Assembly: GCF_004010195.1 (NCBI RefSeq)
Contig: NC_057749.1
Location: forward strand, 17,067,750-17,131,749
Length of the DNA stretch: 64,000 bases
Direction of reading: 5' to 3'
Source of the DNA: Chiloscyllium plagiosum
Taxonomy: Eukaryota
The notes below the pieces were generated by a model. The model was not told where the DNA came from and did no database searches. It saw only the letters and a list, made by a program, of their open reading frames with translations. Positions 1-64,000 of this stretch are shown piece by piece (position 1 is the first letter of the stretch; every line of letters begins with the position of its first letter). The position numbers were made by a program, and so were the translations under genes.

Positions 1-44
1 ATATTATCTTTGCTGGATCTTCCTTCTAAACCTTACTGTTACAT

Positions 45-372
45 CTCAATGAATAGACAAGCTCTTCTCCCCAGGGTAAAGGAGTCCAAAACTGGAGGGC
101 ATAGATTTAAGGTGGTGGAGGGATGATTTAAAAGGGAACTAAGGGGCAACCTTTTCACAGGTGTGTTAATGGAATGAGCTGCCAGAGGAAGTAGTGGAGG
201 CTGGTACAAATTCAACATTTAAAAGGCATCTGGATGGGTACATGAGTAGGAAGGGTTGAGAGGGGTATGGACCAAATGCTGGCAAATGGGACTAAATTAA
301 TTTAGGATATCTGGTCGGCATGGAGGAGTTGGACCCAAGGATCTGTTTCCATGCTGTACAGCTCTGTGACTA
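45..372 (+). mobile_element. CR1-type LINE 3' end fragment
   Basis: Typical CR1 3' end (gggcatagatttaaggtg...tggaatgagctgccagaggaagtagtggagg...tttaaaaggcatctggatggg) similar to other copies in the window. Confidence 0.85.
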
Positions 373-374
373 AC

Positions 375-1530
375 TTGAGCAAATTTGTCAAACATGATTT
401 CCCATTCATAAACTCAGGGTGACTCTGACAGCATTCAGCTTTTCTAAATGTCCTGCTATTTCTTCTTCATCAATAATGGTCTGCAACATTTTCCCAAAGA
501 CAGATGTTAGGCTAATTGGAGTCTAGTTTCCTGCTTTCAGTCTCCATCCATCTTGAGTAGGGGTGTTACATTAGTGGTTTTCCAATCCACTGGAACCCTC
601 TTGGAATCCAGCAGTTCTGGAATACTTTGACCAATGCCTACATTATCTCTGTGGCCACTTCCTTTTAAATCCTTGGTTGGAAGCCATCAGGTCCTGGGTT
701 GCATTGTCTACCTCCAGTTTCATTAGTTTGCCAAACACTTTATCCCTCGTCATATCGAAGTAATAACTCCAAAGGCCTGAATCCTGTCACCAAGTCACCC
801 TTTATTTACACATGAACAGTCCTTGACTATAGTACTGCCTCATTCACAGTCAGGCACCAGAATGTCAGTATCTCTGACACACACTTTTATTATCTGTCAG
901 ACAGGGCTCCCTCATCAGACCAGATTAACAGCCGCAATCAGGGAGCCCGTGTTGTATGAGGTCCAGCTAGCTGATCTTATGACAATCACGATAAGAAACT
1001 GTCACAAGATCTCTCCGCTCATACGCAGCTTACTTTTCTGTCATTTTCTGGATATTTACAGTGCCATCCATGGTGAAGACTGATGCAAACAATTGGTTTA
1101 AATGAGCTGCTGTTTCTCTGCCATTTCCCCTTTAATGTTTTACCAGTTACATCCTCCAAGAGTCCCACACTTACTTCAGCTGCTCTCTTTCCCTCTATAT
1201 AATCTTGGTTCTTATTTACATTCCTCACCAATTTACTTTCATACATAATTAATTTTCTCCTCCTTTATTAGCTGTTTAGTCATCTGCTGTGGCTCCTAAA
1301 AAAATTCCCAATCCTCTACCATACCAACAGTTTTTGCTTCTTTGTATGCCTTCGGTTTTTATTGGATACTCTCCTTGACTGCCTTAGTTAACCACGGGTG
1401 ATTCATCCTTCTCATTGCGTCCTTTCTGACCAGAATACATTTTTGCCGAGTGTTATGAAATTTCTGCTCATATGCTCATCCTCTGACCTTTCCCTTAGTC
1501 TGTTTTCCCCAACCTGCTTTAGATAATAGT
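375..1530 (-). mobile_element. Decayed CR1 ORF2 fragment interrupted by another repeat
   Basis: The minus strand shows decayed RT-upstream motifs (NYRPISLT-like near 490-530, KSPGPDG-like near 680-700). Interrupted at ~752-990. Confidence 0.6.
752..992. repeat. Interspersed repeat of uncertain class (possibly solo LTR)
   Basis: Similar sequence (tatctgtcag...tatgaggtccagctagctgatc) recurs at ~28205-28306, where its 5' part (~27450-27485) is separated by a CR1 insertion. Confidence 0.45.
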
Positions 1531-2227
1531 CACTTTTCTGACCCTCAAATACAATTAACCTTTGTGGAATGGTTATGTTTCTTCGTTGTTAGTGGAATTC
1601 CACAAATTTGGAACTCTGGAATGTGTCAGCAGGGCGATAATTCCAGAGTGGGAGGGAGAAAAGGCCATATTTCTGTACCGAGGAATTTGAGTTTGAGCTC
1701 AGTGTGATTACACAGGGAGTGGTGCGATAACAAGTTGCTCTCTGTCTGTTAAGAGGGTCAACAGCAGCAGAACCAGTTTGACAACCTGCGCAGAGATGCT
1801 GATCACTCGGCACGGAGTTAGCAAAGCAGGTTTCCAGTGACATTGCCAACCTGCCCATATCAGCAGGGCACAATGACCAGCAATACCCCGAGCCCCATCC
1901 TCAGACATACCTAGCTCAGGGAGGGAGGGAGGGGGGAGGCTTTCAGGATTATTTCACAGCTCCACAACAAAACAGCTTTCCAGATGAAGAGGGGGGGAGG
2001 GGGGGTTGTGGGGGAGCAGATTTAGTTCAGAAATCACTGACAAACTGAAGAACCAGACATGACACAGGACCGGAGACCTTCACTATCATGGAGTCTTGGA
2101 CACAAAGGGGCAGGAGTTACGTTACAAATGCACCGAGTTCGAGTTCGATTTTATCTGAAGTGAGTGCCTTCAATTCTGAACACCCGGTGTCAGGGAGGAG
2201 AAACCCTTCTGAGGGTCACTGGATCCG

Positions 2228-3235
2228 AAATAGAGTCATAGAGATGTACAGCATGGAAACAGACCCTTCAGTCCAACCCGTCCATGCCGACCAGATATCC
2301 CAACCCAAGCTAGTCCCACCTGCCAGCGCCTGGCCCATATCCCTCCAAACCCTTCCTATTCATATACCCATCCAAATGCCTCTTAAATGTTACAATTGTA
2401 CCAGCCTCCACCACATCCTCTGGCAGCTCATTCCATACACATACCACCCTCTGCATGAAAAAGTTGCCCCTTAGATCTCTTTTATANNNNNNNNNNNNNN
2501 NNNNNNNNNNNNNNNNNNNNNNNNNNNNNNNNNNNNNNNNNNNNNNNNNNNNNNNNNNNNNNNNNNNNNNNNNNNNNNNNNNNNNNNNNNNNNNNNNNNN
2601 NNNNNNNNNNNNNNNNNNNNNNNNNNNNNNNNNNNNNNNNNNNNNTCCTGTACTCAATACTCTGACTAATAAAGGAAAGCATACCAAATGCCTTCTTCAC
2701 TATCCTATCTACCTGCGACTCCACTTTCAAGGAGCTATGAACCTGCACTCCAAGGTCTCTTTGTTCAGCAACACTCCCTAGGACCTTACCATTAAGAGTA
2801 TGAGTCCTGCTCAGATTTGCTTTCCCAAAATGTAGCACCTCGCATTTATCTGAATTAAACTCCATCTGCCACTTCTCAGCCCATTGGCCCATCTGGTCCA
2901 GATCCTGTTGTAATCTGAGGTAACCTACTTCGCTGACCACTACACATCTCCAATTTTGGTGTCATCTGCAAACTTACTAACTGTACCTCTTATCCTCGCA
3001 TCCAAATCATTTATGTAAACGACAAAAAGTAGAGGACCCAGCACCGATCCTTGTGGCACTCCACTGGTCACAGGCCTCCAGTCTGAAAAACAACCCTCCA
3101 TCACCACCCTCTGTCTTCTACCTTTGAGCCAGTTCTGTATACAAATGGCTACTTCTCCCTGTATTCCATGAGATCTAACCTTGCTAATCAGTCTCCCATG
3201 GGGAACCTTGTCAAACGCCTTACTGAAGTCCATAT
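2228..3235 (-). mobile_element. Young 5'-truncated CR1 LINE (RT domain plus 3' end)
   Basis: ORFs give [34 protein letters not shown] and WQMEFNSDKC. Close relative of the copy at 59000-60385. Contains an N gap. Confidence 0.92.
2487..2645. other. Assembly gap (N run)
   Basis: Run of N inside a CR1 copy. Confidence 1.
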
Positions 3236-4509
3236 AGAATATTAACTCTGATTTCTCTCCACAGATGCTGCCAGACTTGCTGAGCTTTTCCAGCAATTTC
3301 TGTTTTTGTTTCTGCTTTACAGCATCCGTAGTTGATTTGTTTTTTATTCAGGAAGGAAGATACTGGCTTTGTGGATCCTTGACAGGGTTCACCCTGATAT
3401 TACTGGAGCTCTAAGTGTTAAATTAGGAGGACAGGTTGCACTGACTCGTATGTAGGAGATTAAGGCGGTATCTAATTGATGTCCTTTAAAGTGTTTAAAG
3501 GATTTGATGGGTCAGAGAGACAGAAACTACTTTCTGTAGCGGGGGAGAGTCTTGTTGAATGGTGGGGCTGAATGGCTTATTCAAGCTTCTTATTTTTACG
3601 TAAAAGCCACATGCTCGGGGTCAGAGAGGCAAGCCATCTTATCCTAAATCCAAAATCTCCATTGGCAGCACAGACTTGAGGACAGGAGGGAACACATGGA
3701 GGGTCAGAGGAGAGGGTATGGCAGTGTGGGGAAGTGGGTTATGGAGTTATTGTGTACCTTTGCTCCATATCAATAAGATCTGGTGCTTGACTTGGCCTCA
3801 CAAATGAACAAGGTCGGTAGATCATGCAGGAAGGATGAAAGAGTCTGCTTCATGCAGCATGCCTGCGAAACAAGCTACAGACTGAAACTTGTGGTTACGC
3901 TATAAGAGCAGGCCTCTGGATTGGGCAGAGTCTGACAGATTTGCAAAGGCGAGGCTGCCAAAAACCATCTTGTGAAAAGACAGACAGATTCAGCTTCGAG
4001 CCAGCCTGCACGTCACCCAGGCCGCTCCCAAATACCAACACCAGAGAAAGGTCTAATTTAGAACATAATAGAAATCCTGTTGTGGTTAAAACTGCAGAGA
4101 AGCTGTTCATTAACAAAGAGTAAAGGCACCATGAAACACTGAGAAGGTGGTGATAGTCTTCCACAGATTTGGCTGAATTTTCAGACACAATTTTGTTGGC
4201 CTAATCACCTCTTAAACACAAAATAAGGTTCCAGGCGTGTTACTAGTGACCAATTGCATGCTCTCATTTCTGTAACAGCTCCACCTGGACGCACAGTGAT
4301 CTAATGTCGAAGAATGAAAGAGCTTGCACCTTGCACAGCTTCAGGAGGTTGCAAAGTGCTTCACAACTAATTGATTATTCTCACTAATGATCGTTGTTGT
4401 TGCAGGAAATGTAGCAGTCAATATGCACATTGGTAAGCATGCACAGCTCTGAATCAGAGCACCAGGCATACAAGTCTCACTGCAGAGAGCACAACATCTC
4501 AGTGGGCAG

Positions 4510-5065
4510 AGGGTCTGCACTGAGACAGTGCCCCACTGTCAGAGGGTCAGTACTGAAGAAGCAGGCACTGTCAGAGGGTCAGAGCTGAGGGAGTGCCACA
4601 CTGTTGGACGGTCAGTGCTGAGGGAGCGCCACACTGTCGGAGGATCAGTGCTGAGGGAGCGCCACACTGTCAGAGGGTCAGTGCTGAGGGAGCGCCACAC
4701 TGTCAGAGGGTCAGTGCTGAGGGAGCGCCACTCTGTCGGCGGGTCAGCATTGAGAGAGCGCTACACTGTTGGAGGGTCAGTGCTAAGGGAGTGCCGCACT
4801 GTCAGAGGGTCAGTGCTGAGGGAGCACCACTCTGTCGGAGGGTCAGAGCTGAGGGAGTGCCACACTGTTGGACGGTCAGTGCTGAGGGAGCAGGCTTGTC
4901 AGTGGGTCAGCACTAAGAGAGTGCCACACTGTCGGAGGGTCAGCACTGAGGAGGTGCTGCACTGTTGGAGGGTCAGCATTGAGGGAGCGCTACACTGTTG
5001 GAGGGTCAGTGCTGAGGGAGTGCCACACTGTCAGAGGGTCAGTGCTGAGGGAGCGCCGCACTGTG
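4510..5065 (+). repeat. 33-bp minisatellite (gagggtcagtgctgagggagtgccacactgtca), ~16-17 units
   Basis: Direct tandem repetition; the ORFs show an 11-aa period. Confidence 0.95.
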
Positions 5066-5096
5066 GTGCCCCTTTGCAATTAACCATTAAAACTGT

Positions 5097-5594
5097 CTGG
5101 AACACATGCACCAAACAGCCCCATCACCTTGTGGCCGACCACTTCAACTTCCCCCTGCCACTCTCCCAAGGACAAGTAAATTCAAAGTTTGGGACAAGTA
5201 AGTCCTGGGCCCCCTCTACTACCGAATCCAAGCCATCCGACAACTGGAGGAAAAACACCTCATCTTGTGCCTCTTGACCCTCCAACCACATTTTATCAAT
5301 GTCAATTTCACCAGTTTCCTCCCCTCCCCCACCTCATCCCAGACCTAACCCTCCAAATCAGCACTACCCTCTTGACCTGTCCTATCTGTCCACTTTCCTT
5401 CGCACCCATCCACTCAACTTTCACCCCCCACCTGCATCTACCTATCGCCTTCCCAGCTACCTTCCCCCAGCCCCACCCCCACCCTCCTTCCCTCCCCACA
5501 TTGCTGATGAAGGGCCTAAGCCTGAAACGTTGACTTTTCTGCTCCCCAGATGCTGCCTGACCTGCTGTGCTTTTCCAGTGCCACACTTTGACAC
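5097..5594 (+). mobile_element. Penelope-like element 3' fragment (family A) with hammerhead motif
   Basis: Translates to a 'HLVADHFN' endonuclease C-terminal-like motif, then a C-rich tract, ctgatgaagggcctaagcctgaaacgtt (5504-5531) and the family tail gatgctgcctgacctgctgtgcttttccag. Confidence 0.7.
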
Positions 5595-6343
5595 GATAAC
5601 TTAAAATCCAGGTGGAGGTAAAAAGAAAACCCACTGCCATTTTCAAAGAAGAACAAGACTTTCCATTCAGTTTCTGGGTCAGTATTTAGCCCTCAACTAA
5701 CAGGTTATCTGACCGTTTCTCTAAATGCTGATAGTGAGAGCCTTGCAGTGCACACATTGGCTGGAGTTCTCCATGTTACTACAGCATTCACACTTCACAA
5801 CAAACTCATCTGTCATTAAGCATTTTGGAATGTTCTCAGGAGGTCTCAGACCCCACCATAGTACAAGTGCTCTGTTTAATTCAATAAGAAGGTAGACAAG
5901 CAGGAGGCTAGGAGAACACAGCCAGCCAGGCAGCATCAGAAGCTGGAGAATTCAAAAAGAAAGCAGGTTTTTATACCTCTCTTGAAACCCAGCCGGCAAA
6001 CAGTGCATCTCCAATGCTGTATTCCTCACACACAGGCAGACACCTCTCCGACTTAGCCATCTGCAGCAATAGGACGCAGTGGGCACCTCAGTGAGTACCA
6101 GCAGCATTTCAGAGTTATGGGGCAGAGTGATGCACATAGAGAGAGTGGAGAGTGTGAGAAATTGTGATGACAGGATGAGGTGGGGAAAACATTATCCTTG
6201 CCAGCACTCCCCCTTTCAGATTAGAGTGGTGCTGGAAAAGCACCCTTTCAGCCCCACCTGACCAAGCACTCAGCTCCTTCAGCAGCACTGACTGACTTGG
6301 GCAGAAATTGATCAGAATTTGTCAAGTTGCACATTGGCATAGA

Positions 6344-6716
6344 TGTGAGAGGATAGATCTTAACATCAAACTACAGCAAGCTACGAGAGAAGTGACATCA
6401 TCCCCCAGTTCCAGGAAATGAAGAGCAACTGTGAGCAGCCTGGAACAGCTCATGATTAACTCATTCATTGCCATTGCCTTCAAATGGTGAAATCCACCTT
6501 TTCTTTTACAATCAGTATACATATAAAACCTTAAGCTTGGAGTCATTGACCGACTGACTGATGTCTTTATCCCTTCTGCTTTATTTTTTCTACATTTGGT
6601 ATTGTAAAATGAAACAACCCCAAAGGTCAGAACTCTGCAAATATTCAGGAGTCGAACAAGATTAATTCCAGTCATGATGACACCTCCCACAACGAGAGAG
6701 GAATAAATTTGGTAAC
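6344..6716 (+). mobile_element. Possible solo LTR
   Basis: TG...CA ends (tgtgagagg...ggtaaca), internal TATA-like atataaaa and AATAAA near the end. No clear TSD. Confidence 0.3.
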
Positions 6717-7714
6717 AACTGACTGAAATGTAGACGGAGTTCTAAAGTTGGGTATTTCTCTCTTTCTCTCTCTCCTCTTGATTATGCCAAAGCTGAAGAG
6801 TTGATGGCTCCAGTAAGAGCTGCTTTTATTTTAATTCCATTGCTGCTGCTCTTGTGCAGCTGACAACACCAAAACCGGTTTTCTCAGTTCATAAAAACTA
6901 GTGACACTAAACTAAATAGAAAGGTCAGACAGCAGCAAGGCAGGTGGAAGTGTACTTTGTAAATTTAATTTGTGGACAGCATCTCTGACAAGGAGATGCT
7001 AACTCACTGCTTTCTGCTCCTGAGGCCCAGAATGATTTGGACCATACACACTCCTCTCCAACTGATGAGCTCTGAAACCTCTGTTTTCTTTGGACTCATT
7101 TACTTCAAATCCCTCCTGGGTAGTGTTTCATTCCTCAATCCTCCAGGTCTCTGCTCCTCTAATTCTAATTTCTTGTAATTTCCTGATTTTAAATAATTTT
7201 ACCACTGGTGGATATGTCTTCAGCAGCCTGGACTCCAAGTGCTCAAATTCCCTCTCTAAACCTTTCCCCCTCTCCTATAAGAGATGCTTCAAAATCTGCC
7301 TCTTGGACTAGATCACTACCCTGACACATTCTGTGATCCAGAGTCAAATATTGTTGCCTTGGGACATTTTACTAACTTTGTAAAGACAAGTTTTGGCTTT
7401 GAGTGTGTGGTTGTCCAGATGAGAGGTGAGGTATTGCCTAGGTTTGAGGTCCTGGGTAAGGTGGGGTGTTTGAATGTAATGAGGGTATATTGATAAACAG
7501 GATTTTAATCTTCACAATGACTGCGTTTAAACGGCGGGATAGGGAAACTTTCCCAACGGCTGATTCACACATTCCATCCTTACTTCAGTTGGAAGTGGTG
7601 ATATCATTTCACACCAATCAAATTCATGTTCGCAGAATTTCACATCTATTTTTAGACAAGTCTGTTAGTGTTTGGTGCTTGCCCGCCAGGCAAACTCACT
7701 CAACCTAACCACCA

Positions 7715-8130
7715 ACAGAGACGTCAGAGAGAGACACACACAGGCAGAGAGAGAGAGGGTAAGAGACAGAGACAGAACAGGCAAAGAGACACACAAAGCG
7801 AGAGAGAGAGAGAGATACAGGCAGAGAAATGGAGACTGAAAGAGACAGAAACACACGTAGAGGGACACAGAGGCAGATAGACAGAGACAGCAGATCAGAA
7901 ATACAGCAGAAAGAGGGACAGAGGGAGAAACACAGGGGAAAGGCAGACATACACATAGTGATAGACAAAAATAAAGGAAGAGAGCAGGACCACAAGACAG
8001 TCAGGGAGATAGAGCGTGTGTGAGGCATAGAGAGACACAGGGAGAGAGATACAAAGTGCAAAACTGAGAGAACACACAGGACAAAGAGAGAGTGTGAGAG
8101 ACAGAGTGAGAGTGAGAGACAGAATGAGAT
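7715..8130. repeat. Degenerate (GA/CA)-rich simple repeat
   Basis: agagagagacacaca/gagacaga low-complexity tract. Confidence 0.9.
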
Positions 8131-8279
8131 GGGGGGGTGTTGGAGTAAGAGTGGCACTCACAGACCAGCAATGTCTCATCTTGGGGATGGGATGTAGTTT
8201 GCCTGAATTGTCCCAGAGAAGCCATCTTTGAGTCTGAACTATTCCAACACTCGTCTGACCAGCTCCCAGCTTCCATCTT

Positions 8280-8700
8280 TCAGAAACTGGAGCTCACACC
8301 TGAACTTACATCCAAGTCCCTTTCACACATCAGCCACACAATGCTTGCTCACCTTGCTGTCTCCCCATCCTGCAATGTTTTAAAATTCTTACAGATGTTT
8401 CCATGGCCTTACCCAGACCCTGCTCTGTTCAGCCCTACATTCCTCCAATTCTGGCTTTCTGCCCTCCCTGATTTTAACCTTTCCATCATTGGTGTCAGTG
8501 TCTTCAGCTGCCTGGGCCCTATGTTCTGGACTCACCTCCCTGAATCCCATCGCCTCTCACTCTGCTTTGTGAAACTTACCTCTTTGGTCACTATCTCTAT
8601 ACACAATTTGACAATATTTTGTTTGATATCACTCCAATGAAGCACCTTGGGACAGTTTATTTCCTTCGAAGGCGCTATACAAATGCACATAGCTGTTCTT
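8280..8700 (+). mobile_element. L2-type LINE 3' fragment
   Basis: Ends in the L2-like tail gaagcaccttgggacag...aggcgctatacaaatgca. Related fragments at ~7100-7400, 17990-18220 and 34850-35100. Confidence 0.6.
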
Positions 8701-10379
8701 GTCATATACAGGGGAACAATGTCCATAATTAGTTGATAAATGTTTGCTGTGTACACTGGAATGCAAAACCTGGGAATTCCCAGGTTTGAGTCCCACTCAA
8801 GGTGACCCTCAATACAGCATCTCTGAACAACCAGCATAATGACAATAAACAAGCCTTTTTTCTTCTAGTCACTGCCCAGGAGAACAGTGAGTAGGACTGA
8901 GCATGATTGCAAGACCACCCTTTCTCCCACAGGCAAATAGCCTGCTGACATTATCCCACCTTGCACACACCAAGACCCACGCTGGAGATCAAAGCACAGT
9001 GGGTGTGAACTGCATGGAGAACGATAAGCCTAATGGGGGTGGCTTATGTAGGGGAGGAACACTGATGTCCCCTTTTCAAATCCAATGGCTTCACAAAAGA
9101 CGCCACAATGCAAATGTGGTGGAAAACTCAGCTGTGTGAATGTACTAGTGTTTGGGGAGGATCATGAGCCTGTGGAAATTTACTTCCTGGATAATGGAGG
9201 AAACATTGGCCATTGAATTTTTAAGTCAGAACTCAACAGACCAAGGAGTTAAGAGATAAGCAAGTGGAAAAGAAGATGGAGCAGATGAGAGGGGATGAAT
9301 GGCCTGTTCACGCCCCTAATTATTTTTTGCTATGTTCGTAACCTATCAACCACAGGCACATATGGCATTCTACCAGCCCCACAGATTCCCAAATGAGTTA
9401 TTGGATAGTGACTAAGGGCTGATTCCAGTCTCACTCTGGCTATGGTTCATCAGGAAAGTCTACATCAGCTGACACCGCCAAACACACCATAGCAGAATAG
9501 CAGGAGGCCATTCAGCCCCTCAAGCCAATTTCATCATGGTCACTTTGAATCATTTGCCCACTGTGGAACCATATTCCTTGTAAGATCTCGATCTTGGAAG
9601 ATTCTATCAACTCTCAGCATCCAGCACCTTTCAAGAGAGACAGTTCCAAATTTCCCGAATCTCAGTAGGAAGAGATCTTTCCTGATCCCTCTTGGCTCTG
9701 GATTCTGTCTCTCTTCCGATCTTGCCTGATGGTGTCACATTTGGTTTAAAACCCGCCCGGTAAATCTTTCAGAGTCTGCTGCAGTCAAAGTGAAGAAGCA
9801 AAAGGTGTCTCTGGGGGCTGGCCAGTGCAGCTGGTTGAGGGGAGACTGCAGTGGTGTTTCCCAGGAGTTTTCACCGCTTCCAAAGGAAATGGACAGTTTC
9901 CTGAGGGGATTCCACTTCACATGTCATATTAAACAACATAGATTAAAAACATTCATTATTACAGGATGTGAGTGATTGTGCAGGGACCTGTTTCAGTAGA
10001 CAGAGGGTCAACAGTTCCAGACAATGGAAAACAATATACTGTCTGTCATTTCAGACCAATCTCATAAACAAATCATACCAACAGAATGGGATTCTTGGGA
10101 ATTCAGCCCTCAACCAGGGCCTCCCCTCATTCAAGGGCCTTGAAAACTCATTCACTCAGTGTGAAACGGAAGGACAGCAGAATATAATTTGCCTCTCAAA
10201 TGAAATTGCAACTCCTCCCTCATTGATATTCCCAGGGTCAGAGAGTGCTTGAGGCTCAATGGCAGTGCCTGTAACGCTGGGCCAGAGGGTCCCAACTCAA
10301 ATCCCATCTGCTCTGGAGATGTGTCATAATGTGTCTGAAACAAGTTAATCAAACTAACTTTTCCCAATGTAGCTCTGAG

Positions 10380-10545
10380 TGAGTGCCGCACTGTCAGAGG
10401 GTCAGTGCTGAGGGAGTGCCGCACTNNNNNNNNNNNNNNNNNNNGCACTGTCGGAGGGTCAGTAATGACAGAGTGCTGCACTTACCGAGAGGGTCAGTGC
10501 TGAGGGAGTGCTTCACTGTCAGAAGGCCGGTGCTGAGGGAGTGTG
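10380..10545 (+). repeat. 33-bp minisatellite (same unit as 4510-5065), contains N gap at 10426-10444
   Basis: Repeated gagggtcagtgctgagggagtgccgcactgtc units. Confidence 0.9.
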
Positions 10546-10609
10546 TCTGTATGTGAAAGCGTGTTACACAGATTGGTTTTGTATTGTAAAGAATACAGTG
10601 TCATGTTCA

Positions 10610-10980
10610 TTATGTTACTTACTTGGTAATCTAGTGCCCAGGGACTGAGTTCAAATCTCATTTCAGCAACTGAGAAATTTGAATTCAATTTACAAAATAT
10701 GGAGCAATAAATTTTTCTCAAGAAAGGTGACCATGAAAATAACAGGTTAACATCAAAACCCATCTGGCTCACTAATGCCCTTTAGGGATGGAAATCTGGT
10801 ATCTTTACCTGGTCTGGCCTACACGCAAATCCAGACCCACAGCAATATGGTTGACTGTAAACTGATGTTGGAAACAGCTCAGCCAGACTCTCAGTGCTGT
10901 CATAGCAGCAGTGGTTCAAGAGTCACCTCTACCTTCTCAGGGGCGAGTAGGGTGGGCATGTCTTTACCCAAATAATGAAT
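10610..10980 (+). mobile_element. SINE-like repeat (gtaatccagagg...aaaacccatctggttcactaatg family)
   Basis: Similar copies at ~16990-17310 (-), 32600-33550 (+), 36930-37280 (-) and 57875-58260 (+). Confidence 0.6.
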
Positions 10981-11057
10981 ATTTTTTTAAAAATCACTGG
11001 GCGGAGGTAGTATTGAAATGTCATGAGCTTGTGAAAGGTTGTCTAAATCCAATTAGT

Positions 11058-11064
11058 ACACACA

Positions 11065-11101
<37 letters not shown>
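11058..11101. repeat. (CA)n microsatellite
   Basis: Direct reading. Confidence 0.97.
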
Positions 11102-11104
<3 letters not shown>

Positions 11105-11906
11105 TTAGTGAATGAAGGGACTCAGTTATTCTGGAAGGTGGATACCTTTCCAGCAGAGAAATCAGCAACTGCAAGATTGCTGGACACGTAGCAGCCTTGT
11201 ATTTTACAGAAGGGTTTTGTGGGGATGGCTGGGTGCAGGGACAGTGATGTGAAGGCCATGACGGTATTAATGAATGCAGTGGGTGGGAGGGAAAAGAGGA
11301 GTGTGACTGTGATCAGGAAGCCAGACAGTTGGTGTACGAAGCCTGTGAGAAGTGACCCTGATGACTGACAGGGATCGGTATGGGGGTGCTGGGCAGCTGA
11401 AGGTGTAATGGAGTTGGGGAAGAGTTCTTCTTGGAAACAACTGCTTCTCTTGAGCCAGAGGAGATGGTCAGTGTGTGAGCACCCAGATGGCCCTCTCCTG
11501 GCCAGTCAGCTCTTGTTGCTGCAGTGTTCAGGACACAGTTCACCTGCTCTCATGGTCATTCTCCTCTCTGTACATGTCAGCAGAATCTGCAGTGAGCATC
11601 CCACTGGTTTCTAATTTGTACAAGACTCTGTTATTCAATCAGCATTCCCCAACCCAGTCTGATGCTGACCGTGAACTGAGAGGAGCCTCAGCTGCTCAGA
11701 AACCACCAGCAAAGCAGAAAAAAAAAATCAGACAGGGAAATCTCAAAATGTTATCTGACAGACAAGAACATGTAATTTACAACCACACCCTGAAGACAGT
11801 AACTCAAGGTGCTTCATGGCAGTGAGAAACAAAGACAATTGGACACAGCTATATAACGAGAGATGAGGAGGTGTGACTAAAAGCTGAGATGAAGATTTTA
11901 AGCTGC

Positions 11907-12197
11907 CTTCTTGACCTGCAATCTTCTTCCCGACCTCTCCGCCCCCACCCCCACTCCGGCCTATCACCCTCACCTTAACCTCTTTCCACCTATCGCATTC
12001 CCAACGCCCCTCCCCCAAGTCCCTCCTCCCTACCTTTTATCTTAGCCTGCTTGGCACACCTTCCTCATTCCTGAAGAAGGGCTTATGCACGAAACGTCGA
12101 TTCTCCTGCGCCTTGGATGCTGCCTGACCTGCTGCGCTTTTCCAGCAACACATTTTTCAGCTCTGATCTCCAGCATCTGCAGTCCTCACTTTCTCCC
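11907..12197 (+). mobile_element. PLE-derived repeat (family A) with hammerhead motif
   Basis: attc-CTGAAGA-A-GGGC-ttat-GCAC-GAAA-CG-TC-gatt at 12067-12102, followed by the full family tail ending ctgcagtcctcactttctcc. Confidence 0.75.
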
Positions 12198-13477
12198 TTT
12201 AAGCAGTGAGGCGGGGGTTGGGGGGGGGAGGTCTAAGGAGGGAACTCCAGAACGGAGGGTCCAGGCTATTTGCAGTGGAATGATGGAAACCAGGGATCAG
12301 CCTGAAATCAGAATCAGTGGAGTACAGAAACTGGAGGGTTCTGGGGCTGCACGAGGTTATACAGAAAGGGAGGGGAGAAGTTGTGACAGTGTCTGAGTGG
12401 AAGAATGAGAATTTCAAATGCAGTAATGATTGGAAAATTAAAACAGAAATGAAATATTTAGCTTCTTGAGTTGACAGGCTGTTGGTTTTCTTATAGTTAG
12501 ATCTAGCCTCCCTTCACAGCCCAAACACCTGATAGCTCCCAGTTCAAAGTGTAACATTTTGGAATTGTTTTCAGAAAATTATTTTTCCTTTTCAATAAAT
12601 GGACCTTCCTCATGGGTATGTGTTCCAATGAGATTATTTCCTCCAAAGTATTTGCAACCACTTTTTCCCTTTATGTACTCCACAGACAGGGGGATTTCAT
12701 TTCTCTCCCAGATTCAGAAGCAACTGTTTCGAATGCTCTGCAATTTTGGGTTTTCACAACTGGTCAGTGTGGGAGGGAGGGAGGGAGGGAAAACAGTGTG
12801 CAACAAAGAGAGACAGAGGATGTGACAGAGAGAAAGAGTGACAGAGAGCAAGAGAATGTGTGTGAGAGAGAGAGAGAAAACCATGAGAGATAGGCAGATG
12901 GAGAATGGGAAAAATAAATCGATTCTGGGGCAAAGTGCTCAGGGTGGGATACAATCTCAGTCTGGAAACTGCTGGCTACAATTGTGCCTCAACCAATTTC
13001 CAGGAACATTGACTGTAAACCAAGGCTGTGAGAGCAGAATGGACCTGTTCCAATAAATATGGTTCCTCATTCAGACAAGGCATATGCACACAATTCCAGA
13101 AGTGAAACAAAATCTGTGACAGTGGGTTTGGTTCACTGAATGAAATCTCAAATCAGAGCTTCAGGTGTTCCATATGGGCACAGAAAGAAGGAAATGGAGA
13201 GAGACTGTGAGGACTCTTTCCCCAAACCGCTCCCCCCATCCCTCCCACCTTCTCTCACGCTACCTCCTCTGGGTGTTATCACAATTCACTCAGGCTGGGA
13301 AAGGAAGTTGAAGTTGTTACTCATTGGGAAGACTGATCCAGGACAGCATCAGTACGTAGATCCTCAACGTCCCTCTCAACGCAAAGCAAAGTTGCTTCCT
13401 GATCAATCTTTGGGCAAATTGCTGGAATATGTGACCTGTGATACCTGACAGAGAAGGTGACACCAGGAATACAAACA

Positions 13478-13862
13478 TGACCTTATAGAGGTTTACAAAA
13501 TTATGAGGGGCATGGATAGGATAAATAGACAAAGTCTTTTCCCTGGGCTGGGGAGTGCAGAACTAGAGGGCATAGGTTGAGGGTGAGAGGGGTAAGACAT
13601 AAAAGAGACCTAAGGGACAGCTTTTTTATGCAGAGGGTGGCACGTGTATGGAATGAATTACTATAGGAAGTGGTGGAGGCTGGTACAATTACAACATTTA
13701 AAAGGCATCTGGGTGGGTATATGAATAGGAAGGGTTTGGAAGGATATGGGCCGGGTGCTGGCAGGTGGGACTAGATAGGGTTGGGATATCTGTTTGGCAT
13801 GGACGGGATGGACTGAAGGGTCTGTTTCCGTGCTGTACATCTCTATGACTCTATGAGTCTAT
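13478..13862 (+). mobile_element. Young CR1 3' end
   Basis: Very similar to 60020-60385; ends with the (tctatgac)n tail. Confidence 0.9.
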
Positions 13863-14804
13863 GCTTGGAGATGTCCCCAATCCCATATGGGACGTCGAGT
13901 GGAACAGAGCAAGGTTAGAAGGATGAAATGGTAAATAAATCCAGAGACTATACAAGGTGTGAAACACCCTCAGCCTGCTGAAATCCGAAAGAGAAAAGAA
14001 ACGTTCATAGGCAGCTACAAGGATGAGGTCCAAAGATTATCCAGAATCAAATCAATGTTTACCCAAAGACCTTTGCAATATTTCATCAAACATTTCCTGT
14101 CTCCATCTGCAGAATTGACCTTGTGCAAACTGTAAACCTTTTTGTTATTCATTTGTTGGACCCAGTCATTCTCTCACTCACAATGGGCTATGTTCAATCA
14201 GAAATAAACCTCAAACAGGCTCCAGTCACATCTAGTTAGCCATGCTGGAATCACAGCCTGAAATCTACAATCACACTGCCTGAGATTGGGAAAATGACCA
14301 GAGTGGCCATAGCAAGGCTGACCACAGCTCAGCTTCTCATCCACAGGCACCTTCACGAACCCCAGTTCACACAAACTCTCCTGGGCTGAGACTTCATGGA
14401 GCAGCAATCAACCACTGACAGTGATATCCAATCACTCAGGAGCATCAACAGTGACATATGAAGCAGAACCAATCATAGAGACCCATGCATTGGGGGTGTG
14501 GATCAGACAGACCATATTATGGATCAGAAGCTAACCATATTATGAACGTGACTACACACACTTCCTCACAGGACAGGAAACCATTCCCATAGGCTGATGG
14601 ACCCGTTTAATGTACAATCCCAGCCTCATGTGGAGAAGTGATCTTCAGTAACTTTGGTGCAAACTTGATCCCTCTCCTACCCTTCTGGGAAGAACTCAAC
14701 AACAAGAAACCCCACTCAACCCCACACTTGGCCTTCAATCCATCTTCCCATCTCTGTTCATGAATATTATTGCAGTCAATTTAATGCAAACATACAATTT
14801 ACAA

Positions 14805-15945
14805 CAAATGAAGAATGTCCATTTTTATAGTGTCTTTCACACCTCATGGGGTCCTAAAGCAGCTTAAAACAATGAGTAACTTTTTAGAAATGTCGTCACC
14901 ATTCAAATGTAGGAAGCACAGAAGACAATTTCTGCACAGCACAATGCATCAACAGTGTAGATGTGAGATTGTTATTTTCAAACAACACAAAACCTCAGTT
15001 CTGCATTGCATCAGAAACAGTGCTCCCGTGGCACTGATCCTCCAATCCGACAGTGCGACGCTCTCTCAGTGCTGACCCTCTGACAGTGCAGCACTCCCTC
15101 AGCACTGACCCTCCGATAGCACGGCAACTCCCTCAGTGCTGACCCTCCGACAGCGCGACACACCCTCAGTGCTGACCCTCCGACAGCATGGCAACCCCCA
15201 CAGTGCTGACTCTCTGACAGTGCGGCACTCCCTCAGCGCTGACCCTCTGACAGCGCGACACACCCTCAGTGCTGACCCTCCGACAGCGCGGCACTCCCTC
15301 AGCGCTGACCCTCCGATAGCACGGCAGCTCCCTCAGTGCTGACCCTCTGACAGTGCGGCACCCCCTCAGCACTGACCCTCTGACAGCGCGACACTCCCTC
15401 AGCGCTGGCCCTCCGATAGCAAGGCAACCCCCTCAGTGCTGACCCTCTGACAGTGTGGCACCCCCTCAGCACTGACCCTCTGGACAGTGCGGCACTCCCT
15501 CAACGCTGACCCTCTGAGAGTGCAGCACTCCCTCAGCACTGACTCTCTGACAGAGCAGCACTCCTTGAGCACTGACCCTCTGACAGAGCAGCACTCCTTG
15601 AGCACTGACCCTCTGACAGTGTGGCACTCCCTCTGCACTGACCCTCTGACAGTGCGGCACTCCCTCAGTGCTGACCCTCTGACAGTGCAGCACTCCCTCA
15701 GTGCTGACCCTCTGACAGTGCGGCACTCCCTCAGTGCTGATCCTCTGACAGTGCAGCACTTCCTCAGTGCTGACCCTTTGACAGTGCGGCACTCCGAGTG
15801 CCGACCCTCTGACAATGCGGCACTCCCTCAGCGCTGCACTATCGTTAGGAGTGCCAGGCTTCATTTTCTGATCAAGTCTCTGAGGTGTGTCTTGAAATCC
15901 TGACCTTCTGATTTGAAGTGCAAGTTACCCACTGAGCCATAGCAA
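14805..15945 (-). mobile_element. DeuSINE copy with internal 33-bp array
   Basis: Minus-strand tRNA-like head (gctatggctcagtgggtaac...) at ~15890-15943 and SINE tail at ~14810-14970 flank the array. Confidence 0.6.
15045..15840 (-). repeat. 33-bp minisatellite, ~24 units
   Basis: Repeated ctgaccctctgacagtgcggcactccctcagtg, the reverse complement of the 4510-5065 unit. Confidence 0.95.
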
Positions 15946-17309
15946 AAAATTCAAAGGAATCCTTCAGGTGTTTTTCATAGTGGGCTATAAATTAAGGTTA
16001 GACAGAGTTTCCATCCGACAGTCGGAAATAAAGAGGGAAGTTGTTCTGCACAGTGGAGCACCTCTAACACCACCCATTTATGGTCAGAGATTAACTCCTA
16101 ATCATGACATGATCTAACTATTTCTGGTTTCAGAAAAGGGATGAGAAACTAGCAACATCTGAAAGAGATGGGTGGGGCAAACAGCTGCTGGGTGTGGGCA
16201 ATCATCTTGGAAATAGATCCAATAAGGGCATGCCAATTCTGGCTTTTCCATGATGTGGGTACTGAGGAGTGGTCAGAAGCACTGAAGGTAACTGTGACAG
16301 TGAGGGAGAAGGAGGGATAGTGAGTCCAAGTGTGAAATGGGGCGGGTATTTATTGAGAAAGGGTCACAGACCCGAGGTCCAAATTACAAAGAAATCCAGA
16401 GGAAATCCAATACAAATGCAGAAGAAATGTCTTTGCACAGAGAGTGGTGAGATGTGGAACTTGGTCACAAAGTGTGATCAAAGCCAATAGTATTGATGTA
16501 TTTAAGGGGAAGCTGGTCAAGCACAGAAGGAAGAGGCAATAGAAGGTTATGATGGTAAACTTAGGTGGGAAAAATTGGGTGGAGGATTAAGGAAGAGCAG
16601 TCTCGAGTACAGTGTAATCACTGGTGCTGACCGGTCAGACCGAATGCTGCTTCTTTATGGTAAAGCAAAATATAAAAACAGAAGAGAAATGTTGTTTGCT
16701 TCACAAATGTTGTGTCCCAAAGCCAGAGTAGCTGAAGCCTGATCTATAGATCTCATATAGTAAATGAGCCATTAGTTGGTTTCTGATTTTGATATTAAAT
16801 TATCAGCATATTGGGTTGGTTAGAATATCTGCTGATTCTGACATTGAGCAATCTTGTGAAACCAACGCAAAACACATGACGAGAGCAGCACATGAGGAAC
16901 TTGAAACCAAGCTCAGCCACAATGCTCCACAAGTTCCACCCTACCCTACATCTTAAATGACACATGAAGTGAATGACAGTTTTCTTTCAATTTGTTCTGT
17001 GGGTGTTACTGGTAAGGCCAGGTTTTATTGCTCATGCTCAATTGCTCACAACTCTGTAGTTTGCTTTATCGTTTGAGAGCAGGTAAGAGTCACATTACTG
17101 AGGGTCTGGGGTCACATACAGGCTGGATCAGGTATGGATGGCAAATTTCCTTTCAAAATGACATGTGTGAACTATTGTGTTTTATGACCATCTAATATTT
17201 TCATGGTCCCCATTAATAATATTAAGTTTTGATTCCAGATTTGATGAATTGATTGAATTAATATTTCCCATTTTCTATGGTGGGATTTGAACTAGTGTCA
17301 CTGGATCAT

Positions 17310-17925
17310 TCATAGAGTCATATGCAGAGTCATTCAGCACAGGCACAGACCCTTTGGTCCAACCAGTCCATGCCAATCACAATTCCAACCTAAACTAGTC
17401 CCACCTGCCTGTGCTTGGCCCATATCCCTCCAAATATTTCTTATTCATGTACTTATGCAAATACCTTGTAAATGTTGTAATCCACATCCACCACTTCCTC
17501 TGGAAGTTCATTCCACTGTGTAAAAGAAGTTGCCGCTCATGTCCTTGTAAAATTTTGTCTCCTCTCACTTTAAAAATATCCCGCTTAGTCTTGAAGTCTC
17601 CCACCTTAGGGAATAGACACCTGCCATTCATCTTATCTATATCCCGCATTATTTTATAAACCTCTCTAAGGTCAGCCCTCAAACTTCTATGCTCCAGTAA
17701 AACCAGTCCTAGCCTATCCAGTGTCTCCCTATAACTCAAACCCTCCATTCTCAGCAATAACCTGAAGAAGGGCATGTGCCCGAAACGTCGAATCTTCTGT
17801 TCCCTAGATGCTGCCTGACCTGCTGTGCTGTTCCAGCAATAAAGTTTCAGCAATAACCTGGTAAATCCCTTCTGAACCCTCTCCAGTTTAGTAATATCCT
17901 TCCTATAACAGGGTGACCAAAACAC
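17310..17925 (-). mobile_element. CR1 3' fragment interrupted by a PLE mini-insertion
   Basis: ORF gives FWSPCYRKDITKLERVQK and LRADLREVYKIM. Confidence 0.9.
17751..17860 (+). mobile_element. Mini PLE-derived insertion with hammerhead core and 14-bp TSD
   Basis: tcagcaataacctg at 17751-17764 and 17847-17860 flanks CTGAAGA-A-GGGC-atgt-GCCC-GAAA-CG-TC-gaat plus tail. Confidence 0.8.
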
Positions 17926-18564
17926 TTGTGAAACAAAGCCAACTCACCAACTCAGAGAAGTCAAAGACAGCATGAGAGAAAAAAAGAAAAGTGTTTAAAC
18001 TGCCCCAGTGGCTGTATTTTCAGCTCCCTGGACTCCTGAAACCTCACAGTTCTCGGTCCTCCTTTAAAAGATTTTCCTTAAGACTTAATTCATTGACCGA
18101 GTTTTTGATAGTTTGTCCTAATATTTCATTCAGCTCAGGGTCAGAAGTTGATGATAATTATCTTGCAAGAGTGTCTTGGTACATGTTAAAAGATGCTACA
18201 AAATAAATTTGAGTTGTTGTTGTCATTGTGCACTGCCAGCCGCAAGTTCCCCTCCAAGCCACACACCATCCTGACTTTGATCTATAATCGTCACTCCTTC
18301 ACTGAACCTGGAACTCCCTCCCTCACAGCACTGTACTTGTACCTGCATCCAAACGACTGCAGCAATTCAAGAAGGTAACTCACCATAACCCTCGCAAGGG
18401 CATTTAGGATGGGTATAAATATTTCTTTCAGTGCCTGCTCAAAATGAAGTCCTGTCAATTTCAAAGTTTAGACAGATGGAAAATTAAATCTTGCAATGGG
18501 AAGTATATGTGAGTATATGAGTTAGGTGCAGGAAGAGGCCATTCAGCCCCTTGAGCCCACTCCA

Positions 18565-19045
18565 GATGGGAGAGGGTGCAGAAAAAAATTACAAGGATGT
18601 TACTGGGACTGGAGAGTTTGCGTTATAAAGAGAAGCTGGAATAGGCTGGGACTTTTCACTGGAGCATAAGAAGTTCATGGGTGACCTTTACAGAGGTTTA
18701 TAGAATCATGAGGAGGATAGATAAGGTGAATAGCAGAAGTTTCTTCCCTAGGGTTGGGGAGTGAAAAACTAGACGGCATAACTTTAAGGTGAGAGGAGAA
18801 CAATTTAAAAGGCACCTGAGGGGCAACTTTTTCACTCAGAGGGTGATTCATATGTGGAATGAACTGCCAGGGGAAGTGGTAGATGCAACATTTGAAAGAC
18901 ATTTGGATAGATACATAATTAGGAACGGTTTTAGAGGGATATGGGCCAAACGCAGGCAAATGGGACGAGTTTAGTTTGGGAAACTTGGTCGGCATGGATG
19001 TGTTGGACCGAAAGGTCTGATTCCATGTTGGATGACTCTATGATG
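18565..19045 (+). mobile_element. CR1 3' fragment
   Basis: ORF gives RGNFFTQRVIHMWNELPGEVV. Confidence 0.88.
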
Positions 19046-19519
19046 TTAAATCCACACCTCTCACATACTGAGAATGAATTTAAAAAAGATTATTTGCTAT
19101 TGTGTCACCTTTTGCCCACATAACGATGCTCACTATATGTTTAAGTTATTTGGTGATTTGAAGCCTGTATACAACTGGACATTATAAATTATATAAGTGT
19201 AAAAACATCCTTAAATTGTACAAACTCATATCATGTCAGCAAATTAATTTCCATGGAAACAGCTCAAATCCAAAGCAAGAATTTACTTTCAATCTTTTAA
19301 AATCAGCCTCACTGCAAGTGAGTTTCGATAGCTCATGAAGCAGTCTGCTTGACAAAGATAGTCAGGTCTCAATGCTCCTCTCTCTCAGCCTGGTACAGGC
19401 ACGGAATACAGCATAATACAGGGAACAGGAATTCTATCTTAGTCAAGAGGATATCAATACAGATGTTCTCCCTTTCCTAGATATTGATGGGGGTGTAGCA
19501 CAGTATGCAGTGTATCAGC

Positions 19520-19955
19520 AGCAGCTCAGTGAGGGGCACTCTTAATTCAAAGTCATAGAACTGAGGATTCCTGTCCCACTCCAGAAATCTGAGCTCTGAG
19601 CCTGACATGCTGAGTATATAAGAGAGGGAATGCTGCACTGTCAGAGCTGCCATCTTTTGAATGAGACATTAACCCAATGCCTGTTCTGCTGTTTTTGGTC
19701 AGTGTAAAAGACAGCACCATTTTGAAGAAAAGCAGGGAAACATTCCTCAGTGCACTGCTCGATATTTATCTATCAATCAAGATCCCAAGCCAAAAGCGAT
19801 GATCCAGTCTGTGTTATAATATAGTTAGTGGGAGCTTGCTATCGTACTTCCTACATTATAACAATGACAACAACTTAAAAAACACTTGTCTCTTAAGTGC
19901 TGAGGGATGCCTTATGGTCGTGGAAAGTGCTATAGAAATGCAAGTCTTTCTTCCA
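19520..19955 (+). mobile_element. DeuSINE (SacSINE1/AmnSINE1-related), near full length
   Basis: tRNA-like head, Deu-domain-like gctgcactgtcagagctgccatcttttgaatgagacattaa, and tail gaaagtgctatagaaatgcaagtc. Confidence 0.65.
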
Positions 19956-20899
19956 ATGTGTGTGTCACCCAGATGAGTCAGGCAGAGGCTACTCGTTTGC
20001 AGCCAATTGTTTCCTGCATGTATGATACTTGATTCTCTTCAAAAACTGAATCATTTCCTGCCACATTCAGACACATTGCAGCAATGCACTGAAATTACTA
20101 CACAGAAACAGGCCATTTAGCTCAACCAGATTGAGTGAGTGTTTAATCTCCATTGTGAACCAATTGTCTTGATCACACTTATACACTCTTGTTGCCGTAT
20201 TACTCCATCCACCTAAATTCAGTGCCAAGGTCTCTGCCTCAGCCTGCAGCGCAGGAACAAATTCCACAACATCACAACTTCTTCTGCTCTGCCTTGTTCT
20301 AAATCAGTAACCGATATCTGCCTCTACTTCCGGTCCAAAGCACTGTGTCAACTGCCAGAGAAAAACTGATGGCTCAGGAGCCTCAGAGTTTGGTGGTAGC
20401 TACAACTCTTCACCAAATGAGAACTCTGCACAGCTGGCAAAGTTAGTGCGGCTGGAGATCTGAAACAAATTGTCTCCACTTCAGAATTTGAAGCCAAACA
20501 GAGAGACAGGATACACTAATGTTTACCTTGGGTGGGGTAGCAAGGGGTTATCATACTAACACCTGCAGCTTGCATCTTTGACTTATGTAGGTTTAACCCC
20601 ATTCTGCTGCTGCTTTCTGCATTTGTTTGATTATTAGGTGAAGCACTGAGCTGCTAAAAACAATTTTGGTGGATTGTTACATCACTTCACCAATAATTGT
20701 TTATTTTCTGGGCTCCTGTCATCAACAGTGAGCATTTTTTTTGGAGGGGTGTAGAGATGATCTTATAAAATAGTACGGCAGGCTCAAAGGGCTAAATGGC
20801 CTATTCCTGCACCTATTTCTTACCTTCTTAACTGTTGACTCAGCTCCCAAACGGAAGCTGTGCTTTGGGCAGAGGTCGCTGGGTACACTTGTGGCTATC

Positions 20900-21148
20900 A
20901 GAGAATCCCTACAGTGTGGAAGCAGACTATTCAGCCCATTGGGTCCACATTGACCCGCCAAACAGCGTTCTACCAGACCCACCCCCTACCCTATCCCTGT
21001 AGTCCTGCATTTCCCATGGCAGACCCACCTTGTCTGCACATCCATGGACACTAAGGATAATTTAGCACTGCCAATCCACCTAACCTGCACATCTTTGGAT
21101 GGTGGGAGGAAACTGTAGCACCCGGAGGAAACCCACGCAGACATGGTG
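20900..21148 (-). mobile_element. HE1-like shark SINE (partial)
   Basis: ccaatccacctaacctgcacatctttgga...cacccggaggaaacccacgcagac core. Confidence 0.75.
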
Positions 21149-21409
21149 AGGCCCAGTAAGTTGAAGGCAAGGTAGCTTAGTTGCCACTCTCCAATAGTTC
21201 ACTATTTCAATGGTACTCATGATGCCAGGCCCCTAAACGAACAAGGGACACTCAAGTGAAGGGACTAGATATCTGTGGAAGGCAACATCTTTAGGAGAGA
21301 TTAGTATGGATACGCTGGAATGTGAAATCACACGGGGTTGCTGGAATATCTGAAAATCTTTATCCTACTTTCCATCTTTTCACATGTCCTTGCCTGTGCA
21401 GGAGAAATG

Positions 21410-21598
21410 ACTTGAAAAGTGTGGTGCTGGAAAAGCACAGCAGGTCAGGCAGCATCTGAGGAGCAGGAGGATCGACATTTCAGGCATAAGCTCTTCATCA
21501 GGAATGTTGGGGGTGGAGAGAGGGGGGTGAGACAAATAGGAGTGTGAGGTTGGGGCTGGGGGTTGGGGGGAAGGTAGCTGGGAAGGTGATAGGTGCAA
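21410..21598 (-). mobile_element. PLE-derived repeat (family A) with decayed hammerhead
   Basis: Minus strand reads attcCTGATGAagagcttatgcctGAAAtgTCgatc at 21470-21505. Confidence 0.7.
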
Positions 21599-22494
21599 AC
21601 CACAACACCATTAACCCAGTCACTAAAAGGAGAGACAAAAAGAAGTGCAGCTTCTGGAAATTAAAACTAAAAGATTTCTGGATTGGAATTAATTTTTGGA
21701 CCCGAGAAGTACCAACTCTTTTAAACCTGCTCTATCCCATCTTCTCAGCAGATCCCTCAAACCCTCTCCAGAAAAACAGACTGGTTCACTAACCTCCCCT
21801 TGTAACTGATTCACAATTTTCATGGTTGAAGCAGGTGGTTTACACTTCAATCGAAGCGCATCTCTCCCTCTTTTTCTAATGTTATAGGTTTCTATTCCCT
21901 TCGTGTTCATGAAGCTTACATTGCTTCCTCTTAAATATCTACAATAATCACTCAGCCACTCTATGTGGGAGCAAGTTCCACATTCTCTTCACTCTTTAGA
22001 TCAATGTTTCTCCCAAATTCCTTATTGGATTTATTAGTGACAACATTCTGCTTATAATTGTTACTTTTAGTTTTGCTTACAGTGATATTTTCTTTACATG
22101 TATTCTATCAGACACTTGCATAATTTTAAAAATCGTAATTAGACCTCACAAAATGAAATCAGTAGGTTCCACTCATCTCTGAAAGTTTAGCTTCCAACAG
22201 TATAAAAGGGCTCAAGGGATGTTTCCAGAACGTCAAGTTTGAGGTTAGCAATGAAGCAGTGGTACACTGTGTATGTTGGATCTTTCCTGTTCTCAGAAGC
22301 TCTTGTTTTTTGTGAGATACTGTGCTTCTTATCCTGTTGTGAGAAACGTTTCTGCAACAGGATAATTTGGAGTAGCAGCAGTGTCAGTGGCGAGGTTAGA
22401 GAATCTACACCTCATAATCACTCCTCATCTCTTGCTGCTGCCAGACACAGTGACAACGAGAGATATTAAAGATAACGGCGAGAAAGGGACTTAC

Positions 22495-22594
22495 CGCTTT
22501 GCTTCCTCCAGGTGACAAAGGTATTCGTATGCAATGTTCTGCCGTCTCCGCTCATCCATCTCCTCAGCTGTAAGACGTTCATTATCCAAAACAG
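22495..22594 (-). CDS. IQGAP1: IQGAP1 coding exon 2
   Basis: 100-bp exon, ttttacag|CT...AAGCG|gtaagt, encoding (S)VLDNERLTAEEMDERRRQNIAYEYLCHLEEAK(R). Near identical to the vertebrate IQGAP1 N-terminus. Confidence 0.96.
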
Positions 22595-23084
22595 CTGTAA
22601 AACAAATAAACAAAAGTAGAAACAATGGATCCACATATCATGAAAACTCTCCTGTAAAGTGTTTTATTTTCACGATCCCGACTTTCACTTGTCATGATTT
22701 CTGGTCAAGTTTTTCAGTTCCTTTATAAATCTGTGGGGCCTGGGTCTCGGTGGGTCAATGCAGACTCAGTAGGCCGAATAGTCTCTCTCCGCAAAGTAGG
22801 GATTCAGTATGAAATCATTAGGGCAACAATTTTCATTGAATTTTACTATGTCAACTGTCACAGTGTAGTCGCAGGCTTTGGGGCCTAGATAACAAGCTTC
22901 CAGTTTCTCATCATAATACAGGCAATCCCTGGATTGTGAATAGGTTCTGTTCTTGAGTCTTTTTGCTAGTTGATTGGAACACAATAAAGCAGTTGTTCCT
23001 AAATACAGGACATGTTTGTATATTGGACATTTAACATTACACTTTGTGCAGGATTGCCTGTATAAGTACGAGCATTTCCAAGTT

Positions 23085-23425
23085 ATCATAGAATCCCCAC
23101 AGTGTAGAAACAGGTTGCTAGGCCCAACAAGCCCACACTGACCCTCCGAGGACTATCCCACCCAGACACATTCTCCCTAACCTATTACTTTTTTTTAACG
23201 TTTCCCTTGACTAATGCACCTAACCTACACATGCCTGAAAAATTTAGCACGGTCAATTCACCTAACTTGCACATCTTTGGATTGTGGGAGGAAACTGGAG
23301 CACCTGCAGGAAACCCGCACAATTATGGGGAGAATGAACTCCACACAGACAGTCGCCCAAGGCTGGAATTGAACTTAGATTCTTGGTGCTGTGAGGCAGC
23401 AGTGCTAACCACTGAGCCACCGTCC
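23085..23425 (-). mobile_element. HE1-like SINE, near full length
   Basis: Minus-strand head acggtggctcagtggttagcactgctgcctcacag, V-domain-like core and CR1-like tail. Confidence 0.8.
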
Positions 23426-23544
23426 ATTGTTTATATTCCTCAATTTTGTACAAGATTGCTGTTGTCCCTTTCTTTCCACCACCTCTAGCTTCCCTCATAG
23501 ATCTGTTACATGGTACTCTACTTGCTTTGAAAGTCCATGTACAC

Positions 23545-23835
23545 CAACATAGAATCCCTACCATTTGAAAGCAAGCTATTCAGACCATCAAGTTCGCACC
23601 AACCTTCTGAAGAGTATCCGACCCACATCCACCCAGCCCATTCCTATAACCCTACATAGCCAATTCACCTAACCTGTACATGGTTGGACTGTGGCAGGAA
23701 ACTACAGCACCTGGAGGAAACCACACAGATACAGGGAGAACGTGCAAACTCCACACAGACAGTTGCTGGAGGGTGGAATGGAATCTGGGTCCTTGACACT
23801 GCGAGGCAGTAGTGCTAACCACTGAGCTACCGTGT
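23545..23835 (-). mobile_element. HE1-like SINE
   Basis: Second copy with the same head and core. Confidence 0.8.
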
Positions 23836-24284
23836 GTAAACAGATGCTGAAAATCTGAAATAAACACAGAGTGCTGGAGAAACTCAGCAGAACTGGCAGC
23901 ATCTGTAGAGGCAAACACAGAGTTAGTGTTGAGTCCAATGACCCTTTGTCAAAACTGGTAAGTCTCTTAACTCTGTTGTCACTTTGTATGTTTTTCAAAA
24001 ACTTTCTCCAGTGATTGAACAATGGCAGGAACAGTTTACTGGTATAATAGAAAAGGCAATGTGGTCCAAATTGGCCTGTGAAGGTCTCCCCATCTTGTTT
24101 CAGACCCACCAGAAAGTACTAGAAAGTTCCCACTGCCTTTTTAAAAGTAGCTCACTGTAAGCCTGGTGAAAACAAATACATACTGTGACAATTTAGTTCC
24201 TTTCACGTATAATATTAGCATGAATGCAGTTTTTCTACTCTACATGAAGGGCAGTAAATCCAAAAAGCAAAGGAAACACATAAT

Positions 24285-25244
24285 AAAACAGGAGATTAGC
24301 GAGTTTTGAGAAGAGTTGTAGCTCAGGTTGAGGTTCTGGATGTAGGTTTGCTCGCTGAGCTGGAAGCTTTGTTTTCTGACATTTCGTCACTATACTAGGT
24401 AACATCTTCGGTAAGCCTCTGAATGATGGTGTAGCTCGCTTTCTATTTATATGTTTAAATTTCCTAGGGTTGGCAATACCATGTCCTGTGGTGACATCAT
24501 TTCCTATGGTGATGTCATTTCCTGTTCTTTTTCTCAGGAGGTGGTAAATGTGATCCAAGTCAATGTGTTTGTTGATAGAGTTCTGGTTGGAATGCCATGC
24601 TTCTAGGAATTCTCCTACATGTTTGGCTTGTCCCAGGGTGGATGTGTTGTCCCAGTCGAAGTGGTGTCCTACCACCAACACATCAACAGCAGCTAATGAA
24701 TTTGAAACAGCTTATACAGATAACAAGCAAAACTAATGTAATTTACAAAATACTTTGCAAGAACTGTAACAAACACTACATTGGACAAACAGGCAGAAAA
24801 TCAGCCACCAAGATAATTGAACATCAACTAGCCACAAAAAGACATGACCCACTCTCACTAGTATCCTCACATACGGATTTGGAAGGACATCATTTTGACT
24901 GGGACAACACATCCATCCTAGGACAAGCCAAACAGAGATACTCACAACAATTCCTAGAAACATGACATTCCAGATGGAACTCTATCAACAAACACATTGA
25001 CTTGGATCACATTTACCATCCTCTGAGAAAAAGAACGAGAAATGACATCACCATAGGAAATGATGTCGCCACAGGAAATGACATCACCAACCATAGGAGA
25101 CTTAAACATATAAATAGAAAGTGGGATACAGCACCAGTGCTTCATTCGGAGGCTCACTGAAGACGTTACCTAGTAGGATGACAAAACATCTGAAAAACAA
25201 ACCTTCTAGCTCAGCGAGCAAATCCACATCCAAAATAGGAGATT
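24285..25244. mobile_element. Penelope-like element (family B), GIY-YIG fragment with inverted 3' duplication and 13-bp TSD
   Basis: Plus arm encodes NVIYKILCKNCNKHYIGQTGRK (GIY-YIG) and HHFDWDNTSILGQAK. 24298-24670 is a minus-strand copy of the 3' end. TSD aaaa(c/t)aggagatt at 24285-24297 and 25232-25244. Confidence 0.85.
25154..25193 (+). ncRNA. Decayed minimal hammerhead ribozyme motif (PLE family B)
   Basis: tca-CTGAAGA-c-GTTACC-tagtag-GATGAC-aAAA-ca-TC-tga, with CpG-type changes relative to the 33205-33244 copy. Confidence 0.55.
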
Positions 25245-27484
25245 CACTGAACAACCACCTCTGCATCCAGAATCACATCATGAAGATAATCTCATTTTAA
25301 CCACTTGAAACTACGCAGTTAATCTTTTAATTAATGCAGCAAGCTTATTAAACAGGTAGGTGCAGTGAAAGATGCTAATTGACTAACATAAGCAAAATAC
25401 CAAAGTTATTGGAAGAAGGACATTTTAATCAATGAAAAGTTCTGAATAATCTTAATTGATACAGTTAATAGAGTAAGTGTCTACAGGCTTGAGTGCTTAT
25501 TGGCTGATTACCAGCAGACATTTATTGACATTGTGGGGTAGTGAGTGTTTGGATCTATTTATTTAGAATATCTTATTTTGTGAATACGTCTAAAACTGGG
25601 TAGAGCCTTCTGCTCTCCTCCTTCACCAACATGAAATTTTACACTCAGGAGGTCTAACACCAGTGTACATTACTGCCTGACCTGTTGAAAGGTTTCTGGT
25701 GTTTTCTGTTTAGATGTCAGCTATGGCTCAGTTGAAAGCACTGTCATGTGAGACATAAGGTTGTGGGTTGAAGTACTACTCCAGAAACTTGAGTGTAAGG
25801 GCTAGGCAGACTCTTCCCATGTAGTATCGATGGAGTGCTGCAATGTCAAGGTGCTGTATTTCTGAGAAGACTTTCAACCAAGGGGAAAGGATCCATGGCT
25901 AAAATCAATGACATATTGCTATTCAAAAGCAGACATCTCCTCTTCCCCAGGATTCATCCTTTAAATTAAATGGTATTGAGTTGGCAAACTGTGCTGTATG
26001 GGACAAGCGTAGAATTGTACACAATTTGTCCAGGATATAGTAGATTATTTCCGATAGTCCAGAGACGAGAAGGGAAAGTGTATGTGACAAGTTTATGTTT
26101 TTTATGGCTATCTTGCACAAGGGAATGTGTTGCACTCCCTCAATTATGACCCAATCTGTTTTCCTCAAAGGAAATTGACTGAGTTTAGCTTTCTCTTGAC
26201 CCAAACTGAACTCTGCATTGGACTGAAATGTGCTTCTTTTTATTTATAGATGACAACTGATGTTGGTTCTGTCCGTAATCAAAGGTTGAGAAATCAAAAA
26301 GGGGGAAGAGAAGATCACAAGAACAGTGTGTTTTTGTTGCCTAGTTAGATAACCCTGGTCGTTTGCTTTCTGCTTACAAGATTATTTTTGTTTCAAGAGG
26401 ATAGAGTTCTGACATCACAGGAAGTGCAAAATTAGTTTTCCACGCTTACAGATAACAGCCCAAGTATTGAGCAGCACCTTCTTAGTGAAATATTAAACTA
26501 AGGCCACAGTGACCTATTCAGTGGGTGCTGATCTCGCCTGACACAATCGGAACAGTACGGAGTTTCCTGAACAACATTATTCCCTCGGCCAACACTAGCC
26601 AAGAACACTAACTGCTTATTCATTGTGTTTCCATTTGTGATGTTTTACTGTGCACATATCTGTACCCACAAGACCAGCCACTTTATGAAGTGATTCACTG
26701 TGGCTGAATGGCTCAGGCCATACTATATAAATTCAGTTTATTCTTCTCCATTGAACAGAATGTTTGGACATCCACATCTCTGACACTTCAATGAGGTCTG
26801 CTGTTCTCTCCTTCACACGTTCCGTGACCTCCACCAGCTGTGATCATTGTGTCTCCCTCAGACCAAGGGATATATCCAATCTCTACCCAATCCACGAATC
26901 TCTAATCCCATTCCCAATATAAGGGTTCCTTTTTGTGTAATACCTCGTGGCTACAACGGGCTGTGCAAACTCGGTTAGCTTGTTGAACAGCACCATGATT
27001 GGAGATAAATGTAAATCTTGAAGCATTCACTGTGCACCGTGTGAGTTAGTTTCAGCGCACAACACAAACCCTCTGCCTGTGAACTGTGAGCTTGCAAAGT
27101 CTGGGAATCTTCAAATACAGCAGAGACTGGCCACCACACACAACGGATAAACTGAAATCCAGTTGTGCCTGCCGGCTGGAATCAACCTGCATGAATAATC
27201 TTAATGCTGTTTCTAAAGAATACAGAACCAAAAGAGGGTTTGTACTTGAAATGGAAAACTGAAGAGGGCCCTTTCTGCAGTTGAGAAACTTTCGTGTATG
27301 TTAAGTACAGACAGAACATTACACTGCACTCATGTTCAAGTAATGACAGGTGGTCCAGTATTGCTTAAATTCATAAACCTGTTGCCAAAGTGACACTGCC
27401 TGTCAATGACTAATAAATTACCTGATGTGTAACTGACACAGAGGAAGATGAAATAACTCCACAGAGTCCGTATCTCATCACCGT

Positions 27485-28175
27485 GGTTAATGGTAAGATT
27501 CTTGGTAGCATAAATGAGCAGAGTGCTCTCAGTGTCCATGCGTGTCGATCCTTGAAAGTTGCCACCAAGGTTGACATAGTGGTTAAGAAGGCGTATGGTG
27601 TGTTAGCTTCTTTTGGTAGAGAGATTGAGTTTTGGAGCCATGAGGTCATGTTGCAGTTGTAGAAAACTCTGGTGCAGCCATACTTGGGAGTATTGCGTAC
27701 AGTTCTGGTCAACACATTACAGGAAGGATGTGGAAGCATTGAAGTGCGTGCAGAGGAGATTTACCAGGATGTTGCCTGGTATGGAGGGAAGATCTTATGA
27801 GGAAAGGCTGAAGGACTTGAGGCTGTTTTTGTTTCAAGAGAATAGATTAAGAGGTGACTTAATAGATGCAAGATAATAGGAGGATTACATAGGGTGGACG
27901 GTGAGAGCCTTTTTCCTCAGATAGTGATGGCTAGCATGAGGGGGCATAGCTTTAAATTGAGGGATGATAGATATAGGACAGATGTCAGAGGTAGATTCTT
28001 TACTCAGAGAGTAGTATGGACATGGAATGCCCTGCCTGGACCAGCAGTAGACTCACCAACATTAGGGCATTTAAGTAATCATTGCATAAATATAGGGGTG
28101 ATAATGGAAAAGAATAGGTTAGATGGGCTTCAGATTGGTTTCACAGGTCGGTGCAACATTGAGGGCCAAAGATTT
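27485..28175 (+). mobile_element. CR1 3' fragment
   Basis: ORFs give EYCVQFWSTHYRKDVEAL and RGRFFTQRVVWTWNALP. Confidence 0.9.
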
Positions 28176-29144
28176 TTTTTTCTCTTAATTTTCTTTTGTT
28201 CTATGTTTATATCTGTCAGCCAGTGCTCCCTGATTGGACCAAGTTTATACCTCTAATCAGGAAACTCGTATTCTATGAGGTCCAGCTGGTTGACCTCATC
28301 ACTACAGAAGGTGCCAAATTCAACCTGGTCTGTTTGGAGGTACTGATCTCAGGTGAGCTAACCAGAAGGTTTCTTTCTATTCTTTTGCATTTATTGTCCA
28401 TACTCTAGTTGCCCTTGAGAAGGTGTTGGTGAGCTGCCTTCTTGAACTGGTGCAATCCCTTTACCAAACCCACAATTCCTTTACAGAGGAGTCCCTGGAA
28501 TTCAACTCAGTGACACTGAAGGAACAGTGATATATTCTTGTCAATGGTACACACTGTTGCTACTGAATGTTGGTGGTGGAGACTTGTGGATGTGGTGCAA
28601 ACTTTGCCCTGTACAGTGTCAATATTATTGTTATCCAGGCAGATGAGGTGTATTCCATCACACTCCTGACTTGAACTGAAGAGGCTTTAAGATTCAAATC
28701 ACCCCTGACCTGGTAACCCAAGAGGAAATCCTCTCTCAGTTCTGCCATGGCAACCGTTTCCTGATCTCTTACACATTTACACTTTGCTTGCTGTCATATA
28801 GCCCACGAACAAGTTCGTAAATGGAGAACTATTTATCTCTTCAGGGATAGACCAGCAGGAAACATGCAAAGCAAAGATTCAATCCCATTGAGTATCAGTG
28901 GAGACTCTGAGTATGGTTTGTTATCAGATATTTTAACTTTGAGGTAGTGGGCATTAACCTTTGAACTGGAGAATCTATTGAAAAACAGGCATGTCCCACA
29001 GCCGGAACTTTCCTAGGTTAAATGATTTTAAGTAAAATCATCACTGTTCTGAAGGAATTTGAAGGAGGACTTGTCCTGGAAATGGTAAAAAGTTCACAGT
29101 TGGGTCAGTTGGAGGGATTTTCTGAGGAAGCAGAGCGTTTGCAT

Positions 29145-29485
29145 AAGCTTTATGTGTATCTAATCCTGTCCTGGGAATAACTGATAGGGATAGTGTGGAG
29201 AGAGCTTTACTCTGTATCTAATTCCACGCTTTCCTTTTTCTGGGAGTGTTTGATAGGGGCAGTGTGGAGAGAGCTTTATGCTGTACGTAATCCCATGCTT
29301 TCCTTGTCTTGGGAATGTTTGACAGGAGACAATGTAGAGAAAGGTTTACCCTCGTTCTAACTCATTGCTGTCCCTGTCATGTGAATGTTTGATGGGTATA
29401 CTGTCGCGAGAGCTAAACTTTCAGTTTAAATTAAAAGAGTTTGCTGTACTCTGTATCTAGCTCTATGCTGTCTCTGTTTTGGGTG
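29145..29485 (+). repeat. Degenerate ~69-bp tandem repeat, 4-5 units
   Basis: Recurring gagagctttactctgtatcta...ctgggagtgtttgatagggg, with agcttta at 29203 and 29272. Confidence 0.7.
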
Positions 29486-29951
29486 TCTCCCTTCCTCACG
29501 TTAATTATAAAATCTGTTAATTCTGGGTGGTGTTAATGCTGAGTTCGCCTCTTTCTCTCAATGATGCTGGGTTCTCATTCACTTTTCTTGTTAATTCTGG
29601 GACCTGTCTCCCTGTGTCTCTAGGGATAAACCAATTGTGATGCGGAAGTGGTTTCCCGCCATCAGACAGCCTCACCCAGCTCCCAGTCCCTGAGGATCTG
29701 AACTGGAATTGGGAGACACAAAACGGCGACAGCCTCAACAGAAGTTCCAGAGACGTGGGGGTGGAGGGGGCTGTAAGGTGAGGCATCCCCACTGCCTGGA
29801 GCCGCTGCCCTGACCCATGCATCAGTAAAGTTAGGCAGTGATAAAGTCCCATGAAGGAAGGGGGGTGAGGAGTTTTATCCAGAGTCTGGGACTGATGCAA
29901 AACTTTCAGACTGGGTTCACTGACCATCTGCAACAAGCATTTGCAGCTCAC

Positions 29952-30000
29952 AGCTTGATTCCTGAGAGTATCCGAACCGGCTGGTTAAACACTTGTACAT
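29952..30000 (-). CDS. IQGAP1: Candidate alternative first coding exon of IQGAP1
   Basis: gcgATG TAC AAG...TCA AGC T|gtgagc encodes MYKCLTSRFGYSQESS plus 1 nt, the same phase 1 and same split Ser codon as canonical exon 1. Confidence 0.5.
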
Positions 30001-30447
30001 CGCGTTAAAAGAACTCGAATAACAACAGCTCAGCCATGCTGTTAGCCACGCCCTTGGGTGGGGGTGGGGGTCAAAATGCACAGCAAGATCCCACAAAGCG
30101 GGACTGGAAACCAAGGGGCAAAAATTGACATGTCAACTTCCAATTCCGGACAGGAACCATTAAAAGCAAGAGTCATCTTCCTCCTCTAGTGCCTGTAAAT
30201 ACAGCATCCCCCACCAAAACTGAGCTGAAATTCACAGAATAAGGTTTGGTTTGGGATGTCTCTCCGCCAAATCACACACCTGCCTTGCAACTTCCTCCAA
30301 ATAGTTATCCATTCGCCAGATCGTTCTGAACACACTGATACTCGACTGATCTCCACCCCCACCCACATGTCCCAAACTTCATTGTAATGGGCTCGAGTTG
30401 CCTCCTCCAGGTGTAGCTTATTTTGCAGTTTGACCAAGTTTACTTAC

Positions 30448-30502
30448 AGCCATAGTGGGGTCTGACTGCCCCCAGCCCATCCACGTCGTCTGATGTGGAC
30501 AT
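30448..30502 (-). CDS. IQGAP1: IQGAP1 coding exon 1
   Basis: agaATG...TATGGCT|gtaagt encodes MSTSDDVDGLGAVRPHYG(S) (human MSAADEVDGLGVARPHYGS). Phase 1 joins exon 2. Confidence 0.95.
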
Positions 30503-30700
30503 TCTCAACTCACTCTGCCCCTCCAAACCCCGACGAAAGGACACCGCCAAGTCTCCGTTTTCCAGCAGGGTGGGCGGTGGACTTCGTTGTACGTGTATCT
30601 CAGTCTCTTTCAGCGTTTCCTTCCTCTCCTCCCTCTCTCTTTCTCTCAGTCACTTGTGGGTGTAGCTTCAGGCTCAACATTCATCTTACACTCCCTCTGT
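30503..30700 (-). promoter_or_regulatory. IQGAP1 5' UTR / proximal promoter (modestly CpG-enriched)
   Basis: Locally raised CpG content and a GC box (gggtgggcggtgg ~30568-30580) upstream of the ATG. Confidence 0.45.
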
Positions 30701-30809
30701 TGCTCTCCCTTTGTACTGCATTGCTTATGCTTTCACTTTCTCCAGTGACTCTACATCCTTCGTATCCCTTACCGTTATGGCTTGAAAGTTGTCCAGACAC
30801 TTAAATGTA

Positions 30810-31190
30810 AGAACGAGAGGCAATCTCAGTGAGGCATGTAAGATTCTGAATGGGGTAGACGCTGGGAGATTGTTCCCCCGGCCGTGGAATATAGAACACA
30901 GGAGACCATCCCTTAGGAAAACGGGACTGATTGTTTAAGACTGAGATGAGAAGAAATTACTTCATTCAAAGGGTTGTGGATCTTTAGAATTCTCGACTCA
31001 AGAGGATTGCTGATGCTCCGTTGTTGAATATAGATAAGGATGGAGGCGGACAGACTTTTGGTCTCCCAGGTAAGCAAGGGATCAGAGAAGTAGGCAGGGA
31101 GGTGGAGTTGAAGGCCAATGTTATAATTCCAGTGAATGGCAGAACAGGTTGGACTGGCTATACAGTCTACTCATTGTCCTATTTCTTGTG
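30810..31190 (+). mobile_element. Older CR1 3' fragment
   Basis: gagatgagaagaaattacttcattcaaagggttgtggatctttagaattctc motif. Confidence 0.7.
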
Positions 31191-32756
31191 ACCTTACCAA
31201 ATTTTGTTATTTCTCCCCCCACATCCCCTTGTTTGTAGGAATTGGAGGCTGTTCAGCCCCTCTGTTTCATCATTCAGAATGATCTGGCTGTTCTTTATCT
31301 TAATTCTACTTTATACTCTGGCTTGCAAAGGTCTATGCAACACCAAATAACATATAATACTGGGGGTGGGGAACTGCACTGCACTGTTGGAAGGACAAAC
31401 TTGAGAATGATTAGCCAAATTGAGATCCTGACTGTGTCTCAGGGGAATATAAAGCATCTGATTGAATTGTTTCAAAGATGATTCTCCTTGGTGTCATAGC
31501 CAATATTTATACCTCAAATCAATTAGGTGGGTAATTTTGTCACTGCTGGAGTTTTCAGTGTGTCACTTGGCTGTTGATTCTTCCATTACAACAGGGACTA
31601 CACTTTAAAAAAGTAATTTGTTAGCTGTTATGGATTGTGAAGTATCATAAGATTATAAAATGCACTTTCTAAATGCGTGTTTTTTTTCTTTTATCCTTTA
31701 AACTGAGGAATATACTTTTACAATCCATTATTTTGAAATAAGAACAGGACTTTGAGGATTTTAACAGTGAGACCCTTTGTTGTGCCTTCTCGATACTGTG
31801 ATCTGATGAGCACTGCCATGACAGAAGGCCAATTATAAATTAAAAAAAACTGGTTTACTTAGATTATTTGCTAACCATTTTGTCCGTTTCCTAACACTCT
31901 TCATGTTGTGTAAGATAATAAATTGGTCTACATGGTGACAAAGTCTGTGTCTTGTGCCAGACTCATAACCTCCTGTGGATGTTCCAGAAAGAGAGGAAAA
32001 TATTGGGAAGTAGAAAGAGAGAGGAAACCAAATGGTTATCTGCTGCCACTTGTCCTGCTCCTAATTCCTTTCCCTTTACTGCTGCCCCTTCTCATTCTGC
32101 CTCTGTGACTTCATTATCACTCTTCTGCTGGCACCATTTGTCTCACTTATTTAGGCTCACTCCACTTCGAAGGGCGTTTCTTTGAGGTGAGTCATGGGTG
32201 CACTCAGCCAGCTTCAGAGGGGCTCTCTGTTTCCCTAACCCATGCTTTTGAGCAGACAACTAATTTTGGGCCTGAGATTGTTGCAAATTTGTTTCAGAGA
32301 GATTTTATTTAAGCAGTGTGTTTATTCCAAATCAGAAACACTAGAGATGACCTTGAAGGTGCAAATGATAACTGATGATACTGACAACTGATTGCGCCAC
32401 GCTTCCACTTACACACTGATCAGACAACTGCTGATACCAGTGGTCAATATATTAAATGATTAAAACTCATAAAGAACTGGCTGATTGGTGTGTGCGGTGA
32501 ATTATAAAACTTTTCACTGTATTTTTCATATAAAAGTACACATGACAATAAATTTCTATTCTATTCTATTCTATTCAGGCCACTATGGATACTAAATTCC
32601 AGTGATGCGGTAGCAGTATTTATATGACTGGATTAATAATCCAGGATTATAGGTTTATAATCTGCAGATGTAAATCCAAATTCTACCATGGCAGCTGGGG
32701 AATTTCAATTAAGTAAAGAAACCTAGAATAAAGGCTAACACCATCATAGTGACAAT

Positions 32757-33296
32757 GAAACTACTGGATTAGCGAGTTTTGCGAAGGTTTGTAGCTCAGG
32801 TTGCAGTTCTGGATATGGGTTTGCTCACTTGAGCTGGAAGGTTTATTTTCAGACACTTCATCTCCATACTATTTCAGGGAGCTTCTGAATGAAGCACTGG
32901 TGGAATAGCCTGCTTTCTATTTATATGTTTGAGTTTCCTTGCATTGGTGACATCATTTCCTGTTTCTTTTCCTCAGAGAGTGGTAAATGTCAATCCAAGT
33001 CAATGTGTTTGTTGAGCGCGTTTCAGTTGGCATGCCATGCTTCTAGGAATTCTCATGCGTGTCTCATTGTCATTATTATGGTGCTTGTCTTAGGATGGAT
33101 GTGTTGTCCCAGTCAAAGTCGTGTCCTTCCTCATCCGTTTGTAAGGATACTAGTGACAGTATAAATAGAAAGCAGGCTACACCTCCAGTGCTTCATTCAG
33201 AGGCTCGGTGAAGATGTTAGCTAGTATGGTGACGAAACGTCTGAAAATGAACCTTCCAGCTCAGCGAGCAAACCTACATCCAGAAACTACTGGATT
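32757..33296. mobile_element. PLE family B fold-back insertion with exact 14-bp TSD, nested in a SINE
   Basis: gaaactactggatt at 32757-32770 and 33283-33296; minus arm ~32771-33158 and plus arm ~33160-33282. Confidence 0.85.
33205..33244 (+). ncRNA. Minimal hammerhead ribozyme motif (PLE family B)
   Basis: tcg-gTGAAGA-t-GTTAGC-tagtat-GGTGAC-GAAA-CG-TC-tga; C3 is mutated. Confidence 0.6.
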
Positions 33297-35479
33297 GTTG
33301 TTAAAATCCTAGCTGGTTTACTAATCTCCTTTAATTAAGCAAACACTGTCTATACCCAGTCTGCTGTCACATATGACTCCAGACCCATTGCAATGTGGTT
33401 AGCCATCTGATATTGCTGAATAAGCCACTCAGTTGTATTAAAACTGCTCCAAGAAACTACAATGCACATAGACTGCAGCTCACCACTCAGGCAATTAGCA
33501 ATGGGCAACAGCTGCTGGTCTTTCCTGAGCCAGCCATATCTTGTAATGAATGGAAAATATCCATGCTCAAAGATCTGAAACTGATAGATCTTGGTGTTCT
33601 AACTTAGGATTTATTCACTGACAGGGCAGCCATCCATCCAAATAGTCAGGATCACTAAATGCAACAAAGGAGGACATAACTTAAAAAAATGTAAGTAGAA
33701 GTGTAAAAGAATTGCCAAGGCACACAGACCACCTTGCTGACGAGATCAGGATGTCCATGATGCAAGTTAAATGCACAGAAACATGTTATAAAGTTTCCTC
33801 CCTTTCTATCACGTTGGTTCTCCATTCACTCCCGTGAGATATTTAGAACTGCTCAGCTGGTGACATTGTTCAGGAGGGAGAGCAGCTACAGGTTTTTTGC
33901 TCTGGTAAAATGGTAGCACACCCACCTTAAGGAATGGGTAAGTTATCTCCGGTGTCAATATTCTCTGAACAATATTTGTTCCTCAGTCAATATGACACAA
34001 ACAGATTTATGTGTGCAAATAGAGTGCTGTGTTTACTCAACCAAGACACTACTTATTCATCTGTAAAGCGCTTTGGGACAGCTAGTCAGTGTGAAGTGAC
34101 ATATAAATGATAGTTTCCCTTTACAATTAAAACAATTTGCATAGTACTGTATTGGGAATTATCATGAAATTTCTCTTCCTGTTACAGTGTAAAGTCTGTC
34201 CATGAAGCCCTGTATGGAGATCACCTCATTCAGCATAGAGTAGAGCCCTCACATCCACAGGGCCTAGCAACACATTGGACAACTTACAGAACTATTTCTA
34301 CAGTATCAATTCAGTTAAACATTTTATTTAATCATAATAGTTTCTGTTCCTTTTATTCATTTTTTTTAACTGGGAAGGAAGACAAGAAACACAAAGAAAT
34401 GATAAATTGACACTAAGCTGTCAATTTAAATTCTGCTAACTGCATGGAGAGGGTGAGATTAGGGAAGATTATTCTCAAGAACCAGGGAAGGGTTCAATCA
34501 AAGGAAATAGTATGATGTATGTTTATTAATGAGGAAGTACCAGGCAGTACAGTTAGAGCTTGAAACAAGAAAATCCTCATTGTTAAAAGATCATATTTTC
34601 AGAATATTTTCTCTAATTGAAAAAGCAACTAAATTGCCCACAGTGTTCAAGGATGTGTAGACTAGGTGCATTAGTCAGGGGTAAATATAGGGTGGGGGAA
34701 TGGGTCTGGGTGGGTTACTCTCCGGAGGGTCAGTGTGGCCTTGTTGGGCGGAAGGGCCTGTTTCCACACTGTAGGAATTCTAATTCTAAATTTGATCAGT
34801 AATCAACAATTACATTCCCATTTGTTTTAAGGTCGAAGAACAGTGAGAATGTTCAGATTTAATTCCTTTAACTCTGGCAATTTGCAAATCTCTGATTTTT
34901 AATTACTGCACCATTAGTGGCCATGCTTTCAGCCCCTTGATCTCTGGAATTCCTTTTGTACACTTGTCTCACCCTTCAAGGCAAAATCTATAAGCCTTTT
35001 CTCATCTGCTTAATGTGGCTCCGTGTCACATTTTGCTTGATAAACATCTTTGGTTATTTAATTAAATATTTTTATAGCACAGTTTTAGTTGTCTTTGTAA
35101 ATTTACAAATCAATGAGTAGTGAATTACATGGAGGACTGCTCCTCCACACGGTTCTATTGCGTAAATACATTACAATTGGGTACAGTGCCATTTCTAATC
35201 ATGGTCGCCATCTACTGCTGAGAATCATCCCATGCAATCAAATTGTCTGCAGTCCCTTGGCTAATTTTAAACAAACTCATGAATAAAAAGTACAACATAA
35301 AAACAGGCCTTCTGAGTCAACTAGTTGCTGTCAGCATTTGCTCTCCACATGAGCAAAGAATACGTAATACTTTACTCAGGGTCATGGTTTGGGGAAATAC
35401 CTGTTCCCATATTCCCTCATCCATTTGGCAAATGTAATCAATATTTCTGCCTCAGCTACTGGAGTTCAGAAAAGTAAGA

Positions 35480-35800
35480 AGCTTTTTGATTGAAACATAA
35501 GATCCTGAAGGGTCTTGACAGGGCAGTTATACAAGGGATACCCACGAAACAGAGATGAAGAGACATTTTCTCTCAGATGGTGGTAAATCTTTGGAGCTTA
35601 ATCCTCGAAAGGCAGTGGAAGCAGAGTCTTTAAATATTTTTGAAGTGGAAGTAGATAGATTTATGATAAGGAAGGTGGGGAGGGTGAAAGATTATTGGGA
35701 ATATATTGGAATGTACAATAATCAGAAAGTCATGGTATTATTGAAGGACAAAACATAACAGAGACTGGATTGCCTGCTCCTAATTTGTAAGTTTATATGT
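35480..35800 (+). mobile_element. Old CR1 3' fragment
   Basis: KAVEAESLNIFEVEVDRF-like translation. Confidence 0.7.
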
Positions 35801-35869
35801 ACAACCACAGACAGGAACTGAATTTCTCAGCTTTGTAATGCTCTGTGTGAAGCAGTTTCTCCTCTTAAG

Positions 35870-36310
35870 ATGTGAATGGGATATAGGCATCTCTGCCAAA
35901 GTCAGCATTTATTGCCCATTCTTAATTATCCTGAAGGTGTTGTGAGTTGTCTCCTTGACCTGCTGCAGTCTTTATGGGGTAGGGACACCCACAGTGTTGT
36001 CAGATACCGTCTAGCTGTTTTCGCAGTTACAGTGAAATAACAGTGATTAGTCCAAGTCAAGATGGTAAGTGGCTTGGAGGTCAATTTACAGGTGGTGGCA
36101 TTTGGATGCATCTTCTTCCTTTTCTTTTAAGTGATAGAGGTCGCAGAGTTGGAAGGTGCTGTTGGAGAAGCCTTAGTAAATTGCATCTTGATGGCACAAT
36201 TGCTGCTACTGTGTACCAGTGGTGAAGGGTATAATGAAGCTGCTTTGTCCTGGATGATGTCAAATTTTCTGTTGTTGGAGCTGCCAAGTCCGAAGTATTC
36301 CTGACTTGTG
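35870..36310 (-). mobile_element. Non-LTR retrotransposon 3' fragment (same family as 42580-43052)
   Basis: Reverse complement of the caccacctgtaaattgacctccaagccacttaccatcttgacttgg motif; tail shared with the 10610-type SINE. Confidence 0.6.
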
Positions 36311-38539
36311 CTGTGTCCTTTGCTCTAAATGTCTAATGATTTAACCTTGGACCAAAGATCACTTGTTCTTGAACCCGTGACTATAGGAGATAGACAGCTT
36401 CTATTTACCCTCTCCAATTAAAACATTTAATCATTTACACCACACTACCTCTAACTTGTGTTCCTTGATCAGAAAGTGAAAAAGCATCCCGAGTTTGAGA
36501 TAATTGAGGATGGCTAATGTCTGTGTTGAAATATCATTTTAGTTTGCATTGAAGTCACAAAAATTCTGCGATTTGCTTAGGAGGGAATGTAATCACACTT
36601 TGTGTGAAAAAAGCAAAGGAAATGTCTTTATCCTCACAGTGAATTTAATTGCACACTGAGAATTACTAATTCCATTGATGAGGCTCAGCTCTACACAAAC
36701 ATCTGAAATCAATCTGAAATTTCCAAGTTTGCAACTGAATACGACAGACTTGCACTCATCATTCATCCACCCAAATTCAGCAAGCTATGAATATGGCTAT
36801 GACCTTGAAATGGCTTCCTCTCTGTGGAGAGCTCTCCTGGTGCAGACAGCGCAGCTGTGTAGCTGATAACTCTATTGCTTTGTGAGAAGTTGAGCTGCAC
36901 AAGCAACAAGACTCCAGTCATTTTAAAAAATGTATTCACAGGAAATAGTAACTTTTCACAAGACTGGCATTCATTGCTGTTGAGGTGTGCTGAACAAATT
37001 TACTGGGTACAGCTGAGTTTCTTGTGAGGTCATTTCAAAGGGGACCATGCTTCTGTGGGTCTGGAGTCACATGTAGACTGGGCAAGATTAGGATATCTGA
37101 TTTTCTTGTGGAGAGGTTATTAGTGAACTAAGTAAAGTTTTACAACAGTCCTGATCACCATTATTTGTACTAGCTTCTTAGCATATTTATTTATTAATTG
37201 AAGTAAAATTCACCAGGTGCTTTGGTGGGAATTGAACTCACGTCATGTCAGGTCTGAGGATTACTGATTCAGTAATATAAAGATACAACACCCACATAAT
37301 TTTACTCAGTACGGCGCTACCTGAACTTAAGGAAGGGCAATATAATTAACGTGATTCCAAGTGAGCGAGGATAATAATCAATGAGGACAGCTATTCGTTT
37401 CCCATTCATACCTTCAGGAAAGTGAGTGAGAGACTGGAACAGGTTTGGTCATAATATCCTCAAGGTTAACTCTTAGATTCTGAGTTCAGGTAAGAAGAGT
37501 GGCCATACAGGTAAGGTACTGCTGCCTTTGGTATCGTAAACAAGAATAGTTAATCTTCAGAAGACAGAGAAAAGCTGGAAAAAAATCACAGGAATTTGAT
37601 TTGATTTATTTATTGTCACGTCTATTTTGTAACAAAATAGTGTAAAGTGTTGTATAGAGTCGCCAAACTCCAGCGCCATCTTAAAACACAGGAAAATAAA
37701 TCAAAATATAAAATAGAAAGGCAGAAAAATAAAGAGAAAGTGTTCAACTTTCTAGTTCTTCTTGTTAAGTGCTCCTCCATAAGCCTGGTGGACAGGTATG
37801 AGTCCACTTCACCATGCTGTTGCTGCTGGAAGTGAAGTCACCTCTCTGTGGCACCATCTCTCCTCCATCAATGCCTTCACCGCTGACTCCTTGCAGGACC
37901 TTGCCAGTACAGCTGCTGGATACTGCCCCAGGTCAAACTTGACTCCGCTGTTGCCATGAGTCCAATTCGGACCCACCTCACCAATGAAGCTGCCCCCGAT
38001 CCCGCCGACACTCACATTGGGACCAAACTTGCCTCCGCCTCCATAATCTGTGTTGGGTGCAGATGCTGCCAGGAACCCAAACATACTTCTGTTGCAGCAG
38101 CCATGAGTCAGCGCTAGAACCGTCTTGTGTTAATTGCTTATATCATTTAAGAGATTCTGAGGAGGAAGTTGAGGAATCTTGAGAAAATGCATGAGATGTT
38201 ACAATTTCTGCTTAATGAATTACAATATTGGAACAAATCTCAAAATGAGCAAAACAAAAATGTAGAGAATTAGTTTTACTGAGAAACTCGATGCGAGAGG
38301 AAAGGGAATGGTCAAGGCCCCGAACTCTACCAATACTTAGAAAAGTGGTGAGCAAATTTTGTAATGAAGTATACAACAAGTTGACACCAGGTTTAGGGTT
38401 TGTTAAAGCCCGTGGATTGAAAAACGCATGGAAAACAGAGAGATTAAAAGTTTCGTAGGTTTTAGGAATTGGAAAGAAATGAGCTAAAGCAGCAGATGAT
38501 TAAATAGTAAGATAATGTTTAATAAATATAATATTTTAT

Positions 38540-39030
38540 ATTACGACAAATTGCTAAAATTGCTGATGCCATACAGGTAGGGAGAGTAAGTTGTGAGGAG
38601 GACATAACAAGTTCACAAAAGGGTGTAGATGAGTTTAAGCGAGAGGGGAAAAAAATTGGCAAATGGAGTATGATGTGGGAAAATGCATGGTAGAATAGAA
38701 AAGCAGTATCTTATTTAAATGAAGAAAGATTGCCAAACTCAGTGATAAAAAACAATCTGGTGTTCTGGGACGTAAATCACAAAGTTAGTTTGCACAATGA
38801 TTAGTTGGGAAAATGAAATTTAGTGTTTATTCCAACATGACTGAAATATAAAAGTAGGCATGTTTTGCTGTAGTGGAATATGCGTTAGTGAGACCACATC
38901 AGGTGTACTGTGTTCAGTTTCGTTTCTTTATTCCAGAAAGAATATAATTGCAATAGAAGCCATGCAGTGAAAGTTCACTAGACTAATTCCTGGGATGATG
39001 GGCTAAACTTATGAAGAATGTTTAAACATT
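38540..39030 (+). mobile_element. Old CR1 ORF2 fragment
   Basis: Decayed WQMEY / LVRPH-YCVQF motifs. Confidence 0.65.
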
Positions 39031-40117
39031 TGAATTTGGTGAGGGAGTATGTAATTAGGCCTCGGAGTCTGCTTTGCCATTTCATAAGATTGTCTGGCTC
39101 CAACTCTTCTTTCCTGTCTATCCCTCCAGATACCCTTTAAATCCCTGGTTGGTCGAGAAGTATCTGAGGAATGGTTACTCAACCCAAAACGTTAACTCTG
39201 ATTTCTCACCACAGATGTTGCCAGACCTGCTGAGCTTATCCAGCAATAACTGTTTCTGTCTCTGATTTACAGCAGCAGTAATTCTTTTGTTTCTATCATT
39301 GCCGACTTCTCTCTGTGGAAGAGAGTTCAATGGACTCAAGACCTTTTGAGAGAAAAAAATCCTCACCTTTTTCTGAAATGGGAGATTCCTTATTTTTAAA
39401 CAATGTCGCTACATTCTTTCAGCAGTTAAAACATTTTTTCAGCACCAGCCCTGTGAAATCTCCTCAGCATCTAAACGTTTAAATAACAGCTCTCATTCTT
39501 TTAAACTCCAATGGATACAGGCACAATTGTGGTAACTCAGTTTCTCTCGTTGTGTTCAGTCACAAAGTTTTCAGATTCAAGCAAAATGTAAGGAAACATT
39601 AAAAACGAAAGAAGTCAGATTAATTTCACTTGAATATAATTCAGTCACAGGTGAGTTTAAGAGATGCAGAGCACCACAATATATTGTTAAACAATGGACT
39701 ACTTATTTAAAATGCATTATAGCAATATAATGCTGTAAATTCCACTCCACCTCTCCCCCAAAGCACCAAACAGAAAACATGGACAGAATTATTTTGTGTA
39801 AGGCATCATATTTCCAGCATGCTCTAGAAAGTTTGAATACATCATCAAAAGTCTTTTTCATGATCACTTCTCCAAGCTGTCTCAATGAAGAAGCCACAAA
39901 GAGAGTGAGGGAAACAATATTTCCTAGTATCCTTACAAATGAAGTCTCACAACATGCAAAACCTACCCGACTTTTATCCTCCAGCTTGGAAAAGTAGTCT
40001 GATCGTGAGAAAGATGATTACCTCTTTAACAAAATTTAAATGTCTATCTCAAACCAGTTGGCTAACCCATCCAGAAATCAACACACAGATGCACTCAAGA
40101 AAGAAACAAAGAAGTGA

Positions 40118-40753
40118 TCATTTCTTTGAAAGCTGCTCGATCAGTTTTTTCCAGCTAACTCTCTTCTGGGTGATATAGACTGGGGTGACAACCATGACCG
40201 GTGGCCTGTGGTCCTTCCTGAGGTATTGCTCGCAAAGAGCCTCTGTAGTGCACATCACATACATCCCACAATCATAGCTGTTCTTTTGAACTGGTGATGA
40301 ATCCTCAATGAAAGGCACTTCAGATTTGGTTCCCAGAAAGTGTTGCAGCTTCTTCGCTATCTTTCGGGCATGGCTTTCATTCATGTTGCTGCAGGAATCA
40401 TAGTGGCTGAAACAGTTTCTATCTCTGTTGTAACATAGCAAGCTCCAATGAGACCCACCAGCCGCCTGCACAGAGTTGTCATTGACTGCAAGGAAGACCA
40501 AGCTTTTCTGTGCCAGTGCTAGTGGCTCCAGGAAGATTGCCAACTCGTCCTGGCTGGCCATGCATTTAATAAGCTGAGTAACTTGAGGGCTGATGAAGCA
40601 GGCTCTGTCTGAGAGTTCCTTGTACTGTTCAGCGGCAAAGTATTCAAAGGCAAATGCAATGATGTGGTCATTGAGCCAGTTGGGTGGGTTGAGGAGTGAC
40701 AGATCTGAGCGTCGGATTAAGCTGTCATGGTAGCTCAGTATTACTGGGTCCAT
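40118..40753 (-). CDS. SENP8: Sentrin-specific protease 8 (NEDD8-specific protease, NEDP1/DEN1), single coding exon, 211 aa
   Basis: MDPVILSYHDSL..WLNDHII..GGSHWSLL..HYDS..QKNSYDCGMYV with catalytic H102/D119/C162. Acceptor gtttgcag|GAGCAGCATG at 40760. Confidence 0.98.
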   Translation of the reverse strand: MDPVILSYHDSLIRRSDLSLLNPPNWLNDHIIAFAFEYFAAEQYKELSDRACFISPQVTQLIKCMASQDELAIFLEPLALAQKSLVFLAVNDNSVQAAGGSHWSLLCYNRDRNCFSHYDSCSNMNESHARKIAKKLQHFLGTKSEVPFIEDSSPVQKNSYDCGMYVMCTTEALCEQYLRKDHRPPVMVVTPVYITQKRVSWKKLIEQLSKK

Positions 40754-41264
40754 GCTGCTCCTGCAAACAAACGAGAAACTTCAGATACAAAAATAAAATT
40801 CTAGAGATGCTGGAAGTCTGAAATAAAAACAGAAAATGTTAGAACTACTCAACAGGTTTGCAGCATCTGTGGAGAGAGAAAAGAATTAATGTTTTAGGTC
40901 TATGACGTTTTGTCAGAACTGAGAAAAGTTAGAAATGTAATAAGTTTTGAGCACGTGAAGGGAGGAGGGGTGGAAGAAGAAGAAAAAGGAAAGTCTTTGA
41001 TAGACTGGCAATCAACAATGAGACTTCAGTGTTCTAATAGAGGAACAAGGCACCATTGGAGGTACTATCACAGATTGGTCCTGAAGATAAAGCCCTGTCC
41101 GGCTTCACAGATGAATGTAAAATATCTCATGGCACTATTCTGAAGTAGATTGGGGAGTTCTCCCTGTGTCCTGCTCAATATTGATCCCTTAAATGACATT
41201 ACCAAAACAGATTTTCTGATCAGATACGTCATTTCAGTTTAAGAGACTTTGCTCTATGGAAATT

Positions 41265-41630
41265 CATATAATCTCTACAGTATGGAAGTAGGCAATTTGG
41301 CTCATCAAGTCCACACTGACACTCTGAACAGCAACCCATCTCCCCTCCGCGCCCCCCTCCCCCCCCATCCCCCATCCCCCATCCTAACCTTGTATTTCCC
41401 ATTGCTAATTCACCTAGTCTGCATAACCCTGGACCCTATGGGCAATTTCGCATGGCTAATCCACTTAACCCATATATCTTTGGACTGGGAGAGGAAACTA
41501 GAACACCTGGAGGAAACCCATGCAGACACGGGTAGAATGTGCAAACCCCACACAGACAGTCATCCAAGGGTGAAATTGAACCCAGGTCCCTGGTGCTGTG
41601 AGGTAGCATGGCTAACCACTGAGCCACTAT
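41265..41630 (-). mobile_element. HE1-like SINE
   Basis: Minus-strand head tagtggctcagtggttagccatgctacctcacagcacc and core. Confidence 0.8.
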
Positions 41631-41971
41631 AATACCCATATGACAAATTGCTTATGTTTTCTGTATAATATCTTATAGTTGTGAAAGTGGCTATCTAATT
41701 GTAAGTCTTAAATCCATTGGGTGCCATAAACAATATGCAACAATTCACCAAGGTTCCTTCCACAACAGTTACTAAACCCATGAACTCTATAACCTGAAAG
41801 GACAAGGGCAGCAGATGCATGAGAACACCATCACCTGCAAGTTCGTCTCCATGTCTGAACTGGAAAGAAACTGCTGGTCCTCTAACCTAACAAGAGTCTA
41901 AAATTAAGCCTGTCCATTCTTAGCCTTGGTGTCACATTCTATCGTGAGACATGCTTCCGACCTCATATTCA

Positions 41972-42226
41972 TACCATTTCTAAGCGTTTGGATTAGTGGT
42001 GCTGGAAGAGCACAGTAGTTCAGGCAGCATCCGAGGAGCAGCAAAATCGATGTTTTGGGCAAAAGCCCTTCATCAGGAAGGGCCTTTATTCCTGATGAAG
42101 GGCTTTTGCCCGAAATGTCGATTTTGCTGCTCCTCGAATGCTGCCTGAACTGCTGTGCTCTTCCAGCACCACTAATCCAAAATCTGGTTTCCAGCATCTG
42201 CAGTCATTGTTTTTACCACTTCTAAG
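41972..42226. mobile_element. Palindromic PLE-derived insertion (family A) with 93-bp arms and 13-bp TSD
   Basis: Arms 41987-42079 and 42089-42181 are inverted. TSD tacca(t/c)ttctaag at 41972-41984 and 42214-42226. Confidence 0.88.
42088..42123 (+). ncRNA. Minimal type I hammerhead ribozyme motif
   Basis: attc-CTGATGA-A-GGGC-tttt-GCCC-GAAA-tg-TC-gatt. Confidence 0.7.
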
Positions 42227-42579
42227 AGTGCCTTCTGCAGCTCCATAATATCACTGACTTTACACGTGTCATAACACATTTACTGCTGAAATGTCTATTC
42301 ATGCCTTTAATATCTCCAGTTTTGACTATTCCAACACACTCCTGGCAGGTCCCCCACATTCAATGCTTCATAATCTTGAGGTGATCCAAATGATTGTTGC
42401 CTATTTCCTCATCAGACCCGTCCTTGCTAACCTTCATTTGCTCCTGGTCTGCTTTGGGTGGTTCAGTCATACTTTTTTTTTACAATGCATCTCGGGTAAT
42501 TTCATGATATAACACACTTTGTTCCTTCACTGTCACGGGAACTTCTTTCCAAAGAGCACAATACGTGTATCGCTACACT

Positions 42580-43052
42580 CCCAAAAGCCTGTCAACACTT
42601 ACAAGGCACAAATCAGGAGTGTGATGGAATATGCCCCACTTGCCAGGATGAGTGCAGCTCCAAGCATATTCAAGCACCTTTTTACCATCCAGGATGAGGC
42701 AGCCCACTTGATTGGCACCATGTCCACAAACATTCACTCCCGTCCCTCTCAAAGCTGAGAAGCAGTAGCGTGTACCATCTACAAAATGTTTTAAGTAACT
42801 CACCAAGGTTCCTTAGATAGCACCTTCCAAACCCATGACTACTGCCATCTAGAAGGATAAGGGCAGCAGATATATAGGAACACCACGACTTGCAAGTTCA
42901 CCTCCAAGCCACTCACAAAACTGACTTGGAAATATATTGCTAGTTCTTCAGAGTTGTGGATTAAAATTCTGGAAGTTCCTCCTGAACTGCATTGCCCATG
43001 CACCCACATGAAATGAACTGCAGCAGTTCAAGAAGCTAGCTCACCACTATCG
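42580..43052 (+). mobile_element. Non-LTR retrotransposon 3' fragment
   Basis: YKAQIRSVMEYAPLARMSAAP...TIQDEAAHLIG post-RT motif. The tail resumes at ~44020-44105. Confidence 0.7.
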
Positions 43053-43790
43053 TTTTTTTTGTTTTTGTCTGTTAACTGCCACGAATCAATCACCCATGTT
43101 GCCAATTAGAAGTTTCTATGCAAAGCCCATTATGGGCAATGCAAACCATCGAAGTGAGGGAGGGGTAGAGAGTGCAAGAAGGGACTAAATCAAAATGAAG
43201 TTGGAGGGGGAAATAAAACACTATCATCTGCGATGCCCACCTCTGAAGGCATTGAGAACACTGTGCGCTCCCTATCCAATGACACTTCAGCACAAACATA
43301 ATAACCACTGTAGAGGGACAGACAGTCAACAGAGATGACCCACTCCACAACTTGCTGCCTAGATGCATTAATAGTCAACCTGGCCAGACCCAGGAGCAGA
43401 TCCATGAGAAGGTCCATGAATTTGCACACGTCCCACCACACCGGATGCCCAAAGATCAGGAGTGTGGGCTGAAGGACAACCCAAAGCAGAACAAAAGATT
43501 TTTCAAATAACGAAAGAGGGGATGCAATTTCCCACAACCAATATATACATGGTCCACAGACTTCACAGTGCTGCATAATAAGTGGTTGGGTTGGGAGTCC
43601 ATAAACCACTACAAGCTGTGGGTATCCGGGACTGTTACATGCAACACCTTCCACCCTGGTAGAAAATGGGAGGACTCCTCATATACACCCCTGGAGATCC
43701 CCACTGCCTGGTGGCAAATAAGCACGCTAGACATCAGATAAAGGAGTCAAGGCAGGTGGTGCACAGCAGCAGCCGTAGAAAAAACACTTT
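43053..43790 (-). mobile_element. Tx1/L1-clade LINE 3' fragment
   Basis: PTLLIFGHP..LLLGLARLTI..SR..DCLSL..VSLDRE resembles a Tx1 ORF2 C-terminus. A-rich tail on the minus strand at 43053-43066. Confidence 0.65.
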
Positions 43791-44419
43791 TTTTGTGAGT
43801 TAACAGTCACATTATACATACCTAAAAAAAGGTGGCTCACGTTGTGGGTGTGGGTTCCTAAAGGAGGTTTAGAACCTTGGGGCCAATGTGAAATTCCACC
43901 CGAGTAGGGGTTCCAATGTATACCTGTGCATCCTCTAACCAGTGCACAACAGGTCCATTTACCACTGTTTTCAGGCAACACGTGACATTGGCCATGAACT
44001 GGATGTCCACTGCTACCCTGCTCACTACACCCTCTCAAAGGCAACCAGGATTGGGCAATAAATGCTGGCCAGCCAGTGATGCCCAGATCCAGAAGTGAAT
44101 GAAGTAAAAACCTACAATTGATAGACTGCAGCGTGCGAAGAAGACAGTTCATGCAGGTGGAATTAGAGAAAAATTGCATCTCTCACCAGTAATGCTTACA
44201 TCTCATCAATGAATAAAATAAACTCCTTTTGAAAGTCTGTGCAATCTGGTCTCAAACCACTCAATGGTTTATCAATACTGATCTTTCCAGCGAAATTGAC
44301 AGCCAATTAGGCACTGTTCTGAGGGTGAGATTAACAGTGCAAAATGTGCTTGGTTATTCCCCTTAATACCACTGACAGCTTAATGACAGGTAGGTTGTCC
44401 AGACTCGAATGTTGATAAA

Positions 44420-45332
44420 TAACTTTCTAACAGGAGCAACATTTCTTCCCACTGCAGTGACTGGCAGAAGCAAGAGTCTGACCCCCTGCAGTGGCTGACA
44501 GGGTCCAGAGCCCCATCTCCTGCAGTGACTGACAGAACCAAGTGACCCATCCCCTTCAATGACCAAGTGCCGCAGTGGGTGCAGCCACACAGCGCCTTGC
44601 TTTGAAAGGCCGACAGGACACAGACTTTCACTCTCTGCACAGATTGACAGGACCTAGAGACAATGATTGACAGACCAGGGTACACCACTGGCAGGGACTG
44701 ACATCGCCTCCTAGTGATTGACAGCCACATAACCCGCCCCAAACCATGATGGACAGCGTTCAGCCCACCCCTTGGTGATTGACAGACTTCGCCCTGCGCA
44801 ACGATGGACAGTCGTGCAGCCACACACACCCCTGTCTTGATCGACAGCCCCAGGGACTCCGCCTCCAGCAGAGAATCAAAGCACAATGACCCTCCCCCCC
44901 ACCCCGCGGTAACTGAACGCCAACTGCGTTGATTGACAGTCCCACGTCCCGCCTTCTGTAGTGATTGAGAACCTCACGCTCCGCCCGTTGCCGTGATTGG
45001 CACCACCCTGCTATGGCTAGTGCAGTGATTGACAGTCCAGTATCCCGCCTCCTGTTGTGATTGACAGCCCCATGTCCCGCCTTCTGCAGTGGTAGACAGC
45101 CCGTTGCCATGATTTACAACCCCATGGTCAGCCTACTGCAGTGATTAATGGCCTCGTACTCCACCCTTGACTCGATTGACAGCGCCATGCCCCGCCCTTT
45201 GTCGTGATTGATAGCTCATTTCCTGCCCACTAGTGATTGACAGTCCCACGTCCCGCCTCATATAGTGATTGACAGCCTCATTGTCGACCCACTATAGTGA
45301 CTGACAGCCCCAATCCCGTCGCGATTGATAGC
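44420..45332. repeat. Degenerate older part of the 32-bp array
   Basis: Recurring gtgattgacag...cccgcc units with indels, increasingly divergent leftward. Confidence 0.8.
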
Positions 45333-46369
45333 TCATGTCCCGCCTCCTGCAGTGATTGGCAGGCCCATGTCCCGCCTCCTGCAATGATTTACAGGTCCAT
45401 GTCCCGCCACCTGCAGTGATTGGCAGGCCCATGGCCCGCCTCCTGCAGTGATTGGCAGGCCCAAGTCCCGCCTCCTGCAGTGATTGGCAGGCACATGCCC
45501 CGCCTCCTGAAGTGATTTACAGGCCCATGTCCCGCCTCCTGCAGTGATTGGCAGGCCCATGCCCCGCCTCCTGCAGTGATTGGCAGGCCCATTTCCCGCC
45601 TCGTGCAGTGATTGGCAGGCCCATGCCCCGCCTCCTGCAGTGATTGGCAGGCCCATGCCCCGCCTCCTGCAGTGATTGGCAGGCCCATGTCCCGCCTCCT
45701 GCAGTGATTTACAGGCCCATGTCCCGCCTCCTGCAGTGATTGGCAGGCCCATGTCCCACCTCCTGCAGTGATTGGCAGGCCAGTGATTGGCAGGCCCATG
45801 TCCCACCTCCTGCAGTGATTGGCAGGCCCATGCCCCGCCTCCTGCAGTGATTGGCAGGCCCATTTCCCGCCTCGTGCAGTGATTGGCATGCCCATGCCCC
45901 GCCTCCTGCAGTGATTGGCAGGCCCATGCCCCGCCTCCTTCAGTGATTGGCATGCCCATGCCCCGCCTCCTGCAGTGATTGGCATGCCCATGCCCCGCCT
46001 CCTGCAGTGATTTACAGGCCCATGTCCCGCCTCCTGCAGTGATTGGCAGGCCCATGCCCCGCCTCCTGCAGTGATTGGCAGACACATGTCCCGCCTCGTG
46101 CAGCGATTTACAGGCCCATGCCCCGCCTCCTGCAGTGATTGGCAGGCCCATGCCCCGCCTCCTGCAGTGACTGGCAGGCCCATTTCCCGCCTCGTGCAGT
46201 GATTAGCAGGCCCATGTCCCGCCTCCTGCAGTGATTGGCAGGCCCATGTCCCGCCTCCTGCAGTGATTTACAGGCCAATGTCCCGCCTCCTGCAGTGATT
46301 GGCAGGCCCATGCCCCGCCTCCTGCAGTGATTGGCAGGCCCATGCCCCGCCTCCTGCAGTGATTGGCAG
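45333..46369. repeat. 32-bp minisatellite (cccatgccccgcctcctgcagtgattggcagg), ~32 units
   Basis: Direct repetition; the ORFs show a 32-aa (3-unit) period. Confidence 0.97.
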
Positions 46370-46515
46370 CCTTCGGGGCCGACAGCAGATATGATCCACT
46401 AGCCGGATCCCTAAGCCAACTGCCGCCGGGACGCCAGCCTGCACTAATTTTCCCATCAACCTCGTAGCCCCAATCTACAAAATGAGACACTTCAATCGAC
46501 GCCTGTCGATTTTAC

Positions 46516-46660
46516 CTGAGCGCTGCTGCTGCCTCCTTTCACACCCCAGGCCTTGCACTGCTAAGATCTACATCGCCTCCGCTTCATGTCGGCGCGAAGC
46601 GACTGGCGGGCGGCTGCCGTAAGGCGTTAGCTAGTCTTCACGACGGTGCCGTGCCGGCAG
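46516..46660 (-). other. SENP8: Putative non-coding first exon of SENP8 (5' limit uncertain)
   Basis: Donor CAG|gtaaaa at 46516/46515 in the CpG island. The SENP8 CDS exon has an acceptor 7 nt before the ATG, so an upstream exon is required. Confidence 0.5.
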
Positions 46661-46849
46661 GTGGCAGTGAAGCCCCAGCCCGGCGCGCGCGCGCGTGCGT
46701 TCGTTCCTGCCCCGCCCCGAGCGTGTGCGCTGCTCCTCCCACTCCCACCGCCGCTGTAGGCGCATGCGCCGGGTGTGGAGCAGTCGGGTTGGGGAGGGGG
46801 GGTGGTGGGACGGTAGGGGAGATTGGCTCGTGTCAAACGGGAGATCGGA

Positions 46850-47054
46850 GGGTGGCGCGAGCGAGAGGAGACGGGCTCGGTAACGGTCGCCACCGCCCCC
46901 CGGGGATGAGGTGAGGCTGAGGGTCCCGGGAGGGAGATGTCGAATCCGGCTGAGGCGGATGGAGATAGCTATTAAACAGGACTGTGGTCCGGACGGCATC
47001 GGTGCTGGCTGTTGATGGAGCGCGGGGGGGGGTAATAATCGGTGATAGCTCCCG
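46850..47054 (+). other. Putative non-coding first exon of the divergent gene (MYO9A inferred only from synteny)
   Basis: Donors GAG|gtgagg (46910) and CCG|gtaagc (47054). The downstream 15 kb looks intronic and T-rich on +. MYO9A is head-to-head with SENP8 in human. Confidence 0.45.
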
Positions 47055-47269
47055 GTAAGCCGCGATCGGGATCGAGTCCAAACCGCCCTCTCGCCTTCGC
47101 TCCCGCCCGCCCGCAATCTCTGCAGCTGTTAACGTCCCTGGCTCGTGCCCGCGCTCCCGGACAGAGCGCCGGGGACCCGCTTGCGCGCGAGCGTCCTGTC
47201 ACCATTTCCCGCACCCCCCCCCCCCCCCTCCTCCAGCCACACCCCATCGGCGGCGCCCCGTACCGAGAC

Positions 47270-48480
47270 ATCCCTGTGCCTGAGGGGGTGCTCCATGTAC
47301 CTGAGGGGGTGCTCCATGTACCCTGGGCTGTCCCTGTGTCTGAGGGGCTGCCCCCTGTACCTGAGGGGGTGCTCCATGTACCTTGGGCTGTCCCTGTGCC
47401 TGAGGGGGTGCTCCCTGTACCCTGGGCTGTCCCTGTGCCTGAGGGGATGCTCCATGTACCCTGGGCTGTCCCTGTGTCTGAGGGGGTGCTCCATGTACCC
47501 TGGGCTGTCCCCTGTACCTGAGGGGATGCTCCCTGTACCCTGGGCTGTCCCCTGTACCTGAGGGGATGCTCCCTGTACCCTGGGCTGTCCCTGTGCCTGA
47601 GGGGATGCTCCATGTACCCTGGGCTGTCCCTGTGCCTGAGGGGATGCTCCATGTACCCTGGGCTGTCCCTGTGCCTGAGGGGATGCTCCATGTACCCTGG
47701 GCTGTCCCTGTGCCTGAGGGGATGCTCCATGTACCCTGGGCTGTCCCTGTGCCTGAGGGGCTGCCCCCTGTGCCTAGGGGGTGCTCCATGTACCCTGGGC
47801 TGTCCCTGTGCCTGAGGGGGTGCTCCATGTACCCTGGGCTGTCCCTGTGCCTGAGGGGATGCTCCATGTACCCTGGGCTGTCCCTGTGCCTGAGGGGATG
47901 CTCCATGTACCCTGGGCTGTCCCTGTGCCTGAGGGGCTGCCCCCTGTGCCTGAGGGGGGTGCTCCATGTACCCTGGGCTGTCCCTGTGTCTGAGGGGCTG
48001 CCCCCTGTGCCTGAGGGGGTGCTCCCTATACCCTGGGCTGTCCCTGTGCCTGAGGGGGTGCTCCCTATACCCTGGGCTGTCCCTGTGCCTGAGGGGATGC
48101 TCCCTGTACCCTGGGATGCCCCTGTGCCTGAGGGGTTGCCCCTGTGCCTGAGGAGGTGCTCCCTGTACCCTGGAGTGTCCCTGTGCCTGAATAGGTGTTC
48201 CCTGTCCTCTGTACCCTGGGCATCCCTGTGCCTGAAGAGGTGTCCCTGTGCCTGAATGTGTGTACCCTGGGGCATCCCTGCCCTTGAAGGGGTGCCCCCA
48301 TACTCTGGGGCATCCCTGTGCCTGAAGGGATGCCCCCATACCCTGAGCATCCCTGTGCACCCCTGTACCCTGTGACCCAAAGGGCATCCCTGTATGCAAG
48401 GGTCTCATGTCGGAGGGTTGCCTTTGCCTGGAGGGGCAGCCAGTGTCTGGAAGGCTGTCCATGTGCCTGAGAAGTGCCAT
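47270..48480. repeat. 39-bp minisatellite (ccctgtgcctgaggggatgctccatgtaccctgggctgt) with ~21-bp sub-unit variants
   Basis: Direct repetition with a 13-aa period in ORFs; degenerates after ~48120. Confidence 0.96.
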
Positions 48481-50369
48481 TCTGGAAGGCTGTTTTGATC
48501 CTCCTGGTCTCTTGGCATAGTTCATATCAATTTTGCACATCTGTAGTCTCCCATTCGAAACTAACTGTGGTATCTTCCCAGCAACAAAGTAGTGCATGTG
48601 CTGAAAATCTGAAACAAAAACAAAGTTGCTGGGGAAACCCAGCAGGTCTGGCAGATTCTGTGGAGAGAAAGCAGAGTCAACTCTTTCGGTCCAGAGACTC
48701 TCCTTCAGAACTGTGCTGGAGATATTTAACTATGTTAAACTTGTGACTTAAGTTGCCTAAATTTGTGGCTTGTTGCTGGCAAATGCATTTAAATCTGTAC
48801 TTTGCAGCCATGAGAGTATGTGCAGTTTCCTGCGTTCTAGCAATATATTCCAACTGCACGATGTGACGGTTCATCTTTTTGTGACGCACGCAGTTTTACA
48901 AAATAGCTGTTGCTTCAAATTAATTAGCACTCATTCTGATATAACATAATCTGAGCTCATCTTAAATTATAGCTGAGTGTCGATCAAGAAAGTTGTCAGT
49001 TGAAGGAATTACAATTTAACCAAAATAGAAGTACAATAAATGTTTTGTTGCTTTTTGGTTAAAAGACTTACTCCAAAGAAGTAGGAGGTGAAAAAGATGG
49101 TTCTGTCACTTTGTAATTTGAGGTGGATGGAATTGGCCTGGAATAATTGCAATTACAGCCTGTGTAGCCTGTATATTTGCACTTGTATAATCTGTTAGCA
49201 AAGGCGTATTTAAGTTTCTTATAGTTTTGTTTGACGCATTAAAAATGGACTTCCGTAGCATGTTGTCTTTCAAGGATCCACTTTGAATTTGTGTGTTTAG
49301 AGAAATTTTTTTTGAAGATTAAAAAGCAATATAATTTTTCAAGACTTATGCTAAGACTCATTCGATCATATTTTAGAATGTACCATAAAATCTTTTTTCT
49401 GAAACCCCTTCGACCATGTAGCCCAATGATAAAAAGGCTAAGGATGCTGACCTTCCAACTGAAGGTAGTGTCTGAAGAGAGGATTTTCAGTGTACCAAGA
49501 TATAATGTCTTCAACATAGTAAAACATCTCCGTGCATATTACTGGTGTCAAACATAATGTGACACTAGCCACATAAGGAGATTATTAAACCTTTGACATA
49601 TATAGGTTTTAAGGAGTTGTTTCCATTAGTTATTTAGATGGCAAGGACAAATATTTAGTACTTGCAAAAAAGAAATCATAAGTTTTTTTTACAGAAAGAT
49701 CTTCGGGCAGGTTGACGAATATGTAGTCTTCTCTGCTATAAGTAATTGCCAAGTTTTATTGAAGTAGAATTAAGATGGAAAATGAGAATCGCAAATTATA
49801 TGAAGGTTAGCAGAAAATAAATCTTTCGGTGGCAACTTTGGAGATGAACATGCAGCTATGCTGTGCTAGCTGCTATAATCTATGTTTCAAAGTTATCCTA
49901 AGCAGACATTGTTGAATATTCTAAGTCTTCCACCTTGTACAAATCGAGTTACTCTCTTTGAGACTAATTGTGTCAAAGAAAATGTAACAAATGTGCCCCT
50001 TTTTAAATTTGAGTAGGTGCATGTCTTGGCAGCTGTGTACCAAATATACTGTAATGCTTAATGTTGTATTGCATTTACAATGCATTTATGGTGTTGCTGT
50101 TATTTCCAGGGTTTGTCAGAAAAGTCATGAGGAAGTAAGGTCTTAGAGCCATGTATTTTGTTAATTTGGATTACTGCCTTTTATATTGATGTTGTGGGTC
50201 CTGAGAAAATTGTGCTTAAGGAAGGATTGGCAACTCTTAATTTTTTTTCCCCCGCAAATTAGAGTTCTAACCTTTTTAAGATGAATTAGTATATTCTTCA
50301 TGATTATCAGATTTATTGGTGGATTGACAGGAAGAAGTAACTTTTTTTCACTGATTAGAAAATCACTGT

Positions 50370-50780
50370 TGGGTGAGGAAAGGTTGGACAGGCTAGGCTT
50401 GAATTTGGAGGAGTTTAGAAGAGTAAGAAGTAACTTTATGCAAACAACATAAGAGATCCTGACGAATCTTGATTGAAGATGTGGAGAGGATATTTCCTTT
50501 TCTGAGAGAATGCAAAATTAGGGATCACTGTTTAAAATCGTGGGTCGCCTATTTTAGAACGTCAGATTAAAAAAAATTGAGAGCAGTGAGTCTTTGGAAA
50601 AGTGGAGGAAGCACAATCCTTGAATATTTTTAAGGTCGGGGTAGATGATTTTCAACAAGGTGGTCAGAGATTATTAAGGGCATGTGGTTTTGTGGTTTTG
50701 AATTTAAAATCAGTTCAGCCATGATCATCTTCAATGGTGTAGCGGCCAAGGATCTGAATTCCTGTTTCTTATTTGCATAT
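50370..50780 (+). mobile_element. Old CR1 3' fragment
   Basis: gaggaaaggttggacaggctaggcttg...ttgaatatttttaaggtc motifs. Confidence 0.7.
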
Positions 50781-53700
50781 TTGCATGGATGTTAGTTCGT
50801 GGAAATCAAGCCCTTGATATACCCAAGTCATTACAAAAATTAAAAAAAAAATTAAAATGTGCAAAGTCTACAATTTACCTGTCTGAAAGATTTGGGTTGA
50901 CCTAGTTTCTGTAATTAACAAAAACTGATCTTTATTGTACATAAATAGATTTTAACCATAGGTAAATGACTATGAATTTTTGACATATAACCCGACTAGT
51001 TAAAACTCTCCTTACGCACGTGCACACATGCGCGCATACAGGGAAAGAAAAGCTATTATGGATGGAGGAGAAATAAACATACAAAGACACATCTAACGTA
51101 GGCATAGAATCTCAAAATCCACAGTTGAATTTAATTAGAGACCATGTATGTCACAATCTGAAAATGTTCTCACAACAATTCCAATGTTCAGACTAGTGGA
51201 TACTGGATTCTGGTACTTACATTAGACGTGTCATTGTTTTTTTGATTTCAATTAGAATTGGATGAAAGGGAAAAAATAAGGGTTGGGAAAAAAACATTGA
51301 ATATCTACAACTCATTTCACAAGCTTAGGATTTCTCAGTGTAGCACAATGAAGTAGAGTCACTCCAGAAGCACTTTGAAATATAGTCACTCAAGTAATGT
51401 GGAAAATCAAGTAGCTATTTGAATATATTAAGCTTCCATAAACAGAATTCAATAATGATCAGATCTGTTTATGTCATGTTGACTTGAAACATTAGTATTG
51501 AACAGGACATGCTGGTACAGAATCTCAAAATTCACAGTTGAACTGCTTTAATTGGAGACCATGTATGTCACAACATGAAAATGTTTGCACGACAATTCCA
51601 ATGTTCAGTGGATACTGTGATTCTGATACTTGAGAACTTCTGTACTCTTCTAAATAGTGCTGCACTGTGCTGAAAATACATGGAGTGAGAATTTGCCATC
51701 AAGATTATCTGGAAAATTCAGTCATGGGGATGACCAATTAGAAAAATTTTGCCTCTGTAAGTGGGATTGACAGAATTGGTGAGGACCTGTTCCTCCAATC
51801 ATAGGCGTTATTCTCTTACATTTGTTGCTGGTAACAAATGTGGATTAGGTGTGATTAGAGCAACAATGAACAGTGTGGAGGGTGATTAGCGGCAGTGAGC
51901 AAGGCTGCTGGTCGAGGAAATGTTGGACTGATGAGCTGCTACATGAAGGTAAGGGCCCTAGAGCCATTGGGGTGGGGGTGGTAAGGTTTGGGGAAGGAGC
52001 TATGCTATGGTCAATGGTTGCTGCAAAGGCAAATCTAAACCTGTCAACAAAGAAAAATTTAACTGACTAGAAACCAAGAGAACTTGAAGTAACTGAGATA
52101 AATACATTGCATGTGAATATGGAGTCTCTTAAAGTTAATAAGTTCAGAAGTTACAATATGGGGAAAATTTCATGAATGTTATTGTAATGAATACTGTATC
52201 AGTTAATAATACATCATGATTTTGCATTTGTCAGATCTTAAAGCATTTCATATATTGTGAACTACTTGAAGTGTATCCATTGTGTTTTAAAGACAAACCT
52301 ACAACTATTTTATATATACTAAGACCCAAGCAGTAACTATATTTATTTTTATGGTACCTTTTATAACCTTGGCTCAATCTAAAGTGCTTTGCAGTCATTA
52401 AAATCCTGTGGAAGTGGAGTTGCTATTGTAAGGAAGGAAATTGTAATTGGGTAAATGTGCAATTAATTTAGGTGACCCCAGGACTGGAGGGCTTAATCCA
52501 CAAAAAGCTCTTTTGCGAATAAAATTAGGCAATACTTCCAAGTAGGACGGTAGAAGTTTAGCAATTTCTTTTGTATACTAGATCAATATCAAAGCTAGAC
52601 CAGTTGTTAAATTTAAATCTGACTGGGATTGACATGCAGTAATCAGATGCAAATGACCTCACCAGTCTGTGGAATGCATGTTTTGAGTGATGGGTGTCAA
52701 ATCGTCCATTTATGTTTTAGGTATTTTCTAATTGGTCTGTTGAGAAATGTTTTTCATTATACACCTGTGGCGCAGGTTGGACTTGAACTTGGGTATCCTG
52801 GCTCAAAAGTAGGAATGCTTTCACTATACCACAAGAGTCCCCACGTTTTGCTGCTATTTATGCCAGTTGTAGTATCCAAACATAAATATTGTGGTGTGTC
52901 AAAAATAAATGCTTTCTTTGTGTGTTGTGGATTTAAGTTTCCTGAATTTTAATTCTTTGGTGTGACTGCATGTTCCAGAAATAGAGGTAATGTGTACTAC
53001 ATAACCTAATGAAGGAGTTGTTGAGAGTGAAGAAGGCTTTCTGAAAGCTTAAAAGCTACCTAGAAAATCAGAAAGTAAGCCTTGAAAAAGGATCAAGAGC
53101 AGCCTTGGTGATGGTGACAGTTATTTTCATCCCTGGTGCTGTAGGACATCTTGCATGCACGTGAAATGGCACCATCAGTCTCATCAGAAAAAACAGTAGC
53201 TCTGACTATCGTTGCTCTTTCAGTATTGCATCCCAGCCTTGGTTTTGAACTGAAATCCTGGAATGGAGCTTGAATCCGTAACTTCTGATGCAGAGGTAGG
53301 AGTACAGCCACCTGAACAACAGGTGATAAGTGAGTGCTATATGTTGTTGAGAAGAACATTGTGAAATCTTAATTATGCTAAATATTCATTGAATATTATT
53401 TGTATTGCTGTAACAGTATAAACTATTCCTTCCATACACTAAACACTGTAATCCTTTATTAACCCTTTGTAAAATGGCTTCTGTCATGCTCAGAATGGGG
53501 AGATTTGGTCAAGGTCTCTGTACTTTCCCAGTCCAATATTATGAAAAGTTTTTGTACAGTATAATGTATGGTATTTTGAAATTTTTTTCCAACATTATAC
53601 TCATGCTGTCAATCTTTCATAGAGTTGTTAGCCCAAAAGTGAGTTTGAGATTACTGTTAGAATTTGAAGTTCTAACTCATCATTTTGCTTTTGTTGCATT

Positions 53701-54954
53701 AAGCTGACTTACTCACAAGCAACTTTGACTGTGTTTATCTGAATGTGAGAGAAACATCCAGCAGGTTGCGTACCTCCAAATGTTGGTTGTGTCGGGAAAG
53801 AAAATTTTGAGTTCTGGGACATCTCAATAAATTGTAGATAATTACAAGTAAATCATTAGTGCTAGGCACGATTTGAGCTGATGGATTGGAAGTAGCTGGA
53901 AGAATACTGGTACAACTGCAAATATTTTGGCTGACGTATACATTTTCCTGTGTATTTTTAGTGTAGTAAACAATCCTAAAGACTATTGTATATGGTGTTC
54001 TCATAGTTTAGAACTCAATTGTCTTCAGATTATATTAAATAGTTGGGTTTTTTCATTGGGTAGTTAATGTTTATGTTGTGATTTAATGATAGATGGTATT
54101 TTGTGCGCAATTTTAAGTCTGAATTCTTTTTGTCCAAGCAGCAACAATTTTATTATTTCAGTGTCGGAGCAAATATTTGGTTTCCAATGTTCTGATCCTT
54201 CCATATTCTCTTTAGGTGCATAGAGGTAGATAAGCACTAAAGTGAAACAAAAGGTTTGCAATGATGGTGTTGGAACTAAGAACATATTTATCAGGAAAAT
54301 CAGAACAGGCTCAGCAGGTTCTTTTTCTTATGAAAGAGAAGACTAAGGTAACCTGGTAAGACCTTCTGGAGGCTAGACTTATTGGGAGTCCACATCTATA
54401 GGACGTACGTATGAAAAAAAGGTTATTAACAAATCCAATATGAAGTTGAGGTGCAGAAAATATTCATGAAGAGAACATTAAGAATATGGAAATTGTGGAT
54501 TGGTCTAATGCAAATAGAGTAGGTGCAATGAATGTGAAGCTAGATATGTAATGAGGAAGAAAAGAGCAGAAGGATATATTGATAGGATAAGATAAAATAA
54601 AAATAATAGGGCCTTCCTGTTAAGCATAAATACTAACATAGTCGACCAGTTAAAATAGGTGACTTATTCCTTGGAGGTAAATTTCTATCTGCGTACTGTA
54701 CTCTGTTTTAAAGCTTTTTTGTAAAATATGTTTGTTGACCTGTTGCCTTTTATTTTCAGTGTTTTAGTTTTCATGTTGCAGTATTATCTTTTGTGCTAAT
54801 TAAATATTTTTTTAAGTGAGCAAAGCGAGTTTGAACTGTAGTTTTTTGTTGCAAGTCCTTAGACATCCAGAACAGTGTTTTTGTGGTCAGTTGATAGTAC
54901 ACTCATCTCTTAAGTCATACGGATGTGGGTCAAAGTTCCATTGTGAATATTCGA

Positions 54955-55255
54955 GCAGGATGGTAGCTCAATGTTGAGCACTACTACCTCACGGTTCCAG
55001 GGACCCAGGTTTGATTCCAGTCTTGACCGACTGTAAGTGTGGAGTTTGCACATTCTCCCCCATGTCTGCATGGGTTTCCTCCCATACCCGAGAGATGTGC
55101 AGATTAGGTGGATTGGCAATGGTGAATTGTGCATAGCGTCCAGAGACATGCAGAATTATGGGGATAAGGTGGGGCTATGGGTAGGATGCTCTTCAGATAA
55201 TTGGTGCAGATTTGATGGGCTGAAAAGCTTCTTTCTGCACTGTAGAGATTCTATG
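54955..55255 (+). mobile_element. HE1-like SINE
   Basis: ggtagctcaatgttgagcactactacctcac...gtgtggagtttgcacattctcccc. Confidence 0.78.
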
Positions 55256-55379
55256 ATTGAAATATAAAAATATGATTGCAGTGAATGTGAAAAATCCCAA
55301 GGCAGCATTTTGAAGAACAGTGAGTGTATTCTTTGTTGTCTTGGCTGATATTTTCCCTCAACCGATGTCTGTGAATTGT

Positions 55380-56095
55380 AAAAAGCAAGCGTCTAAGTTT
55401 CATGGGCAATAGAGAAGGCAAATGGAATGTTGGCTTTTATTTCAAAGCGAATGATATATATATTCTTGATGAAGGCTTTTTGCCCAAAACATCCATTTTC
55501 CTGCTGCTCGGATGCTGCCTGACAACGTTGTGCTTTTCTAGCACCAATCTAATCTTGACTATAGTTTTGCTAGAGTTATAGAAGATTTTAGTTGGACCAC
55601 ACCTGGAATATGTAAACAGTTTTGTGCCCCTTTTCTAAGGCAAAATACACTGCCATTGGAAGCAGTCCAGTGAAGGTTCGTTAGTCTGATACTAGGTATG
55701 GAGGGACTGTCTTACCAGGAGAGATTGAATGGGCTGTATGTATTGGAATATAGAGAATGTGTGGGGTGGGGGAAGAAGGACCTTACTGAAACTTGTAAGA
55801 TCTTTAGTGAACTTGACAGACTAGATAGGGAAAGATTGTTTCCTCTTGTGGGGAAGTCGAGAACCAGAGGGCATGATCTCAATAAGGGATCGCACGTTTA
55901 TGATAGGGATGAGGAGGATTCAAGTATATTCAGGGCTGAGGTGGACAGATTTTTAATCAAGAAGGGAATCAAGGGTTATGCAGAAAAGACAGGAAAGTGG
56001 ATTTGAGTATTATCAGAATAGCCATGATCTCATTGAATGGAGTAGACCTGGAGGGCTGAATGGCCTACTTCTGTTCTTACATCCTATAGTCTTAT
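55380..56095 (+). mobile_element. CR1 3' fragment with a small family A PLE insertion at ~55462-55559
   Basis: CR1 motifs (MEGLSYQERL..) interrupted by attcttgatgaaggctttttgcccaaaacatcc...gatgctgcctgac. Confidence 0.78.
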
Positions 56096-56664
56096 CATTT
56101 TTAAAAAATGATTTGATTTGGTTATTACTATACCTTTTAATTTATGGTAGTTAGTCTGCAAATTTGGTCCTGGCTTTCTACATTAAAACAGTAACTATAC
56201 CTCAAAAAGTACTTCATTGATTGCAAAGTACTTTAGGGCATCCTGAGGCTGTAAAATGCAGCATACTCCATTCTTGCTCATATAGTTGACACTGTTAATC
56301 TGTTTTCCAGATACACACAGCCTTCCCAGCTATTGTTTATTGTTGAAAGTTAGTGATCACTTGAATTGTAAGAAAAGGATCTTGAAAAAATGCATGGTAG
56401 CATATGATTTTTAAATTGTTTCCTTTATGAAACACAAGAGCAACCTGATGAGGTAGAGAATTGAGTATTGATCTATGATTCTGTTTCCAGACGAGTTTTT
56501 GGTTAAATTCTAAATAAGTTCCTTTAACATTGCTCCTGTGGAGAAGGCGTTACTTTTCAGCATCTGTGCAGCATTTTTCTCCTCTCCTAAAATTTTGTTT
56601 GTATTTATAGTTTTCTTTCAGTTTGTGCTCTCTCCTGTCTGGAATGCTTTGACTCTTGTCATGG

Positions 56665-56904
56665 TACAGATCCATTGAGCTGAAAATGTGTTGCTGGTAA
56701 AGCACAGCAGGTCAGTCAGCATCCAAGGAACAGGAGAATCGACGTTTCGGGCATAAGCCCTTCATCCTGATGAAGGGCTTATGCCGAAACGTCGATTCTC
56801 CTGTTCCTTGGATGCTTACTGACCTGCTGTGCTTTACCAGCAACACATTTTCAGCTCTGATCTCCAGCATCTGCAGACCTCACTTTCTCCTACAGATCCA
56901 TTGA
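56665..56904. mobile_element. Palindromic PLE-derived insertion (family A) with ~90-bp arms and exact 14-bp TSD
   Basis: Arms 56677-56766 and 56769-56857. TSD tacagatccattga at 56665-56678 and 56891-56904. Confidence 0.9.
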
Positions 56905-58999
56905 TTAAATTGGACCCAATAGCAACCCACAGCAAGCATTATTCTTTGGGTCTCGACCGTGAATGTTGACCATTTATTTCACTGTGGATTGAATGGAACT
57001 CTGCTGGTACATGAGCATTCTTGTTTCAGTATTACTGCGTTAAGTGTAGCCCTGAAAGATGCCTACTGTTTACTGGCTCCATCACTGAATGCTAAAAAAT
57101 GACGGGTTGTTGAATATCCGACTTTAGGAAAGAAACTAAAGCAATGTCATTATATGTTCTTGATGAATAATATACCACAGAAAAGATGTTTTTGCCTAAA
57201 CGCTTTATGCAGTGTTTTTGTTTCCAAATATTTAAAATGACCATTTTCCAAAAGAATGTTATCGTAGGTTAGCTATTTTTATTTTGGCATTTGTTCCTTA
57301 GCCCTTAAATGTGGAGTGATCTAAAACTTATGAATTTCTTTTGTTCACGGGATATGGAGCCTATGTTTTGCTCGTTCTGATTTGCCCTGAAGAAGCTTGT
57401 GGTGAGCTGCTAACTTGAATTGCTGCAGTCCATGAGGTGACCACATTGAAGGTCATTGATGAAGCAGCTGAAATGATTGTGCTGAGGACACAGCCTTGTG
57501 CGACTCCTGCAGTGATACTCTTGTCCTGAGATTATTGACCTTCAACTACAGCCATCTTCCTTTGTGCTAGGTATAACTGCAATAAGTAGAGATCTTTCCC
57601 TTTCATTCCCATTGATTTCAGTTTTGTCGGGGCTCCTTGATGATATACTTGGTTCAAATGCAGTCACAATCACCAAGCACCATTCAGATATGTATTGAAT
57701 CCGTAATTTATTGGATAGGTGGCAGTTACAACAGTCTAGTTAATTGATTCAGTGCAGAATTGCACTATTAAATTGAGGGAATATTCTCTCGCTTTCTTCT
57801 CAGCAATTTTCTAATCTTTGCCCTGCACCTATTAACACTGGTGGGTTCGAGCAGACACCAGCAGTCTTCTGTACACTGATATCACTGGATGACTAATTCA
57901 GAGGCTGAAGCTAATGCATTCGGAACATGGGTTCAAATTCCACCATGGCAGCTGTTGGAATTTAAAATTCATTAATAAATCTAAAATTGAAAGCTGATCT
58001 CCATAATGGTGACTATGAAACTAAAATTCGATTATTGTAAAATAAAGGCCCATCTGGTTTACTCATGTCCAATAGGAAAATAATTCTGCTGCCTTACTTG
58101 TTCAGACTAATACATGTGATTCCAGACCCACAGCAATGTGTTTGACTTATAATTGCTGTCTGAAATGGCCTAGCAAGTTGTGCAGTTGAGAGGCAATTAG
58201 TCTGGGCAATAAATGTTGACCTTGCTGAACATGCCGCTATCCCATGATAGAATAAAGAATTTCAAAAGCCATATCAAAAAGGTAAAGTGACCAACTGTTT
58301 AACTGTCAGGGCATCCCCAATCCAATTCATATGCTTTCCATTGGGGATTACTGGTCACTGATCTTGGTAGGAATTTCTAATGACATTTCCATTTATTGTA
58401 CAGGCAAATTTTGGTATCTCTGTCTTTGATCAATTGACTCAGACTGGGGATGGATTCTAGGACATTGTATTGTCTGTGAAGCAGTACAATATTGGACAGT
58501 GCACAATTAAACTGAATGAGGAAGAAACTTTTTGAGTACCAGGATCTCAAACCCAAGACTGAGGATATGACTTAGCAGGCAGCAGTGATCCCTGTCCCCA
58601 ATATTATTTGGAAACTTAAACACCCTATTGCAGTTATTGGAGATGAACCGTACCAATGTTGCCGTCACAAGATCCTCCAAGTTGAGTGGCAAGGAAGATG
58701 ATATGACAGCAACTTCCTGTTCCAAGACAACATGCCCAACATAGAGGCACTAATTGCTCAACTCAGTTCCAGTTAATGTCACTCATATCCTGATAGCAGA
58801 CATCTGTACTCTGATTTGTTCAAGAGGATAATTGGAAAACTTTAGAAATGATTTCAAGACATTTGTGAAAGGATCCACATTGTGACTGCCATAGCAGTTT
58901 TAAGATCGTACGTTGGCTTTATTAGTTAGCTACAAAACACATCCAATTGGGGTGGAAGCAATTCATCCTCAATTCCGAGAAGGTAGATCAGAAGAGAAG

Positions 59000-60385
59000 G
59001 TGAAATTGACTGCCACTGTTTAAAAAGGGTGGCAAGGACATGCCAGGGAACTATAGAACAGTGAGCCTGATGTCGGTGGTGGGCAAGTTGTTGGAGGGAA
59101 TCCTGAGGGACAGGTTGTCCATGTATTTGGAAAGGCAAGGACTGATTTGGGATAGTCAACATGGCTTTATGCGTGGGAAATCATGTCTCTCAAACTTGAT
59201 TGATGAGGGCAGAGCAGTCGACGTGGTCTATATGGACTTCAGTAGGGCTTTCAACAAGGTTTCCCATTGGAGACTTGTTAGTAATGTTAGATCCCGTAGA
59301 ATACAGGGAGAACTAGCCATAGGATACAGAACTGGCTCAAAGGTAGAAGATAGAGGTGGTGGTGGAGGATTGTTTTTCAGACTGGTGGCCTGTGACCAGT
59401 GGAGTGCCACAAGGATCGGTGCTGGGTCCACTGCTTTTTGTCATTTACATAGATGATTTGGATGTGAACATAAGAGGTATAGTTAGTAAGTTTGCAGATA
59501 ACACCAAAATTGGAGGTAGAGTGGACAGCGAAGAAGTTTACAGTGGGATCTTGACCAGATGGGCCAGTGGGCTGAGAAGTAGATGGAGTTTAATTTAGAT
59601 AAATGCAAGGTGCTACATTTTGGGAAAGCAAATCTTAGCAGGACGTATACACTTAATAGTAAGGTCCAAGGGAGTGTTGCTGAACAAAGAGACCTTGGAG
59701 TGCAGGTTCATAGCTCCTTGAAAGTGGAGTCGCAGGTAGATAGGATTGTGAAGAAGGCGCTTGGTATGCTTTCCTTTATTGGTTGGAGTATTGAGTACAG
59801 GAGTTAGGAGGTCATGTTGCAAATGTACAGGACATTGGTTAGGCCACTGTTAGAATATTGTGTGCAATTCTGGTCTCCTTCCTATTGGAAGGATATTGTG
59901 AAATTTGAAAGGGGTCAGAAAACATTTACAAGCGTGTTGCCAGGGTTGGAGGATTTGAGTAATAGGGAGAGGTTGAATAGGCTGGGGCTGTTTTCCCTGG
60001 AGCATTGGAGGCTGAGGGGTGACCTTACAGAGGTTTACAAAATTATGAGGGGCATGGATAGGATAAATAAACAAAGTCTTTTCCCTGAGGTGGGGGAGTC
60101 GAGAATGAGAGGGCATAGGTTTAGGGTGAGAGGGGAAAGATATAAAAGAGACCCAAGGGGCAACATTTCCACGCTGAGGATGGTATGGTTATGGAATGAG
60201 CTGCCAGAGGAAATGGTGGAGGCTGGTACAATTGCAACATTTAAAAGGCATCTGGATGGGTATATGAATAGGAAGGGTTTAGAAGGTTATGGGCTGGGTG
60301 TTGGCAGGTGGGACTAGATTTGGTTGGGATATCTGGTCGGCATGGATGGGTTGTTTCCACGCTGTACACCTCTATGACTCTATGT
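59000..60385 (+). mobile_element. Young 5'-truncated CR1 LINE, ~1.4 kb
   Basis: [46 protein letters not shown] and LVRPLLEYCVQFWSP across frameshifted ORFs. Confidence 0.95.
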
Positions 60386-60738
60386 TCTGGATTAGTGGTG
60401 CTGGAAAAGCACAGCAGTTCAGGCAGCATCCGAGAAGCAGTAAAATTGACGTTTCGGGCAAAAGCCCTTCATCAGGAATAAAGGCAGACAGCCTGAAGCA
60501 TGCAGAGATAAGCTAGAGGTGGGTGGGGGTGGGGAGAAAGTAGCATAGAGTACTATAGGTGAGTGGGGAGGGGATAAAGGTGATAGGTCGGGGGTGGGGG
60601 GAGGGTGGAGTGGATAGGTGGAAAAGAAGGTAGGCAGGTAGGACAAGTCATGGAGACAGTGCTGAGGTGGAAGTTTGGAACTAGGGTGAGGTGGGGGAAG
60701 GGGAAATGAGGAAACTGCCTCTTTGACTCTATGTACTG
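60375..60738 (-). mobile_element. PLE-derived repeat (family A) inserted into the CR1 tail, 15-bp TSD
   Basis: TSD tgactctatgt(t/a)ctg at 60375-60389 and 60724-60738. Minus-strand attcCTGATGAAGGGCttttGCCCGAAACGTC at 60448-60479. Confidence 0.85.
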
Positions 60739-60739
60739 T

Positions 60740-61320
60740 TGAGGCTGTATAATGCTCTGGTCAGAGTGCATTTGAAATATCGACAGCAGTTTTGGGGCTT
60801 GTATCCAAGGAAGGGTGTGCAGGCATTTCAGAGACTCTAGAGGAGGTTTGCCAGAGTGATCTCAGGGATTAAGGTCTTGTCATATGAGGAACAGTTGAGG
60901 ACTCTGTGTCTGTACTCGGAGTTTCGGAGAATGGGGTTGGGGGAGGATTTGGTTGAAGCTTACAAAATACTGAGAGCCTTGGATAGAGTAGATGTGGAGA
61001 AGATGTTTCTAGCAAGGGAGACTAGGACCTGAGGATACAGTCACAGAGTAAAAGGGCGACCCTTTAGAACTGAGATAAGGACAAATTTCTTCAGCTAGAG
61101 GGTGATGAATGTATGGAACTTTTGGCCACAGAAGGCTGTGGAGGCCATGCCATTAAGTGCATTTAACATAGTGATAGGTTCTTGATTGGTGAGAGGATTA
61201 AGGGTTACAGGGAGAAGGCAGGTGAATGGGTGTGAGAAACATATCGAATATGATCGAATGGCGGAGCAGATTTATGGACTGAATGGCCTAATTCCGCTCC
61301 TATATCTTATGGTCTATGGT
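60740..61320 (+). mobile_element. Older CR1 3' fragment
   Basis: tatgaggaacagttgagg...aatttcttcagctagagggtgatgaat motifs. Confidence 0.75.
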
Positions 61321-62349
61321 CACAGTCATACTAATTCAGATTGTATGTTTATGGAAGTTTTATTTTGACAGCAAATTTGTGGTCAAATAATCTGAACTAT
61401 GCAACGCTCCCTATGTTCTATGTGGACTGTGTCATTGCGTACGAAAAGTGTCTTGTTCTCACTTCTGTCATTTTCAAAGGGCAAAAGCAGTCTACGTTTA
61501 CTCCAATTTTGTTTGTAGTCGCGTACTGTTGATCAAAGAAACTGAGCAGCTGAACATATTTTTGGAGGATCTCTCTTGGTGCCTTAACATCCTGTTGAAG
61601 GCACATCCTGTGAACACTGGGTGTGTAATTGAAATAGCTCCTCTCCATTGTTGGGTATGTGACGGTGACACATGATCTAATTATAGCAACAAGAACAGCA
61701 CTTAATAGGGCCATCCAAAAATGTCTAACAACTTCCGGTTGGAAAGTATTCTGGTTAGATGGGTCAGAAATGCAGCAGCTTTTTTTTCTAAGCACACTTC
61801 TTATTTATAAGTGGGCCAATTTCTTCATCATTTTCTCTCATTCGGTCCTCGCTGATTACGTGATTTCCTGTCCCATTGTCACTCTACCAACTCTTTCTGT
61901 TCTTAATTCAGTCAATTCAAAAACTTGTCTTTGTCCATAGTCTTTTTGTCTCCGTTGAAGAAAAGTGAGAACCAAGGCAAAATGTTTATTAAATTTAGAA
62001 AATTCACCAGTTGATACTGTTAAATGTTACGACATGACCAAATAACATGAGCTTCCCTTTCCTTATATTCACAATACTGTAAAGTTCAAATACTCAGTGA
62101 CCCTCAAAATTGCCCCAACAGTTCCTAACCAAAACAAGACTGTGAGCAACTGATACCAGACAGCAAACTTGGAGCTTAAACAAAATCATTTATCAATAAT
62201 AAACTAGCAGAACAAAGTAAAACAAGATAATCTAATTAATATTTATGATTTAAACCCAATCTTTTTAGATTCTAACTCCCACTGTCAAAAACAGACTGAA
62301 AAACGGACACAGTTAAGGGATAAAAGTGACAATGCTATCACTTTGAGGT

Positions 62350-62935
62350 TATTTTGTCCTTTATTTTGAAGAGAGGTTGTAAGGCAGAGGTGTTGAGCTG
62401 GCTACTGAAGACCACTTGAGTGGACAGCAAATGAGGCCTTGGGTTTTTTTAATGCAGCCTGAATGGGGGTGGCCAGCTTTCTCAGATTAGGATTTCTTGG
62501 TTTTGGTTTTTCAGTAGCGTCAAAGCTATTGGAGTCTCAACGGAATTGGAAGCTTCAATGAAAGTCTCCTGGCTGCTATTCTCTCTGAATGTTCTCTTGC
62601 TGTTGTTTTCCCCCCTGGATGGGAGAATTGCATGTGAGAATCTGTGTCTGAATTTACCTTTTTGCCATGGGGTGTGTTTATGGGATGTTACTAAATTGGA
62701 ACAGTTAATTAGGAATGTTACTATATCTGTGTTCCAATAGAGTTGTTATTGTAAATTCCTCTTTTGTTGTACTTTAACTACAGCGTTTAAATAAAATCAA
62801 TTTTGTTTCACGTCGAGTAGTTTGACCAGTTACATTGCATCTGGAACAGACATTACATTTGCCTTTAAAATAAGAAAAACTTTAGGTCTAAGCTACCACA
62901 TTAAATATTTTGAGTGTCTGGTCTGGTCTATAAAT
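62350..62935. mobile_element. Possible LTR-derived repeat
   Basis: LTR-like composition with AATAAA near 62790. Ends and TSD not resolved. Confidence 0.3.
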
Positions 62936-63259
62936 CAAAAGAAAATTAAATTAAATTAAATGTAACTAGTCAGTTCACTTTAGTGGTCTCCATGATCCAG
63001 AATTTCATAGGTACATGAGATTAACCTTGCTGGACTCTGAACACTGGTCAGTGCAGGTTCTGAGGAATGTTCATTTAATTCTCAACATTTCTCTGAACTT
63101 CCAATAAGGTGAAAATGGGGCAATAGCTAGGGAGTGGTCATACCTCCTTCATGTAGATATCATCCTTCTGACAAAAAACACAGTTCACACTTTGCTTTCT
63201 CTTTCATTGATTAGTTGACACCGGTCTCCCTGTGAGGCCTCAGTTAATAATCCAGGCAT

Positions 63260-64000
63260 AGAACATAGAACAGAACAGGCCCTTCGGCCCTTGATGTTGT
63301 GCTGGTCTATTGTCCTACTCTAAGGTCAGGCTAACCTACGTACCCGTCACTGTACTAAGTTCTATGTGCCTGTCCAAGAGTCGTTTAAATGTCCCTAATT
63401 TATCTGACTCTACTACCTCTGCTGGCAGTGCATTCCATGCACCCAACACTCTGTGTAAAGAACCTACCTCTGACATCTCCCCTACATCTTCCTCCAATCA
63501 CCTTAAAATTATGCCCCCTTGTGATAGACATTTCTGCCATCGGAAAAAGTCTCTGACTATCCGCTATCTATGCCTCTCAACATCTTGTACACCTCTATCA
63601 ATTCACCTCTCATCCTTTTTTGTTCCAATAGGAAAAGCTCTTGCTCCCTCAACCTTTCTTCATAAGATATGCCCTCCAGTCCAGGCAACATCCTGGTAAA
63701 TCTCCTCTGCTCCCTCTCTGAAGCTTCCATATCCTTCCTATAAGAACTGAACACAATATTCTAAGTGTGGTCTAACCAGCATAACCTCATGGCTCTTAAG
63801 CTCAATCCCCCTGCTAATGAAAGCCAACACACCAAATGCCTTCTTAACAACCCTATCAATCTGGGTGGCAACTTTGAACAATCTATGGACACGGAACCCA
63901 AGATCCCTCTGTTCCTCCATACTGCCAAGAACCCTGCCTTTAACTCTGTATTCAGCATTCAAATTCGACCTTCCAAAGTGTATGACTTCACACTTTTCCT
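63260..64000 (-). mobile_element. CR1 3' fragment running off the window
   Basis: EQRDLG..VKKAFGVLAFISRGIE..LVRPHLEYCVQF and RMRGELIEVYKML. Confidence 0.92.

Follow-up and report, generated by a model that had tools for sequence, protein, structure and literature searches.

Positions 42088-42123 of the 64,000-nucleotide stretch of Chiloscyllium plagiosum DNA analysed here (the window, part of a chromosome-scale contig in a genome of 3.56 Gb) carry a motif with the appearance of a minimal hammerhead ribozyme. It recurs nearby on both strands, which raises the question of what kind of element brought it there, whether such ribozymes cut RNA in the shark and whether the short repeats that bear them form a system of their own. 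With a probability of roughly 0.85, we consider these motifs to be minimal type I hammerheads located at the junction of pseudo-LTR (pLTR) and ORF in an RT/GIY-YIG Penelope-like element (PLE), likely of the Neptune clade, and the short copies in the window to be 5'-truncated, often inverted insertions that are likely dead and decaying neutrally. The hammerhead class itself has been in print since 2014.

Copies of the motif in the window

A sequence-only reading of the window had listed eight occurrences, and a motif was present at all eight intervals (8/8) on the strand given. Opposite-strand partner cores missing from that reading were found at 42051-42076 (-) and 56743-56768 (-), and the 42088 and 56763 copies are thus halves of palindromic insertions (Table 1). 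Five older related copies (3238, 23871, 39164, 40838 and 48626) were also picked up in the window by an HMM of the repeat. Chance is not the source of the motif, since this HMM gave 167 matches across 74 stretches of 10 kb taken at even spacing, as against none in a reversed control, and a strict minimal-hammerhead descriptor matched 27 times in these first 74 stretches and 0 times in each of five shuffles. The copies had been described as 'intact or decayed', of which the first term is too favourable. None of those in the window passes the strict descriptor, each having a broken core, stem II or stem I or a CpG-decayed position, and the 42088 hammerhead (C3 at 42092) is the sole one to pass if G-U is allowed in stem III. 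An Rfam scan of the window returned 15 weak matches, none to a hammerhead model. Self-comparison showed that copies share a block of ~90 or 128 nt from the motif onward, to which some add up to 300 nt of shared pyrimidine-rich sequence upstream. Target-site duplications flank the insertions at 42, 56.7, 17.7, 12 and 60.4 kb; none was found at 5.5, 21.4 and 55.4 kb.

Table 1. Hammerhead-bearing insertions and associated features of the window.
Feature	Position	Strand	Description
Old copy	5095..5587	+	GIY-YIG C-terminal remnant (5095-5172, 5277-5330), pyrimidine-rich 3' UTR, hammerhead 5500-5535, short end; supported by tblastn (E 5e-8) and by blastn
Young 5'-truncated copy	11905..12194	+	Hammerhead 12067-12102 (mismatch in stem II) preceded by 165 nt of pLTR; 3' end long (tailed); 97% to L010; 7-nt duplication
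Stub from hammerhead edge	17761..17851	+	Stem I 5' strand lost, short end; 14-nt duplication
Old copy	21397..21594	-	~90 nt of pLTR, hammerhead 21470-21505
Older related stub	23871..23951	-	Core reads as U3-A8 variant, decayed
Second Penelope family (B)	24334..25240		GIY-YIG remnant with no linker zinc finger visible; arms inverted; a decayed hammerhead of its own at either end
Inverted family-B insertion	32807..33285		Two decayed hammerheads
Host coding exon	40118..40763	-	Peptidase_C48 match; splice acceptor 40763
Head-to-head pair, loop-TTTT subfamily	41987..42217		Short left arm 41987-42079 (-); tailed right arm ~42085-42217 (+)
Partner hammerhead	42045..42080	-	Sense to host gene; G12>A and 16.2 G>A
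Minimal type I hammerhead	42088..42123	+	Stem I 42088-42091 with 42120-42123, C3 42092, stem II 42100-42111; antisense to host gene
Decayed stub from hammerhead edge	55461..55560	+	C3>U, G12>A
Head-to-head pair	56677..56890		Joined inside both cores; short arm -, tailed arm +; flanked by an exact duplication of 14 nt (56665, 56891)
Copy reaching last ORF codons	60385..60717	-	Hammerhead 60444-60479 (1.1 G>A)

The insertion at 41987-42217 is bracketed by an exact duplication, TTCTAAG, at 41978-41984 and 42220-42226. Its plus-strand hammerhead, predicted to cut between 42119 and 42120, has a single change, 15.2 C>U (CpG decay), and the sequence of its partner predicts a dead ribozyme. According to folding prediction, the 41987-42220 palindrome forms one long hairpin in which the probability of stem II is 0. 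Reads and contigs from other runs stop aligning at 42087-42088. The intronic location that had been proposed holds for this copy, since transcript contigs from three runs that carry the Peptidase_C48 exon leave the window at 40763; we take the host gene to be SENP8. Another exon, at ~22500-22580 (-), has a motif that we take to be IQGAP-type, the gene presumably being IQGAP1, and RasGAP_C exons lie on the same strand 70-80 kb before the window. One old related stub (40838-40916, -) lies ~50 nt upstream of the host exon splice acceptor, in sense orientation and in or beside the polypyrimidine tract. The window also contains minisatellites at 4500-5070 (33 nt), 15050-15840 (33 nt), 45200-46450 (32 nt) and 47250-48250 (39 nt), the last two flanking a CpG island at 46-47 kb.

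Ribozyme type and fold

The proposed assignment to minimal type I hammerheads with a 9.1 bulge and an ACGU palindrome proved correct. In the family majority, CUGANGA, GAAA and UH follow one another as in type I, together with stem II and the 9.1 base, and these features are kept in the 31 strict copies of the main family present in 1.098 Mb of genomic sequence, individual window copies being damaged. The palindromic 15.1-16.1 stretch (ACGU in the main family, AGCU in a family termed C) allows a dimer stem III and is paired in the predicted dimer fold, whereas in monomer folding stem II has a probability near 1 and stem I is weak (<0.1). A dimer result was obtained by Lunse et al. (2017), as relayed by a review (PMC6765202). 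Covariation gave a divided answer. Between families the fold is preserved with different stems in five family majorities, one with U3-A8 and one with AGCU, two of these being small older sets of 4 and 8 copies; within the main family covariation did not rise above shuffles, 33 to 332 of 500 of which reached the score of the 13 copies. In an older related family (L112, L113, L136, L151, L159 and, in the window, 23871-23951 (-)), U3-A8 replaces C3-G8 and stem I is a perfect 4-bp helix; a U3-A8 variant has been reported in Schistosoma (PMC4209133).

The parent element and its abundance

A Penelope-derived origin had been suggested from the window, and genomic copies do run into an RT/GIY-YIG ORF, continuing upstream via a 3' UTR into the GIY-YIG domain and RT and downstream, past the tail, into the ORF start. 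Three of six extended loci (L062-L064), full-length though decayed, preserve a pLTR-ORF-pLTR arrangement with the second pLTR 3 kb on; in these decayed copies the ORF probably starts ~165 nt after the core. A single ORF combining RT with GIY-YIG (CCHH) at its C terminus between pLTRs was seen in decayed L062-L064, L066 and L005. RT motifs are accompanied by an RVT_1 match at E 2e-4, which is below the curated cut-off, and a Pfam search of the endonuclease pieces gave no match; these pieces show a CX3CxxC linker and the CCHH GIY-YIG pattern (L005 translation). As a CX2-5CxxC linker is absent from Penelope/Poseidon (PMC8557442), its presence excludes these two clades and, together with the C-terminal endonuclease, points to Neptune, to which the parent element probably belongs to judge by these motifs. 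At L004:1615-1665, a polypyrimidine tract followed by AG marks the place where the long 3' end stops, ~35 nt before the likely start codon, and resembles a splice acceptor; neither a splice donor nor a spliced read was found. Many copies among L031-L060 begin at the ribozyme edge, extend 100-550 nt into the ORF and then stop, as 3'-truncated leaders.

The family is as abundant as had been supposed. A sample of 114 stretches of 10 kb, taken at even spacing from 49 large contigs (1.098 Mb once N is excluded, small unplaced contigs being left out), contained 186 matches to the main family, 135 of them over the core, or ~123 copies per Mb (bootstrap 97-150), which would amount to an estimated ~4.4e5 copies genome-wide if the sampled density holds. 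Related or other families contributed a further 85 matches (50 of them over the core), 50 copies and 28 copies. The strict descriptor found 41 motifs in the 1.098 Mb, 31 of the main family, which extrapolates to ~1.3e5 (0.94-1.74e5) strict motifs genome-wide. Family B (24334-25240, 32807-33285), which had escaped the sequence-only reading, has a Poseidon-like endonuclease remnant and hammerheads with a 6-bp stem II. Family C (L074, L092, L097, L109, L128, L162, L175), with the AGCU palindrome, a predicted cut after UA and ~45 copies per Mb, yielded no parent ORF.

Insertion anatomy

The insertions have the anatomy of EN+ PLEs, namely an inverted truncated partner, a 30-40 nt tail at one end and a target-site duplication. 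The 3' ends are bimodal, with two preferred positions ~35 nt apart. Among 172 scorable copies, 78 sit in 39 reciprocal head-to-head pairs (chance 0.06 per copy), of which 31 combine a long end with a short one, and 26 are flanked by an exact duplication of 7-17 nt, compared with 12 of 195 mismatched flank pairs. RT/EN remnants lie upstream on the same strand within 2.5 kb in 28 of the 172 copies, at least five of these being due to a neighbour.

5' ends and the start of the RNA

Counting from C3 as +1, 43 of 165 5' ends fall at -3..+1, the five bases at the 5' edge of the ribozyme; 11 others lie in -63..-14, six at +26..+32 around the cut and 35 beyond -60. The 88 copies ending at -10..+14 comprise 44 joined to their inverted partner and 44 joined to unrelated DNA. 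That ends lie upstream of the cut and few lie at it indicates that the template was usually uncut. A splice origin of the pile-up was ruled out, there being no common leader.

We propose that the element protein would begin reverse transcription at internal sites of the RNA, 90 or 128 nt downstream from the core, as the anole element has been shown to do in vitro, that RT would most often copy through the uncut ribozyme and run off the RNA 5' end, presumably placed a few bases before stem I on its upstream side, and that the cDNA end might then fold back to produce the palindromes. Run-off from a capped start at that place is the explanation of the pile-up that we favour, with a little better than even confidence, over RT stalling or folding back at the ribozyme structure, or self-priming on an antisense template, none of which involves a transcript start and which together make a credible, if lesser, contender. 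Stem II is very stable, half of the pile-up copies (44/88) are joined straight to an inverted partner, and self-priming has been proposed for Penelope palindromes (PMC3846280), all of which would suit these rivals. However, the other 44 show the same edge with unrelated flanks, and the peak, whose upstream edge is sharp, lies beyond stem II and upstream of the core. The first untemplated base, for which a cap would predict G, speaks on both sides, being G in 21 of 38 search-selected young junctions (p 4e-4), an excess that argues against stalling, but in only 3 of 16 junctions of the even sample (p 0.87). A start at the ribozyme is not a general rule, since in family C the pile-up of 5' ends is found around -90 to -100 in addition to the core; in Drosophila virilis, the transcript starts well upstream of the ribozyme (PMC2377424, PMC4209133). 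One raw RNA run showed no pile-up of starts or ends and no GT-AG joint; its reads fell on the ribozyme-plus-tail only, on both strands, with 95% running into unlike sequence. A second run gave no aligned reads.

U6 fusions at the predicted cut

A different kind of 5' end is found in fusions to U6. Two of the 30 U6 loci examined (of 48 listed) join the tail of the main family, both at G1.1, and a pattern search allowing 0-4 extra bases gave three matches, of which one was a true fusion, exact at G1.1. Four more insertions (C31, C11, C1, C3) were retrieved solely with one junction as query, a choice that favours the same register. All seven fusions (7/7) read five T and then G1.1, which is exactly the scissile bond, and their flanks belong to several variants. 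Before G1.1 the element has GTC, so there is no microhomology at the junctions. Whether mature U6 was ligated to a 5'-OH end or RT jumped from a cut end, a cut is needed, and it is likely, on the indirect evidence of these junctions, that the ribozyme of the parent element cuts in living cells. There is a good chance that cutting after GUC would affect a small minority of source RNAs, probably as dimers or with protein help; the resulting 5'-OH end would be linked to mature U6 before being copied into DNA.

Junctions arising without ribozyme cleavage, from a protein nuclease or an RT pause at that base, appear unlikely to us. U6/LINE-1 fusions do form at ends from other processing (PMC6789731), and the ascertainment of the fusions was partial; yet the cut site (+29) is the start of just 1 of 165 ordinary copies as against 7/7 fusions, and the three fusions found without the junction query are equally exact.

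Two of 23 very young copies (the central copies of L229 and L235) start no more than one base from the cut, right after the target duplication and without U6, and were possibly copied from cut RNA. Other U6 copies (L199, L203, L188, L190 and others among L181-L210) are fused to various partners with T runs of variable length. We take these partners to be the Penelope endonuclease region, a tRNA-like sequence, a LINE and SINEs.

Short copies and the question of a separate family

The short repeats had been thought to form a probably non-autonomous system, a view that the genomic copies do not sustain. It would speak for a self-propagating family (SINE-, MITE- or retrozyme-like) borrowing the Penelope protein that most copies are short, carry no more than the cis sequence required and have their own duplications; moreover, solo pLTRs work in trans in rotifers (PMC3846280), and it has been argued that retrozymes come from pLTRs (bioRxiv 10.64898/2026.07.22.740005). 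Nevertheless, each loop-II subfamily has RT/endonuclease-bearing members, and no fixed 5' end or leader of their own was found for the short copies, their 5' ends being continuous, 0 of 44 short non-inverted copies sharing a 5' flank and the inversion centres being variable. Head-to-tail tandem hammerhead units are absent from the window, and the 135 core copies of the sample include just nine same-strand neighbours at <1 kb, irregularly spaced. The palindromes, finally, fold into a hairpin that hides the ribozyme, and the anatomy is standard for Penelope. The ORF-bearing members of all loop-II types, the lack of a shared 5' flank and the rare, irregular same-strand neighbours lead us to regard the short copies as products of the full element, and a separate family as quite improbable.

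Selection and decay

Whether the core is conserved in excess of its flanks was assessed on 37 copies (43 minus 6 inverted) picked by the UTR upstream, a choice in which the core played no part; 27 fall in clusters of three or more, giving four subfamily majorities. Excess conservation is found between source lineages and not after insertion. Between the four majorities, 1 of 23 hammerhead columns varies as against 30 of 76 flank columns (p 8e-4), whereas within subfamilies non-CpG changes affect 5/267 core (1.9%) and 46/1203 flank positions (3.8%, p 0.14), the figure for all constrained columns being 10/486 (p 0.07). CpG positions including G12 decay like flanks (14/105 vs 3/27, p 1). A first core-versus-flank test (8/585 vs 167/2785) was discarded, being biased by the choice of 5'-aligning copies and by lumped subfamilies. 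Selection thus acted on active elements, and none is detectable after insertion, although power is modest and the core trends lower; with post-insertion conservation not significant, intronic copies are best read as dead by-products. That they act as ribozymes on host pre-mRNA is very improbable: one copy in the window would be intact but for a single wobble, and an estimated 1.3e5 strict motifs exist genome-wide, but the near-intact 42088 copy runs antisense to its host gene, the partner in sense carries G12>A, the pair folds as one hairpin with a stem II probability of 0, and the core does not decay significantly more slowly after insertion.

Comparison with known systems

The closest precedent is the description of PLE hammerheads by Cervera and De la Pena (2014; PMC4209133), also of type I, with a base between 9 and 10.1, G10.1-C11.1, a palindromic 15.2-16.2 and a short stem I, and present mostly as single motifs from truncated elements, with opposite-strand pairs, several families per genome and a U3-A8 variant. 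Fish Xena, Poseidon and Neptune elements carry such hammerheads (PMC4209133). However, stem II of the main family has only 4 bp, and in that account the top vertebrate counts are ~4,000 (coelacanth) and 9,000 (Xenopus) against ~1.3e5 strict motifs here, a figure that is extrapolated and based on a different descriptor. The part of that account compared contains no cartilaginous fish, and the paper gives no evidence of cleavage in vivo.

In the Anolis Poseidon element PAc (Frangieh et al. 2024; PMC11167929), the ribozyme likewise lies at the pLTR/ORF junction, uncut RNA is the main template and cleavage in vitro is protein-assisted; its two downstream internal RT start sites, which define the tail, are matched by the two 3' ends found here. 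PAc belongs to another clade without a linker zinc finger, and its ORF starts in stem II rather than, as is probable here, ~165 nt downstream. No reads ending at the cut were found for PAc, whereas U6 fusions mark it here, and a 5'-end pile-up is not described in the part of that account compared. The anatomy agrees with that of canonical EN+ PLEs (Craig et al. 2021, PMC8557442; Arkhipova et al. 2013, PMC3846280) in 5' truncation, an adjacent inverted truncated copy, a 30-40 nt tail, a variable duplication and palindromic junctions; the excerpts of these accounts do not mention that 5' ends concentrate at the edge of the ribozyme. The U6/LINE-1 chimeras that RtcB produces by ligation (Moldovan et al. 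2019, PMC6789731) similarly consist of U6 ending in five U and a cyclic phosphate, attached to retroelement RNA with a 5'-OH and then retrotransposed, but there the partner end is variable, whereas here it is fixed at the scissile bond of the ribozyme. Non-LTR retrozymes (bioRxiv 10.64898/2026.07.22.740005) share the type I hammerhead and PLE origin, and have been found in one chondrichthyan; they are head-to-tail tandem units, in contrast to the dispersed singles or head-to-head pairs seen here, and a retrozyme identity is not supported, tandem hammerhead units being absent from the window and same-strand neighbours rare and irregular.

Within the literature covered (subscription journals, Repbase/Dfam entries and supplements being outside its scope), no shark Penelope hammerhead study or U6-Penelope fusion was found. 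What goes beyond print, as far as sources other than supplements and repeat databases are concerned, is the copy scale (~4.4e5), the 5'-end pile-up and the U6 fusions. Taken together, they may make this genome a fossil record of the Penelope life cycle, in which strong-stop copies, numbering hundreds of thousands, would map the RNA start to the 5' edge of the ribozyme and the U6 fusions would be evidence that minimal Penelope hammerheads cut in an animal germ line and yield ligatable 5'-OH ends, a proposition to which we give an even chance. If true, it would amount to cutting in vivo, which is unshown in the excerpts of the papers compared here.
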